Shown here in pieces: positions 1-64,000 of a DNA stretch of 64,000 bases. The notes beneath the pieces were generated by a model. That model made no database searches. It saw nothing but the letters and a program-made list of their open reading frames with translations, and had not been told where the DNA came from. The position numbers and the translations under genes were made by a program. Position 1 is the stretch's first letter, and each line of letters begins with the position of its first letter. This stretch comes from Acidobacteriota bacterium (lineage in GTDB: Bacteria; Acidobacteriota; UBA6911; RPQK01; JAJDTT01): positions 2,688,001-2,752,000 of the forward strand of contig OZ253580.1 of assembly GCA_965263035.1 (NCBI GenBank). Direction: 5' to 3'.

Positions 1-465
1 CGAGTAGGTGGCCAGCAGCAAGTTGCGGCCAGCCCGGTCCACCACCAGGTGGCACGGAATGGCGCCGGCCGAAGGCTGGAGGTTCAAGAAGGAGAGGCGC
101 CCGCCGGCCGAGTCGATGGAGTAGGCGGAGACGGTCCCCGTCTTCCGCCCCTCGAACTCGGCGATCTCGCTGACGGCGTAGAGATAGCGGCCATTGGGAT
201 GAAGGGCCAGGAAAGAGGGGTTTTCGATACCCGGGACCACCGACAGCCGTTCCAGAGCTCCCGACTCGGGATCCATCCGGTAGGTGTAGATCCCCTCGCT
301 GCCGGTTCTGGTGTAGGTGCCGAAAAAGACGAGCAGATCTCCTCCGCTCTCCGGTTGTTCCATGGTTCCCACCTCTTCCCCAGTGCAGGATGCGGCTCCG
401 CCGATCAGAATCAGCAGAACCGCACCAACATTCTTCCATTGCTCCCAAGCCGGCCAACCTCTCAT
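1..465 (-). CDS. Lactonase family (6-phosphogluconolactonase-like) beta-propeller, probable lipoprotein; runs off the window start
   Basis: Manual translation gives MRGWPAW...LILIGGAASC (lipobox-like) then VFFGTYT..SEGIY..NPSFLALHPNGRYLYAVSE..PCHL, typical of the lactonase family. Confidence 0.8.
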   Translation of the reverse strand, partial: MRGWPAWEQWKNVGAVLLILIGGAASCTGEEVGTMEQPESGGDLLVFFGTYTRTGSEGIYTYRMDPESGALERLSVVPGIENPSFLALHPNGRYLYAVSEIAEFEGRKTGTVSAYSIDSAGGRLSFLNLQPSAGAIPCHLVVDRAGRNLLLATYS

Positions 466-646
466 GGCACCCCCGCACTGCTGGACCTCAGAACAAGGTT
501 GAAGACACGCAGACTCACTTTCTCTGCTTCGCGTTCTCCCAATCCTCACTCCTTGTTTCTCACTCCTTTCCGCCATGTTACCCTTTTCCGGCCCTCCCGT
601 CGGTCCCAGTCTCGGGGGGACGGAACCCGGACTTTTCGAGGACATC

Positions 647-2248
647 ATGCGGAACAGAATTCTCAACTCGATCGGAATCGCCGTCGCAATCGTTCTTCTG
701 ATCGACGTGGCCTCCCCGGGCCAGGCCGGGGCGTCGTCCCACGCCGAACGGATCAAGGGAGGCCGGGAACTCCACGACCCCGGGCTGCATCTCTTCCTGG
801 ACGACGAAGAGGTCCAGGATCGTCCCGGATTCACCCGGGTGGTTCAGAATCCGACCCGGATCCGCCGCGATCCGGTGTTGGTGCCCGACCGCCCCTGGGA
901 AGGACACGCGGTGCAGCTCTGGGGCTCGGTCCTCTACGACCGGGAGGAGAAGCTCTTCAAGATGTGGTACTTCTCCGCCAACACCCCCATGTACCGGCGC
1001 CTGGGGAGGGGATACCTCATCTGCTATGCCACTTCCCAGGATGGAATCAACTGGGAGAAACCCGACCTGGGTCTGGTGCCGGTCGACGGCTCGTCCGCCA
1101 ACAACGTCGTTTACCCCACGCCGGGAATGCCGGCCTCGTGGGGCATCGATCCCTGGGGGGTGGTCAAGGATCCTGATGAGCCCGATCCGGCACGGCGTTA
1201 CAAGATGGGCATGTATCAGCAACGCCCCACCGCCGCCGAGTCGGATCTGGAGCGCCCCGGTATGAATCGGGAACAGAAGAACCGGGCACGGAAGGTCTTG
1301 CTGCAGGCCATACGGGACCGGCACGGAATGTACGCCGCGTTCTCTCCCGACGGGATCCGTTGGACTCCGGGGGAGGAGATTCTGGTCCCCCGGGGCGGCG
1401 ACGCCGGAGCGCTGGTCTATGATCCCCTGGGCCGGCGCTACGTGGCCACGACCCGGCGGTACGGGACCATCATGGATCACTTCGTCGTGGGCTGGAAAGG
1501 GTATCGCCGCGTGATCGCCCTCTCCAGCAGCGAGGACTTCGTCCATTGGACCCCCCTGAAGACGATCCTCAAGCCGGACGATCTGGACCATCCCCGGGAC
1601 CAGATGTACGTCATGACCCCCTTCGCCTACGGGAACCAGTACATCGGGTTCATCGGCATGCTCCACTCCTCCACCGAGCTGGGGCCGACTCAACTGGCGA
1701 CCGCCCGCGATCTGGCCCACTGGCGGCGCGTCGGGCGCCGTCAGGAGTTCCTGCCGGTGGGTGCTCCAGGTAGCTGGGACGGGGCTTGGGCCACGCCCTC
1801 CGGGAACCCGCCGGTCCTGAAGGGAAACCAGCTCTATCTCTGGTATTCGGGCCGTCCCCAGGCCCATGGCACTTCCGGAATGTGGAAGAGCTCCATCGGC
1901 GTCCTGACCCTGCGCAAGGACGGTTTCGTAGCGTTGCGCAGCGGGATCCGCGGCGGTGACGTCATGACCGAGCCGGTGACGGTGACCGGTCCCAAGTTGG
2001 TCCTCAACGCCTACTCGTTCTTTGGCAGCGTCCGGATCCGAGTCATCCACGACGGCGCGGTGGCACCCGGTTATTCCTTCGAGGAATGCAACGCCCTGGA
2101 AAAGGGGGACGAGACCGGCTTTCCCCTCACTTGGGGGCCGGACCGGCAGGATCTCTCCCCCTTTGCAGGCAAGAGAATCCGCCTTCATATCCAGGCCGAC
2201 AACGCCACCAGCCTCTTCTCCTACCGCTTCGCCGCAGCGGCCGACTGA
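647..2248 (+). CDS. Secreted beta-propeller glycoside-hydrolase-like protein (GH32/GH43-like, uncharacterised)
   Basis: Signal peptide; LFLDD, PDRPWEG, Asp-box-like SQDGINW/SPDGIRW/SEDFVHW, LRKDGF motifs. Confidence 0.7.
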   Translation: MRNRILNSIGIAVAIVLLIDVASPGQAGASSHAERIKGGRELHDPGLHLFLDDEEVQDRPGFTRVVQNPTRIRRDPVLVPDRPWEGHAVQLWGSVLYDREEKLFKMWYFSANTPMYRRLGRGYLICYATSQDGINWEKPDLGLVPVDGSSANNVVYPTPGMPASWGIDPWGVVKDPDEPDPARRYKMGMYQQRPTAAESDLERPGMNREQKNRARKVLLQAIRDRHGMYAAFSPDGIRWTPGEEILVPRGGDAGALVYDPLGRRYVATTRRYGTIMDHFVVGWKGYRRVIALSSSEDFVHWTPLKTILKPDDLDHPRDQMYVMTPFAYGNQYIGFIGMLHSSTELGPTQLATARDLAHWRRVGRRQEFLPVGAPGSWDGAWATPSGNPPVLKGNQLYLWYSGRPQAHGTSGMWKSSIGVLTLRKDGFVALRSGIRGGDVMTEPVTVTGPKLVLNAYSFFGSVRIRVIHDGAVAPGYSFEECNALEKGDETGFPLTWGPDRQDLSPFAGKRIRLHIQADNATSLFSYRFAAAAD

Positions 2249-2310
2249 CGTCGCTTGGATTGTCTTCCCGTCAAACGTATCCTCGTGGGCGGGACGCGGA
2301 GACCAACGTC

Positions 2311-3237
2311 ATGAGCCGGACTTCAGGAGCGCACAAACGGACCAAGCCCGGAATGCTGGGCGCCGTGGACATTCCCTGGAACCCCGATTTTTCTCTGGAC
2401 CAGGAGCATTTCCGGGGATTGATCCGGCAACTGCAGACGCTGGGTGCCGGGCGGCTCTACATCATGGGAACGGCGGGCGAGGGCTACGCCATGTCGGACA
2501 CGCGCTTCCGTGAGGTGGTGGACGTGTTCGTCGAAGAGATGTCCGGCTCCGGCATCGAGGCCCAAGTGGGCGCCATCTCACTGTCCATGGAGCAGATCGT
2601 GGAGCGGCTCGAGTACGCCCATGGCCAGGGAATCCGATCGTTTCAGATCTCGCTGCCGGCCTGGGGCGCGCTGGACGACGCCGAGATGATGGCGTTCTTC
2701 AAAACCGTCTGCGGCCGCTTTCCCGACTCGGAGTTCCTGCACTACAACCTGGCGCGGACCAAGCGGGTCCTGACCGGCGACGATTACCGGATGATCCTGG
2801 ACGAGGTCCCCAATCTGGTGGCCAGCAAACAGAGCTCCACCGACATGAACCTGGTCCGGGACTGGATGATCAAGGCGCCCGAGATGCAGCATTTCATGCT
2901 CGAGACCTGCTTCGCCTACGCTTGCCAGTATGGAGAGTGCTCCCTTCTCTGCAGCATGCACGGGGCGTTTCCCCGTCTGACCCGCGAATACTTCGCCGCG
3001 GGCAGAGATGGAGACCTGGCGCGAGCGTTGGAGATCGCCGAGAAGTTCAGGCGCCACGGGGAAGGCCTCTTCGGTCACCTGAACCGGTCCATGATCGACG
3101 GAGCCTACGACAAGCTGATGGTCTGGCTGACGGACCCGACGTTTCCCATTCGCCTGTTGCCGCCATACGAGGGATTCACCGGCCAGGAGGCGAGAATCAG
3201 CCTGGAGTACTACCGCAATCAGCGCGGTGAGGCCTGA
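2311..3237 (+). CDS. Dihydrodipicolinate synthase family aldolase/lyase
   Basis: GTAGEGY motif, LHYN, Schiff-base Lys in ASKQS. Confidence 0.8.
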   Translation: MSRTSGAHKRTKPGMLGAVDIPWNPDFSLDQEHFRGLIRQLQTLGAGRLYIMGTAGEGYAMSDTRFREVVDVFVEEMSGSGIEAQVGAISLSMEQIVERLEYAHGQGIRSFQISLPAWGALDDAEMMAFFKTVCGRFPDSEFLHYNLARTKRVLTGDDYRMILDEVPNLVASKQSSTDMNLVRDWMIKAPEMQHFMLETCFAYACQYGECSLLCSMHGAFPRLTREYFAAGRDGDLARALEIAEKFRRHGEGLFGHLNRSMIDGAYDKLMVWLTDPTFPIRLLPPYEGFTGQEARISLEYYRNQRGEA

Positions 3238-3239
3238 AC

Positions 3240-4091
3240 ATGGGGAGCCACCGGACTTACAACGGCGTTTCCATCCCTGAGTTCATGTACGGGACCGCCT
3301 GGAAGAAGGAGGAGACGACCCGTCTGGTCAAGCTGGCCGTCACCAGCGGCTTTACCGCCATCGACACCGCCAACCAGATCATCCACTACGACGAGGCCCG
3401 GGTGGGAGGCACCCTGCTCGATCTGAGCCGCCAGGGAATCGAACGGGAATCCCTTTTCCTCCAGACCAAGTTCACATCCGCCGGAGGCCAGGACCATCGG
3501 ACCCCCTACGATGCGTCCGCGGACATCACCACCCAGGTGGGGCAATCCTTCCATAGTTCCCTCCAGCATCTGCACACCGATTATCTGGATTCTTACGTCC
3601 TGCACGGCCCCTACTCGCGGATGGGACTGGGGGCGGAGGACTGGGAAGTCTGGGCGGCCATCGAAGGGATCTACAAGTCGGGCGGGGCTCGAGTGATCGG
3701 GGTCAGCAACGTCAGTGAAGAACAACTCGACGAGCTCTGCCGGCGAGCGGAAGTCAAGCCCATGGTGGTGCAGAACCGGTGTTTCGCCGTCCTGGGATGG
3801 GACTACAGGGTCCGGGAGATCTGCCGCTCCCACGGGATCGTCTACCAGGGCTTCTCGCTCCTGACGGCCAATCGACAGTTCCTGTTTCACGCCCGGATAC
3901 GGGAGATCGCCGGCCGTCTGGGGGTCGGCCCCGCCCAGATCGTCTTCCGGTTCGCCCTGGAAGTGGGGATACAGCCCCTCACGGGAACCAGCAACCGGGA
4001 CCACATGGTCGAGGATCTGGCGGTTCGATCGTTGCGGCTCTCTCGGGAAGAGACCACGTTCATCGAGACCATTGCCCTGAGTCGGCCCTGA
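3240..4091 (+). CDS. Aldo/keto reductase
   Basis: YGTAW, IDTA, LQTK, DSYVLH, IGVSN motifs. Confidence 0.9.
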   Translation: MGSHRTYNGVSIPEFMYGTAWKKEETTRLVKLAVTSGFTAIDTANQIIHYDEARVGGTLLDLSRQGIERESLFLQTKFTSAGGQDHRTPYDASADITTQVGQSFHSSLQHLHTDYLDSYVLHGPYSRMGLGAEDWEVWAAIEGIYKSGGARVIGVSNVSEEQLDELCRRAEVKPMVVQNRCFAVLGWDYRVREICRSHGIVYQGFSLLTANRQFLFHARIREIAGRLGVGPAQIVFRFALEVGIQPLTGTSNRDHMVEDLAVRSLRLSREETTFIETIALSRP

Positions 4092-4097
4092 CGCGGC

Positions 4098-5426
4098 TTA
4101 CGCACCTCTGGGGATCGCCCAGTGGCCCTTCCGGTAGCTGCGGGCAAGCAGGCCGTCGGCCTCTTCGTCGCCGGAGATCCTCTCCGCCTCCGCATCGAAT
4201 TGGAAGGATCGACCCACCCTCACGGCGATGTTGGCCAGGTGACAGAGCGAGGTGGACAGGTGCGCCGTTTCGGCATCGGCGGTGAGGGCGGACTGACCTC
4301 GAATCGCTTGCACCCAGGTACTGAAATTGCTCGTCATGTCCATTCTCGGCATGACACCCGGCCGTTTGTCGAGGCGCTTGTTCTCCTCGTCCCAGAGCTG
4401 GAACCGGCCCCGGCGGCTGAAGAGCATCTTGCCTCCGGTTCCCAGAAACTCGACGCCGCCGTCCACGTCGTAGGGATGGTTGGCAGACCAGATCCTCATC
4501 TCGAAGACCAACTGCCTGCGGTCCCCGACTCCTCCCTTGCCCGGATAGTCGAAAGTCGCGGTGACCGTGTCGGGGAACTCCTGGTCGTCGTCGAAGAAGA
4601 ACTTGCCGCCGGCCACGGCCACTTGGGTGGGATGGAGGTCCAGTCCCAGGCCCCAACGGGCCATGTCGAACTCGTGCACGCCGTCGTTCCCCAGATCGCC
4701 GGTGCCGAAGTCGTACCACCAGTGCCAGGAATAATGGTGCCGGTTCTTCTGGAAGGGGACCATCGGAGCCGGCCCCACCCAGAGATCGTAGTCGAACCCG
4801 TCCGGCGGAGAACTGGGCCGCTCGCGGCCGATGTTGCGCCGCTTCTGTACGTTCCAGGCCCGGGCGATGAGCACGTCTCCGATGACCCCGCCGTGCAGCA
4901 TTTGCACCGCCTCGACGAACCCCCGGCTGCTGCGGGCCTGGGTCCCGTGCTGGAGGACACGACCGGAACGCCGTGCGGCTTCCACCAGGAGTCGCCCTTC
5001 TCGGAGATTGTGGGAGCATGGCTTCTCCAGGTAGACGTGCTTGCCGGCATCCAACGCCATGATCGCCGCCGGGACATGCCAGTGGTCCGGAGTCGCAATG
5101 GTCACCGCGTCGACGGCGGGGTCGTCGAGAATCCTCCGCAGGTCGTCCACCGGCTCGGCGCCTCCCGCCTCGGTGGAGGCCTGAGCGCGCCGGTTCTCGT
5201 CCGGGTCGCACACGGCGACGATTTCGGCATTGACCCCTTGGGGAAACCGGCCGATATGGGAGCGCCGGCCCTGGCCTCCGCAACCGATGACCGCGTAGCG
5301 GATTCGGTCGTTGGCGCCGGCCGCGCCAGCCGGGACCGAGGTCAGAACCGGCGAAGTTGCGGCAAGTGTGGCCACGGCCCCGGACCCCTTCAAGAATTCC
5401 CGCCGGTTGACTTCACTTCTTGTCAT
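4098..5426 (-). CDS. Tat-exported Gfo/Idh/MocA oxidoreductase
   Basis: NRREFLK Tat signal, GCGGQG, TPDHWH, EKP. Confidence 0.9.
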   Translation of the reverse strand: MTRSEVNRREFLKGSGAVATLAATSPVLTSVPAGAAGANDRIRYAVIGCGGQGRRSHIGRFPQGVNAEIVAVCDPDENRRAQASTEAGGAEPVDDLRRILDDPAVDAVTIATPDHWHVPAAIMALDAGKHVYLEKPCSHNLREGRLLVEAARRSGRVLQHGTQARSSRGFVEAVQMLHGGVIGDVLIARAWNVQKRRNIGRERPSSPPDGFDYDLWVGPAPMVPFQKNRHHYSWHWWYDFGTGDLGNDGVHEFDMARWGLGLDLHPTQVAVAGGKFFFDDDQEFPDTVTATFDYPGKGGVGDRRQLVFEMRIWSANHPYDVDGGVEFLGTGGKMLFSRRGRFQLWDEENKRLDKRPGVMPRMDMTSNFSTWVQAIRGQSALTADAETAHLSTSLCHLANIAVRVGRSFQFDAEAERISGDEEADGLLARSYRKGHWAIPRGA

Positions 5427-5803
5427 TGAGCCTCCTCTGCCCGCGTCAGCCGCTTGGCGCCGAGACCGAAGCGGCTCAACGGACTCTCAGGATTGTCTTC
5501 CTACTCTACAACCTGGGCCAAACGTTACCACGGCCGGCTCCGGCGAGGAGCGGAACACTTTTACTCGAGTTATTCCGCAGACGGGAGTCACGTTTCTTCC
5601 AATTTAATTAAGGACCACATGGTCAGCCACAGTCAGCTCGGAGCGAGGGCCAAAGTGGAAGACCCGACAGACGGAATCCGGCGCCCAATAGGAACGACTC
5701 CAAAGAACTTGAAAAGCCAGGATGTCCGGCTCGGGGCGAACGCCGACCGGCTCCCGGGGGGATTCGAACGCAAGCTGCATCCCGGCGGCCCGCGCGGAGG
5801 TTC

Positions 5804-5889
5804 GCCCAATCGGGGGACTCGAACCCACAGGGAGGGGAACCTCCTCAGGAACTTCGGTCCTGCGTGTCTGCCAATCTCGCCAAAGGAGG
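5804..5889 (-). pseudogene. Degenerate class II (Leu-like) tRNA / tRNA-like element
   Basis: Minus strand TGGCGAGATTGGCAGACACG-CAGGA-CCGAAGT-TCCTG-variable arm GGAGG/CCTCC-GTGGG-TTCGAGT-CCCCC; acceptor stem only 5/7 paired, C at position 33, no CCA. Confidence 0.55.
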
Positions 5890-5899
5890 TGGACGGTCG

Positions 5900-6853
5900 A
5901 TGATCCCAAAACAACGTCACTGCGAACTCCAACTCAAACCCTTCGGTTGGACTGGCCGCGAGGCCGAGTGGATCGCCTTGGTCTGCCGGCATAGCGGCCT
6001 GTTCACCCATTCCCAATTCTGCACCTACTTGGGCGCGCGGCCCAATCGGGCGCGCCGGTTCGTCCGCTGCTTGCAGGATCGCCGCCAAGCGGTCGAAGTG
6101 AATCTGGACGGTCTCCCGGCTGCCGCCCGACCCTGCCGGATCTCGGGCAAAGCCATCTACCGCGCACTGGGCATCGAGAACGTGGGCCACCGCCGCGCCG
6201 CCTCCGCTCTTGTCCTGATGCGGCGACTGCTGTCTCTCGACTACATCCTGGAGCATCCGCGGCAGCCGTGGCTCACCTCTGAACAGGAAAAAGTCGCCGT
6301 CTTCGATGACTTCGACATACCCCGTCAGACCCTCCCTCGTCGTTACTACACCGGAAACAAGGCAGTCTGGGGCCGTTACTTTGCCCTGAAGCTCCCCATA
6401 TCCATCGCGCCCGAGACCATCACCTTCGTCTACGTGGATCCCGGCTACGACACCGACCGAAACCTGACGACCTGGGGATCGAGTCACGCGCCACTCTGGC
6501 GGGCCCTGCGCCGGAAGGGCCGCCGGATCCGGGTCGTCGCCGTCGCGCGTGGCGAAACCCGGTTGGGGCGGGCCAGCGAGGTCTTGAGCCGCTGGACTCA
6601 AGGATACTGGCCGACGGGCCAACAGCCCCTCACGCCCGACGAGGAGCAGGAGATAGAAGAAATTCGCCTTGCTTTCTTTCGTGGAGACTGGCCGGCATTG
6701 GATCGTTGGGGAGGGCCCCAAGCGGCACTCTTCCACCAGCGCGACCTGAGGCGCCGGCCGTCGTTCGAGGATTCCACATCCGGATTCCGGATTGATCGGG
6801 CGGACGCCTGGCGCTCGCTGCGGTTGTCGTTCCCGAGGGCAACCCTCAGCTAG
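5900..6853 (+). CDS. Hypothetical protein, probably mobile-element associated
   Basis: Strong SD AAGGAGGT before the ATG, 317-codon ORF with a GWTGREAEWIALVC..HSGLF N-terminus; island context. Confidence 0.6.
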   Translation: MIPKQRHCELQLKPFGWTGREAEWIALVCRHSGLFTHSQFCTYLGARPNRARRFVRCLQDRRQAVEVNLDGLPAAARPCRISGKAIYRALGIENVGHRRAASALVLMRRLLSLDYILEHPRQPWLTSEQEKVAVFDDFDIPRQTLPRRYYTGNKAVWGRYFALKLPISIAPETITFVYVDPGYDTDRNLTTWGSSHAPLWRALRRKGRRIRVVAVARGETRLGRASEVLSRWTQGYWPTGQQPLTPDEEQEIEEIRLAFFRGDWPALDRWGGPQAALFHQRDLRRRPSFEDSTSGFRIDRADAWRSLRLSFPRATLS

Positions 6854-6959
6854 TTCGCGTTGCGGCAGTCGATTCCGCAGTCCCGGGTCAGATTCATTTG
6901 GTTGTCTCTGATAGTACAAGGGAAACCCGGGTCCCAAAGCCTGAGGCAGGACTACATTC

Positions 6960-7502
6960 CTAGAATACATAGCCGACTCCGACCGTGGAACGGAACATGG
7001 GAACCAGGCCGATGCGGACTTCCGGAGCCACGAAGAAACTCTTACCCAGGAACAACCGGACGCCCAGCCCCCCAGTGAAGTTGATATTTCCTTGGTGGTC
7101 CCACTCGAACTCGGGCAGCGTGGCGTCGAAATGATGCCTCGGGTTGGGAAGCCGTGCCCGATACAGAGTGAATCCGACCCCGACGACCAGATAGGGACTG
7201 ATGCGTCGGTGCGGCGAAAACTCATACTCGATGACGGGAGTAACCAGCAGAGCTTGCGTTTTGTAGATTTGGTATTTCCCGTACATGTCAGCGTGCAAAA
7301 CTTCCACGCCGCCGCGGACGTGTGAACCTGCGGGACCGGTGATGGTAGCGCCCCCTAACCGGGCATGGGGAGACACATCATCCAGCCCGAGCATGTACCC
7401 CAACTGCCCTCTCAGGTAGAGCTTGCGTTTTTCCCCGGACACAGGCTGCAGAAGGAATGATGAGACAGTGACGAAAATCAGAATCACCCGTGCAGATGGC
7501 AT
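6960..7502 (-). CDS. Outer-membrane beta-barrel protein
   Basis: Signal peptide, PYLVVGVG, amphipathic strands, C-terminal GVGYVF. Confidence 0.75.
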   Translation of the reverse strand: MPSARVILIFVTVSSFLLQPVSGEKRKLYLRGQLGYMLGLDDVSPHARLGGATITGPAGSHVRGGVEVLHADMYGKYQIYKTQALLVTPVIEYEFSPHRRISPYLVVGVGFTLYRARLPNPRHHFDATLPEFEWDHQGNINFTGGLGVRLFLGKSFFVAPEVRIGLVPMFRSTVGVGYVF

Positions 7503-7789
7503 AGGCCGCTCCTCTCAGTCGTTCGCAAACGGCGTTTTGTAAAGCCCACGTATATGGAAAACCGAAGATTGATTCGTGCCCGATGCGGAACTGGGGAGCG
7601 ATGAAAAATCGGTCATTGACCCAGACTTAGACTCCCATTCCCCATCCCAGGCCTCCCCAAGCTATTCCGGAGCTTTTGATCCTCCCTCGTAACGACAGCT
7701 GCCAGGAAATGCGATTTCTTCGCCTGAATTGGCTCACCGAGGCGGTTCAGATACGGATCACCCGGACGGTTTGAGTATTGTCACCAGCT

Positions 7790-8603
7790 TCGAGAACAAC
7801 ACCGTCGAGGGAAAGATGTTGGACCTTCTCCACACCAAACGGCAGTCGATCCGCGACGCGCTCGAGGACGACGCGGTCTTCAACGTGGTCGGTGAGGTGT
7901 TGCCAGCCCAGCGGGTCGAGACGGTCCTTCGGGATTACTACGCTCGAAAGCTGGGAGACGAAGACCTGGAAGAGAGGCTCCTCCGGAACGCGGACGAAGG
8001 CCGGTTCCAGAAGATCTGCCAGACCGCGCTGGAGGGACTCGCGTCCAAGCAGCTGAATCCGGACATGCTCGTCAAGAGACGGGCAAGGGCGCAGGAGCGG
8101 CGGATAGTGCCGAAAACCACCGCGCACGCTTCCTGAAAGATGCCGCGGCGCAGGCGGACTTCTCGCTGAAGCCGGTGCGTCGGCTGCCGCACACCTTCCA
8201 GCCAGGAAAAACTCCGCTCCTGGTGATGGACTATGAGCTCGGGCCCGATTGGCGGCTTGCCGAAGTTTCCCCACGGTACCCGCGCCTGTCGACCGATCGT
8301 GACCCGGCCACGCGCCACAACCTGGGATGGGTCACGCCCCGGGCACGAGATGTGAAGCGGATCCGCGTACATGTCGAGCTGGCGTTGAGCGAAGTCCTGC
8401 AGCGGACAGACAACGAGATCGGCCGGACTCACGAAGACACCGAGAATGGTGTGCCCGGAACGAAAGGACGGCTGGCCCAGGCGGAAGCCCGTCACGCCGA
8501 GGTCACTGCGCCTCGCCATCGGCGCCGGGGCGAGTTGGAGAAACAGGCCGCAATCACCCTTCAAGGCGTGGAGAGGCTTGCGAGTGCGCTGATTCTGCCA
8601 CGG
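7790..8603 (+). pseudogene. C-terminal remnant of an SNF2-like helicase, frameshifted and truncated
   Basis: NTVEGKML..K..IRDAL..DAVFNVVGEVL resembles the post-helicase region; frame break near 8125; no N-terminus; ends at the repeat at 8604. Confidence 0.55.
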
Positions 8604-8634
8604 GCGCGAGAACGGGACTGTCCCCATCACGCGC
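8604..8634 (+). repeat. Palindromic junction repeat, copy 1 (variant)
   Basis: GCGCGAGAACGGGACTGTCCCCATCACGCGC. Confidence 0.8.
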
Positions 8635-8889
8635 TTCGTAGGGTCCGTCCTCTCCCCAACGAAAACAGATCCGCCACTGCGCATTGATTCGGATGCCGTA
8701 CTGGCCGGCCCGTTTGCCTCGCAGCGCTTCCAGGCAGTTGCTGGGTAGCCCCGCCAGGTCCCGAAGGGACTCCGCATTGTCCAACACGATGAGACGTCGC
8801 ACGGCCTGATCCGCGAATCCCTGAAACGCCGCCACTCGACGGCCCTCGAAGAAGCGCCGAGTATTTCGGTCGCTGAAGCTTCGGATTAT
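8635..8889 (-). pseudogene. higB: HigB (RelE-family) toxin pseudogene
   Basis: IRSFSD..TRRFFEG..LPSNCLEALRGKRAGQYGIRINAQWRICFRW; start codon reads ATA; C-terminal VDYH lost at the repeat. Confidence 0.8.
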
Positions 8890-9043
8890 AGAGTGTCAGG
8901 GTAACCGGTTTTATGATAGCCGTAAAGCGTAACGAACGTAGCGGTGCCGAACTCGGGAGAGGGTGTAGTAGAATTCCACCGCATGATTCCCCGCAATCGC
9001 CGGCCCGGCAGTCTCCCAACTTGGTTTGTTGCACTCGCTGCTC

Positions 9044-9075
9044 CAGGCCGAGAACGAGACTGTCCCCATCTCGCG
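9044..9075 (+). repeat. Palindromic junction repeat, copy 2
   Basis: CAGGCCGAGAACGAGACTGTCCCCATCTCGCG, identical to 10472-10503. Confidence 0.9.
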
Positions 9076-9135
9076 TGACCTTCCGCTTCAAGGACGGCGC
9101 GGCGGTCGATGTGGACTACGTGGACTTATCACTGA
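9076..9135 (+). pseudogene. higB: C-terminal fragment of a second HigB toxin
   Basis: (V)[16 protein letters not shown] then a +1 frameshifted YH-stop, directly upstream of higA. Confidence 0.7.
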
Positions 9136-9149
9136 GGAGCAGACCGATC

Positions 9150-9437
9150 ATGACTATGCACAACCCGCCGCATCCGGGCGGCATCGTGAAGCGGCAGTGC
9201 CTCGAACCGCTGGGTCTGACCGTAACCCGGGCCGCCGAGGGTTTGGGCGTCACCCGGCAGGCGCTTTCGGAGTTGGTGAACGGGCGAACGGGAATCTCGG
9301 TAGAGATGGCGATACGGCTGTCGAAGGCCTTCGGTTCGACGCGCGAGACCTGGCTGGGGATGCAGATGGCCTACGATCTCTGGCAGGCCCGCGGCCGCGC
9401 CGAAGAGATCGCGGTGGAACGCTTTGTGGCGGCGTGA
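9150..9437 (+). CDS. higA: HigA antitoxin (HTH-XRE)
   Basis: [44 protein letters not shown]; SD GAGGAG. Confidence 0.9.
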
Positions 9438-9630
9438 TTGAGTCACTTGCCCTTGGGAGCATCGTCGTCTCCGCAAGGCTGGCGACCGTTGTGGCCATCT
9501 CGATTTGTCAGGTTCTCCCTCCAATGGCTCAATACCTTCTTCGTACTTCTCACAAACACCTGCTACACCCAGCTCCCGAAGCGTCCCCAAGTCCTGTTCA
9601 GAAGTTTCGTGACAACTGGCGGTGCTGAGC

Positions 9631-10095
9631 ATGAACGACCTGCAGGTACGGACTGAACGCATCCGGATCGACGCACCGGTCGGTTTGGTCTGGGAGGTTC
9701 TGACAGACGTTGAGAGATACGGTGAGTGGAATCCGTTCACGCCGCAGGCACGGACCGATTTCAGGGTCGGTTCGCACGCTCATCTGCTGGTCAGGATGGG
9801 GCCGGCGGAGGTGCGAATCACCGAGACCGTCTCCGCGTTCGAAGCACCCCGGCTCATTGCTTGGGGAAAGGCATTCGGAGCGCGCTGGCTCCTGGCTGCA
9901 ATGCGGGAGCAGCATCTGGAACCCGCGAGCGAGACGATCTGCTTTTACCACAACACGGACCGATTGACCGGCGTGCTTGCGCCGCTGGTGTTGCTTTGTT
10001 TTGGCGGTTTTATGCGTGCCGGTTTCACCGATGTCGGCGAAGGGTTGAAGCGTCGATCGGAGGCGCTGTACAAGAGCTCGAAGCCGCGTGGGTGA
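9631..10095 (+). CDS. SRPBCC (polyketide cyclase/START) domain protein
   Basis: IDAPVGLVWEVLTDVERYGEWNPF. Confidence 0.85.
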   Translation: MNDLQVRTERIRIDAPVGLVWEVLTDVERYGEWNPFTPQARTDFRVGSHAHLLVRMGPAEVRITETVSAFEAPRLIAWGKAFGARWLLAAMREQHLEPASETICFYHNTDRLTGVLAPLVLLCFGGFMRAGFTDVGEGLKRRSEALYKSSKPRG

Positions 10096-10192
10096 CGATC
10101 TTCGAGGGAAACGATCGAGTGATCGATGCGCTTGGCGACTTGCAGGCCGCCCTCAAACGCATCGTCAAGTAGGACACCTTCGGAAGTGAAAT

Positions 10193-10269
10193 TGGTGGAG
10201 ACGATGGGATTCGAACCCACGACCTCCTGAGTGCGATTCAGGCGCTCTTCCGAGCTGAGCTACGTCCCC
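10193..10269 (-). tRNA. tRNA-Ala(CGC)
   Basis: Full cloverleaf GGGGACG..anticodon loop ATCGCAC..TTCGAAT..CGTCTCCACCA, with G3:U70. Confidence 0.97.
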
Positions 10270-10284
10270 ACCTGAGAGGGGCCT

Positions 10285-10293
10285 ATCTTAACA
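10285..10293 (-). promoter_or_regulatory. Extended -10 promoter of tRNA-Ala
   Basis: TGTTAAGAT (TGn-TAAGAT) just upstream of the tRNA. Confidence 0.5.
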
Positions 10294-10301
10294 GAGAACC
10301 T

Positions 10302-10471
10302 CTACAGGAAGTCCGACGCGCAGGGGTAACCGGGAAGCGGTTGGGCCTGGAGGACGGCCCGGACCACTGCCCGGGCGGTGACTTGGGCCGCAAGAGCCCC
10401 GACCAAACCCAGGTCCTGCCCTCGTACCGATTTGGTGGAAAGTGCGAACAGGGTATCGCCGTCCGACGGCA
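10302..10471 (-). pseudogene. Diverged duplicate of the last 170 bp of the P1/DmpA peptidase gene (11631-11800)
   Basis: Ungapped manual alignment, about 17 mismatches in 170 bp, same reading frame and stop. Confidence 0.9.
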
Positions 10472-10503
10472 CAGGCCGAGAACGAGACTGTCCCCATCTC
10501 GCG
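10472..10503 (+). repeat. Palindromic junction repeat, copy 3
   Basis: Identical to 9044-9075. Confidence 0.9.
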
Positions 10504-10605
10504 CTCCATCGACCAAGTCATCTAGTCCCATGGCCCTCATGCGACGTTGCGGCGGGTGATGGCTTTGCGCAAGCTTTCCAGAAAACCTTCGAGCTTCGCT
10601 TGGTT

Positions 10606-10809
10606 TCATAGCTCAGAATCCTTGATCTGAGCCATCTTCATCAGATGCCTCTGCAAACCACGTTTCAGAGTGCCGCCGTGTACCGGGACCGAGATACGAG
10701 CGGGAATCCCCATCTTCACGTAGATGTGGTGGCTGCGTCTGACTCGTTTCAACTGCCAACCTCGCGACTCGAGCAACCGGCACAATCGCTTGCCGCTGAC
10801 GGCCTTCAC
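10606..10809 (-). CDS. hicA: HicA toxin (GSH motif reads RSH)
   Basis: SGKRLCRLLESRGWQLKRVRRSHHIY..ISVPVHG..LKRG; GTGA overlap with the hicB stop. Confidence 0.85.
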   Translation of the reverse strand: MKAVSGKRLCRLLESRGWQLKRVRRSHHIYVKMGIPARISVPVHGGTLKRGLQRHLMKMAQIKDSEL

Positions 10810-11122
10810 ACGGCAATCTCGATGATTTTGTCTGTCTCGGAGACAGGAATATCCTGGATCTCGACAGATAGACACCCCTCGACGGCTTCATAGAGATTAC
10901 CTAGGAGGCTGTCCGAGAACTCGAAAAATCATAGTTTTTTAAAACTTAACCCTTTATAAATCAATAGTTTACAAACAATACTTTTTGAAAATAGTCTATT
11001 CTCGGACAGCCTCCTAGCAGATCTTCAAACGAGTCTCCCTGAGTCGCACACCCTGGGATGGACGGCACTTCCGCCCAGTACCCGCCCTCATCTGCTTCAT
11101 GGATCACGACTTTCAGCTTCAT
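10806..11122 (-). pseudogene. hicB: HicB antitoxin interrupted by a MITE
   Basis: [36 protein letters not shown]|GNLYEAVEGCL..IEIAV*; removing 113 bp restores a 67-aa ORF. Confidence 0.9.
10905..11013. mobile_element. AT-rich 109-bp MITE (IS5/IS1182-like ends)
   Basis: Perfect 15-bp TIR GAGGCTGTCCGAGAA/TTCTCGGACAGCCTC, CTAG target duplication. Confidence 0.9.
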
Positions 11123-11630
11123 GGTTCCTCCTTGTGTTCCGCACCAGCTCACTGTCAGTCTAGTTTATCTTCCCGCCGGTAAGTACCACAGCTTTGGAAG
11201 TTCATCCCGGATCCCGAACCAAGACGTAATCCGCATCCCGGTGGAGGATCTCGGGTGCCCCTCATAGACCGGCGGAGACTCTCTCGGAGCGGAGCATCTC
11301 TTTTGTGGTCTTTCTCCGGGCATTCCCGCAGGGATATTTGGGACGGGAGCGACCCTCCCATGGAGTGCTGCTCAGATGTAAGTTGCGCAGCACTGCCGTG
11401 CCGATCATGGAGGCGAAAAAGGGGGTCGCTCCCGTCCAGCTCCGCTCTCCCCCGATCGGCACGGCGGGGCCATTCTCACTCCCCTCCAATGGCCTCCCCT
11501 TCCGTGTGTCGGCGGCGGGGAACGATAAGCACACTTCAATCAGGGACCCGATCCCCCACAAGAGATGAGGGGCTGAATTCCTCGTACGCTGTGGCCTTCC
11601 GCTGGTCATTCCGCCGAAAAAGGAGAATCC

Positions 11631-12632
11631 CTACAGGAAGTCCGACGCGCAGGGGTAACCGGGAAGCGGCTCCGCCTGGAGGACCGCTCGGACCACGGCT
11701 CTGGCGGTGACGTGGGCCGCAAGAGCCCCCACCAATCCCAGGTCCTGCCCTGGAACCGATTCGGTGGAAAGGGCGAACAGGGTATCCCCGTCCGCCGGCA
11801 TGTGGACGGGACGGATGGTCCGGGCCAACCCGTCGTGGGCCATCTGAGCGATCTTGGTCAGGCCCGCCTTGTCGAACCCGGCGTTGGTGGCGACCACGCC
11901 CAAGGTCGTGTTCTCGCCCTCGCCCGGGCGCCAGGCTGGAAGTTCCCGTTCCTTCAGGACCGTCATGGTGTCGGCGAATCCGCGCCCGCCCGCGCCGCGG
12001 ACTCCCGCCAGGATTCTGCCCGTTTCCGGATCGATGACGTCGCCGACGGCATTGACCGCTACCAGAGCCGCCACCACCACAGGTCCGACCTGCACGGCCG
12101 CCGAACCCAGGCCCCCCTTCATGGCGCGTTCGTGACCCAGTATCTTGCCCAAGGTGGCCCCGGCTCCCACGCCGGCGTTGCCTTCGGGGACCGGCCCCGT
12201 CCCGGCGTCTCGGCAGGCCCGGTGTCCCAATTCGGGACCCGGGCGGATCGAGGCGTCTCCCAGCGCCAAATCGAAGAGAATGGCCGACGGCACGATGGGG
12301 ACTCTGGCCACCGACGTCCGATAGCCCACCCCCCGTTCCTCCAGGAAACGGACCACTCCGGAAGCCGCGTCCAGACCGAAAGCGCTGCCGCCGGAGAGCA
12401 CCAGGGCGTGGATGCGCTTCACCGAACGCACCGGGTCCAGCAGGGCGGTTTCACGGGTGCCGGGAGCGGAGCCGCGAATGTCCACTCCGGCCATCACTTC
12501 CCGTTCCGGCAGGACGACGGTGACCCCCGTGGGCCGCCGGGGGTCGACGGCATGCCCGACCCGTATGCCTACGAGGTCGGTCAGGCCGCCCTCGTAGGCG
12601 GCGGATCCTGATGGATACGTTTCGCTGCTCAT
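11631..12632 (-). CDS. P1 family (S58, DmpA-like) peptidase
   Basis: GIRVGH, GSAPGTRET, LSGGSAFGL, NTTLGVVATNA, DGDTLF. Confidence 0.9.
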   Translation of the reverse strand: MSSETYPSGSAAYEGGLTDLVGIRVGHAVDPRRPTGVTVVLPEREVMAGVDIRGSAPGTRETALLDPVRSVKRIHALVLSGGSAFGLDAASGVVRFLEERGVGYRTSVARVPIVPSAILFDLALGDASIRPGPELGHRACRDAGTGPVPEGNAGVGAGATLGKILGHERAMKGGLGSAAVQVGPVVVAALVAVNAVGDVIDPETGRILAGVRGAGGRGFADTMTVLKERELPAWRPGEGENTTLGVVATNAGFDKAGLTKIAQMAHDGLARTIRPVHMPADGDTLFALSTESVPGQDLGLVGALAAHVTARAVVRAVLQAEPLPGYPCASDFL

Positions 12633-12655
12633 GCCCGAAGTGGGTGAATGCGGGT

Positions 12656-13228
12656 CCTGAAAAGCAGGGCTGTAAGCCGAATTCTGTACCCTGGCCGCAA
12701 GGCCGGGGCGGCGATCATTCCTCTAGGGGCCGGGTTGCCCCGGCCCTCGGGCGGCCTACCCGCTCCGCCTCCGCCCTGCCCGGGGGCCGGCGAATGAGCC
12801 GGGCCAACTCGTACGGAGCCTATTTGGCCTTGCACCGCGTGGGGTTTACCGTGCCTTCGATGTCACCATCAAAGCGGTGGGCTCTTACCCCACCATTTCA
12901 CCCTTACCCGCAGTCCCGACGACGGAACCGAAGGCGGTATCTTTTCTGTGGCACTTTCCGTAGGGTTACCCCCCCTTCCCGTTAGGAAGCACGCTGCCCT
13001 GAGGTGTTCGGACTTTCCTCCGCCCGGCGTTAGCAGCCCGTGGCAAAAGTCGTCACGGCATTCGACCGTCCCTGCATCGTGCGCGGACTGCGTTGCGACT
13101 CGGTCACATACTCCCGGTATGCTCCCTCATCGTGCCTGGTCCGGCGGGCGCAGAACCGGTCTCGGTGCTCGCGGGACTTTCACCACGGACTGCTAGCCGG
13201 AAGGCGATCGCCCACCCTGCTTCTCAGG
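12656..13228 (-). ncRNA. rnpB: RNase P RNA (type A), about 573 nt including a 161-bp MITE in P3
   Basis: GAGGAAAGTCCG, AGTGCCACAGAAA, GGTGAAATGG, GGTAAACCCC, ACAGAATTCGGCTTA; 15-bp P1 (CCTGAGAAGCAGGGT/GCCCTGCTTTTCAGG), P2 GGCGATCG/TGATCGCC. Confidence 0.95.
13033..13193 (+). mobile_element. 161-bp palindromic MITE, copy 1 (inside rnpB)
   Basis: TIR GCAGCCCGTGGCAAAAGTC / GACTTTCACCACGGACTGC, flanked by TA on both sides. Confidence 0.9.
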
Positions 13229-13236
13229 CCGACGAC

Positions 13237-13245
13237 ATTCTATCA
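13237..13245 (-). promoter_or_regulatory. Extended -10 promoter of rnpB
   Basis: TGATAGAAT about 8 nt upstream of the P1 5' strand. Confidence 0.6.
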
Positions 13246-13325
13246 CCGGAAGCTCAGGTGGAACCGATTTCACGCGGTCGCCCCGACGTGCCCGCCGGTA
13301 CATATCCCGCGAGACGAGCAAGCGC

Positions 13326-14213
13326 TTACCGAGAGCGAATCAGGCCCCGGCCCACGGCGCCCGCTTCCAGTCCGATGAGCTCGCCGTAGACCCGGCCGAA
13401 CTTGACCTGGGCCTCGAACTTGACGGGAACTCGAAGCGGGTCCCGGGAGTACCAGACCTGCAGCGTCCTCCCCTGGGAGAGGATTCCCCCCTCGACTCGG
13501 AGCCGAACGGTGTCGAAAGCCCCGATCCGGAGTTCGACTTTCTCCCGCTCCTCCACCCGGACCAGAAGCTCCTTGAACTTGCCGCGGTCGGCCAGGTGCG
13601 CACGGTACCGGCTCGCGTCCTCCAGCCGCTGGAGCCTGACCACGTAGACGGCCGAGATCAGGTCGGTGACCGGCCCCGGAATCCCATCTGAGGTGCGGTT
13701 GTGAAGCTCCCGCGGCGGATCCCTGGACACATCCAGATCGCGGTAGAGCGCGATGTTCCTGCGGTAGTCGAAGACGGAGAGCAGATCGCGCCTGCGTTTC
13801 CCTTCGCGGTGCTTTCGGAAGATCCGATAGGAATGGAAATTCCGGGCGTCGACAATGGACTCGAAACGATTTCGCACCGAAATCTTGGCGACTTTCGCCA
13901 GCCTGCCTGCCGAGACGGCCTCCATGGTAATGGTCCAGGCCGGCCTCTTGCGATACCGGGAACGCTTCACGGTGAAGGCCAACTCTCCGGCCTTGAAAGC
14001 CGGAGAGGCGAACAGGGGCTTCCAGTTGACCTCGTATCGCAGCTTCTCTCCGGCCTGGAAGGGAGCTCTGTAGGGAGTGCTTCCATCCAGTAGAGGTCGC
14101 GCCGTCTCGGACCCGGCCGGAAGCGAGAAACAAAAAAAAGCGGTCGTGAGTGGGACGAGAACGGCCCGCAAACGGCTTACCCACTGCCAGGGGGCGAGCA
14201 TTCCGCGCCTCAT
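13326..14213 (-). CDS. DUF3108-like exported protein
   Basis: Signal peptide; PFQAGEKLRYEVNW..AGEL; VWYSRD..RVPVK. Confidence 0.65.
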   Translation of the reverse strand: MRRGMLAPWQWVSRLRAVLVPLTTAFFCFSLPAGSETARPLLDGSTPYRAPFQAGEKLRYEVNWKPLFASPAFKAGELAFTVKRSRYRKRPAWTITMEAVSAGRLAKVAKISVRNRFESIVDARNFHSYRIFRKHREGKRRRDLLSVFDYRRNIALYRDLDVSRDPPRELHNRTSDGIPGPVTDLISAVYVVRLQRLEDASRYRAHLADRGKFKELLVRVEEREKVELRIGAFDTVRLRVEGGILSQGRTLQVWYSRDPLRVPVKFEAQVKFGRVYGELIGLEAGAVGRGLIRSR

Positions 14214-14749
14214 CCCATTTTCCAGACGAAAATGATTCCGGCCAGGACCACCGAAATGAGGAAACGGTACTCCCGGTTCCTGAGAAAGAGCTTCCATTGG
14301 AAACGAGTGGTTGTTTCGCTTCCGGCAGCGGTCGGGCCCGGGAACCGAACCGGACAGAATCTGGGTACGCTGGCGGCATAGGCAGCGTAGTCGTCCCGAT
14401 AGTGACTGAGCATTTCCCGCTCTTCACGGAGCATCACCGGCCAATAGATGCCCGGAAACAAGACGAGATAGACCATGAGCAACCACAGCTTCCCCGCCGC
14501 CACGGTGAAACCCAGCCCGGCCAGAAACGATCCCAGATAGAGCGGATTCCGTGTCAGGCGGTAGGGCCCCGCTCGGGCCAGTCCCCGCCACTTGTCAAGG
14601 TGCCCCGAGGCCCAGAGGCGGACGCAGGCGCCCAGCGCCGCCACCGGCATCCCGAACCAGAACAGGTGCGGATGCGGCTGGGCGAACACAAAAAGGAGGA
14701 GCCCGAAGGCGAGTCCGACGGGAACCCGGATCCTCTGAACCAGGGTCAT
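14210..14749 (-). CDS. ICMT/PEMT-family membrane methyltransferase
   Basis: RLWASGH..GPYRLTRNPLYLG..EE..L..Y..Y..VPRF. Confidence 0.85.
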   Translation of the reverse strand: MTLVQRIRVPVGLAFGLLLFVFAQPHPHLFWFGMPVAALGACVRLWASGHLDKWRGLARAGPYRLTRNPLYLGSFLAGLGFTVAAGKLWLLMVYLVLFPGIYWPVMLREEREMLSHYRDDYAAYAASVPRFCPVRFPGPTAAGSETTTRFQWKLFLRNREYRFLISVVLAGIIFVWKMG

Positions 14750-15858
14750 AGGGGCGCCGGCCCTTTCACCGCCGCCGACAACCGCCGCCGGACGGCCCGG
14801 AAGACCTGTTCCACGGAAATGTTCATGCAGATGAACTCTCCGCAGCTCCGCTTGTTGCAGTCCGAGCAGTAGAGGTAGCGCTTGACGATCCGATCCTCCG
14901 GGTGAAAGGGTCCGTTGCGCCGGGCGATGGAGGGACCCATCACCGCCACCGCCGGGGTTCCCAACGCCACGGCCAGATGAAGGGGACCCGTGTCTCCCGC
15001 CACCATCAGGCGGGAGCGCCGGCAGAGCGCCGCCAGTTCCAGGATCGTGGTGGGAAAGCTGACCACGGAGCCGGGCCGGGAACAATCCCGGATCTCCCGG
15101 ACCAGACCCTCCTCTCCCGGACCGTAGGTGAAGAGCACAGGAAGATTCAGGCGCCGCCGGATCTCTGAGCCCAGGCGGGAGAACTTGCGGGCGGGCCAGA
15201 GCTTGGTGGGCCACCCGGCGCCCGGATTCAACAGGACCGGCCGGCTGCCTCCAACCGCCTGAAGCCGATGGTCGACGTATTGCTCCGCCTCGGAGGGGAT
15301 TCGAAAAGGCACCCTGGCCGTGGGCTCCCCGGCGCACCCCAACGACCCCGCCAGCTCCAGGTTCAGATCGATGACGTGGCCATTTCCGCTGGTCCTGACG
15401 CTGTCGGTATAGAAGCCGGCCGCCGCCGGCTCGCGGCATCGTTCCCGGCAGAATCCCATCCGTCTCCCGGCACCGGAGAGACGGGCCAGGAACGCCGACT
15501 TGATCAGGCCCTGGAAGTCCAGCGCCAAGTCGAAGCGCTCCCGCCGCAGCACCCGGATCAGATGGACCAGATCCAGTGCCGTCCGGGGCCGGCGCCGCCA
15601 GCGCTTGGTGTCGGCCGTCCAGATTCGATGGATGCCGGGAACGGTCTCCAGCAGGCCGCGGTAGTGGGGCTCGACCAGCCAGTGAATCTCACAATCGGGG
15701 AAGCGGCGGTGGATCTGCTGTTGGGCCGGCAGGGCGTGAACGATGTCTCCAAGAGCGCCCAGCCGCACGATCAGGATTTTTCCGGGAGAGGTCAAAGCGG
15801 ATAGGGTCCCGGAGACGCCGGACGGAGGCGGCGCCGGTTCCTGCGATCGTGCGTTCAT
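14746..15858 (-). CDS. waaC: LPS heptosyltransferase I (GT9)
   Basis: ILIVRLGALGDIVH, DFQGLIKS, GDTGPLHLA; start codon uncertain. Confidence 0.85.
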   Translation of the reverse strand: MNARSQEPAPPPSGVSGTLSALTSPGKILIVRLGALGDIVHALPAQQQIHRRFPDCEIHWLVEPHYRGLLETVPGIHRIWTADTKRWRRRPRTALDLVHLIRVLRRERFDLALDFQGLIKSAFLARLSGAGRRMGFCRERCREPAAAGFYTDSVRTSGNGHVIDLNLELAGSLGCAGEPTARVPFRIPSEAEQYVDHRLQAVGGSRPVLLNPGAGWPTKLWPARKFSRLGSEIRRRLNLPVLFTYGPGEEGLVREIRDCSRPGSVVSFPTTILELAALCRRSRLMVAGDTGPLHLAVALGTPAVAVMGPSIARRNGPFHPEDRIVKRYLYCSDCNKRSCGEFICMNISVEQVFRAVRRRLSAAVKGPAPL

Positions 15859-15953
15859 GCCGTTCGACAGAGCAGCGAGCCGGGGGACGTGAGAACCGGA
15901 GGAAGAGAAGTTTCGGAGCATAGGACGGGCCCCTCGAAACGGCCCCCATCGTA

Positions 15954-17006
15954 TCACGGGCGTCTCGGAGCCTGATTTTTCGTCAACTGCCGCCGGGCCG
16001 CCCCGTAGACCTCCCCGGAATGAATGCGATCGAAGCAGCGCAGGTCGATGGGGCACTCTCGGAGCAGACAGGGGCTGCACTCCACATGCTTGTGGATGAC
16101 GGCGGCGTTCGGGCTGAAGGGTCCCGTGGCCACTTCGTCCGTGGATCCGAATACCGCCACCAGCGGCACTCCCAGCGCCGCCGACAGATGCATGGGACCC
16201 GAATCGTTTCCCAGAAACAACCGGCATCGGGCCAGCACCCCGATGAGGGTGGAGAGCGAGGTCCGTCCCACCAGGAATCGGGGAGTCCGTTTCATGCTCT
16301 CCCGGACCTGGACCGCAACCGGCGTCTCCGAACCGGAACCCAGGAGCACGACCTCGGCACCCATCTCTTCGATCAGACGATCGGCCACCTCCGCGTAGCG
16401 CTCCGGGAACCATCGCTTGGCGGAACCGAAGGCCGCTCCCGGATTCAGTCCCACCAAGGGCCTGCCGCGGTCGGCGCCCGCCTCGCTGAGCAGGGAGTCG
16501 GCCGACTCCAGTTGCGCCTCGGAGGGGGTGAGGTGGATGTCGGGCCGAAAGGAGGAGTCATTCAGATAGTCGATGGGCGAGACACCTGACTGGAACAGCA
16601 GATCCAGGTAGTAGAAGGTCTGGTGACGGCCCAGACCTCCGGTTCGGGGCCGCACGCCTCGAGTCAGCAGGAGTCGCCGGCCGTCGGTGGTGTAGCCGAT
16701 CCGATTCGGGATGCGCGCCGTCAGCGCCAGCAGCGCCGCTTCGAAAGCGTTCTGGAAAAGGACTGCCGTGTCGAATCCCCGGAGCCGCCGTCCCACCCGG
16801 AAAACTCCCCGCACCCCCAGGGATCGATTCTGGAGCGTGACCACGTGATCCGCCACGCCTTGTCCTTCGAAGATCGGAGCCACCCATTCCCGGGCCAGAA
16901 GAGTCAACCGGGCTCGGGGCTGCAGGCGGCGCAGCTCCCTCAGGGCCGCCAGCGACATGACGGCGTCTCCGATCCAGTTGGTGCAGCGAATCAGGACCTG
17001 TTTCAT
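15954..17006 (-). CDS. waaF: LPS heptosyltransferase II (GT9)
   Basis: NWIGDAVM, PGAAFGSAKRW, NDSGPMH. Confidence 0.9.
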   Translation of the reverse strand: MKQVLIRCTNWIGDAVMSLAALRELRRLQPRARLTLLAREWVAPIFEGQGVADHVVTLQNRSLGVRGVFRVGRRLRGFDTAVLFQNAFEAALLALTARIPNRIGYTTDGRRLLLTRGVRPRTGGLGRHQTFYYLDLLFQSGVSPIDYLNDSSFRPDIHLTPSEAQLESADSLLSEAGADRGRPLVGLNPGAAFGSAKRWFPERYAEVADRLIEEMGAEVVLLGSGSETPVAVQVRESMKRTPRFLVGRTSLSTLIGVLARCRLFLGNDSGPMHLSAALGVPLVAVFGSTDEVATGPFSPNAAVIHKHVECSPCLLRECPIDLRCFDRIHSGEVYGAARRQLTKNQAPRRP

Positions 17007-17029
17007 CGCTCCTGCCCGAGTCCCCCGCT

Positions 17030-18070
17030 TCAGTGCGGGTTGGGAAGGCCGGCCACCTCATCCAAGAGAAACTTGCGGTACTCCACCGGGTCTTCGGGCA
17101 GGGCCTCGATCTTCAATACGAAGATCCGTCCGGCGCCGAATTCCAGGGCCTGGAGCCGGACCGCGTCCTTCTCAGTCGTCATCAGCGCCTCCGCTCCATG
17201 TTCATCCACGCTTTCCAGGGCCTGGTCCAGGTCACTCTGGCTGTACGGATGATGATCGGGAAACAGGAGCTGGTCCCGGACGTCCATCTGGTAGTGCTCC
17301 AGGTCCTGCATGAAGAGTCCGGGGTTTCCGATGGCCGCCAGGGCGATGACCCGCCTGCCCATGAAAGCTCGAGTCCGGAATTGTTTCCGGCTCTTCAGAT
17401 CGAAGACGCCGACGGCATCATGATAGAAGTAGGAGATGGGCGTCAGTTTGTTGTGTCTCCGGATCACCGCCTCCAGATCGGCGATCTCCCCCACCAGGTG
17501 GGACCGGGTGATGACCACCAGATCGGCACGCCCCATGGCGGCCAGAGGCTCCCGGAGGCGTCCCGCGGGCAGGAGCTTACCGCCGCCGAAAGGATCAGTG
17601 GCATCCACCAGCAGGATATCCAGGTTGCGCTTCAGCCGCAGGTGCTGGAAACCATCATCCAGAATGTGGACGACCCTGTCGCCGGCGTCCTGTTCCACCA
17701 ACGTTCCTGAGCGGTGCCGATCCTTTCCGACCGCGACACGGACTCCGGGAAGCTGACTGGCCAGCAGAAAGGGCTCGTCCCCACTGCTGGCCGCGTCGCA
17801 CAGAACCTTCCTGCCGTCGCTGACCACCAGAGTCGAGTGCTCGGCCTTGCCCCGGTAGCCACGGCTCAGGATGACCGGCTGGTAGCCCGCCGACTTGAGC
17901 ACCCCGGCCAGGTAGGCCACGAAGGGCGTTTTTCCGGTTCCCCCCACCGTCAGGTTCCCGACACTGATGACCGGGTTGCGAAGGCGTCGGCGCGAAATGA
18001 CACCGCGCCGGTAGAGCCACGCTCTGACCCGCATGGCCAAGGAGTAGAGTTGGGAGAGAAGAACCCACAT
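17030..18070 (-). CDS. lpxK: Tetraacyldisaccharide 4'-kinase
   Basis: SVGNLTVGGTGKTP, LSRGY, GDEP, DDGFQH, TTEKD. Confidence 0.95.
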   Translation of the reverse strand: MWVLLSQLYSLAMRVRAWLYRRGVISRRRLRNPVISVGNLTVGGTGKTPFVAYLAGVLKSAGYQPVILSRGYRGKAEHSTLVVSDGRKVLCDAASSGDEPFLLASQLPGVRVAVGKDRHRSGTLVEQDAGDRVVHILDDGFQHLRLKRNLDILLVDATDPFGGGKLLPAGRLREPLAAMGRADLVVITRSHLVGEIADLEAVIRRHNKLTPISYFYHDAVGVFDLKSRKQFRTRAFMGRRVIALAAIGNPGLFMQDLEHYQMDVRDQLLFPDHHPYSQSDLDQALESVDEHGAEALMTTEKDAVRLQALEFGAGRIFVLKIEALPEDPVEYRKFLLDEVAGLPNPH

Positions 18071-18076
18071 TGGCTC

Positions 18077-19495
18077 TCAGAAACCGGCGTCCGGACCCAG
18101 GTATTCGCCCACGATGCGAGCCGTTCGGCCCACGGCGCCTCGATTGTCGCGAAGGATCCGGCGGGCATTTTGGCCCAGTCCCCGACGAGCCGCCACATTC
18201 CCCAGGAGTTCTCTCAGCCGCCGAGCCAAATCCCCCGAATTCCGGACCTGCAACGCCGCACCCCCCTCCAGGAAGGTCCGGGCCATTTCCCGGAAATTGT
18301 GCATGTGAGGCCCCACCAGTATGGGTTTGCCGAAGTGTGCCGCCTCGATGATGTTGTGGCCCCCCCACGTCACCAGACTGCCCCCCACGAAGACCACCAG
18401 GGCCAGTTCATAGACGTGGGCCAACTCGCCGATGGTGTCCAGCACCAGCACTTCCGGCCGGACGGGGGAGCCGCCATCCTGAAAACCGTTGAGGCTGCTG
18501 CGTTTCAGGTGGGCGAGGCCCCTGTGCCGAAGCAAGTCGGAGATCTCGGCCGACCTCCGGGGGTGTCGGGGAGCCAGCACCATGCGGAGATGGGGGTATT
18601 CCGGTTTGATCTCGTGGAAGGCGTCCAGAAGCTGCTCCTCCTCTCCCTCACGGGTGCTGCCGCAGACCCAGATCGGATCGGTTCCGAACAGGCTCCGAAT
18701 CCGTCGCGTCAATGCTGCCTGTCCAGGGTCCGGGTCCAAGCTGTAATCGTATTTCAGATTCCCGACCGAGCAGGTTCTGGAGGCAACCGATCCCAGTTCG
18801 ACGATCCGGTCCCGGTCTTGAGGCGACTGCATGCAGAGATGATCCAACTGCTGGAGAAAAGGCCGCAACGGGCGCCGAAAGTACCGGTAGCGAGCGAATG
18901 ACCGGTCGGAGATCCTGCCGTTGATGAGGACCAGGGGGATGCCCAACTCATGGGCGGCGACGATGAACCCGGGCCAGATCTCCGTTTCCACAACCAGGAC
19001 AGCCGCCGGATCCAAGCTCCTGAGATACTTCCTGCAGAGCCAGGTCCAGTCCAGGGGAAAATAGAAGATCCGGGCCCGGTCCCGGAAAAGCTGGCGGGCC
19101 AGGCGCTGCCCCGTCTCGGTCGTGGTGGAGATGCACAGTTGAGACGATTTCAGGTTCAGAGCATCTATCAGGGGGCGAATTGAGTTGACCTCCCCCACCG
19201 AGACGGCGTGGACCCAGAATCGGGTCGGGGCAGAAGCCGGTGAGGAGAAGCAATCGGGAACCATCATCCTCTTCCGGAAGGGAACGGGACGATGGCCCCG
19301 GAGATAACGAAAGAGGCGGATTGGGAGCCACAGGATCAGGCCAAGGGTATAGGCCAGCGTGTAGACGGCGATCAACAGCGATGGAACCGGGGATCTGCCG
19401 TCCGAGCCGCGGCCGGAACGCCCCGGGGCCGAACCCGCATCTCCTTTGCCGGTTCCACGGTTCAGCCGTGGAACGTGTTTTTTCAGGGCGATCAC
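18077..19495 (-). CDS. waaA: Kdo transferase
   Basis: HAVSVGE, ETEIWP, GNLKYD, APRHP, GGHNIIEAA; start codon uncertain. Confidence 0.93.
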   Translation of the reverse strand: MIALKKHVPRLNRGTGKGDAGSAPGRSGRGSDGRSPVPSLLIAVYTLAYTLGLILWLPIRLFRYLRGHRPVPFRKRMMVPDCFSSPASAPTRFWVHAVSVGEVNSIRPLIDALNLKSSQLCISTTTETGQRLARQLFRDRARIFYFPLDWTWLCRKYLRSLDPAAVLVVETEIWPGFIVAAHELGIPLVLINGRISDRSFARYRYFRRPLRPFLQQLDHLCMQSPQDRDRIVELGSVASRTCSVGNLKYDYSLDPDPGQAALTRRIRSLFGTDPIWVCGSTREGEEEQLLDAFHEIKPEYPHLRMVLAPRHPRRSAEISDLLRHRGLAHLKRSSLNGFQDGGSPVRPEVLVLDTIGELAHVYELALVVFVGGSLVTWGGHNIIEAAHFGKPILVGPHMHNFREMARTFLEGGAALQVRNSGDLARRLRELLGNVAARRGLGQNARRILRDNRGAVGRTARIVGEYLGPDAGF

Positions 19496-19523
19496 AGACG
19501 CATATAATAACTTGTTTCCCGGC

Positions 19524-19553
19524 TTGACACGGGATTGGTCCTGAGGCTAAGAT
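19524..19553 (+). promoter_or_regulatory. Sigma-70-type promoter of the str operon
   Basis: TTGACA-18 bp-TAAGAT. Confidence 0.65.
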
Positions 19554-19588
19554 CCCCCCGCCTATCATGGCGTGGGTGGGTCGAGTGC

Positions 19589-19613
19589 GGATGCCCCAGG
19601 GGCATCCTTTTTT
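19589..19613 (+). terminator. Intrinsic-terminator-like hairpin in the rpsL leader
   Basis: GGATGCCC-CAG-GGGCATCC-TTTTTT. Confidence 0.55.
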
Positions 19614-19693
19614 GTCTTAACAGAGTTTATTCTGCTCTCACGCCAGGCGTCGAAGGCGGTGCCGGTGGGCAGTTCCAGGAGTGGGTGGCATCG

Positions 19694-20068
19694 ATGCCGA
19701 CGTTCAATCAGTTGGTTCGCAAGGGTCGTAAGCCGGTGCGAACCAAGACCAAGAGTCCGGCGCTTCAGTCTTGTCCTCAAAGGCGTGGAGTCTGTGTTCG
19801 CGTGTACACGCAGACACCGAAGAAACCCAACTCAGCGCTTCGAAAAGTGACCCGCGTACGCTTGACCAACGGGATCGAAGTCACCACCTATATTCCAGGT
19901 GAGGGACACAATCTGCAGGAGCACTCCATAGTGCTCATTCGTGGCGGCCGGGTGAAGGACCTGCCGGGAGTGCGCTACCACGTGATACGCGGGACCTTGG
20001 ACACGGCCGGCGTAGATAATCGTAACAACAGCCGCTCCAAGTACGGCGCCAAGCGCCCCAAGAGTTAG
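19694..20068 (+). CDS. rpsL: 30S ribosomal protein S12
   Basis: [30 protein letters not shown]. Confidence 0.99.
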
Positions 20069-20137
20069 CTGGGTCTTCAACAGCTGCATCGACGCCGAGT
20101 TCTATCGCAGCTTGCTTTGTGTCCAGGAGCCATCAAG

Positions 20138-20608
20138 ATGTCTAGAAGACGGGATGTCCCCAAACGAGATGTGGCTCCCGACCCCGTTTACAGCAGCCGG
20201 TTGGTGAGCCGTTTCATCAATCAGTCCATGGCGCGGGGAAAAAAGAGTGTATCCGAGAGAAACTTTTACGCCGCCATGAACCTGATCCAGGAGAGGACGG
20301 GAGAAGATCCGTTGCGGATCTTCAAGAGGGCGGTGGACAGGGTCAAGCCCATGGTGGAGACCAAGTCTCGCCGGGTGGGGGGATCGACCTATCAGGTTCC
20401 GATCGAAGTCAGCACGCGGCGGCAGACCTCGCTGGCCATTCGCTGGCTGGTGGGCTATGCCCGAGCCCGTCACGAAAAGACCATGAAGGAAAGGCTGGCC
20501 AACGAGCTGGCCGATGCCGCGAATGACCGCGGCGGAGCCGCACGCAGGAAGATGGACGTGCACCGGATGGCCGAGGCCAACCGTGCCTTCGCGCATTACC
20601 GATGGTGA
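20138..20608 (+). CDS. rpsG: 30S ribosomal protein S7
   Basis: [24 protein letters not shown]. Confidence 0.99.
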
Positions 20609-20660
20609 GAGGGAAGGACTCGATTACCAACGGAGCCCGCATCAAGGGAAGATCAGTACA

Positions 20661-22769
20661 GTGGCCACTCAGTCTGCGCTTGAAAGGACGCGAAATATCG
20701 GCATCACGGCCCACATCGATGCCGGTAAGACGACGACTACCGAGCGGATTCTCTACTACACGGGAATCACCTACAAACTGGGTGAAGTGCACGAAGGAAC
20801 CGCCACCATGGACTGGATGCCCCAGGAACAGGAACGGGGCATCACCATCACCTCCGCCGCCACGACCTGCCACTGGAAGAATTTTCGCATCAACATCATC
20901 GATACCCCGGGCCACGTAGACTTCACGGCCGAGGTCGAACGATCCCTGCGGGTACTGGACGGCGCCATTGCCGTCTTCGACGCCGTCGCGGGCGTGGAAC
21001 CCCAGTCCGAGGCCGTCTGGCGCCAAGCGGACAAATACCGGGTGCCGCGAATCGCCTTCATGAACAAGATGGATCGCATGGGAGCCGATTTTTTTGCCTC
21101 AATGGAATCCATGACCCAGAAGCTCGGGGCGAACCCGGTTCCGGTCCAGATTCCCCTGGGCAAGGAGGAGTCCTTCGAAGGCGTCATCGACCTGATCTCC
21201 CGTAAGGCCATCCGCTACGAAACCGAAACCTTGGGCGCCAAGTTCGTGGAAAGCGAGATCCCTGAAGAATGGCGCGAGGTGGCGGAGCATTGGCGGGAGA
21301 AGATGGTGGAAACCGTGGTCGAGGTGGACGAGCAGTTGCTGGAAAAATACGTTCACGGAGAACCCATCGATTCCGACTCGCTCAAACGTGCTCTGCGGTT
21401 GGGAACCTGTCAAGGCAAGTTTACTCCCTGCTTCTGCGGTGCCGCTTTCAAGAACAAAGGTGTGCAGCTCCTGTTGGACGGCATCGTCGATTTTCTGCCC
21501 TCGCCGCTGGAGGTGCCCCCCCCGGAAGGAACCGAACCGGCCACGGGAGATCCGGTGACTCCACGAGTCTCCCAGGATGACCCTTTTTCGGCGCTGGTAT
21601 TCAAGATCATGGCCGACCCTTTCGTCGGACAGCTGGCCTTCGTCCGAGTCTACTCCGGATGCTTGGCGGCCAACTCCAAGGTCTACAACTCAGCTTCCGG
21701 CAAGGAAGAACGGGTGGGCCGGTTGCTCAAGATGCACGCCAACAAGCGAGAGGAACTCCGAGCGGTCGGCGCTGGCGACATCGCCGCCGTGGTGGGTCTC
21801 AAGAAAGTAGCGACGGGGGACACGATTTGTGATCCTGCCCGGCCCGTGCTGCTGGAATCCATGGAGTTTCCGGCTCCCGTGATCTCGGTGGCGATCGAGC
21901 CCAAGACGCGCCACGATCAGGACAAGCTGGGATTCGCACTGGCCAAGCTGGTTCACGAGGATCCTACTTTTCGGACTCACGCCGATCCGGAAACCGGACA
22001 GACCCTGATCTCGGGAATGGGGGAACTGCACTTAGAGATCATCGTGGATCGGCTGCTGCGTGAGTTCGGCGTCCGCGCCAACGTTGGCAAGCCGCACGTG
22101 GCGTACAGGGAGGGCATTTTGCGGACAGCTGAAGGGCGCGGCCGTTTCGTGCGCCAGACCGGCGGCCGGGGCCAGTACGGCGACGCCAAGGTCCGGGTCG
22201 AGCCCCTGGAGCCGGGCGCGGCCGAAACCGGGTTCCTGTTCGAGGATATGAGCGGCGGCGGTGTGATCCCTCGAGAATTCATTTCGGCGGTGAAGGCCGG
22301 TGTGCGGGAGGCCATGGAAGGCGGGGTTCTGGCCGGCTGCGAGATGGAGAACATCAAGGTGACCCTGTTGGACGGATCTCATCACGACGTGGATTCTTCG
22401 GAGATCGCGTTCAAGATCGCGGGCTCATTGGCCTTCAAGGAGGCCGCCCGGAAGGCGGGTCCCATCCTGCTGGAACCGGTCATGAAGGTCGAGGTGGTGG
22501 TGCCCCAGGAGTACATGGGCGAGGTCATAGGCGACCTCAACGGCCGCCGGGGTCGAGTCGCCCAGTTGGAACCCAGAGGAGGGAGCCAGGTGATCACGGC
22601 CTACGTGGCCTTGGAGACCATGTTCGGCTACGCCACCGGACTGCGGTCGATTACGCAGGGGAGGGCGACCCATACCATGCACTTCGAGCGCTACGAACAG
22701 GTCCCCAGGCAAGTGGTGGAAGAGCAGGTGGCGCGAACCCACGGCCGGCTTTTGACCCGGTCAGGTTGA
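20661..22769 (+). CDS. fusA: Elongation factor G
   Basis: [22 protein letters not shown]; GTG start. Confidence 0.99.
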
Positions 22770-22833
22770 ACCGGTCCGAAAGGACACGGAAGCGACGTCG
22801 ATCAGGATCGACTAAATCGGAAAAGAGGACGAG

Positions 22834-24021
<1,188 letters not shown>

Positions 24022-24031
24022 GCCCAAGAGC

Positions 24032-24358
24032 ATGAGCAACGAGAAAATCCGCATCCGACTCAAGGCTTACGACCACCGGGTTCTGGACCATTCCACCGGC
24101 GAGATCGTGGAAATCGCGCGCCGGACCGGCGCCCGGGTTTCGGGACCGATCCCTTTGCCCACGCGCATCGCCCGCTACACCGTCTTGCGTTCTCCCCACG
24201 TGGACAAGAAGTCTCGGGAGCAGTTCGAAATCAGGACTCACAAGCGCCTGGTCGATATCCTGGAGCCGACGCCCCAGACGGTGGATGCCTTGATGAAGCT
24301 GGATCTGCCGGCCGCCATCGACGTGGAGATCAAGGCCTTCGGAGCCGAGAAAGAATAG
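24032..24358 (+). CDS. rpsJ: 30S ribosomal protein S10
   Basis: [22 protein letters not shown]. Confidence 0.99.
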
Positions 24359-24360
24359 TC

Positions 24361-25002
24361 ATGCTCCAAGGGATGATCGGCAGAAAAGTGGGAATGACCC
24401 AGCTCTTTGACGAAGCGGGTCAAGTCATTCCGGTGACGGTGCTTCGGATCGGTCCTTGCATCGTGGTCCAGAAGAAGACCTCCGAGAAGGAAGGCTACGC
24501 CGCACTTCAACTGGGTTTCATCGAGCCCGGGGTCCGGCGCCTCACTATGGGCGTGAAGGGCCACTTGCGAAAAGCAGGCTCGCCGCCGACCCGGATCCTG
24601 CGCGAGTTTGCCTACGAAGAGACTTCAGAGACGCCCCTGGACGTGGGGGATGAGGTGCTGGTCCATCAAGTTTTTCAAGCTGACGACACCGTCAACGTCG
24701 TGGCTAACAGCAAAGGGCGGGGGTTTCAGGGGGTGATCAAGCGCCACGGTTTCAGCGGCGGCCAGGCGACCCATGGATCCATGTTTCATCGGGCTCCAGG
24801 CTCCATCGGCCAAAGCGCTTCGCCCAGTCGAGTCTTCCCCGGGACCCGCGGGCCCGGGCGGATGGGGAACAAGCGGGTCACCATTCAGAATCTGCAGGTG
24901 GTCAAGGTGGACGAAGAGAACCACCTTCTGCTGGTCAAGGGTTCGGTGCCGGGCAGTCGGGCTCAATACCTCACCATTGTTCGTTCCGGGAGGCGGAATT
25001 GA
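24361..25002 (+). CDS. rplC: 50S ribosomal protein L3
   Basis: [19 protein letters not shown]. Confidence 0.99.
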
Positions 25003-25640
25003 CTGAGTCGGCATCGGAAGTCCAGGTCAGGAATCTGAGAAACGAGGTGGTGGAAACACTGGCCCTCTCCCGTCAGGTGTTCGACTATCAGGCGTCCGAA
25101 TCCTTGTTGTGGGAAGCGGTGACCGCCTTTCTGGCCGGCCGGCGCAAGGGTTCCCACTCCACCAAGACTCGTGCCGAGGTGCGGGGAGGCGGCCGGAAAC
25201 CATGGCGGCAAAAGGGAACCGGCCGGGCTCGTGCCGGAACCACGAGAAGTCCCCTCTGGAGAACGGGAGGCGTCGCCTTCGGTCCCAAGCCGAGAAACTA
25301 CGCGCAGTCGCTGTCCAAGAAGAAGCGGAGAGGAGCCGTCAAGCTGGTCCTGTCGGACAAGCTCAAGAGTGAAAAGCTTCTGGTTTTGGACTCATTGGAG
25401 TTGTCCAGCCACAAGACCACGAACTTCGTGGACGTCATGGGCACCTTCGACCTGACCCGGAAGCTGTTGGTAGTGGATTCGAGGAAGAACCAAAACCTCT
25501 TTCTGAGCACTCGAAACCTGCCGGGAGTCAAGATGGTTCCGGCACTCGGAGTCAACGTCTACGACTTGCTGAACGCCGAGGTCCTGATGATAAGCAAGGC
25601 TTCATTGCTGGAACTGCAGGAGGTATTGCTGAGGTCATGA
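24999..25640 (+). CDS. rplD: 50S ribosomal protein L4
   Basis: GGGRKPWRQKGTGRAR. Confidence 0.99.
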   Translation: MTESASEVQVRNLRNEVVETLALSRQVFDYQASESLLWEAVTAFLAGRRKGSHSTKTRAEVRGGGRKPWRQKGTGRARAGTTRSPLWRTGGVAFGPKPRNYAQSLSKKKRRGAVKLVLSDKLKSEKLLVLDSLELSSHKTTNFVDVMGTFDLTRKLLVVDSRKNQNLFLSTRNLPGVKMVPALGVNVYDLLNAEVLMISKASLLELQEVLLRS

Positions 25641-25933
25641 GCAGGTACGATATTCTCAGGCTCCCCCATATAACCGAGAAGGCGACCATTCAAAAGGACG
25701 AGTTCGAGGGCCGGATGGTGGTATTCAAGGTTCGACCCAAGGCCACGAAGCACCAGGTGAAGGCGGCGGTCCAGGGAATTTTCGACGTCGAGGTCGAGTC
25801 CGTTCGAACCGCCAACTTCAGGGGGAAGGTCAAGAGAATGGGCAAATATCGAGGACGGCGGGCCGATTGGAAAAAGGCCTACGTGACTCTGAAACCCGGC
25901 CAGGAAATGCCGGAAATTTTTGACACGGTATAG
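25637..25933 (+). CDS. rplW: 50S ribosomal protein L23
   Basis: [14 protein letters not shown]. Confidence 0.98.
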
Positions 25934-25938
25934 AACCG

Positions 25939-26763
25939 ATGCCTTTGAAAAGTTACAAGCCCACGTCACCCGGCACCAGATTCCGAACCGTCCAGACCGG
26001 CGAGGATCTGACCGACATCAAACCGCTCAAGCGCCTGACCCGGGGGAAGAAGCGGATCAGCGGGCGCAACAGCGATGGAAAGATCTGCGTCCGGCGCCGG
26101 GGAGGCGGCCACAAGCGACGCTATCGAGTTGTCGACTTCAAGCGCAACAAGGATGGGGTGCCGGCGCGAGTCGCCGCCATCGAATACGACCCCAATCGGA
26201 GCGCCCGGCTCGCCCGGCTCCACTATCTGGATGGAGAGAAACGGTACATCCTGGCGCCGAACGGTTTGAAGGTGGGCGACGAGGTGGTTTCGGGACCGAC
26301 GGTGGACATTATGCCGGGCAATTGCCTGCCCATCGCCAACATCCCGTTGGGAACCATGATCCACAACATCGAACTGACTCAGGGCCGGGGAGGTCAGATG
26401 GTGCGGTCTGCGGGTGGAAGTGCCCAGTTGCTGGCCAAAGAGGGGAATTACGCCCAGATCAAGCTGCCTTCGGACGAGGTGCGCAAGGTCCATGTCCTCT
26501 GCCGGGCCACCGTCGGCCAAGTGGGGAATCTCGATCACGAGAACGTCACCCTGGGAAAGGCCGGAGCCAACCGTTGGCGCGGGCGGCGACCCAAGGTCAG
26601 AGGCGTGGCCATGAACCCCGTCGACCATCCCATGGGCGGCGGCGAAGGGAAGACTTCGGGCGGACGGCATCCCACTTCCCCCTGGGGCTGGAAGACGAAA
26701 GGCTACCGGACCCGGAAGAACAACAGGACCGGGAAGATGATTGTCCGGCGGAGAAAGAAGTAG
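25939..26763 (+). CDS. rplB: 50S ribosomal protein L2
   Basis: [19 protein letters not shown]. Confidence 0.99.
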
Positions 26764-26771
26764 GAGGCTCA

Positions 26772-27056
26772 ATGCCCAGGTCGGTCAAAAAGGGTCCCTT
26801 TGTGGACGATCACTTGTACAAGAAACTGCGTCACCTGAATGAGACCAACGAGAGGGCGGTCATCCGGACCTGGTCCCGGAGATCGACCATCACGCCGGAG
26901 ATGGTGGGACACACGATTGCCGTTCACAACGGCAAGAGGTTCATTCCCATCTACATCACCGAGAACATCGTGGGACATAAGCTGGGTGAATTCGCTCCCA
27001 CAAGAATTTTCAGGGGACACATTCGTAGACACGAGCGCATGGCCAGGATGCGGTAG
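26772..27056 (+). CDS. rpsS: 30S ribosomal protein S19
   Basis: [23 protein letters not shown]. Confidence 0.99.
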
Positions 27057-27125
27057 CGCCATTAGGATGAAATCGAAAAGTCCGGCACTGGCCGGACCGA
27101 CGGCAGAGGTTGCGGAGCAGGACTT

Positions 27126-27473
27126 GTGAAAGCATCGGCCACGGCAAAATACGTGAAGGGGTCGCCCCAGAAGGCGCGTTTGGTCATCGACCTGATTCGG
27201 GGACGGAAGGTGGAGGCAGCGCTGGACATTCTCCGTTTTTCGCGGAAGAGAGTGGCTCGCCCCATCTCCAAGGTGTTGCGTTCGGCCATCGCCAACGCCG
27301 AGCAGAAGTCGCCGGTCATCGACGCGGATGATCTGTTCGTGAAGGAGGCCTACGTCGACCTGGGACCGACCAAATGGCGTTTCAGGATGCGTCCCGTTCC
27401 CATGGGACGGGCGTTCCGCGAGCGGCGGCGCCAGAGCCATATTACGATCCGGGTATCGGACGGGAAGTCATAG
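27126..27473 (+). CDS. rplV: 50S ribosomal protein L22
   Basis: SPQKARLVIDLIRG, SAIANAE. Confidence 0.98.
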   Translation: MKASATAKYVKGSPQKARLVIDLIRGRKVEAALDILRFSRKRVARPISKVLRSAIANAEQKSPVIDADDLFVKEAYVDLGPTKWRFRMRPVPMGRAFRERRRQSHITIRVSDGKS

Positions 27474-27482
27474 GAGGCAAGT

Positions 27483-28136
27483 TTGGGTCAGAAAGTCCAC
27501 CCGTACGGGTTTCGCTTAGGTTACATCAACACGTGGCGCTCTCGCTGGTATGCGGAAAAGAACTACGGAGATCTGCTGCACGAGGATCTTCAGATCAAGA
27601 AGAATCTGAAGCGGCAGTTCTACCACGCCGGGATCTCTGCCATCGAGATCGAGCGGATGGCGGCCAACAAGCTCACCGTCATCGTGAAAACGGCTCGGCC
27701 CGGGATCATCATCGGTCGCAAGGGCAGCGAGATCGACAAGTTGAAGAGTGATCTCCAGACCGCCACCGGACGCGAGGTGTACATCAATATTCAGGAGGAA
27801 CAGAAGCCCGAGGTGGATGCCCAGCTGGTGGCCGAGTCCATCAGCCAGCAGTTGTTGCGCCGGGTGGCCTTCCGCAGGGCCATGCGCCGCGCCGTAGAGA
27901 CCGCGGTGCGTTTTGGAGCCCAGGGGATCAAGGTCCGGTGCGGAGGGCGGCTCAACGGCGCCGAGATCGCCAGAGCCGAGTGGTATCTCCACGGCCGACT
28001 GCCTCTCCATACCTTGCGGGCCCGGATCGACCACGGCTTCGCCGAAGCTTTCACCACCTATGGCGTCATCGGCGTCAAGGTGTGGGTCTACAAGGGTGAG
28101 GTCTTCGGGGCCGAGGGATCGTCCCGGTCGAATTGA
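27483..28136 (+). CDS. rpsC: 30S ribosomal protein S3
   Basis: [22 protein letters not shown]. Confidence 0.99.
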
Positions 28137-28154
28137 ACGGGGGTCATTGCAGTC

Positions 28155-28571
28155 ATGTTGATGCCGAAGAAGATCAAGTACCGGAAACAACAGAAGGGGA
28201 GAATGACGGGCAAGGCTCTCCGCGGCAGCACCATGTCGTTCGGCGAATATGGCCTCAAAGCCATGCAGCCCGGTTGGATCACCGACCGGCAGATCGAGGC
28301 GGCCCGAATCGCAATGACCCGTTATGTCCAGCGCGGAGGGAAAATCTGGATTCGGATCTTTCCCGACAAGCCGATTACCAAGAAACCGGCCGAGACCAGA
28401 ATGGGCAAAGGGAAAGGGGCACCCATGGGATGGGTGGCGGTGGTGCGGCCGGGTTCCATCCTCTATGAGATGGAGGGACTGCCCCACGACATGGCGAAGG
28501 AAGCCATGCGGCTGGCAGCCAACAAACTGCCATTGCGGACTCGTTTCGTGACCCGGCTGGATTCGGCATGA
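28155..28571 (+). CDS. rplP: 50S ribosomal protein L16
   Basis: [18 protein letters not shown]. Confidence 0.99.
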
Positions 28572-28762
28572 ACGCATCCAAGCTGAGAGAAATGTCATTG
28601 GAGGACCTGGAATCGGAAGGCCAGGCGCTCTCTGAGCAGATCTTCCGATTGCGGTTCCAAAAAGCCACGGGACAACTGGAGAATCGCACCAAGATCCGGC
28701 AGATCCGACGGGATCTGGCCCGCGTCAAGACCATTCTGACGGAGAGACGGCAGCAACTGTAG
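28568..28762 (+). CDS. rpmC: 50S ribosomal protein L29
   Basis: [14 protein letters not shown]. Confidence 0.98.
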
Positions 28763-28825
28763 TGAGTTGAGACGGGGCGGAGTTGCCCGGACCAATCCGC
28801 TCCCTGGTCTATCGAGGGAAAGAGT

Positions 28826-29104
28826 ATGGCGACTGAGTCGGTGGAAAGGCGGGCGCAAAAAAGGAATCGGAGGACCGGAAGGGTCGTCTCCGCCGCCATG
28901 ACCAAGGGAATCGTCGTGGCCGTTGACCGTCTGGTGGCCCATCCGCTCTACAAAAAGACCCTTCGACGCACCAACAAGCTCATGGCCCACGACGAGCAGA
29001 ACGAGTGCCGGGCGGGCGACAAGGTTCTGATCGAGGAGACTCGGCCTCTGAGCAAGCGGAAGCGTTGGACCCTGGTGCGGGTTGTGGAGAAAGCCAAGGG
29101 GTAG
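28826..29104 (+). CDS. rpsQ: 30S ribosomal protein S17
   Basis: [17 protein letters not shown]. Confidence 0.98.
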
Positions 29105-29111
29105 GTGGATC

Positions 29112-29480
29112 ATGATCCAGATGCAGACCGTTCTGAACGTTGCTGACAATTCGGGAGCCCGAAGAATCTCCTGCATCGCACCCTTGGGCGGCGACGTGGG
29201 ACGAGGCGCCAGTCTGGGAGAAGTCATCACGGCCTCAGTGAAGGAGGCCAGCCCCAACGGCGCTGTGAAGAAGGGCGAAGTGGTAAGGGCGGTCGTTGTC
29301 CGCATGCGTAAGCAGAACCGGCGCCCGGACGGCTCTTACATCCGCTTCGACGAGAACGCGGCGGTCGTTATCAACAACGCCCGGGAACCGGTCGGAACCC
29401 GCGTCTTCGGTCCGGTGGCGAGAGAGTTGAGGGAAAAACGATTCATGAGGATCGTTTCGTTGGCTCCTGAGGTTTTGTGA
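29112..29480 (+). CDS. rplN: 50S ribosomal protein L14
   Basis: [21 protein letters not shown]. Confidence 0.99.
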
Positions 29481-29498
29481 CCAGAGAAGGGTTTCCGG

Positions 29499-29819
29499 AT
29501 GCTCCACGTGAAGGCGAATGACCAGGTGCTGGTGCTGGCGGGGAAAGATCGGGGCAAGACGGGGCGTGTTCTCCGGTTGCTGCCTGATCGGAAACGTGCC
29601 GTGGTCGAGACCATCAACATGATCTACCGCCACACCAGGCAAAATCCGCAGCAGAACGTGCAAGGGGGAGTCCTGGAAAAGGAAGCTCCGCTGGCTCTCT
29701 CGAATCTGAAGGTGATCTGCAGGGAGTGCAACGAGGCGACCCGGGTGGGCTTCACGCGGCTCTCCGACGGGAAGAAGGTCCGAACCTGCAAGAAGTGCGG
29801 AGGCACCATCGACAAGTAG
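29499..29819 (+). CDS. rplX: 50S ribosomal protein L24
   Basis: KOW motif [11 protein letters not shown]; operon position. Confidence 0.98.
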
Positions 29820-29852
29820 CGTCCCCACGGGGCGGCAGCAAGGGTAAAGGCA

Positions 29853-30416
29853 GTGGCTCGGCTAAAACAGAAAATCAAGGAAGAGGTGGTCCCGAAGCTG
29901 GTGGAGGAGTTCGGCTATGACAACGTCATGGCGATCCCCAAGCTCGTCAAGGTCGTGGTCAATCTGGGTTTGGGACAGGCGATCCAGAATATTCGGCTGC
30001 TGGACTCGGCGGCGGCCGACCTGACCGCCATCACCGGACAGAAGCCGGTAGTGACCCGCGCCAGGAAATCCATCGCCGGGTTCAAGCTGCGCCAAGGGAT
30101 GCCGATCGGAGTGATGGTCACGTTGCGGGGGAACCGGATGCTCGAGTTCTTGGATCGGTTCATCAACATCGGCCTTCCCCGAGTCCGGGATTTTCGAGGA
30201 GTTCCTCCCAACGCGTTCGACGGGCAGGGCAACTATACGTTCGGAATCCGGGAGCAATCGATATTTCCGGAGATCGATCTGGGCCGGACCGAGACGACGC
30301 ACGGGATGAACGTCACCATTGTGACTACGGCCAAGTCGGATGAAGAGGCACGCGTCCTGCTGGCGGGGCTGGGCATTCCCTTTGGCCGGGAGGAGGACCG
30401 CCAGCTGATATTCTGA
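29853..30416 (+). CDS. rplE: 50S ribosomal protein L5
   Basis: [15 protein letters not shown]. Confidence 0.99.
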
Positions 30417-30494
30417 CCAGCCCGGGGAGGTCTCGCAGGCGAGACTCTCGACCCTGGTTCGTTGACGGCGTGCCGGTACAGGAGGTGTAGGAGG

Positions 30495-30680
30495 ATGGCC
30501 CGAAAGAGTTTGATTGCGAAACAGAACAGACCACCCAAGTTCTCCACGCGGCGCTACAGCAGATGCCGGCGCTGCGGGCGTCCTCGAGGTTTTCTACGCA
30601 AGTTCCAGCTCTGCAGGATCTGCTTCCGCCAACTGGCCCTGTTGGGAGAGATTCCCGGAGTGATCAAGGCCAGTTGGTGA
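30495..30680 (+). CDS. rpsN: 30S ribosomal protein S14 (Zn-binding type)
   Basis: CRRCGR..LCRICFR. Confidence 0.98.
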
Positions 30681-30735
30681 TGCCGTTCCGGCGGCGTCCG
30701 CCGGCGGTTGCGGGCGAAGGCGAAAGAAGAATCTC

Positions 30736-31134
30736 ATGTCAGTCACGTATCCCATAGCCGATCTTCTCACCCGGATCAGAAACGCCCTCGCGGTCGGGCA
30801 CGATGCGGTCCAGATTCCCCATTCCAAGCTCAAGGCGGAAGTGGTGAAAATCCTTCATCAGCAAGGATATATTTCCGGCTACACGAGCGACGGAGAGCGG
30901 CCGTTCGAGTGCCTGACGGTCCGCCTCAAGTACGGTCGCGACAATACGCCCGTGATCCGGGTCCTGCGCTGTATCAGCACTCCGGGACGCCGCATATACG
31001 TGGGCAGGAACGAGATCCCGCTGGTGCTGGAAGGTCTGGGCATCAACATTCTTTCCACGTCGCAGGGAATCGTGACCGGGAAGAAAGCCAGGGAGTTGGG
31101 TATCGGCGGAGAGTTGCTTTGTGAGGTGTACTGA
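30736..31134 (+). CDS. rpsH: 30S ribosomal protein S8
   Basis: PIADLLTRIRNA, STSQG, GGELLC. Confidence 0.98.
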   Translation: MSVTYPIADLLTRIRNALAVGHDAVQIPHSKLKAEVVKILHQQGYISGYTSDGERPFECLTVRLKYGRDNTPVIRVLRCISTPGRRIYVGRNEIPLVLEGLGINILSTSQGIVTGKKARELGIGGELLCEVY

Positions 31135-31179
31135 GACGGCGAGGTCTGCCGTGTGCGGGCCGGTTTACGTCCGGGTTCA

Positions 31180-31278
31180 ACAGCCCGTGGCAAAAGTCAT
31201 CACGGCATTCGACCGTTCCTGCATCCCGGCGGGCGCAGGAACGGTCTCGGTGCTCGCGGGACTTTCACCACGGACTGT
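31180..31278 (+). mobile_element. MITE copy 2, internally deleted (99 bp), between rpsH and rplF
   Basis: Both TIRs retained; central part lost between CCGGCGG direct repeats. Confidence 0.88.
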
Positions 31279-31299
31279 AAAGATTGTGAGTAAGACGTC

Positions 31300-31860
31300 A
31301 TGTCGCGCGTAGGAAAAATGCCCATCCCCATTCCCAGCGGGGTGAAGATTTCGGTTTTGGAGAGTCAGGTTCGCGTGCAAGGGCCGCGGGGAACCATGTC
31401 CACCGCGGTGCCGCGAGGAATCACCGCCGCCGTGGAGAACGGCGAGCTTCGAGTCCGGAGGGGCGGAGACGACAAGACGTCCCGGGCTCTCCACGGGTTG
31501 GCTCGGTCGCTGCTGGCGAATTCGGTGACGGGCGTCACCCAAGGCTTCCGCAAGGAGCTGGACATCGTCGGCATTGGTTTTCGTGCGGAGCTTCGAGGAA
31601 AGATTCTGACCCTGTCGCTGGGATTTTCCCATACCATCGATTTCCCCGTGCCGGAAGGCATCAACATCCGCGTCGAGCGGGCCGGCCGCCAGATTCAGAA
31701 TTACGTCACGACGATACTGGTGGAAGGGGTTGACAAGTACCGTGTCGGACAGGTTGCCGCCAATATCCGGGCCCTGAAGCGGCCGGATGCATACAAGGGG
31801 AAGGGGATTCGGTACAGGAACGAGCAGATTCACCTGAAGGTGGGCAAGAAGGGAGCCTGA
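31300..31860 (+). CDS. rplF: 50S ribosomal protein L6
   Basis: [19 protein letters not shown]. Confidence 0.99.
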
Positions 31861-31865
31861 GGGGA

Positions 31866-32231
31866 ATGGCGAAGAAGGCGAGTCGGGCTTATCGAAGGAC
31901 CAGGATCCACCAGCGGATCCGGAAGGCGCTGTCGGGAACGGCCGAGCGTCCCCGTCTTTGTGTCTTTCGCAGCCTGAAACACATGTATGCCCAGATTATC
32001 GACGACCAGCTTGGGCGGAGTCTGGTGAGTGCTTCGACCTTGAAGGTGAACGGCGAGAAGTTGGCCAACGGAAGCAATATCGAAGCCGCTCGCCGCGTCG
32101 GCACCAGCATAGCCCAACAGGCTCTCGCCTCCGGGATTCGCGAAGTGGTCTTCGACCGCGGCGGGTACAGGTATTTTGGCCGGGTCAAGGCTCTGGCGGA
32201 CGCCGCCCGGGAGCTGGGGCTCAAGTTCTAA
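31866..32231 (+). CDS. rplR: 50S ribosomal protein L18
   Basis: [15 protein letters not shown]. Confidence 0.99.
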
Positions 32232-32257
32232 AGACAAGCTCTAGATACGGAGTGCTC

Positions 32258-32749
32258 ATGGCGCAACAGGACTACAGCGAAGAACTTAAGGATCAGGTCA
32301 TCTCCATCAATCGGGTCACCAAGGTGGTGAAGGGAGGAAAGAATCTCAGCTTCGGCGCTCTGGTGGTTGTGGGTGACCAGAATGGAAAGGTCGGTTGGGG
32401 CATGGGCAAAGCGCGCGAGGTCCCGGCGGCCATCAGAAAAGGACTGGAGAAGGCCAAGAAATCCATGATCGGTGTTCCCCTGAAGGGGTCGACGATCCAC
32501 CATGGCGTCAAGGGGCGTTTCGGCGCGGGACTGGTCATTCTCAAGCCGGCCCCCGAAGGGACCGGCATCATCGCCGGTGCTCCGGTTCGAGCGGTGATGG
32601 AATCGGTCGGAATCCGAGACGTGGTGACGAAGAGCGTGGGAACCACCAATCCTCACAACGTGGTCAAGGCCACCTTCGATGGATTGTCCCAGTTGCGCAG
32701 TCCGGAAGCCGTGGCCTTGAGCCGAGGCATTCCTGTGGAGGACCTCTAG
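32258..32749 (+). CDS. rpsE: 30S ribosomal protein S5
   Basis: [17 protein letters not shown]. Confidence 0.99.
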
Positions 32750-32971
32750 GTGACTGAAGAGCGGGAACCGAAGGGCCGCCAGACGGGGACCATCCAAATA
32801 CGCTACGTTCACAGTGCCATCGGGCGATCGAAACACCAGAAACTAGTGGTTCGGGGATTGGGTCTGAGGAAGTTGAATCAGGTGGTGAAGAGGCCGGATA
32901 CGCGGGAGATCCGGGGAATGGTGGCCAAGATTCCCCATCTGGTGCAGATCGTCGAGGGGAACGAGCGATGA
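32750..32971 (+). CDS. rpmD: 50S ribosomal protein L30
   Basis: SAIGR..LGLRKL..RGMV. Confidence 0.96.
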
Positions 32972-33417
32972 GTTATGCTCTCCACACATTGAAGCCGGCG
33001 CCCGGCACGCGTCACACCCGCAAGCGGGTCGGCCGGGGACCCGGCTCCGGAACCGGAAAGACCGCCGGGCGGGGCTTCAATGGTCAGAAGTCCCGATCCG
33101 GATACTCGTCCCGAGCCGGCTTTGAAGGCGGCCAGATGCCCCTTTATCGAAGGCTTCCCAAGCGGGGTTTCAAGAACCCCTTCCGCAAGCGGTTCGCGGT
33201 GATCAACGTTCGGGACCTGAATCGTTTCGAGGACGGAACCACCGTCGGCCCCGAGCTGCTCATCGAGCGGGGAATGGTCAAGAAGTTGGGTGACGGCCTG
33301 CGGATCCTGGGCGATGGCGAGCTGGAGCGCAAGTTGATGGTTCGGGCTCACCATCTCAGCCGGCAGGCCCGAGAGAAGATCGAGCAGGCAGGCGGAAGCG
33401 TCGAGGTCTTGAGCTGA
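32968..33417 (+). CDS. rplO: 50S ribosomal protein L15
   Basis: [18 protein letters not shown]. Confidence 0.99.
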
Positions 33418-34823
33418 TGGCCGATTTCAGTCCGGTTCTGGGCAGTTTCCGGAACATCTTCCATATTCCCGATCTACGGAAGCGGGTCCTCTTCATGCTG
33501 GGGCTCCTGGCCGCGTACCGGGTGGGGAGCTGGATCCCGACTCCGGGAGTGGACAGCGGCGCCCTGGAACTGGTCTTCAGCCAGCAGGCCGGGACCGTCC
33601 TGGGCTTCCTGGACATGTTCTCGGGGGGCAACCTGAGCCGATTCTCCATCTTTGCCTTGGGAATCACTCCCTACATCACCGCGTCCATCATCCTGCAGTT
33701 GCTGACGGTGGTCTGGCCCTTCCTGGAGCGGCTCTCCAAGGAAGGTGAGCTGGGTAGAAAAAAGATCAATCAATACACTCGATACCTGACCGTGGGCCTC
33801 TGCCTGTTCCAGAGTATGGCCTCCGCCTCGGTCCTGGAACGCATGGACGCGGTTCCGCCGGTGGTGCCGTATCCGGGCTGGGGTTTTCGACTCATGACCA
33901 TGCTCACCCTCACCTGCGGGACGACGCTGGTGATGTGGCTCGGCGAGCAGATCTCCGAGCGCGGCATTGGAAACGGGATCTCCCTGATCATCTTCGCCGG
34001 CATCGTGGTCGGCCTGCCGTCCGCTGCCCATTCCCTGTATCAGGATTGGATGCTGGGAACCCGGTCCATCCTCACGATCATCATCCTCCTGGCGATGATG
34101 GTTCTGGTGGTGATCGGAATCGTGATCGTGGAACGAGGACAGCGCCGGATCCCCATCCAATACGCCAAGCGGGTGGTGGGCCGGAGGATGTACGGCGGAC
34201 AAGCCACACACCTGCCCCTGCGGGTGAACTCGGGCGGAGTCATCCCGGTGATCTTCGCCGCCTCCATTCTTGCCTTCCCCTCCACCATGGGCCTGGTCTT
34301 CGAGGCCGGGTGGGTCCAGAGTCTTTCCCAGCAGTTGCAACAAGGCTACCCGCTCTACAACATCATCTACATCGCCGGGATCATGTTCTTCTGCTTCTTC
34401 TACGTGAGCATCATCTTCAACCCGGACGAGGTCGCCGACAACATCCGAAAATACGGCGGCTATATTCCGGGGATTCGGCCCGGCCGGCGAACCGCACAGT
34501 ACATCGATCGGACCTTGAGCCGTTTGACGGCGGCCGGCGCCGTCTACCTGGTCCTGGTTTGTTTGCTTCCCGAATTTCTGATGACCGGATTCAAGGTTCA
34601 GCCGATTCCCTGGGTGGGTCCGGTTCTGGACAATTTCCTGATCGACAACAATCTGGATTTCTTTACCAATGGTCTGGGAGTGACCTTCTATTTCGGAGGG
34701 ACGTCCCTCCTGATCGTGGTGGGCGTGGGAATGGACACGGTCAAGCAGATCGAGTCACAACTGATCATGAGGCACTACGACGGCTTCCTCAAAAAAGGCC
34801 GAATTCGGGGAAGAAGAGGTTGA
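33417..34823 (+). CDS. secY: Preprotein translocase SecY
   Basis: LGITPYITASII, GIGNGISL, IPGIRPG, GGTSLLIVV. Confidence 0.99.
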   Translation: MADFSPVLGSFRNIFHIPDLRKRVLFMLGLLAAYRVGSWIPTPGVDSGALELVFSQQAGTVLGFLDMFSGGNLSRFSIFALGITPYITASIILQLLTVVWPFLERLSKEGELGRKKINQYTRYLTVGLCLFQSMASASVLERMDAVPPVVPYPGWGFRLMTMLTLTCGTTLVMWLGEQISERGIGNGISLIIFAGIVVGLPSAAHSLYQDWMLGTRSILTIIILLAMMVLVVIGIVIVERGQRRIPIQYAKRVVGRRMYGGQATHLPLRVNSGGVIPVIFAASILAFPSTMGLVFEAGWVQSLSQQLQQGYPLYNIIYIAGIMFFCFFYVSIIFNPDEVADNIRKYGGYIPGIRPGRRTAQYIDRTLSRLTAAGAVYLVLVCLLPEFLMTGFKVQPIPWVGPVLDNFLIDNNLDFFTNGLGVTFYFGGTSLLIVVGVGMDTVKQIESQLIMRHYDGFLKKGRIRGRRG

Positions 34824-34854
34824 GGCTGAGGGCCCGACCGGAGATCCAATCCTG

Positions 34855-35514
34855 ATGCCCGAAAAGTTGGTGACCATTCTGCTCGGCCCACCCGGAGCCG
34901 GGAAAGGGACGCAGGCCAAGCGCCTCGCGGCACGGTTCGGCTACCTGCACGTCTCCACCGGGGACATCCTGAGAGAGGAAGTGCGCGCCGGAACCGATCT
35001 GGGTAGTCGCGTCGAAGCCATCATGAATGCGGGAGAGTTGGTCCCGGATGAGTTGGTGGCCCAGATCGTGGGAAGGAAGCTGGCGCGAGACGCGAGTAAA
35101 GAAATTTTGTTGGATGGGTTTCCCCGGAACCTCGCTCAGGCCACCTACCTGAGTCGAATCAGCAACGGTCTTCCGCCCCTGGTGATCAATTTGAAACTGG
35201 AGAACGCGGAGGTTGTCAGACGCCTCAACGGGCGTCGCCAGTGTGCCGGCTGTGGTAATATCTACAACCTTTATTACTCCGAGCCCCGGGAGGATGGTGT
35301 CTGTGATTCGTGCGGCGGGGAATTGGTGCTCCGTCCTGACGATCGCGAATCCGTGATTCGGGAGAGACTGCGGGTCTACCGCGATCAGACTCAGCCCCTG
35401 GTCGATTACTACAAGGCAGAGGGCCGCTACGGAGAGGTGGAAGCTTCTGGAGGAATCCAGGAGGTTTTTGACTTCATCGTTCAGACCATGTCACCGAGTG
35501 CCGTTCGGTCTTGA
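34855..35514 (+). CDS. adk: Adenylate kinase (Zn lid)
   Basis: GPPGAGKGTQA, LDGFPR. Confidence 0.98.
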   Translation: MPEKLVTILLGPPGAGKGTQAKRLAARFGYLHVSTGDILREEVRAGTDLGSRVEAIMNAGELVPDELVAQIVGRKLARDASKEILLDGFPRNLAQATYLSRISNGLPPLVINLKLENAEVVRRLNGRRQCAGCGNIYNLYYSEPREDGVCDSCGGELVLRPDDRESVIRERLRVYRDQTQPLVDYYKAEGRYGEVEASGGIQEVFDFIVQTMSPSAVRS

Positions 35515-35545
35515 GGATACGTACCGCATCAGGAACCTGACTGGA

Positions 35546-36352
35546 ATGATCGTCTGCAAAGGCGCTAGAGAACTGGAGAGGATGCGCGAGGCCAACCGCT
35601 TGGTGTCCAGGACATTGGACCATCTGGGGACCATGATCAACCCTGGCGTGACCACGCGGCAATTGGATGCCGCCGCCGAGGACATGATCCTCGGGAGCGG
35701 AGCCAGGCCGGCCTTCAAGGGCTACCGGGGATTCCCCGCCAGCGTCTGCGCCTCCGTCAACCATCAGATCGTCCACGGGATTCCCAACGACCAGCCTCTC
35801 AAAAAGGGAGATATCCTGTCTTTGGACGTGGGGGTCTACTACAAGGGATTCTATGGTGACTCCGCCTGGACCTTCTGTGTGGGTGAGGTTTCTCCCGAAC
35901 TGAGGAAGCTGTTGGACGTGACTCGCGAGTCCCTCTACCGGGGGATCGAGCAGGTGGTGGTGGGAAACCGCATCTCCGACATCTCCCACGGCATACAGAA
36001 GTACGTGGAAGCCTACGGGTTTTCGGTGGTGAGAGAATTCGTGGGCCATGGGATCGGCAGGTTCCTGCACGAGGAACCGCAGGTCCCCAACTATGGTGAG
36101 CCTGGAAAGGGCCCCAGGTTGAAGCCGGGCATGGTTCTGGCAATCGAGCCCATGGTCAACAGCCAGGGCCCCGGCGTCAAAGTGTTGGAAGACCGATGGA
36201 CGGCGGTGACGGCGGACGGGGGTTACAGCGCCCATTTCGAGCATTCAGTCGCCGTCACCGAAACCGGTCCCTGGATCCTCAGCAACTCCAGCGGCAGGAC
36301 CCGACGCGGGGCATCAAGTCCGGATTCGATGATTGCAGGAGGCGAAGAATGA
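35546..36352 (+). CDS. map: Methionine aminopeptidase type I
   Basis: HGIP, GHGIG..HEEP, AIEPM, SAHFEH. Confidence 0.98.
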
Positions 36353-36462
36353 AAGTTCGAGCTTCGGTCAAGCGAATCTGCAGGCAATGCAGGATCGTCC
36401 GCCGCAAGGGTGTGGTCCGAGTCATCTGCAGCAACCCGAAACACAAGCAGCGTCAGGGGTAA
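36349..36462 (+). CDS. rpmJ: 50S ribosomal protein L36
   Basis: [21 protein letters not shown]. Confidence 0.98.
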
Positions 36463-36495
36463 TCGTCACCGGAGACCACGGAGCGGATCGGCACA

Positions 36496-36870
36496 ATGCG
36501 ACTAATTGGAGTGAACATACCGGACAAGAAACGGGTTCTGATCTCTCTGACCTACATCTACGGGATCGGAAGGGCTCGGTCCCAGAAGATCCTGGATGCA
36601 GCGAAGGTGGATGCGGACAAGAATACCGGGGACCTCACCGAGGAGGAGGCCGCTCGACTCCGACGCGTCATCGAAGACCAGGGGCGGATTGAAGGGGATC
36701 TGCGCAAGGAACTTCAGATCAACATCAAGCGTCTTATGGACATCGGCTGCTATCGGGGACTTCGGCATCGCCGGGGACTGCCCACCCGAGGCCAGCGCAC
36801 CCATACCAATGCCAGGACCCGCAAGGGGCCGCGCAAGATCCGCATCATGCGGAGAAAGAGGGGGCGTTAG
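36496..36870 (+). CDS. rpsM: 30S ribosomal protein S13
   Basis: [23 protein letters not shown]. Confidence 0.98.
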
Positions 36871-37021
36871 CGGCTCGGCGGGCGGCGAGCGCAGGGATCC
36901 GGCGGGGTTCTGCGCTGCAGGTTTTCCGATGCCGTTTGTGCATCCGGGAGGCGCAAGAATTTCAAAAGGGAATCAGCCAGGGGCGTTCGCGGCCCAGGGG
37001 ACCGATTAGAGGGATATCCAG

Positions 37022-37429
37022 ATGGCCAAGGGCGGAAAGACGAAAAAAAAGAAGGGCTCCAAGAAGAAAGATCGGAGAACCATTCTCCATGGCATCGTCC
37101 ACGTGAAGGCGACATTCAACAATACGATCATCACCATCACCGATAAGGAAGGGAATGTCTTATCGACCGCCACTGCCGGAATGCAGGGCTTCAAGGGAAG
37201 CCGCAAGAGCACGCCCTTCGCAGCCTCTCAGGCCGGGCATACGGCAGCCAATCGGGCCCGTGACCTGTACGGAATTCGTACCTGCGAGGTCTGGGTCAAG
37301 GGACCCGGCGGTGGCCGCGAAGCGGCCGTGCGCGCCATTCAGTCGTCTGGAATCGATATCAAATCAATCCGGGACGTGACGCCTATTCCCCACAACGGTT
37401 GCCGTCCTCCCAAGCGGCGACGGGTATAG
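37022..37429 (+). CDS. rpsK: 30S ribosomal protein S11
   Basis: [17 protein letters not shown]. Confidence 0.99.
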
Positions 37430-37496
37430 GAGCCGGTGGCAACGGACCGGGAGTACCGCATGACATCGGCAGGTGAAGTCAGGAAGGAGACGAACC

Positions 37497-38132
37497 TTGG
37501 CACGCTATAACGGCCCTGTCTGCCGTCTCTGCAGACGCGAGGGGATGAAACTGTTCCTCAAGGGAAATCGATGCTATTCGGAGAAGTGCGCCATCGAGAA
37601 ACGGAACGTCGTTCCGGGCGAGCACGGGCGCGACAGGCGCGGCCGGCCCAGGACCATGGGTTACGGCCAGCAACTCCGTGAGAAACAGAAGGTCAAACGA
37701 GTCTACGGCGTCCTGGAGCGCCAGTTTCGCAGCTATTTCGCCAAAGCGGCCAAAAAGAGGGGCGTCACCGGCGAACTCCTGTTGCAGTTTCTGGAACGGA
37801 GACTCGACAGCGTCGTCTATCGGCTCGGTTTCACCACCTCCAGGAACCAGGCCCGGCAGTTGGTCCGCCACGGTCATATCCGGGTGAACGGACGACGGGT
37901 CAACATCCCTTCCTTCCTGGTCAAGGCGGGGGATGAAGTCTCGCTGCATCAGAAGAGTTGGAACAATTTGCTGGTTCGCGCCGCTTTGGATGCGGTCGCC
38001 GGCCGTGGGGTTCCTGCTTGGCTGAGTCTGGAAAAAAATCAATTCAAGGGCCAGGTGTTGGAGTTGCCGACCCGGGAGCATATCTCGCTGCCTATCGAGG
38101 AGTCCCTGGTGGTGGAACTCTATTCCAAATAG
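37497..38132 (+). CDS. rpsD: 30S ribosomal protein S4
   Basis: [27 protein letters not shown]; TTG start after an SD. Confidence 0.98.
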
Positions 38133-38291
38133 CTGCCGGATGAGCGCGGGCTCGCCGTGCAGATTCCCCGTGATTTCATCTGGGGTCTGCCGGCACACGG
38201 CGGGGATGAGCCATGCCCCCACCAGGGCCGTCCACGCGGGCCGGAGCCTCATCGAGGCGGCTGTTCATAGAATCGTCGGAGACATAGATCA

Positions 38292-39275
38292 ATGGGAGCG
38301 TTTCAGAAACCAACCAAGCTCTTTTATGACCCGGATAGCTTGACCTCGACTTCAGGCAACTTCCATGCCCAACCTTTCGAGCGGGGATTCGCCACGACGA
38401 TTGGGCATTCCCTGCGAAGGGTCCTGCTTTCCGCCATCGAGGGAGCGGCCCTCACGGCGGTCAAGATCGAGGGAGTCCTGCACGAGTTCTCGTCGATCCC
38501 GGGTGTCAGAGAAGACGTGACCGACATCATCATGAACCTGAGGCAGATTCCCTTGATTCTGCACTCCAGTGAGCCCAAGACCGTGTACCTCGAGGCCTCT
38601 GGAGAAGGGGAGATCAAGTCCGGAGACTTCAAGCCGGACCCGGACCTGGAGGTGTTGGACACGAACGTCCACATCGCCAGTTTGAACCCGGAAGCCAGGA
38701 TCAGCATGGAAGTGCGCGTCAAGAAAGGCCGGGGCTATGTTCCAGCCAGCCAGAACCACGACGAGGACTTGAGTCTGGGCTACATCGCCATGGACTCGGT
38801 CCATTCGCCGGTTCGGCGGGCCAACTTTCAGGTGGAGGCCGCCCGCCTGGGACAGTCGACCGAATACGAGCGTCTCAACCTGGAGGTGGTGACCAACGGC
38901 AGTGTCGCTCCGCAGGATGCCGTGGCCCAAGCCGCGCAGATCCTCAAGGAGCACCTGTTCATGTTCATCAACTTCGAAGAGGACTCGGAAGAGGACGTGG
39001 TCGAGGAAGACAAGGACCAGGCCGTCAACGAGAACCTGATCAAACCGATCGAGGAATTGGAGTTGTCGGTTCGGGCCTACAATTGCCTCAAGAACGCCAG
39101 TGTAGAGACCATCGGCGAGCTGGTGGTCAAGACCGAAACCGAGATGCTCAAAACCAAGAACTTCGGCCGGAAGTCCTTGAGCGAGATCAAGGAATTGCTG
39201 GCCGAGATGGGCCTGTCGTTCGGCATGAAGATCGACACCAAGGGCCGGCTGGTCCACGAGACCACGGAGGTCTGA
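38292..39275 (+). CDS. rpoA: RNA polymerase subunit alpha
   Basis: [29 protein letters not shown]. Confidence 0.99.
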
Positions 39276-39280
39276 CGGTT

Positions 39281-39685
39281 ATGAGACACCGTCGAAAGGG
39301 CAAAAAGCTGGGAAGGACAGCGAGTCACCGGAAGGCGTTGTTCCGTAATCTGGTGACCGAGTTCCTGGACAAGGAACGGATCGTCACCACCATCGCCAAA
39401 GCCAAGGAGCTGCGTCCGGTGGCCGAGAAGATGATCACGTTGGGCAAACGGGAAGACCTGCATGCCAAGCGGCGAGCTCTGAGCTTCATCCGGCGCAAGT
39501 CGGTGGTGTACAAACTCTTCGACGATATTGCACCCCGTTTCTCCGAGCGCAACGGCGGTTACACTCGCATTCTCCGCCTCGGGTTTCGCCGGGGAGATCA
39601 GGCGGAGATGGCTCTTCTGGAGCTGGTGGGGAGTGAGTTTGAACCGGTGGCGCCCGACAAGAAATCGAAGAAACGGGCCAAATAG
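39281..39685 (+). CDS. rplQ: 50S ribosomal protein L17
   Basis: MRHR..KLGR..HRKA, GGYTRI. Confidence 0.99.
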
Positions 39686-39699
39686 AAGAGGCTCGTCTC

Positions 39700-41930
39700 G
39701 TTTTGACCCGCCCGATTCGAAATCGTCCACCGGATCCTTCTCACTTCTTCCGATTCGCTGCTGGCTGGCAGGGTTCCTGTTTCTCTCGCTCTTCTCTTCT
39801 CTCGCCGGATCGCAGAAGTCCCGCCTGACCCTGCAGCATCTCTACGATCCCCGCACCAAGTTGGACTTCACCGGCTCTCCTCCGACGAGTCTGCGCTGGT
39901 CTCCGGACGGACGCCACTATCTCCACCATCGCAAGCAGTCTTCCACCCTGTTCACAGTCGACGCCGTCAGCGGGGATTCCGAGATCCTGCTGGATGAAAC
40001 GCGACTTCGAAAGGCCCTCTCGAATCCCGATCTCGATACCTCGAGCCCCGACTCCGCCACGCTCGGCTGGTTCCGATTGAGCCCTGACGAGAAGACCCTC
40101 CTTTTCGAGTTCTCCGGGGATCTTTTTCTCTACGCTCTGAAGTCCGGAGCGGCTTCGCGGCTGACCCGTTCCTCAAAACGGGAGGAATTGGCCGAGTTCA
40201 GCCCCGACGGACGCATGGTCAGCTACGTCCGAGCCAAGGACCTCTACCTGGTCGGCATCGAAAGCGGCTGCGAAGTGCGTCTCACGCAGGACGGCGGCGG
40301 TGAGGTGATCAACGGCAAATTGAACTGGCTGTACCAGGAGGAACTCTACGGCCGGGGCAACTTCAAGGGTTACTGGTGGAGTCCCGATTCATCCCACCTG
40401 GCCTTCCTGCAGTTGGACGAGTCGCCGGTGCCGACCTTCACGCTGCTCGATTACCAGCCGCTCTACCCGTCCACACGGACGACCCGCTACCCCAAGGCCG
40501 GAGACCCCAACCCTCGGGCGCGTATCGGCGTGGTCCCGGTCTCGGGCGAGGCCGTCCACTGGATCCAGAGCGGTCCGGACGACGACCGCCTGGTGGTCCG
40601 GGCCGGTTGGAGCCCGGATGGAGGCGCCGTCGTTTTTCAGGAGCAGAACCGGGTCCAGACCCGGTTGGACCTGAAGCTGTACCGGCTCTCGTCGCGGAGC
40701 ACGACTGCGCTGTTGCGGGAGGAGAGCGTCGCGTGGGTCGACGTTCTGGCCGAGCCGAGCTGGCTGGCGGACGATTCCTTCCTCTGGATGAGCGATCGTA
40801 CGGGGTGGCGGCATCTTTATCACTACCGGTCCGACGGCACTCTCGTCAGACCGGTCACGAGCGGGCAGTGGAACGTCTTTGACCTCCTCCACCACTCTCA
40901 TGAGAACGGGGAGATCTACTTTACGGCGGACCGGGACGGCGCCGCTGAGAGACACCTTTTCCGTTCGAATCTGAACGGCGGATCGATGGTACGCGTTTCC
41001 CGGGAACCGGGAACCCATCGGCCCCGGTTGAATGACCAGGGTTCGCTCTATCTCGACACCTGGAGCGACGTCGACACCCCGCCCCGGCTGAGCGTTCATG
41101 ACGCGAAGGGAACGCTCTTGAGGGAAATTCATCCCAGCAACCGGGAGAACCTGGAGAAGTTTCGGCTCTCTTCTCCCCAGTTTCTGCAGGTGCCGACCCG
41201 GGACGGGTTCCTCATGGAGGCCATGATGATCCTGCCCCACGACTTCGATCCCGCTCGAAAGTATCCGGTTCTGGCCTACGTCTACGGTGGACCGGGTATG
41301 CCCCGGGTCAGAAGGAGATGGGGCGGAACCAACCACCTCTGGCACCAGCTCATGGCCCAGGAGGGCTATCTGATCTGGATCTGCGACAACCGAAGCGCCA
41401 GTGGGAACGGCGCCGGTTCGGCGTGGGCCGTGTATCGAAACTTCGGTGGCCAGGAGCTGCGCGACCTGGAAGACGGCCTGCAGTGGCTTCGGAAACGGAC
41501 CTTTGTGGATTCGGATCGAATCGGGATCTGGGGCTGGAGCTTCGGCGGGTACCTGACCAGCTTTGCGTTGACCCACAGCGACAGCTTTCGGATCGGGATC
41601 GCGGGGGCTCCGGTGACCGACTGGAGGCTGTACGACACCATCTACACGGAACGGTACATGGGGCTTCCGAAGGACAATCCGGAGGGCTACCGGAAGAGCT
41701 CGGTGCTGGAGGCGGCCGGCGGCCTGCAGGGCAAGCTGTTGCTGATCCACGGCGGCCTGGACGAGAATGTCCATCTCCAGAACACGCTCCGTCTGGCCCA
41801 TCGCCTACAAGAAGAGGGAAAGGACTTCCAGATGATGATCTACCCCCGAGCCCGGCATGGGGTGAGGGATCCGGAGCAAGTCCACCACCTCCGGAGGATG
41901 ATGACCCGATTCATCCTGAAGAACCTTTAA
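39700..41930 (+). CDS. S9B dipeptidyl peptidase IV family (start codon unclear; start coordinate approximate)
   Basis: WWSPD, YPKAG, VYGGP, GWSFGG, YTERYMG, HG.LDENVH. Confidence 0.9.
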
Positions 41931-42062
41931 CGGTCTCTGGAAGACTCGTCCCTGCCGCTCTCGACACTCTGCCCTGTCTCAGACCCCGAGCCGGTCCACA
42001 CCGCGTCCCTCTCCTCGTTCGTTCCCCTTGCCCGCCGGGAAACGCCCTGCAAGAATGTGCCG

Positions 42063-43379
<1,317 letters not shown>

Positions 43380-43392
43380 GCGGAGGAGTTCG

Positions 43393-44316
43393 ATGTCGAT
43401 TCAGACCGTGCTGGGGCCCATTGAACCCGCAGACCTGGGCGTCACCCTCATGCACGAACACACCCTGGTGGACGCCTGGGAATGGGGAGGACGCCTGGGC
43501 TACGACAGCACCGTGGACGACGAGGAGCTGCTGGTGGAGGAACTGGCCTTCTATCGCGACGCAGGCGGCTCCGCCCTGGTGGACGTGACCCCCATCGGAC
43601 TCCGGCGCGACCCGTCCGGGATGCGAAGACTGGCCCAGGCCACCGGCCTCCACATCATCATGGGGTGCGGCTGGTACCGGGAACGAGTCTATCCGGCCTA
43701 CATCCATGAGCTCAGCACCAATGCCCTGGCCGGCATGCTGGTGAAGGAGCTGGAAGAGGGGGTGGAGGGCGGCACTCGACCCGGCATCATCGGCGAGATC
43801 GGCACCGAGCGTTTCCACGTCACTCCGGCGGAGGAGAAGGTGTTTCGGGCGGCCGCGCGGGCCCAGCGGGCGACCGGCGCCACCGTGACCACCCACACCA
43901 CCCATTTCGGCGACCTGGCCCACGAGCAGATGGACATCCTGATGGAGGAGGGCGTCCCGCCGGAGCGGATCGTGATCGGACATCTGGGGGAACGGCGCGG
44001 CGTCAAGGGCGAGCTGGCCGTCGCCGAGAGGGGCGTCTACGTGGAGATCGATCACATCGGCCGTGCGGCCAGCGCCGGTACCCAGCCGGAATGGAGAAGG
44101 GCCCGGAACGTGGCCGAGTTGGTCCAGGCCGGCTACCTGGAACGGGTCTTGATCTCCATGGACATCTGCGCCAACTCCCTGCTGCACTGGAACGGAGGAC
44201 ACGGATTCGACTATCTCCTGACCACCTTCGTTCCCCTGCTCCGGGAAGAAGGCCTCACCGGGGATCAGATCCGCACGATTCTGGTGGACAACCCGATCCG
44301 GGTATTGGATTTCTGA
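43393..44316 (+). CDS. Phosphotriesterase-family amidohydrolase
   Basis: QTVLGPI..GVTLMHEH, GIIGEIG, VIGH, ISMD, VDNP. Confidence 0.9.
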   Translation: MSIQTVLGPIEPADLGVTLMHEHTLVDAWEWGGRLGYDSTVDDEELLVEELAFYRDAGGSALVDVTPIGLRRDPSGMRRLAQATGLHIIMGCGWYRERVYPAYIHELSTNALAGMLVKELEEGVEGGTRPGIIGEIGTERFHVTPAEEKVFRAAARAQRATGATVTTHTTHFGDLAHEQMDILMEEGVPPERIVIGHLGERRGVKGELAVAERGVYVEIDHIGRAASAGTQPEWRRARNVAELVQAGYLERVLISMDICANSLLHWNGGHGFDYLLTTFVPLLREEGLTGDQIRTILVDNPIRVLDF

Positions 44317-44414
44317 GGAGGGGCGATTTCCAATCGCCCATTCCTCCGCTCCGCCCGGAGTCCGGCGGTTGGAAACCGCCGCTCCTGTTCGGCGGCTAGG
44401 AAACCGCCGCTTCC
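44317..44414. repeat. Cluster of three REP-like hairpins (GGAG class) between convergent genes
   Basis: GGAG-GGGCGATTTCCAATCGCCC (+); GGAG-CGGCGGTTTCCAACCGCCG (-); GGAAGCGGCGGTTTCCTAGCCGCCG (-). Confidence 0.75.
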
Positions 44415-45181
44415 AGGTCGGCGATGACCGGGGCGTGGTCCGAGGCGGTCATGCCCTCTTTCTTCTTCCTGTAGCCGCGGTCGATCTCCACCTGCCGCAG
44501 CCGTTGTGCCAGCACCCGCGTCGACAGCAGGAAATCGATTCTGAGCCCCCGGTTCCGGTGGAACGCCCCTCCCCGGTAGTCCCACCAGGAGAACTTCCGT
44601 TCCTGCGGAAAGCGCTCCCGGTAAAGATCCACCAGTCCCCAGTCCAACAATCGCCGAAAGCGATCTCTTTCCTCGTCCGTGTGAATGATCTGCCCTCCGA
44701 GCTCCTCTTCGTTCCAGCTGTCCAACGGGGTCGGACAGATGTTGAAGTCGCCGCAGAGGACGAGAGACTCGGAAACGTCGTGACGCGCCTCCAGATAGGA
44801 CAGGAGCGCATCGTACCAGGAGAGCTTTCTGGGGAAGTCGTCGTGCCCGACGTGCTTGCCGTTGGGGCAGTAGACGGTGATGAAAGTGACGCCGGCCACC
44901 CGCGCACTCACCAGGCGGGTCCCCAGGTGCTCTTGTCCCGGCAGCCCCGACTGTAGCGTCTCGGCCGGTTCCCGGCTCAATATGGAGACGCCGTTCCAGG
45001 CCTTGGACGCATGGACCACCGCCTGATAGCCCCGGGCCTGGAATTCGGCGTGGGGGAACAGCTCTTCCTGCAGCTTCAACTCCTGCAGCCCCACCAGGTC
45101 GGGACGGCGGGAATCGAGCCAGTGAAAAACGTATTCGAGACGGGCTCGAAGCCCGTTGATGTTCCAGGTCGCGATCCGCAT
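44396..45181 (-). CDS. xth: Exodeoxyribonuclease III
   Basis: ATWNING, LQELK, GDFN, SWWDYR, RIDF, SDHAP. Confidence 0.95.
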   Translation of the reverse strand: MRIATWNINGLRARLEYVFHWLDSRRPDLVGLQELKLQEELFPHAEFQARGYQAVVHASKAWNGVSILSREPAETLQSGLPGQEHLGTRLVSARVAGVTFITVYCPNGKHVGHDDFPRKLSWYDALLSYLEARHDVSESLVLCGDFNICPTPLDSWNEEELGGQIIHTDEERDRFRRLLDWGLVDLYRERFPQERKFSWWDYRGGAFHRNRGLRIDFLLSTRVLAQRLRQVEIDRGYRKKKEGMTASDHAPVIADLEAAVS

Positions 45182-45244
45182 GTGTGCAGCCCCGCGGCCA
45201 GTCTATACCGCAACCGGCAGGAATGCGGAATCGAGAACCGGAAA

Positions 45245-46315
45245 TCAGGAATCGAAGAGAGGAGTGCTGCCGGCTCCCCGGTCCGGCAGACGGATCACGG
45301 ACCCGGTTCCTGACGCCTCCAACATGGCGGTCACGGCTTCCACGCCGGCGCGGCCATCCGGTCCCGACCCGATCCGGCTGGAATTGCCCTCGATGGCGTC
45401 GCAGAAGGCCCGAAGTTGGCGCTCATACGCTCTGAGGCGCACCGGGTTCATGGGAACGTCGGAGGCAACGAACCGGGCCGCGGGCTGGGTGGATACCGTG
45501 CACCAAGCTCCTCCGACCGCCAGTTTCAGGTCCCCGAAGGGATCCAGGTCCATCAGGCCCTGTGAGCCCATGATCCTGAGTCGAAAGAACTCGCCGGAAA
45601 ACCCAGGGTCCGCCATCTCGTTGGTGGAGTAGAGGCTGAGCAGGGCACCGTTGTGGAAACTCAGAAGAGCCAGCGTCGTGTTCTCCACGGGGGCCTGGGT
45701 CAGAAAGTTGCGGGAAAGCGCGCTCACGGTGGCGACCTCCGTCCCCATGCACCAGCGGAGCAGGTCGATGCCGTGAGGCGCCGAGTTCAGAACGTGGCCG
45801 ACGCTGGCTGGATCGTCCCACCATTCCCATCCTCCGCCGTCCCGCAGAGAGGCCTCGGTCAGCATGGTGGTCTGGATGGCCAGGACGCGGCCGATGGTCC
45901 CCTCCCGGATGAGGCGCCGGGCTTCCACGTTGTTGCGCCGAAACCGTTGATGGTAGCCCACGGCCAGAGCCACGGATCGGCGGCGTGCGGCTTCGATCAT
46001 GAGGTCGCAGTCGGCCACCGAGGTGGCCAGCGGCTTCTCCACCAGTACGTGCTTTCCCTCGGCGATGGCGGCCAGCGCATCCCGAACGTGGACGTGGTGG
46101 GGAGTCGTGATGATGACGGCATCCAGGTCGGAGCGGCGAACCAGACTCTCCACGTCCGGTTCCCGATCGATTCCGTAGCGGCCGGCCAGCCCTTGTGCCC
46201 GGCGACCACCGGTGACCGCAACCAGCCTGAGCTCCGGCACCGCACGCACCGCCTCGGCATGGGTCCTCCCCATGAATCCCGAGCCGGTGATTCCAATACC
46301 CAGATCGCGTCTCAT
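45245..46315 (-). CDS. Gfo/Idh/MocA oxidoreductase
   Basis: GSGFMG, HVLVEKP, HGIDL. Confidence 0.9.
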   Translation of the reverse strand: MRRDLGIGITGSGFMGRTHAEAVRAVPELRLVAVTGGRRAQGLAGRYGIDREPDVESLVRRSDLDAVIITTPHHVHVRDALAAIAEGKHVLVEKPLATSVADCDLMIEAARRRSVALAVGYHQRFRRNNVEARRLIREGTIGRVLAIQTTMLTEASLRDGGGWEWWDDPASVGHVLNSAPHGIDLLRWCMGTEVATVSALSRNFLTQAPVENTTLALLSFHNGALLSLYSTNEMADPGFSGEFFRLRIMGSQGLMDLDPFGDLKLAVGGAWCTVSTQPAARFVASDVPMNPVRLRAYERQLRAFCDAIEGNSSRIGSGPDGRAGVEAVTAMLEASGTGSVIRLPDRGAGSTPLFDS

Positions 46316-46395
46316 TGACGCATGAGTGTACCAACATGCCGCAGTTCCCGGAGCAACGGATCTCACTGCTTTTGGTATACTTCCCGGTAACTCTC

Positions 46396-49197
46396 ATGCG
46401 TGTTTTTCTGCCTTTGCTTCTCGGTTTCGTGGTTTCCCTTCCTTCGCTGCCGGCCCAGGATGCGGAGGCGGCGGAATTCTTCGAGAGGCGGATCCGTCCG
46501 GTCCTGGCCAACAAATGTCAAGCCTGCCACAACTCCGGCCTCAAGACCGCCGGGCTGGATCTGTCCAGTGCCGAGGGATTCGCAAAGGGCGGCCAGAGCG
46601 GCCCGGTGGTCGCCGGAGAGGAGCCCGCAGAAAGCCGATTCCTGGAAGTGATCCGATACCGGGAGCGAATCAAGATGCCTCCCGGCGGGAAGCTGCCCGA
46701 GGACGAGATCGCTTCCCTGGCGGCCTGGGTCGAGACCGGCGCTCACTGGCCGGGAGCCCCTGTCATGGACGCACCGTCGATGGCGGCAGAACGGGGAGAC
46801 CGATTCACGGCGGAAGAGTGGAGTTTCTGGGCCTTTCAGAAGGTCCGGGATCCGGAACCGCCCCAAGTGAAAGATGTGGACTGGGTCAGGTCCCCGGTGG
46901 ACCGCTTCGTGCTGGCCAGGCTGGAAGCGGCAGACCTGCGCCCGGCCGCCCCGGCTTCCAGACTCGCATGGTTGCGGAGGGCCAGCTACGACCTCACGGG
47001 CCTGCCTCCCAGTGAGGAACGGATTGCCGATTTTCTGAGTGACGACTCGCCTCGGGCTTTCGAGAAGGTGGTAGACCGGCTGCTGGCTTCTCCCCGATAC
47101 GGCGAGCGATGGGGACGCCATTGGCTCGACGTGGCTCGTTACGCCGACTCCACCGGCAACGACGAGGATCACCGTTACCCCTACGCTTGGCGTTACCGCG
47201 ACTACGTCGTGGAGGCGTTCAACCAGGACCGGCCCTACGACGAATTCCTCACGGAGCAGTTGGCCGGTGACCTGGTGCACCCCGCTGAATCGGTCGAGAA
47301 GCGGCGCCGCGGGATCGTCGCCACCGGGTTCCTGGCTCTGGGCCCCAAGGCGCTGGCGCAACAGGACAAGCAGCGGATGCTCTACGACGTCTGGGACGAG
47401 CAGCTGGACGTGGTGTCCAAGGGTTTCCTGGGACTCACCGTGACCTGTGCCCGCTGCCACGACCACAAGTTCGATCCCATCCCCACCCAGGACTACTACT
47501 CCCTGCTCGGCATGTTCGCCAGCACCCGCAGCTTCACGGCCATGGGCAAGACCGTCTCCAAGCTCCTGTTCACGCCGCTGGTCCCCGACCACGAGTACCA
47601 GGCGTACAAGGACCACAAGGAGTCGATCGGCAACAAGAAAATCGAGGTCGAAGACGTCGCCGATCAGGAACTTCAAGCCTACGTGTCCAAGTTGAGTCCC
47701 CGCCTGGCCGACTACATGCGGGCTGCCGGCCGCGCCGGAGGGCCCGCGGAGGCCGAGGCGCTGGCGGCGGAAAACGATCTGGAGGCTCCGATTCTGAGAA
47801 AGTGGATCGCCTACCTCCAGCCGCGCGAGATCCGAAGACCCCACTTGGACGAGTGGCAGCAGGCTTCCGCTGCGGACCGCGACCAGACGGCGGACGCCTA
47901 TCAGAAACGGTTCCAGGAACGTCTGGAAGAATGGAACGAAACCCTCAAGAAGTGGCGCGAGCGGGTCCGCAGGATGCTCCAGGAGATGAACATGCCGCCG
48001 CCGCCGAAGCCCACCTTCGAGCCGGGGCGCGACCGCTTTTTCCACGAAGTCTACTTCGCCGGGAAGGGACCCTTCTTCCTGGAGGAGAAGGCCCAGGAGA
48101 AGGTCTTCTCTCAAGAATCCAATCGGCTTCTGGCACTTTACCGCCAGGAACTCAAAAAACTGGAAGAGACCCTGCCCCCCGAACCGGCCATGGCCTGCGC
48201 CGTCGAGGAAGGAGATGCGGTCCGGCAACGAGTCTTCATCCGCGGTGACTACAACAACCTGGGCGAGGAAGCGCCCAAGCGGTTCCCCCTGGTCCTGGCG
48301 GGTGCGGAACGGGAGCCGATTTCCGGAGGCAGCGGCCGCATGGAGCTGGCCCTCTGGTTGACCGGGCCGGAGCATCCCCTGACGGCCCGGGTGATGGTCA
48401 ATCGCATCTGGCAATGGCACTTCGGACAGGGTCTGGTGCGAACCCCCAACAATTTCGGAAAGTTGGGCACGCCTCCCACACATCCCCAGCTGCTGGACTA
48501 TCTGGCTCGCCGATTCATTCGGGAGGGTTGGTCCATCAAGAAGATGCACCGCCTGATCATGAGTTCGGCCACTTACCGAATGGGAAACGAGACGACACCG
48601 GAGAAAAACCCCCGGGATCCGCAGAACCAGCTTCTGTCCCGATTCGAACGGCGCCGGCTCGAGGTCGAGGAGATTCGGGACGGGCTGCTGTCCATGGACG
48701 GTTCCCTGGACCTGACCATGGGCGGGACCCTGCAGACCGGGTTCGGCACCGACACCGAGAACAGCAACGACCGCCTGAGCCTGAAACCGGAGACGGTCCA
48801 CCGGAGGATGGTCTACCTGCCCCTCCGGCGCGCCAACCTTCCGGCACTCCTGAACCTGTTCGACTTCGGCGACGCCACCACCAGCATGGGCAAGCGGTTG
48901 CACACCAACGTCGCCCCCCAGGCCCTGTTCATGATGAACAGCGAATTCGTGGCCCATCGGGCCCGGAATCTGGCGGCCCGGCTGGAACAGGAGGAGACCG
49001 ATTCGGCCAAGCGTATCGATCGAGCCTATCTCATCACCCTGAACCGGATGCCGGAAGTGGAGGAGCGGCAAGCCGCGCTGGCCTACCTCGGTGACTTCAC
49101 CGGGAAATTCGGAGGGCCGCAGGCGTCCGGTCTGGATGCCTGGGGCAGCTACTGCCGGATCCTGATGGGGTCCAACGACTTCATGTATGTTGACTAG
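46396..49197 (+). CDS. Planctomycete cytochrome c / DUF1549 / DUF1553 (PSD1) protein
   Basis: FFERRIRPVL..CQACH, YGERWGRHWLDVARYADS, CARCHDHKFDP, NRIWQWHFG, PQALF. Confidence 0.9.
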   Translation: MRVFLPLLLGFVVSLPSLPAQDAEAAEFFERRIRPVLANKCQACHNSGLKTAGLDLSSAEGFAKGGQSGPVVAGEEPAESRFLEVIRYRERIKMPPGGKLPEDEIASLAAWVETGAHWPGAPVMDAPSMAAERGDRFTAEEWSFWAFQKVRDPEPPQVKDVDWVRSPVDRFVLARLEAADLRPAAPASRLAWLRRASYDLTGLPPSEERIADFLSDDSPRAFEKVVDRLLASPRYGERWGRHWLDVARYADSTGNDEDHRYPYAWRYRDYVVEAFNQDRPYDEFLTEQLAGDLVHPAESVEKRRRGIVATGFLALGPKALAQQDKQRMLYDVWDEQLDVVSKGFLGLTVTCARCHDHKFDPIPTQDYYSLLGMFASTRSFTAMGKTVSKLLFTPLVPDHEYQAYKDHKESIGNKKIEVEDVADQELQAYVSKLSPRLADYMRAAGRAGGPAEAEALAAENDLEAPILRKWIAYLQPREIRRPHLDEWQQASAADRDQTADAYQKRFQERLEEWNETLKKWRERVRRMLQEMNMPPPPKPTFEPGRDRFFHEVYFAGKGPFFLEEKAQEKVFSQESNRLLALYRQELKKLEETLPPEPAMACAVEEGDAVRQRVFIRGDYNNLGEEAPKRFPLVLAGAEREPISGGSGRMELALWLTGPEHPLTARVMVNRIWQWHFGQGLVRTPNNFGKLGTPPTHPQLLDYLARRFIREGWSIKKMHRLIMSSATYRMGNETTPEKNPRDPQNQLLSRFERRRLEVEEIRDGLLSMDGSLDLTMGGTLQTGFGTDTENSNDRLSLKPETVHRRMVYLPLRRANLPALLNLFDFGDATTSMGKRLHTNVAPQALFMMNSEFVAHRARNLAARLEQEETDSAKRIDRAYLITLNRMPEVEERQAALAYLGDFTGKFGGPQASGLDAWGSYCRILMGSNDFMYVD

Positions 49198-49308
49198 ATC
49201 GCCTTCCGGGGGCAAGATCGGGAGAGACGCGCTCCACGCGCAGCAGGTCTCGGATCCGGAACGAGGATCGGGCTCGCCACGGGATTGGACCCTACGTGAG
49301 GTGATCTC

Positions 49309-50757
49309 ATGATCGAGAATCCATGGAACAAGTTGAAGCGCCCCCCGCTGTTGTCGCGGCGCTCCATGCTGAGAGACACGGCCTGCGGCTTCGGCGTGCT
49401 GGGACTGGCCGGACTCATCGCCGAGGCGGACCGGCTCGGTGCCGCACCCGGCACGGCCAACCCGCTCGCCGTCCGGAAGCCACACTTCGAGCCGCGAGCC
49501 AAACAGGTCATCTTCCTGTTCATGCACGGTGGACCTTCCAGCGTCGACATCCTGGACCCCAAGCCCCGCCTTTACCGGGACCATGGGAAACCGCTCCCCA
49601 TCAGCCGTCCCCTGGCCTTCGACGACAACCCCCCTGGACCGCTGATGAAACCGCTCTGGGACTTCAAACGAACGGGTCAGAGCGGGATTCCCATGAGCGA
49701 TCTCTTTCCCCACGTCCGGACCTGCGTGGACGACCTCTGCGTGATCCGTTCCATGGTGGGCGAAGGAGTGGACCATGGGGCCGCTCTATTGCAGACCTTC
49801 ACCGGTTCCAGCACCTTCACCCGCCCGTCGCTCGGTGCCTGGGCTCTGTATGGGCTCGGAACGGAGAACCAGAACCTGCCCGGCTACATCACCATCAAGC
49901 CGGCTCTCGCCCACGGCGGCGCCAAGAACTGGAGTTCCGCATTCCTGCCCGGAGCGTACCAGGGGACCGCCATCGGCCATTCGGGGCTCAAAGTGAAGGA
50001 CTTTCGCGGAGAGCCCATCGAGTACCTGGTTCACCGCGGCTTCACGCCGGAGCAGCAACGCTACGAACTGGACATGCTCCAGAACATCAATCGCCGTCAC
50101 GCCCAACTTCGCCGGTACGACGCCGAGTTGGAAGCCCGGATCCAGGCCTTCGAACTGGCGTTTCGGATGCAGATGAGGGCGCCTGAGGCCTTCGAAGTCG
50201 AAAAGGAATCGGCGGCCACCCGGAAACTCTACGGCCTCGACCGGGAGGAGACCCGGGAGTTCGGCTGGCAATGCCTGCTGGCGCGGCGCCTGGCAGAGCG
50301 GGGCGTCCGCTTCATCCAGTGCACCCACAGCTACAAGTGGGACCAGCATTCCCAGCTCTACGAGAAGCACACCGAAAACGCCAGGGAGGTGGATCAGCCC
50401 ATCGCCGGCTTGCTCAAGGACCTGAAGTCAAGGGGCATGCTGGAGGAGACGCTGGTGGTCTGGGCCGGTGAGTTCGGACGCACCCCGGTCTCCCAGGGAG
50501 GGGACGGGCGCGACCACAACCCCTACGGCTACTCCATCTGGATGGCCGGCGGAGGAGTCAAGCCTGGATTCGTCTACGGCGCCACCGACGAGATCGGCTA
50601 CCACGCCGTCGAGGACCGGATGCACATCCATGACTTTCATGCCACTGTGCTCCACCTGCTGGGCCTGGACCATGAGAAACTGACCTTTCACTACAGCGGC
50701 CGCGACTTCCGCCTGACCGACGTCGCCGGCGTGGTCGCCGAGAGGATCCTGGTGTAG
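49309..50757 (+). CDS. DUF1501 protein (Tat signal)
   Basis: SRRSML, FMHGGPS, LARRLAERGVRF, GEFGRTP, GRDH. Confidence 0.9.
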   Translation: MIENPWNKLKRPPLLSRRSMLRDTACGFGVLGLAGLIAEADRLGAAPGTANPLAVRKPHFEPRAKQVIFLFMHGGPSSVDILDPKPRLYRDHGKPLPISRPLAFDDNPPGPLMKPLWDFKRTGQSGIPMSDLFPHVRTCVDDLCVIRSMVGEGVDHGAALLQTFTGSSTFTRPSLGAWALYGLGTENQNLPGYITIKPALAHGGAKNWSSAFLPGAYQGTAIGHSGLKVKDFRGEPIEYLVHRGFTPEQQRYELDMLQNINRRHAQLRRYDAELEARIQAFELAFRMQMRAPEAFEVEKESAATRKLYGLDREETREFGWQCLLARRLAERGVRFIQCTHSYKWDQHSQLYEKHTENAREVDQPIAGLLKDLKSRGMLEETLVVWAGEFGRTPVSQGGDGRDHNPYGYSIWMAGGGVKPGFVYGATDEIGYHAVEDRMHIHDFHATVLHLLGLDHEKLTFHYSGRDFRLTDVAGVVAERILV

Positions 50758-50806
50758 CGGGATCATCGCATACCCGGTTTCACTCCAAGCGGAACCGGCG
50801 GAATCA

Positions 50807-53503
50807 GTGGAGAAACAAGGCATCGAATCAGTCCCGCTCAGGCGTCCTCGACGAGACCATTTCCCGGTGTGCGCCTACCTTCGCGTTTACTACCCGCCTG
50901 CTTCTTTCTTTTCTCTTTCCTCTTTCTTCTTTCCTCTGCTTCTAAGAAGCGGACTGGCACTGGCTGGCGCCGCGGTGGCCTGCGGGCTGGTTCACGCCGC
51001 CGAATCGGTTCCCCGTTTCGGCTCTGACGTAGGTCCCCTCCTGAACCGATACTGCCTTCAGTGCCACGGCGAGAGCCTTCAGATGGGAGACCTGGATCTG
51101 AGGACCGTCTCCTCCATGGAAAAAGGAGGGGGCCAGGGTCCGGCTCTGGTGAGAGGGAATGCCGGCGAGAGTCTTCTCTACCAGCGGGTCGCGGACCAGA
51201 GCATGCCCCAGGGGGAGGAGAAGCTGGAACCGGAGGAAGTCCGGCTACTGGCCGACTGGATCAACGCCGGGGCTCCCGCAGGCCGAGTTCCGGCAGAATC
51301 CAGGTTGGAAACGGCCACGGCGCATACCCCGTCCCATTGGTCGTTCCGTCCGATTCGGAAACCGCCGATCCCGTCCGTACGGAATCGGCAATGGGTCCGG
51401 AACCCCGTAGACGCCTTCATCTTGAGCCGATTGGAAGAGCAGGGCCTCCAGCCCGCTCCGGAGGCGGACCCCTCGACTCTGGTGCGCCGCCTGGCCCTGG
51501 TCCTGACCGGCTTGCCGCCATCCTGGGAAGGACCGTCCCGCCTTCCGGAAGGTCCAGGCGACCTGGCCTACACCCGTCTGGTGGATGAATTCCTGGGACG
51601 GCCCCAATACGGTGAACGCTGGGCCCGGCACTGGCTCGACGTGGTGCGCTATGCCGAATCCAACGGCTATGAGCGAGACGGCACCAAACCGCACGCGTGG
51701 CGCTATCGCGACTACGTCATCGACGCCTTCAACCAGGACAAGCCCTACGATCGCTTCCTCACCGAGCAGCTCGCCGGAGATGAGATCGACGGCACCGACG
51801 CCGAATCTCAGATCGCCACCACCTTTCTGCGGCTGGGGACCTGGGACGACGAGCCGGCGGAGGAGCGCCGGGACCGGTACGACCAGCTCGACGACGTCCT
51901 GGGGACCGCCAGCAGCGCCTTTCTCGGCCTGACCCTGCGTTGCGCCCGCTGCCATGATCACAAGTTCGAACCCTTCAGCCAGGAGGACTACTATCGCTCC
52001 CTCTCCTTCTTCGAACCTCTCAAGCGTCCCCACAATATCTTGAAACCCCGCGCCGATCTGGACCGGATGGTAGGGACGCCGGACGAAATGGATCGGTACC
52101 GGGTGGCCACCATGAAGTGGAAGGTGGAGGTGGAAAGCCTGAATCGGGAGAAGGAGAAACTGAGCCGGAAGATACTCGATCGGCTTCTCTCCGACCGAGC
52201 CTCCAGCCGGGATCTGAGCTGGGCTCACCACGCCGAGGCGGTATTGGCATTCCGGACCCCGGAAGAGGACCGGACCGACGAGCAGAAGGCCCAGATCCGG
52301 AAGTTCGACGAGCGCATGGATCGGGAGATCCTGGCTGAAGCCACCACCGAGGAGGCTCGGAAACTGAGCCGGTGGGAGCGGGAGCTGGACCGCTTGAAGG
52401 CGGAGTCTCCAGAAGAACCCCCACGAGCCTACGTTTGGTACGAAGATACTCCTTATCCCGTTGCCACCCGAGTCCTGGTCCGGGGTGACCCGGGAACGCC
52501 CGGAGGCGAGGTTCAACCCGTGATTCCCACCATCCTGGGCCGCCCGGACCTGCTGGCCCGGCTCGGCCCCATCGAGCCGACCCTCGACTCCAGCGGGCGG
52601 CGCCGCTGGCTGGCCCGGTGGATGACCCACCCCCAGAATCCCCTGGTCGCCCGAGTGATGGTGAATCGGATCTGGCAGTGGGTCTTCGGCGAAGGCCTGG
52701 TGGCCACCGAGAACGATTTCGGGGTCGCGGGGGAGACCCCCAGCCACCCCCTGCTTCTGGACTATCTGGCCTCCGAATTCATCGCCTCCGGCTGGAGCGT
52801 GAAGCACGTGGTCCGGCTTCTGGCCGGCTCCTCCACCTTCACCCAAGCGTCCGACTGGAACCCGCAGGCCACGGCCGTAGACCTCCAGAATCGTCTCCTC
52901 TGGCGATGGCGGCCCCGGCGTCTGGAAGCGGAGGCCGTCCGGGACTCGATGCTGGCCGTCAGCGGCAGCCTGAATCACTCCATGCACGGTCCCAGCATGT
53001 TTCCCCGAATCCCCGATTCGGTCCTGGCCGGACAGTCGAGACCGGGACTCGACTGGGGAGAACCGGACCCGGAGCAGAACCTCCGGCGCAGCGTCTACAT
53101 CTTCGTCAAGCGCTCCCTGGCCGTCCCCGAACTGGAATTGCTGGATTCACCCGACACCACCTCCAGTTGCGAGCAGCGCCGGGTCTCCACCACCGGACCC
53201 CAGGCCCTGACCTTTCTGAATGGAGACTTCGCCCACGAACAGGCTCGACGTCTGGCCGGAAGAGTGATGCGCGCGACCGGCGAAGAACGCGCCAACCAGG
53301 TCCGGGGCGCTTTCCGGATGGGATTGGCGAGGGGACCGAGCCCCGAGGAATTGAAAGCGGCGTTGGACTTTCTTCAGGTCCAGGAAGAGCAGATCCGGGA
53401 GGATATGACCGGGACTCAGACCACCCCGGTCATCCGGGAGCGGGCCCTTCAATCCTTCTGCCTGACGCTGTTGAACACCAACGAGTTCTTCTACTTGAAC
53501 TGA
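50807..53503 (+). CDS. Second cytochrome c / DUF1549 / DUF1553 protein (start uncertain)
   Basis: CLQCH, YGERWARHWLD, CARCHDHKFEP, PQAL. Confidence 0.9.
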   Translation: MEKQGIESVPLRRPRRDHFPVCAYLRVYYPPASFFSLSSFFFPLLLRSGLALAGAAVACGLVHAAESVPRFGSDVGPLLNRYCLQCHGESLQMGDLDLRTVSSMEKGGGQGPALVRGNAGESLLYQRVADQSMPQGEEKLEPEEVRLLADWINAGAPAGRVPAESRLETATAHTPSHWSFRPIRKPPIPSVRNRQWVRNPVDAFILSRLEEQGLQPAPEADPSTLVRRLALVLTGLPPSWEGPSRLPEGPGDLAYTRLVDEFLGRPQYGERWARHWLDVVRYAESNGYERDGTKPHAWRYRDYVIDAFNQDKPYDRFLTEQLAGDEIDGTDAESQIATTFLRLGTWDDEPAEERRDRYDQLDDVLGTASSAFLGLTLRCARCHDHKFEPFSQEDYYRSLSFFEPLKRPHNILKPRADLDRMVGTPDEMDRYRVATMKWKVEVESLNREKEKLSRKILDRLLSDRASSRDLSWAHHAEAVLAFRTPEEDRTDEQKAQIRKFDERMDREILAEATTEEARKLSRWERELDRLKAESPEEPPRAYVWYEDTPYPVATRVLVRGDPGTPGGEVQPVIPTILGRPDLLARLGPIEPTLDSSGRRRWLARWMTHPQNPLVARVMVNRIWQWVFGEGLVATENDFGVAGETPSHPLLLDYLASEFIASGWSVKHVVRLLAGSSTFTQASDWNPQATAVDLQNRLLWRWRPRRLEAEAVRDSMLAVSGSLNHSMHGPSMFPRIPDSVLAGQSRPGLDWGEPDPEQNLRRSVYIFVKRSLAVPELELLDSPDTTSSCEQRRVSTTGPQALTFLNGDFAHEQARRLAGRVMRATGEERANQVRGAFRMGLARGPSPEELKAALDFLQVQEEQIREDMTGTQTTPVIRERALQSFCLTLLNTNEFFYLN

Positions 53504-53611
53504 GATTCACCGGCCCGGGCGCTGCGAGGCCGATCGCCGGTCGGGGCGAGATTGCAAGTGAACCGCCGAAGAAATAACCTGGGGCATCAGCCCGCTTCAG
53601 AGGACCTGGAA

Positions 53612-55099
<1,488 letters not shown>

Positions 55100-55134
55100 C
55101 CAGCCCGACCCCTGCAGCGAGCCTAACGAAAGCG

Positions 55135-55895
55135 GTGCGATTCGCCTGGATCATCCCCTTGGTCCTGATTCAGCCCGTCATGGTTTCCTCCCAGGTCCTG
55201 GATGTCGGGTCCAGGCGTGAGTTGTTCGTCGACCACCTCCTCGTCAATCGTCTGACCGGCGCCCGGCTCAACAGCCCGTGGTAAAAGTCGTCACGGCATT
55301 CGATCGTCCCTGGGAGGGGCCGCACAATCTGGGGATCAGCGTCCTCTACGATCAGGGGGTCTACCGGATGTACTACCGGGGCACGGCCGGCCCGGCGGAG
55401 ACCCGGGACCATTGGACCAATACCATGACCCCCTTCCTGGACAAACGTCCCGGTGTACCCCGGGAACGCCGATGGAAGGTCGTGGCCACCAAGCCCACGG
55501 GCGAAGCCGAGATCTCCCTCTGGGTGAACCGCGGTTATGGGACGGACCGATGGGAGATCCGGCGCTACCGTCTGAGAACCGGCGGATTCGTCTCGGTTCA
55601 CGCTCCCTATGCAGGAGGAGAGTCGCTGACCCGGCCCTTGCTGTTCCAGGGGAAGGGGTTGGAGATCAATTACTCCACGTCGACGGCGGGGCATGTCCGT
55701 CTCGAAATCCAGGACGCCGCCGGGAATGCCGTCCCCGGCTACACCCTGGAGGAATGTCCGGAGATCGTGGGTGACCAGATCGAAAGGGTCGTGTCGTGGA
55801 AGGCCGGATCGGACTTGAGGAGCCTGGCGAGCCGGCCGGTCCGGCTCCGCTTCGTTCTCAAGGACGCGAACCTCTACTCCATTCGTTTCCGCTGA
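55135..55895 (+). pseudogene. Split, internally deleted beta-propeller hydrolase-like gene (same family as 647-2248)
   Basis: 55135-55284 signal peptide + GSRRELFVDH, stop inside the MITE end; 55278-55895 FDRPWEG..YRMYYRG..LRTGGF..LYSIRF in another frame. Confidence 0.75.
55271..55312 (+). mobile_element. MITE copy 3, left end only
   Basis: CAGCCCGTGGTAAAAGTCGTCACGGCATTCGATCGTCCCTG matches copy 1 at 39/41. Confidence 0.85.
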
Positions 55896-55933
55896 ACGTG
55901 TAGGTTTCTCCCGCCGCAGGACGCCGGCCGCGG

Positions 55934-57565
55934 TCACTCCAACTCGAAGCTGAAGAGCGCGCTCCCGGCGGTGATGGCCAGGTGTTGCTTGCCCTGGTTC
56001 AGGTAGGTGATGGGATTGGTGGCGATCATGCCTCCCAGTGGAGCCACCCAGAGCTCCTCCCCGGTGCGGGCGTCCAGAGCGAAGAACTGGCCGTCGGTGG
56101 TGCCTCCGAAGGCGAGGTCCCCGGCGGTGGTGAGGACACCGGACCAGGGCACGGTCAGCAGGGGATACTCCCACTTGAGCTCGCCCGTCTCCGGGACCAG
56201 GGCCCGGATCGCTCCCCTTCCCGGCGGCTCTTCGGACGCTCCCTGAATCAGCCCGCCCCAGTAGGGAAGCCCCGGCGTGTAGTCGGCCTCGCCCTTGTAA
56301 AAGTAGTTGGGCAATTCCCAGACCGGTACGTAGAAAAGGCCGGTTCGCGGACTGTAGGACGGCGAGTACCAGTTGGTCCCCCCCTGGACTCCGGGGTAGA
56401 CCAGCGTTCCTTCCTCAGTAGGCTCCATGTTCGGGACCCGGACCGGACGGCCATTATCATCGATCCTGTCCGCCCAGGTCACCTTCACGTATTTCTTGCC
56501 CAGGAGAAACTCTCCGGAGGTCCGATCCAGAACGTAGAAGAATCCGTTCCGGTTGGCGAAGTACATGAGCTTTCGCTGGGCGCCGCCGAATTCGCCGTCC
56601 ACCAGCACCGGGATCTGCACCGAGTCCCAATCGTGCACGTCATGGGGAGTGAACTGGAAATACCAACGCAACTTTCCGGTATCGGCTTCCACGGCCACGA
56701 CCGAAGAAGCGTACAGGTTGTCCCCCAACCGAACGTCGCCGTTCCAGTCGGGCGCAGGATTCCCCGTGCCCCAGTAGATGAGGTCCAGTTCCGGATCGTA
56801 GGAACCTGTGATCCAGGTCGGTGCGCCACCCTGCTTCCACGAGTCCCCGGACCAGGTCTCGTTCCCCGGTTCGCCGGGACCCGGAATGGTGTAGAAACGC
56901 CAGGCCCTCTTGCCCGTGGCGGCGTCGTAGGCGTCCAGAAATCCCCGGATCCCGTATTCCCCGCCCGAGATGCCCACTATGATCTTGTCCTTCACGGCCA
57001 GCGGCGCCACCGTGATGCTGTAACCCTCGCTGTATTCGGCCACCTTCGCCTTCCAGGCGACGGCGCCCGTCTTGGCGTCCAGGGCCACCAGTTGGGCGTC
57101 CAGCGTGCCCAGATAGACCCGGCCGTTCAATACAGCCATGCCCCGGTTCACCCGTCCGCAGCAGACGCTGGTGCGTTCCGGCAGTTTGTGCCGGTACTCC
57201 CAGTAGGGCCGCCCCGTCCGAACGTCCAAGGCCAGAGCGTCACTCGGGGGCTGGGTCACGTACATGACGCCGTTGACCACCAGAGGTGTCGTCTCCACCT
57301 TCTCCAGGCTCTTGAATTGGAACACCCAGTCGAGACTCAGGCGGTGGACATTGGTGGTGTCGACCTGGTCCAGACGACTGTAGCGCCAACTCCGGTAGCC
57401 GCCGGAGTAGGTGAGCCAGTGCCCCGGCAGTTGGTCCGCCGTCAGCAGTTCGTCGTGGGTCACCTCTCCCGAGAGGACCGCCGCTTCCTGTCTGGGAACC
57501 GTTTCTCCAGGCTGGCAGGCCACCACCAGCAACAGCACCAACCAGATCGCCGAATGCCGCTTCAT
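55934..57565 (-). CDS. PQQ-dependent alcohol dehydrogenase (methanol/ethanol family), lipoprotein
   Basis: Lipobox LVVAC; ETTPLV, CCGRVNRG, SGGEYG, GTGNP, HDWD, GGTNW; real start taken as MKRH, not the GTG inside the MITE. Confidence 0.9.
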   Translation of the reverse strand: MKRHSAIWLVLLLVVACQPGETVPRQEAAVLSGEVTHDELLTADQLPGHWLTYSGGYRSWRYSRLDQVDTTNVHRLSLDWVFQFKSLEKVETTPLVVNGVMYVTQPPSDALALDVRTGRPYWEYRHKLPERTSVCCGRVNRGMAVLNGRVYLGTLDAQLVALDAKTGAVAWKAKVAEYSEGYSITVAPLAVKDKIIVGISGGEYGIRGFLDAYDAATGKRAWRFYTIPGPGEPGNETWSGDSWKQGGAPTWITGSYDPELDLIYWGTGNPAPDWNGDVRLGDNLYASSVVAVEADTGKLRWYFQFTPHDVHDWDSVQIPVLVDGEFGGAQRKLMYFANRNGFFYVLDRTSGEFLLGKKYVKVTWADRIDDNGRPVRVPNMEPTEEGTLVYPGVQGGTNWYSPSYSPRTGLFYVPVWELPNYFYKGEADYTPGLPYWGGLIQGASEEPPGRGAIRALVPETGELKWEYPLLTVPWSGVLTTAGDLAFGGTTDGQFFALDARTGEELWVAPLGGMIATNPITYLNQGKQHLAITAGSALFSFELE

Positions 57566-57573
57566 GGACGCTA

Positions 57574-57734
57574 GCAGTCCGTGGTGAAAGTCCCACGCAG
57601 CACCGAGACCGGGGCTGCGCCCGCCGGACAAGGCGCTCTGAGGGAGCATACTGGGAGTATGTGACCGAGGAGCAACGCAGTCCGCCGGGATGCAGACCCG
57701 GTCGAATGCCGTGATGACTTTTGCCACGGGCTGC
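57574..57734 (-). mobile_element. 161-bp MITE copy 4
   Basis: Same length and TIRs as copy 1, flanked by TA, inserted at the stop codon of the cytochrome c gene. Confidence 0.9.
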
Positions 57735-58543
57735 TAATCCCTTCTCAATGAGGCCAGGTAGGCCACCAGGTCGTCGACCTCCGCCTCGGTGAGATCGCCT
57801 TGAAAGGTCGGCATGGACGAGACCTGCCCCCTGCGAATCTCTTTCAGGAGCTTCTTGGAATAGGAGAGGAGGCGCTCTTCCTCGTCCATGACCTGGACGG
57901 AATAGCTGTCTTCGTTCAGAACCACCCCCTGGACGGAATTTCCATCGGCCAGGGTGAGGGTGACCGGCCAGTAGCGGCGGGTCCCGTCCACGAAGGCTTC
58001 GGCCGTGTTGCCGATCTCGGCGCTGGGTTCCAGGATGGACTCCCGCAGGAAACTGGGAGACCGCTTCCAGCCCACCTCGCTCAAGTCGGGACCGAGACGT
58101 CCTCCCTGTCCATTGACCATGTGACAGCGGGAGCAGTCCCCTTGCTCCTCGAAGATGATCCTGCCCTTGGCGGCGTCGCCGCGGAGCTTCTCGGGCTCGG
58201 AACGCCGATCCAGGGACCGCAGAAAGGAGACCAACTGCCAGACCTGCCGGTCGGTGAATCGGTGGGGCGCCATGCTGGTCCCGGGGATCCCCTGGCTGAC
58301 GATGCGGAACAGGGCCGAATCGCTGTTGCCATGGCGATACTCGGAACGGGTCAGGTCAGGACCCGTTTCTCCGGTGGCGTCCAGGGCATGGCAGATGGAG
58401 CAATGGTTCCGGAAGTTCCGGGCGCCGTTCTTCACGTCGGCGGCCGAAGTGTAAGGGTTCGGGACGGCCGACTGTTGCGCCGGGGAATCCTGTGCCAGGG
58501 TCAGGATCAGCAAGCCGGCAGCCAGGATGAATCTTTTTTCCAA
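57734..58543 (-). CDS. Diheme c-type cytochrome, probable partner of the PQQ dehydrogenase
   Basis: Signal peptide, CSICH and CSRCH, GPDL, SSMP. Confidence 0.88.
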   Translation of the reverse strand: MEKRFILAAGLLILTLAQDSPAQQSAVPNPYTSAADVKNGARNFRNHCSICHALDATGETGPDLTRSEYRHGNSDSALFRIVSQGIPGTSMAPHRFTDRQVWQLVSFLRSLDRRSEPEKLRGDAAKGRIIFEEQGDCSRCHMVNGQGGRLGPDLSEVGWKRSPSFLRESILEPSAEIGNTAEAFVDGTRRYWPVTLTLADGNSVQGVVLNEDSYSVQVMDEEERLLSYSKKLLKEIRRGQVSSMPTFQGDLTEAEVDDLVAYLASLRRD

Positions 58544-58615
58544 AACGGTCCTAACGTTGCATTTGTCCTATCCGAACGCCTGCCGGAAGTCAAGATGCAG
58601 GACGGAAAAGAAAAA

Positions 58616-58640
58616 GGGCGCCCACAAGGGGCACCCCTAC
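58616..58640 (-). repeat. GTAG-class REP-like palindrome
   Basis: GTAG-GGGTGCCC-CTTGT-GGGCGCCC. Confidence 0.6.
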
Positions 58641-58723
58641 AATTTCCCTGGAAGAGGGTCAGTTATTGTCTATCTATGATAAAAACTGTGTCCGTATTTA
58701 CTATTGATAGGAAATCTCCCCTC

Positions 58724-59767
58724 TTATGGAAATCTATCGGTGAGGATCTTCCGGGCCTGGATCCTGGCCTTCTCCAGCACGTCCTGCAGGCGTACCGGCG
58801 CTCCGCCCCGCCGCTTGCTCTCATCGGCCGCTTCCATGAAGACGTAGATTTCCAGCGTCGTGGCAGGATCGACGGGTGGAACGCGGGTCTCGAAGAACTC
58901 CACGATCCGGGCGACCAGGGGAGGATATCCGCTGAAGCCTCCCAGCGGCGCGATCGCGTCACTCCCGAAGACGGTCCCGCCGTATCCTCGCTTCCCGGAC
59001 CGCCGCCCGTGGAAGGTTCCAAGCCGGCCGCCGGACCATCTTCCCACCACCACGTCGCCTCCCGGCGTGTTCATCCGGCTCAGCTCCACGCAGCCGGGAC
59101 CCATGACGGTGTAGAGAAACTCCACCCCATGGATGCCGTACCAGAAGAGATCGGGGTGATTCGGCTCCATGACCGCCGGACTGTAGGCATCGCACGCCAG
59201 GATCTTCCCCACCTTCCCCTTGACCACTTCCTGAACCCCGGCGGCATAGCGCAGGGCGGAAGAGGAGAAGACGGGAGTCCCGTAGCGTTTCGAGAGCTCG
59301 TAGATCGCCACCACGTCCGCCAGGGTTCCGGCCACCGGTTTGTCGATGAAGACCGGCTTGCCGGCCTTCAGGACCGGTGCGGCCTGCTCCAGGTGGGGAC
59401 GCCCGTCGTTGGTCTCCAGCAGGACCACGTCCACTTTTTCCAGGAGCGCCTCGATGCTGGGAACGATCTCCACGCCCATCTCCCGGACCCGGCGCGTGTA
59501 TTCCGGGACCCGCCGCACGCTCGACTCGATGTCGCGGCTCCCCTGGGGATACGCGGCCACCACCCGGCAGCCCGGAACGTGGCCCTCGTCCTCGGGATGG
59601 TTGAGGATCCGGGTGAAGTGAACGGCATGGGACGTGTCGAGGCCGATGATCCCGGCTCGAAGCGGGGCGGCGCGCACTCCGCCATCTGCCGACGCCGTAA
59701 GGAAGAGGAGCAGAACCAGGAGCGCGGAACCGATTCGAGCCGAGTTGACTCCGCGTATGAGCCGCAT
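58724..59767 (-). CDS. Secreted Gfo/Idh/MocA oxidoreductase
   Basis: Signal peptide, GIIGLDTSH, FIDKP, YGIHGVE; the ORF-track start overlaps the tRNA and was trimmed. Confidence 0.85.
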   Translation of the reverse strand: MRLIRGVNSARIGSALLVLLLFLTASADGGVRAAPLRAGIIGLDTSHAVHFTRILNHPEDEGHVPGCRVVAAYPQGSRDIESSVRRVPEYTRRVREMGVEIVPSIEALLEKVDVVLLETNDGRPHLEQAAPVLKAGKPVFIDKPVAGTLADVVAIYELSKRYGTPVFSSSALRYAAGVQEVVKGKVGKILACDAYSPAVMEPNHPDLFWYGIHGVEFLYTVMGPGCVELSRMNTPGGDVVVGRWSGGRLGTFHGRRSGKRGYGGTVFGSDAIAPLGGFSGYPPLVARIVEFFETRVPPVDPATTLEIYVFMEAADESKRRGGAPVRLQDVLEKARIQARKILTDRFP

Positions 59768-59774
59768 AAAAAGG

Positions 59775-59849
<75 letters not shown>

Positions 59850-59919
59850 TCGCTGACCATTCTAGCACCCGGCGGAAAGAATGGAATGGCGGGACCCGGC
59901 TCAAACGGGCACACCCATT

Positions 59920-61563
59920 CTAATTTGAACTCGACCTTTGGGCCACGACCAGGTCCTGGTCGTCGATGATGGTGTTCATGGCCTGCCGCAACCTGGTCAG
60001 CGCAAGTTGATAGTCGATCTGGGAGCGCAGTTCCACGAGACGGGCCTCGGCCACGTCACGCTGGTACTGCAGGAGCTCGAAGTTGGTGGAGAGTCCGGCC
60101 TTGAACCGTTTGGTTTCCAGCTCCAACTGCTCCTGGGCGAAGCGCACCGCCAGAGCGGACATGTCCAGTTCCCGCTTCTGAATGCCGAGACGTTCATAGG
60201 CGTTACGGACCTCCTCCACGATGAGCTGCTCCTGCTCCCGGTGCTGGTGCCGGAGACGGCGCTGGGCAATGGCGGTCTCCGCAAGAAGGCCTTCGTTGCG
60301 GCGATTTCTCAAGGGGATCTCCACATCGACGAAGATCTCGTAGGAAATGTAGTCGAACCCCAGCGCCTGTCCCATGGAATTGCCGAAGTTGCCGTAGAAC
60401 GGGTTCGTCGGATCCGGCTCGCGAGTCAGGGCGCCGAAGAAATCCACGTTCTTGAAGACCTGTCCCGACCGGCCGTACGAACCGACGTTGGCTATCAGAT
60501 TGACTCTGGGCTTTCCCTCCTTCCTGTAGAAATCCCTGTCGATCCGATTCTGCTCCACCTCCAGGTTCAGGCGCTCCAACTCGGGACGGCGCTTCAGAGC
60601 CTGTCCGATGGCCTCTTCCAGCGTGATGCCCACGGGTCGAATCCGAGGCCGATCCGTTGGAATCAACCTCAAATTCCAAAGGGGGGCCGAACGATCGGAG
60701 GTCAGAATCCGCTTCAGGGCGTTCTGACGAATGACGATCTGGACCTCCGCCTGAATCGTGACCTGCTCCCGCTTGGAGACTTCCGCCCGGGTCCGGCTGA
60801 CCTCCATGGGAGCCGAGATGCCCACCGCCACCCTGCGCTTGTTGAGCTCGTGCTGCAGGACGGCCTGTTCCCGCGACTGGCGGCGCGTCTCGTGGTTGTC
60901 GATGGCCGAAACCAGTTCCCAATACTCGTTCTGGAGGCGCAAGACGATGTCCGACACCCTCTCTTCGAACTGGCTCTCGTTGATGCGGCGGTCCAAGTTG
61001 TAGAGCTTCAACTGCCGTTCGGTCTGAGTCTCCCGGAATCCTCGCCACAGGGGTTGGGTGAAGGAGAAGTTGAAGTAGGACTCGAAGTTGGGATTGATGA
61101 TGGAAAAAAGACTGTTGGTGGAGTTGCGAACGTTGTTCAGGGTCAGCTGGAGGGCGCCGCCGCCTTTGACCGGCTGTTGAACCGACGTGTTGAGGTTGAG
61201 CCCGCGCCGAATTGACGTGGGGGTGTTGCGGCCCGCATCCAGAATGCTGGTGGACGGCCACTCGTTGGAACTCCAGCCCGTGGAGAAGCTGAGCACCGGG
61301 TCGTAGTCGCCGCGAGTCTGGAATATCCGTTGTTCGGTCAGGTCTTCATTGAAATCCTCGATGGCGATCTCCAGGTTGTTGGTCAGCGCGAGCCGGACGG
61401 CCTCCTTCAAGGAGAGATCCAGGTATCTTTCCTCGCTTCGAACCCGTTCCACATACGGTCTGGTGGAAGGAAATTCCTGGTCCGGCTCGGAAGAACCTTC
61501 GATCGGACATAGTCCGACCCAGAGGACGACCAGGCCGGAAACGGGAGGGCGAAAGGCAATCAT
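59920..61563 (-). CDS. TolC-family outer membrane efflux protein
   Basis: LSLKEAVRLALTNN, TQPLWRG, EIPL, RFKAGLST. Confidence 0.9.
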   Translation of the reverse strand: MIAFRPPVSGLVVLWVGLCPIEGSSEPDQEFPSTRPYVERVRSEERYLDLSLKEAVRLALTNNLEIAIEDFNEDLTEQRIFQTRGDYDPVLSFSTGWSSNEWPSTSILDAGRNTPTSIRRGLNLNTSVQQPVKGGGALQLTLNNVRNSTNSLFSIINPNFESYFNFSFTQPLWRGFRETQTERQLKLYNLDRRINESQFEERVSDIVLRLQNEYWELVSAIDNHETRRQSREQAVLQHELNKRRVAVGISAPMEVSRTRAEVSKREQVTIQAEVQIVIRQNALKRILTSDRSAPLWNLRLIPTDRPRIRPVGITLEEAIGQALKRRPELERLNLEVEQNRIDRDFYRKEGKPRVNLIANVGSYGRSGQVFKNVDFFGALTREPDPTNPFYGNFGNSMGQALGFDYISYEIFVDVEIPLRNRRNEGLLAETAIAQRRLRHQHREQEQLIVEEVRNAYERLGIQKRELDMSALAVRFAQEQLELETKRFKAGLSTNFELLQYQRDVAEARLVELRSQIDYQLALTRLRQAMNTIIDDQDLVVAQRSSSN

Positions 61564-61779
61564 GATTGAACTCCTTGCGTAGCTGTTGCATCTTCAAACC
61601 AGAGGTTCGTTTCCGTTAGAGATGCATTCAAAGTCCATAAGGATCGGCCGGTCCCGGTTGGGGTCGGGCTCGCGGCCGGATTTCAGAGGGGAGCCGCGGA
61701 CCGGGAAGACGTGTTCCCGGGCGGCGCTCCCTGATTACATATTATCGCCCAGACCCTTCTCCATCCGGGCAAAGCGTTC

Positions 61780-64000
61780 ATGAGACACACCCCCTTGCCG
61801 TTGGTTCTTCTGTTCTGCACGGTCCCGCTCTGGGCCAATGACACGGAAGGGTCCACCCGTAGAGGCACGGTGGAGAGACGAACCTTCGTCAAGTTCGTGA
61901 CCCTCACCGGGGAACTCAAGGCCAGCGAATCCCTCATCGTGTACTCGCCCCGCATACCCCAACAATGGAACCTGACATTGGGTCATTTGGCGGCTCAGGG
62001 ATCGGCGGTCCGGAAGGGCGATCTGCTGGTGAAATTCGATGGCTCCGGTCTGGAGACCGAACGTCTGGACCTGGAGAAGAAACGCGAGGAAGCCCGCCTC
62101 AAGATCGCCCGCAAGGAGGCGGAGGTCGGGTCCAAACGGCAGGAGCAACTTCTGCTCAAGGCGACCGCCGAAAAAGAATTGAAGGTCGCCCTGATCTACT
62201 CCGAGATTCCACCGGATCTCGTCCCTCGCGAAGATTCTGCCAGATACAAGTACGACGTCTCGCAGGCCAGGATCAAGCTCGAAAAAGCCGACCAGCAACT
62301 CGCCGGCCAGAAGGAGACCGGACTGGCCGAACTGGAGGTTCTCGAACTCGACTACCAACGGGCCGATCTGCAACTCAAACAGCTGCTTCAGGCTATGGAT
62401 CGGCTCACGGTCCGGGCCCCCACCTCCGGACTGGCCGTCCGAGCGCGACATTACCGGGAAGAGCGAAAGCTCCAGACGGGAGACTCGGTTTTTGGAGGGT
62501 ATCCGGTAGTGATGCTCCCCAACCTGGAAAACCTGGAAGTTGCCGCCGTCGTCTACGATTCCGATCTTGCTCTGTTACAGGAAGGATTGAAGGCCGAGGT
62601 GATCCTGGACGCCTATCCTTCCCGCCCCTTCCGCGGCCGCGTGCAGCGGGTCTCGGAGGCGGCAAAGTCCAAGTCGTGGAGATCCCAACATAAGGTCTTC
62701 GAGGCCCGGGTGTCTCTACTGGAAACGGATCTGGACATCATGAAGCCGGGAATGACGGCTCGAGTGAGGATTCCGGTTCCCGTCGGCGAGCGGCTGACGG
62801 TACCCCGGGAGGCGCTCCACCTGGACCCCGATGGTGAGGTTTTCGCGCGGGATGAGCTGGGCCGGAAGCTGCCGTTGCAGATCCTGGATACGACGGACCG
62901 CTGGGTGGCTGTGGCCGGACTGGATGCCGGACAGAAACTCCTCCTGAACTCCGATGCGGGCCCGAGTCGACAATCGGAGGGGGATTGGATCCGGATGAAA
63001 CGGGAGGATTTTACGCTCACCGTACCCGGCAACGGGGTACTCAAGGCAGCTTTGGCGACCTTGATTCGGTCCCCGGTTCTTCCCCACACCTGGCGTCACA
63101 AGATCACCCATATGGCGCCCGAAGGAAGCTCAGTCGAAAAAGGCGAAGTTGTGGTGCGATTGGATCCCACGGAAGTCGAGAAGAAATTGCGTGAGGAATC
63201 GGCCAACGTCGAGAAGGCCCGGGAGGAGTACGAGAAGACGAAGGCGTCATTGGAGCTGGCGGCCCGGGATCTGGATCTGGAGTTGGAAGAAGCCCGGGCC
63301 GATGCCCAGAAGAAGGAAAAACAACTGGATCAAGCCAGAGAATTTCAATCGATCCTCGACGTCAAGAAGGCAGACTACGAGGCGGAGTTGGCTCGTCGAA
63401 AGGTTGAGACTCTGGAGTTGCGGCGGAGGTTCGTGAAGCAGGACGCCGACCTGCAGCTCAAGATCCTGCAAGACAGCCGGCGGCTTTATGAAGAGAGAGC
63501 CTCTCATCATCGAAAATCGATCCAGGCCATGGAAATCGTTTCCCCCCGGGCCGGCACCGTCCTCTACCAGAGGAACTGGCGCAACGAGCCGGTGCGGGTC
63601 GGAAGTGATGTGTATATGGGCAGCACCATCATGAGTCTTCCCGACCTGTCGAGCCTGATGGTGGAAGCGCGGGTCGCGGAAATCGACGCCGGAAAAGTCC
63701 GCGTCGGCCAAGAGGTCAGAGTCGACCTGGACGCGATTCCGGACCGGACTTTCAAGGGAAGAATCGCGTCGGTGGCCACCCTCTTCTCTCCGGCCAGCTT
63801 CGATCGGCCCATGAAGGTGCTGGACCTCACAGTGGAGCTGGAGCGCGTGGACCAGGACAGGATGCGTCCGGGTATGGCAACCCGGATCCAGATCGTCGTC
63901 AACCACTTCCAGGATGTTCTGACCTTGCCCCTGTCGGTCATTCAGACGGAGAACGGCGAGTCCTTCGTCTGGGTGAAGCAGGACGGTGGACCGGTCAAGC
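61780..64000 (+). CDS. Periplasmic adaptor (MacA/HlyD-like MFP) with two tandem MFP units; runs off the window end
   Basis: Manual translation is open from ATG 61780; GS.V.KG/coiled coil/V.AP.SG/DA.P..F.G/PGM motif series occurs twice. Confidence 0.8.
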   Translation, partial: MRHTPLPLVLLFCTVPLWANDTEGSTRRGTVERRTFVKFVTLTGELKASESLIVYSPRIPQQWNLTLGHLAAQGSAVRKGDLLVKFDGSGLETERLDLEKKREEARLKIARKEAEVGSKRQEQLLLKATAEKELKVALIYSEIPPDLVPREDSARYKYDVSQARIKLEKADQQLAGQKETGLAELEVLELDYQRADLQLKQLLQAMDRLTVRAPTSGLAVRARHYREERKLQTGDSVFGGYPVVMLPNLENLEVAAVVYDSDLALLQEGLKAEVILDAYPSRPFRGRVQRVSEAAKSKSWRSQHKVFEARVSLLETDLDIMKPGMTARVRIPVPVGERLTVPREALHLDPDGEVFARDELGRKLPLQILDTTDRWVAVAGLDAGQKLLLNSDAGPSRQSEGDWIRMKREDFTLTVPGNGVLKAALATLIRSPVLPHTWRHKITHMAPEGSSVEKGEVVVRLDPTEVEKKLREESANVEKAREEYEKTKASLELAARDLDLELEEARADAQKKEKQLDQAREFQSILDVKKADYEAELARRKVETLELRRRFVKQDADLQLKILQDSRRLYEERASHHRKSIQAMEIVSPRAGTVLYQRNWRNEPVRVGSDVYMGSTIMSLPDLSSLMVEARVAEIDAGKVRVGQEVRVDLDAIPDRTFKGRIASVATLFSPASFDRPMKVLDLTVELERVDQDRMRPGMATRIQIVVNHFQDVLTLPLSVIQTENGESFVWVKQDGGPVK

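Follow-up and report, generated by a model that had tools for sequence, protein, structure and literature searches.

The interrupted RNase P RNA gene

The window analysed here, a 64,000-nucleotide stretch of an Acidobacteriota genome (contig OZ253580.1), carries on its minus strand the gene for a type A RNase P RNA, rnpB, which with its insert occupies 12656..13228 (about 572 nt), as delimited by the match to Rfam family RF00010, an alignment with eight congeners and the predicted fold. Helix P1 closes the gene by pairing 13228-13215 with 12669-12656. At the apex of helix P3 lies a 159-bp element, MITE-1 (13034..13192, minus strand), which severs the 5' strands of P1, P2 and P3 (13197..13228, CCUGAGAAGCAGGGUGGGCGAUCGCCUUCCGG) from the rest of the gene on the same strand (12656..13029), where the 3' strand of P3, P4 and the catalytic core, the specificity domain and the 3' strands of P1 and P2 are found. 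Comparisons were made across nine genomes of the genus, this one (G000) and the eight congeners. These set the limits of the severed 5' part, which is the same in all nine genomes except for one G/A position, and the remainder of the gene is 94.1-96.6% identical to its counterparts.

The match to RF00010 (bacterial RNase P class A; 13078..12657, minus strand, 262.9 bits, E = 1.3e-84, model positions 1-367, gathering threshold 100 bits) is the sole one in the genome, which is a single contig of 6,198,070 bp with a completeness of 97%. A second, uninterrupted rnpB, which would have spoken against the original prediction of a functional interrupted gene, was not found in this search of the whole genome. 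The rnpA gene is intact (PF00825, 94 bits, without stops), and a genome search with PF08745 for a protein-only RNase P of the HARP type gave no match while its positive controls were detected.

The alignment to RF00010 places P4 as CCGAA/UUCGG, against CCGGg/CCCGG in the Rfam consensus, and the conserved P4 and core nucleotides GAGGAAAGUCCG ... ACAGAAUUCGGCUUA are present. P1, with 14 pairs of which one is G.U, and P2 both form in the minimum-energy fold and are conserved in all nine genomes. The three helices are intact, as had been proposed. In 407 shared columns the core carries three private substitutions, compared with zero to five in the eight congeners. Of the three, two replace C by U and give G.U pairs, and the third turns a GCGA loop into GCAA, which is still a GNRA loop. 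Conservation of the ribozyme core thus matches that in the eight congeners, and the three private substitutions are structure-neutral.

About 8 nt upstream of P1, a motif resembling an extended -10 element, TGATAGAAT (13237..13245, minus strand), was read from the sequence. It is identical in eight of the nine genomes and replaced by TGGTAGAAT in G006. A scan with a simple sigma-70 consensus gave no promoter-like site in 12500..13400, so that the label "extended -10" of the original prediction reflects sequence reading and conservation. No terminator-like site was found in 12500-13400.

Standard annotation truncates the gene, as had been anticipated. Infernal with the Rfam model puts the 5' end at 13078, inside MITE-1 and 150 nt too late, where it takes a false P1/P2 5' strand, GAUGCAGGGACGGUCGAAUGCC (13057..13078, minus strand), as the start of the gene and misses the real 5' strand of P1-P3. 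The alignment flags non-canonical pairs in P1 and P3, and its score is about 30 bits below those of the congeners (289-298 bits). Since the start was misplaced into a MITE, other MITE-rich genomes may also harbour mis-annotated rnpB genes.

MITE-1 and its family

MITE-1 is bounded by 18-nt terminal inverted repeats (TIRs), CAGTCCGTGGTGAAAGTC on the left (13192-13175) and GACTTTTGCCACGGGCTG on the right (13051-13034), and is flanked by target-site duplications of four bp, CTAG on the left (13193..13196) and CTAA on the right (13030..13033), which differ from each other by one mismatch (all on the minus strand). The location exactly in the P3 loop was predicted correctly, while the element had been taken to be 161 bp long with a 2-bp TA duplication. 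The corrected boundaries follow from the whole family: the duplication has the form NTAN, the 4-mers on the two sides match exactly in 76 of 156 copies, and position by position they agree in 121-133 of 156, compared with 55 of 156 for the adjoining outer base, which served as a control.

A blastn search of the genome with MITE-1 gave 188 HSPs, 160 of them at least 150 nt long, and a TIR-anchored census counted 156 full copies, 77 of them in plus and 79 in minus orientation; they measure about 159 bp and have a median identity to the consensus of 93.7%. The copy in rnpB is 97.5% identical to the consensus. MITE-1 occurs in all nine genomes, and at 18 of 24 orthologous sites compared the site in this genome is empty; 17 of these hold a single 4-nt copy and one a 5-nt copy, and 11 are identical to the duplication in the relative. 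With TIRs, target duplications, dispersed short non-coding copies and empty sites, the insert in rnpB is a true multi-copy MITE.

Longer relatives with the same TIRs, of 754 bp (three copies) and 1072 bp, are internally deleted and have broken transposase frames. Duplications of 4 bp of the YTAR/CTAG type are typical of IS5/IS1182-type insertion sequences and their MITEs, and MITE-1 has the TA-centred 4-bp duplication in common with them. The transposase pieces in its longer relatives give a weak match to DDE_Tnp_1_6 (PF13751; 23.4 bits, E = 7.8e-5), below the cut-off of 25.1, and neither TIR pairing nor tblastn turned up an intact autonomous partner with MITE-1 TIRs in this genome. Membership of MITE-1 in IS5/IS1182 is for these reasons not established.

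As RNA, MITE-1 is predicted to be one long hairpin stacked on P3. The segment 13204..13022 folds into a single hairpin consisting of 6 bp of P3, a 2-nt bulge and then 21 contiguous pairs and more, with a predicted energy of -101.2 kcal/mol (z = -6.16) that none of 200 shuffled sequences reached. The 21 pairs comprise the 18-nt TIRs and 3 nt of the duplication, and three of them are G.U. Folded at full length (576 nt), the RNA retains P1, P2 and P3 together with the insert in its minimum-energy structure, in line with the earlier proposal that TIR pairing would simply extend P3. The four differences between the rnpB copy and the consensus weaken the hairpin (-83.6 compared with -95.1 kcal/mol; rank 105 of 156), which gives no sign of selection for structure.

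rnpB alleles in the genus

The comparison with related genomes, proposed as a check, did reveal empty sites. Congeneric rnpB genes are 404-413 nt long; four congeners have a short P3, and three carry at the position of MITE-1 a 9-nt remnant of the form CTAG-CA(G)..TG-CTAA, in which both duplications are present and all but 5 nt of the element are gone. No remnant of this type was seen at the 24 other orthologous sites, and three such remnants in rnpB against none elsewhere hint that the full hairpin might be mildly harmful in this gene. A shared CTAG/CTAA mismatch was considered as proof of a single insertion event. This argument is weakened by the family itself, where a left CTAG with a right CTAN recurs: among the 156 copies, the pairs with CTAG on the left include CTAG/CTAG (seven), CTAG/CTAT (six), CTAG/CTAA (three), CTAG/CCAG (three) and CTAG/CTGG (two).

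A tree from about 9.8 kb upstream of rnpB groups ((G006,G007),(G000,(G002,G003))) beside (G005,(G001,(G004,G008))), and all six inner forks are well supported. Here G003, which has a short AGAC loop, nests among the carriers of the MITE and of the remnant, so that the P3 alleles must have arisen through lineage sorting, through recombination or through more than one event. An rpoB tree again places G002 and G003 together and leaves the remainder as a polytomy; it was not relied on, as it includes a fragmentary G006 gene that an inner branch of 1.71 sets apart from the other rows of the genus.

The only rnpB detected in G005 contains a different, unrelated MITE of 160 bp (MITE-2) in P17 and still scores 291 bits. 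Pieces of MITE-2 are present in all nine genomes. Targeting of hairpin tips by the transposase was considered and rejected: at least five contiguous flanking pairs were found in 0 of 156 MITE-1 copies and 0 of 159 MITE-2 copies, where shuffling of the flanks gives an expectation of 1.2% and 1.6%, respectively. The single 23S rRNA gene of the genome, considered as another large RNA that might hold a MITE, is of normal length (2969 nt). The rnpB of G016, which enters the tallies and carries no claim, is normal at 384 nt. Long rnpB genes in another family of the same class have repeat-like hairpins in P3, P12 and P16/17.

A probably working gene with a tolerated hairpin

The locus is probably best explained as a single working RNase P RNA gene with a MITE inserted in the apical loop of P3, whose hairpin is tolerated passively. 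The 159-bp non-autonomous DNA transposon would have inserted at a CTAR site in that loop. Transcription would start from the normal promoter and the polymerase would read through MITE-1, the inverted repeats and the interior of which would pair into a long hairpin stacked on P3 and directed away from the catalytic core. With P1, P2 and P4 intact and no change at any conserved core nucleotide, the RNA of about 572 nt could then assemble with RnpA and cleave pre-tRNA; that it is catalytically active, and that the mature RNA keeps the hairpin, we infer. The position at the tip of a helix would reflect survival and not targeting, with insertions being tolerated only at tips. Variation in the length of P3 is tolerated in the genus, as three congeners have a P3 that is 9 nt longer and one such form is present as a contig of depth 2439 in the metatranscriptome X4.

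Contigs from three RNA libraries (X1, X3 and X4, the RNA nature of X1 being a guess) bear on the junctions of the element. Record 6 of X1 (12969-13098) matches without mismatch and extends at least 64 nt to either side of the 3' junction between core and element, and record 8 of X1 (13069-13188) matches the private bases of the rnpB copy. Record 21 of X3 (12969-13060, depth 963) reaches only 26-27 nt into MITE-1, short of the 31-nt minimum applied, and together with record 17 covers the core at high depth with zero mismatches. In X1, X3 and X4 alike, depth is zero over the flanking genes (12600-12647 and from 13224 on), as RNA would give. Of the two junctions named in the proposed check, the 3' one is bridged in X1 and X3, while none of the listed RNA contigs bridges the 5' junction (13196/13192), and exact-pattern scans of JGI metagenome contigs found 0 stretches across it. 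The severed 5' part (13197-13228) has approximately zero RNA cover in X1 and X3 and is covered by RNA of the remnant type in X4; by the rule applied, a stretch lacking cover does not count as a result, and the missing cover could be explained by contig breaks at repeats together with low cover of the 5' end. Within MITE-1, the depth in X3 mostly carries the bases of the family consensus at 13133, 13138, 13154 and 13156 and not those of the rnpB copy, and it may come from other copies or strains.

A two-piece ribozyme is a less likely outcome, though one that deserves some weight. Here RNase III or another endonuclease would cut the MITE stem, leaving a 5' piece of about 40-60 nt (the 5' strands of P1, P2 and P3) and a 3' piece of about 380-400 nt, joined by pairing in P1, P2 and the stem of P3, much like 23S rRNA fragmented by the removal of intervening sequences (IVSs) or the RNase P RNA of Thermodesulfatator indicus, from which an expansion of P12 is excised in vivo. 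The 21 contiguous base pairs on P3 are a plausible substrate for RNase III, this enzyme is encoded in the genome (131 bits), and a naturally fragmented bacterial RNase P RNA is documented (PMC9945441). Against this, the X1 contigs start in the core and continue, unbroken and without mismatch, along the 3' arm and the interior of the element to 4 nt short of its left end, and therefore at least some molecules retain the hairpin. In addition, no joints or pile-up of molecule ends are reported within MITE-1, as judged from contigs, which are incapable of showing RNA ends.

It is very improbable that the insertion has crippled or inactivated the gene and that something else matures the 5' ends of tRNAs. 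The 163 nt between the 5' strands of P1-P3 and the core, and the loss of nearly all of MITE-1 in three relatives, would fit a damaged gene, but the genome offers no second rnpB and no HARP match, rnpA is intact, the number and pattern of core substitutions are the same as in the congeners, the promoter motif is conserved and the core is covered by the high-depth contigs of X3 (records 17 and 21) without mismatch. An assembly artefact that misplaced a repeat copy into rnpB might be suspected from the approximately 156 near-identical copies and the 5' junction missing from both the JGI metagenome contigs and the listed RNA contigs, yet it is exceedingly improbable given a single-contig genome, a 3' junction that contigs from two runs and studies (X1 and X3) independently cross with 0 mismatches, the private bases of the rnpB copy in record 8 of X1 and the three congeners that have MITE-1 stubs between both duplications at exactly this position, a pattern that needs a real insertion there.

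A hairpin tolerated in a single working gene, as proposed here, would have parallels in known systems. STRRs are, like MITE-1, genome-wide repeats that also occur in a peripheral helix encoded by an RNase P RNA gene; however, they are short tandem repeats of the heptamer type, whereas MITE-1 is a transposon bounded by TIRs and target-site duplications. To our knowledge, no series of empty, filled and remnant alleles has been described for STRRs. Precedents exist both for palindromic repeats within RNA genes and for the excision of an expansion segment from RNase P RNA. Rickettsia felis has 728 Rickettsia palindromic elements (RPEs), 85 of them in open reading frames and three in RNA genes, and these are, as MITE-1 is, small palindromic mobile repeats tolerated in essential genes, including RNA genes (PMC1166351); the RNA genes and helices concerned are not named there, the element family and host are different and the likeness is one of description. 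In T. indicus, the segment of approximately 70 nt lies in P12, its excision was shown and no mobile-element origin is reported; the same study cites reconstitution of activity from halves of the Escherichia coli P RNA (PMC9945441). In contrast, the insert described here lies in P3, measures 159 nt plus the duplication and is demonstrably a MITE. The IVSs of bacterial 23S rRNA, for instance in Coxiella, are likewise selfish hairpin-forming inserts at a helix tip of an essential structured RNA; their removal by RNase III and the resulting rRNA fragmentation have been demonstrated (PMC4990558), whereas the hairpin of MITE-1 in rnpB is known from sequence and fold prediction. Our literature search, limited to openly accessible texts (mostly titles and abstracts, with few subscription journals), found no report of a MITE inserted in RNase P RNA or its gene, which agrees with the original statement that no such case was known in Acidobacteriota as far as these texts go.

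With P3 short, MITE-filled or holding a 9-nt remnant within one genus, a second MITE family in P17 and long rnpB hairpins in another family, we tentatively suggest that MITE insertion followed by partial deletion may be a live, recurrent source of changes in the helix length of RNase P RNA ("expansion segments"), and here perhaps also of a ribozyme split by RNase III. Models in which RNase P RNA and rRNA grew by accretion deduce steps of this kind from structure only (PMC12974513). The present locus could supply a dated mechanism at the DNA level by which a universally conserved ribozyme gains and trims peripheral helices, with the insertion, the empty site and the remnant found in sister species. 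Mobile DNA is here seen to lengthen an essential catalytic RNA, and related species have an empty site, a remnant or a different element elsewhere in the gene. The rnpB gene with MITE-1 also makes it possible to study, in a natural setting, whether an essential RNA retains long hairpins or has them removed. The tips of P3 and P17 appear as sites that tolerate approximately 160 extra nt in vivo, which should be useful for the engineering of tags into RNase P RNA.

Extent of the interrupted RNase P RNA gene

The Rfam/Infernal search placed a bacterial class A RNase P RNA (RF00010) at 13078..12657 on the minus strand with 262.9 bits (E 1.3e-84), about 30 bits below the 289.3-297.9 bits of the rnpB genes in eight same-genus genomes (n=8), and several non-canonical pairs were flagged in P1 and P3. 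The alignment with these congeners explained both the low score and the odd pairs, since Infernal had used a look-alike of the P1/P2 5' strand, GAUGCAGGGACGGUCGAAUGCC (13078..13057, minus strand), which lies inside an inserted element, MITE-1, and had taken it as the start of the gene. The P1-P2-P3 5' strand common to all nine genus genomes except for one G/A position, CCUGAGAAGCAGGGUGGGCGAUCGCCUUCCGG, is located 150 nt upstream of the Infernal start, at 13228..13197 on the minus strand, and the true rnpB, insert included, is therefore predicted to occupy approximately 13228..12656 (minus strand, ~572 nt). The original prediction that annotation tools would truncate the gene held for Infernal and can be made more specific: the start is set 150 nt too far downstream, within the element. 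The motif upstream of rnpB, TGATAGAAT, is identical in eight of the nine genomes, the form in G006 being TGGTAGAAT. The look-alike (13057-13078) is present in all copies of the MITE-1 family and is a conceivable competitor of the true P1 in folding.

The MITE-1 family and its predicted fold on P3

What separates the two P3 strands is a repeat dispersed through the genome. A blastn search with the insert gave 188 HSPs in the genome of the window (G000), of which 160 reached 150 nt or more, and a family census with the terminal inverted repeats (TIRs) at both ends as anchors counted 156 full copies, split 77 to 79 between the strands. The rnpB copy is 159 bp long (13192..13034, minus strand; start CAGTCCGTGGTGAAAGTC, end GACTTTTGCCACGGGCTG) and not 161 bp as first described, and the family census replaces the proposed 2-bp TA duplication with a 4-bp NTAN duplication. 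Left and right flanking 4-mers were equal in 76 of 156 copies, with an agreement per position of 121-133/156 versus 55/156 for the next base outwards, and TTAA, CTAG and ATAT were the most frequent duplications. In rnpB the left copy is CTAG (13196..13193) and the right copy CTAA (13033..13030; both minus strand). Among 72 unique MITE-1 copies in sister-genome loci, the orthologous site in G000 was identifiable for 24; 18 of these were empty, the duplication being present once (4 nt in 17 cases, 5 nt in one; identical to the relative's duplication in 11), six contained MITE-1, and none of the 24 held a remnant. The family was found in all nine genus genomes. With 97.5% identity to the family consensus (four differences), the rnpB copy is the fourth closest of 156 (median, 93.7%) and looks young or slowly evolving.

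One 1072-bp element (G000:C1 151695-152766) and three 754-bp elements (G000:C1 2099107-2099860, 2918875-2919628 and 5669960-5670713) have MITE-1-like TIRs and a 4-bp duplication and carry broken (frameshifted or deleted) transposase remnants, the pieces of which match DDE_Tnp_1_6 (PF13751) weakly, at 23.4 bits, under the 25.1 cut-off. No intact transposase partner was found in G000 by tblastn, and MITE-1 may therefore be immobile in this genome. Another copy in the window (57572-57734; duplication CTAG/CTAA) is 89% identical to the rnpB copy, and a TIR-like end at approximately 55272, 2.4 kb upstream, pairs with it in the TIR scan. MITE-1 also occurs nested in or abutting MITE-2, a different element described below, or other MITE-1 copies (G000:C1 2762843-2763168, 4517023-4517348 and 704382-704576), including tandem pairs with one duplication in common.

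The predicted fold of 13204..13022 is a single hairpin of -101.2 kcal/mol (z -6.16; none of 200 shuffles as good), in which six P3 pairs are followed by a two-base AC bulge, 21 contiguous pairs and a paired interior. The 21 pairs comprise three bases per duplication and the 18-nt inverted repeats and include three G.U pairs. P1, P2 and P3 are all retained in the minimum-energy fold of the full 576-nt stretch, where the insert sits atop P3, and both folds agree with the expectation that the TIRs pair and extend this helix. No terminator-like sites were found in 12500..13400. In 155 of 156 MITE-1 copies the sense-strand RNA had the more stable fold (medians, -87.4 versus -75.7 kcal/mol for the antisense), because mismatches between the arms become G.U pairs there. 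The rnpB copy has the better-folding orientation, which is no evidence of selection since only two orientations are possible. Its four differences make the hairpin weaker than that of the consensus (-83.6 versus -95.1 kcal/mol), and it ranks 105 of 156 in stability, so that on predicted energies the copy is not tuned for stability. With a multicopy family, TIRs, a target duplication, empty sites and a predicted P3 hairpin, the observation of a MITE in P3 of rnpB is confirmed, the duplication and element length being corrected, and its interpretation is supported.

Function of the interrupted gene

RF00010 gave one match in G000, a single 6,198,070-bp contig of 97% completeness, and the second, uninterrupted rnpB that would have spoken against the earlier reading was not found on this contig. 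The gene for the protein partner, rnpA, is present with an open frame (PF00825, 94 bits), and PIN_5, the family that covers the protein-only HARP enzymes, had no match in G000, the same model matching in four control genomes. With the insert removed, rnpB is 94.1-96.6% identical to its congeners; of 407 shared columns, three hold a substitution private to it (congeners, 0-5). Two of the three, both C>U, convert G-C pairs to G.U in stems identified as P12 and P14 on the basis of the Rfam alignment, and the third changes a GCGA tetraloop to GCAA. P4, earlier noted as covaried and intact, reads CCGAA/UUCGG in the Rfam alignment versus CCGGg/CCCGG in the consensus, a double compensatory change common to the genus. 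It is probable that the ~572-nt RNase P RNA works and that the MITE hairpin on P3 is passively tolerated. RNase III is encoded in G000, which would allow the hairpin to be clipped to give a two-piece ribozyme, a less likely reading. That a gene conserved to this degree is dead appears very improbable.

Nine of 20 listed sequencing runs are recorded as RNA, and the contigs of four runs were compared with the gene. In X1, presumed RNA, a 130-nt contig (12969-13098) bridges the junction between core and element with at least 64 nt on each side and no mismatches, and a 120-nt contig (13069-13188) carries private bases of the rnpB copy. In the metatranscriptome X3, a 92-nt contig (12969-13060; depth, 963; no mismatches) extends from core sequence across the P3 3' strand and CTAA to 26-27 nt inside the element, below the 31-nt bridging threshold. 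The depth of flanking protein-coding DNA (12600-12647 and 13224 onwards) was zero in X1, X3 and X4, which fits RNA rather than contaminating DNA. Depth in the element in X3 had mostly consensus bases at 13133, 13138, 13154 and 13156 and may thus stem from other copies or strains. The 5' junction was bridged by none of the contigs listed, and two exact-pattern scans of JGI metagenome contigs found no instance of it. An assembly error as the source of MITE-1 in rnpB is the most remote of the readings considered here.

P3 alleles and other rnpB inserts in relatives

The comparison with related rnpB genes, suggested earlier as a way to find the empty site, gave a short P3 in five congeners, CCGGC-AGAC-GCCGG in G001, G003 and G005 and an AGCC loop in G004 and G008. 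P3 reads CCGG-CTAG-CA-T-TG-CTAA-CGCCGG in G006 and G007 (loci L059 and L063) and CCGG-CTAG-CAG-TG-CTGA-CGCCGG in G002 (L065), where both duplications and 2-3 nt of each element end remain and 154-155 of 159 bp are lost. This 9-nt remnant extends P3, by 4 bp with the same AC bulge in predicted folds. The two forms are equal in length, differ at two positions and may come from one deletion. The G006/G007 form was also found in the metatranscriptome X4 (depth, 2439), where 13035 is joined to 13191 with one A between, and the AGAC form was detected in X10.

In a tree built from the ~9.8 kb preceding rnpB, every fork had good support and ((G006,G007),(G000,(G002,G003))) stood beside (G005,(G001,(G004,G008))). 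Filled and remnant alleles are limited to the first clade, and G003, with an ancestral-looking AGAC loop, is nested within it. One insertion followed by deletion requires lineage sorting or recombination to account for G003; the alternative is repeated insertion at one CTAR site. Since none of the 24 other orthologous sites held a remnant, the data suggest that trimming is favored specifically in rnpB, and the full hairpin may therefore carry a cost there. G003, the genome with this odd short P3, also has, within locus L084 (G003:C1:1252000-1271900), a ~2.1-kb insertion that stops ~110 nt before the promoter motif of rnpB, encodes a 577-aa transposase-like open reading frame and replaces the 3' end of a neighboring gene present in the other eight genomes.

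The only rnpB detected in G005 (L062, G005:C1:2710691-2712256, at 501-1066, minus strand) is 566 nt long, scores 291 bits and has a 160-bp element unlike MITE-1, MITE-2, at the tip of P17 (TIR GGAGTCTGCGCGG; 2-bp duplication, mostly TA), which Infernal spans by a 187-nt local end. G000 holds ~160 full copies (163 long HSPs; 159 by TIR anchoring), and copies elsewhere in G005 are 100% identical to the rnpB copy over ~100 nt. MITE-2 is predicted to fold as a hairpin on P17 (-111.6 kcal/mol). A preference of either MITE for hairpin tips was rejected: among flanks taken outside the duplication, at least five contiguous pairs occurred in 0/156 MITE-1 and 0/159 MITE-2 copies versus 1.2-1.6% of shuffled flanks. 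The tip positions in rnpB are best explained by survivorship, with insertions in other parts of the ribozyme expected to be lost.

Cyanobacterial rnpB genes with internal repeats are known (reported by Vioque in 1997). We found no published report of a MITE in rnpB, within a limited coverage of subscription journals and supplements. The novel points are a textbook cut-and-paste-type MITE in a sole rnpB, its location in P3 of the RNase P RNA, a P3 allele series across sister species (empty, filled and trimmed), and a further MITE that independently entered P17 in a congener. RNA genes with palindromic repeats as such were known before, three of the 728 RPEs of Rickettsia felis lying in genes of this kind (PMC1166351). 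In T. indicus, a large expansion of the RNase P RNA is excised in vivo to give a fragmented ribozyme (PMC9945441), and in an accretion model RNase P RNA grows through expansion segments inserted one step at a time (PMC12974513).

In a wider class-level sample, 120 of 137 genomes had an RF00010 match, and full-model matches were mostly 364-420 nt long. The longest were those of G005 (566 nt), G045 (549 nt), G048 (497 nt) and G043 (483 nt), with seven others of 444-456 nt. Additional hairpins of ~100 nt occupy P12 and P16/17 in G045, G048 and G043 (L091, L092 and L093), which belong to other families of this class, and P3 is also longer in G048 and G043. The two inserts of G045 have common ends (GGCAAGUUAAC...), and fragments of them, 30-40 nt long, turn up on numerous contigs in G044, G045 and G046. 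These recurrent pieces and extra hairpins hint that rnpB repeats extend beyond one genus.
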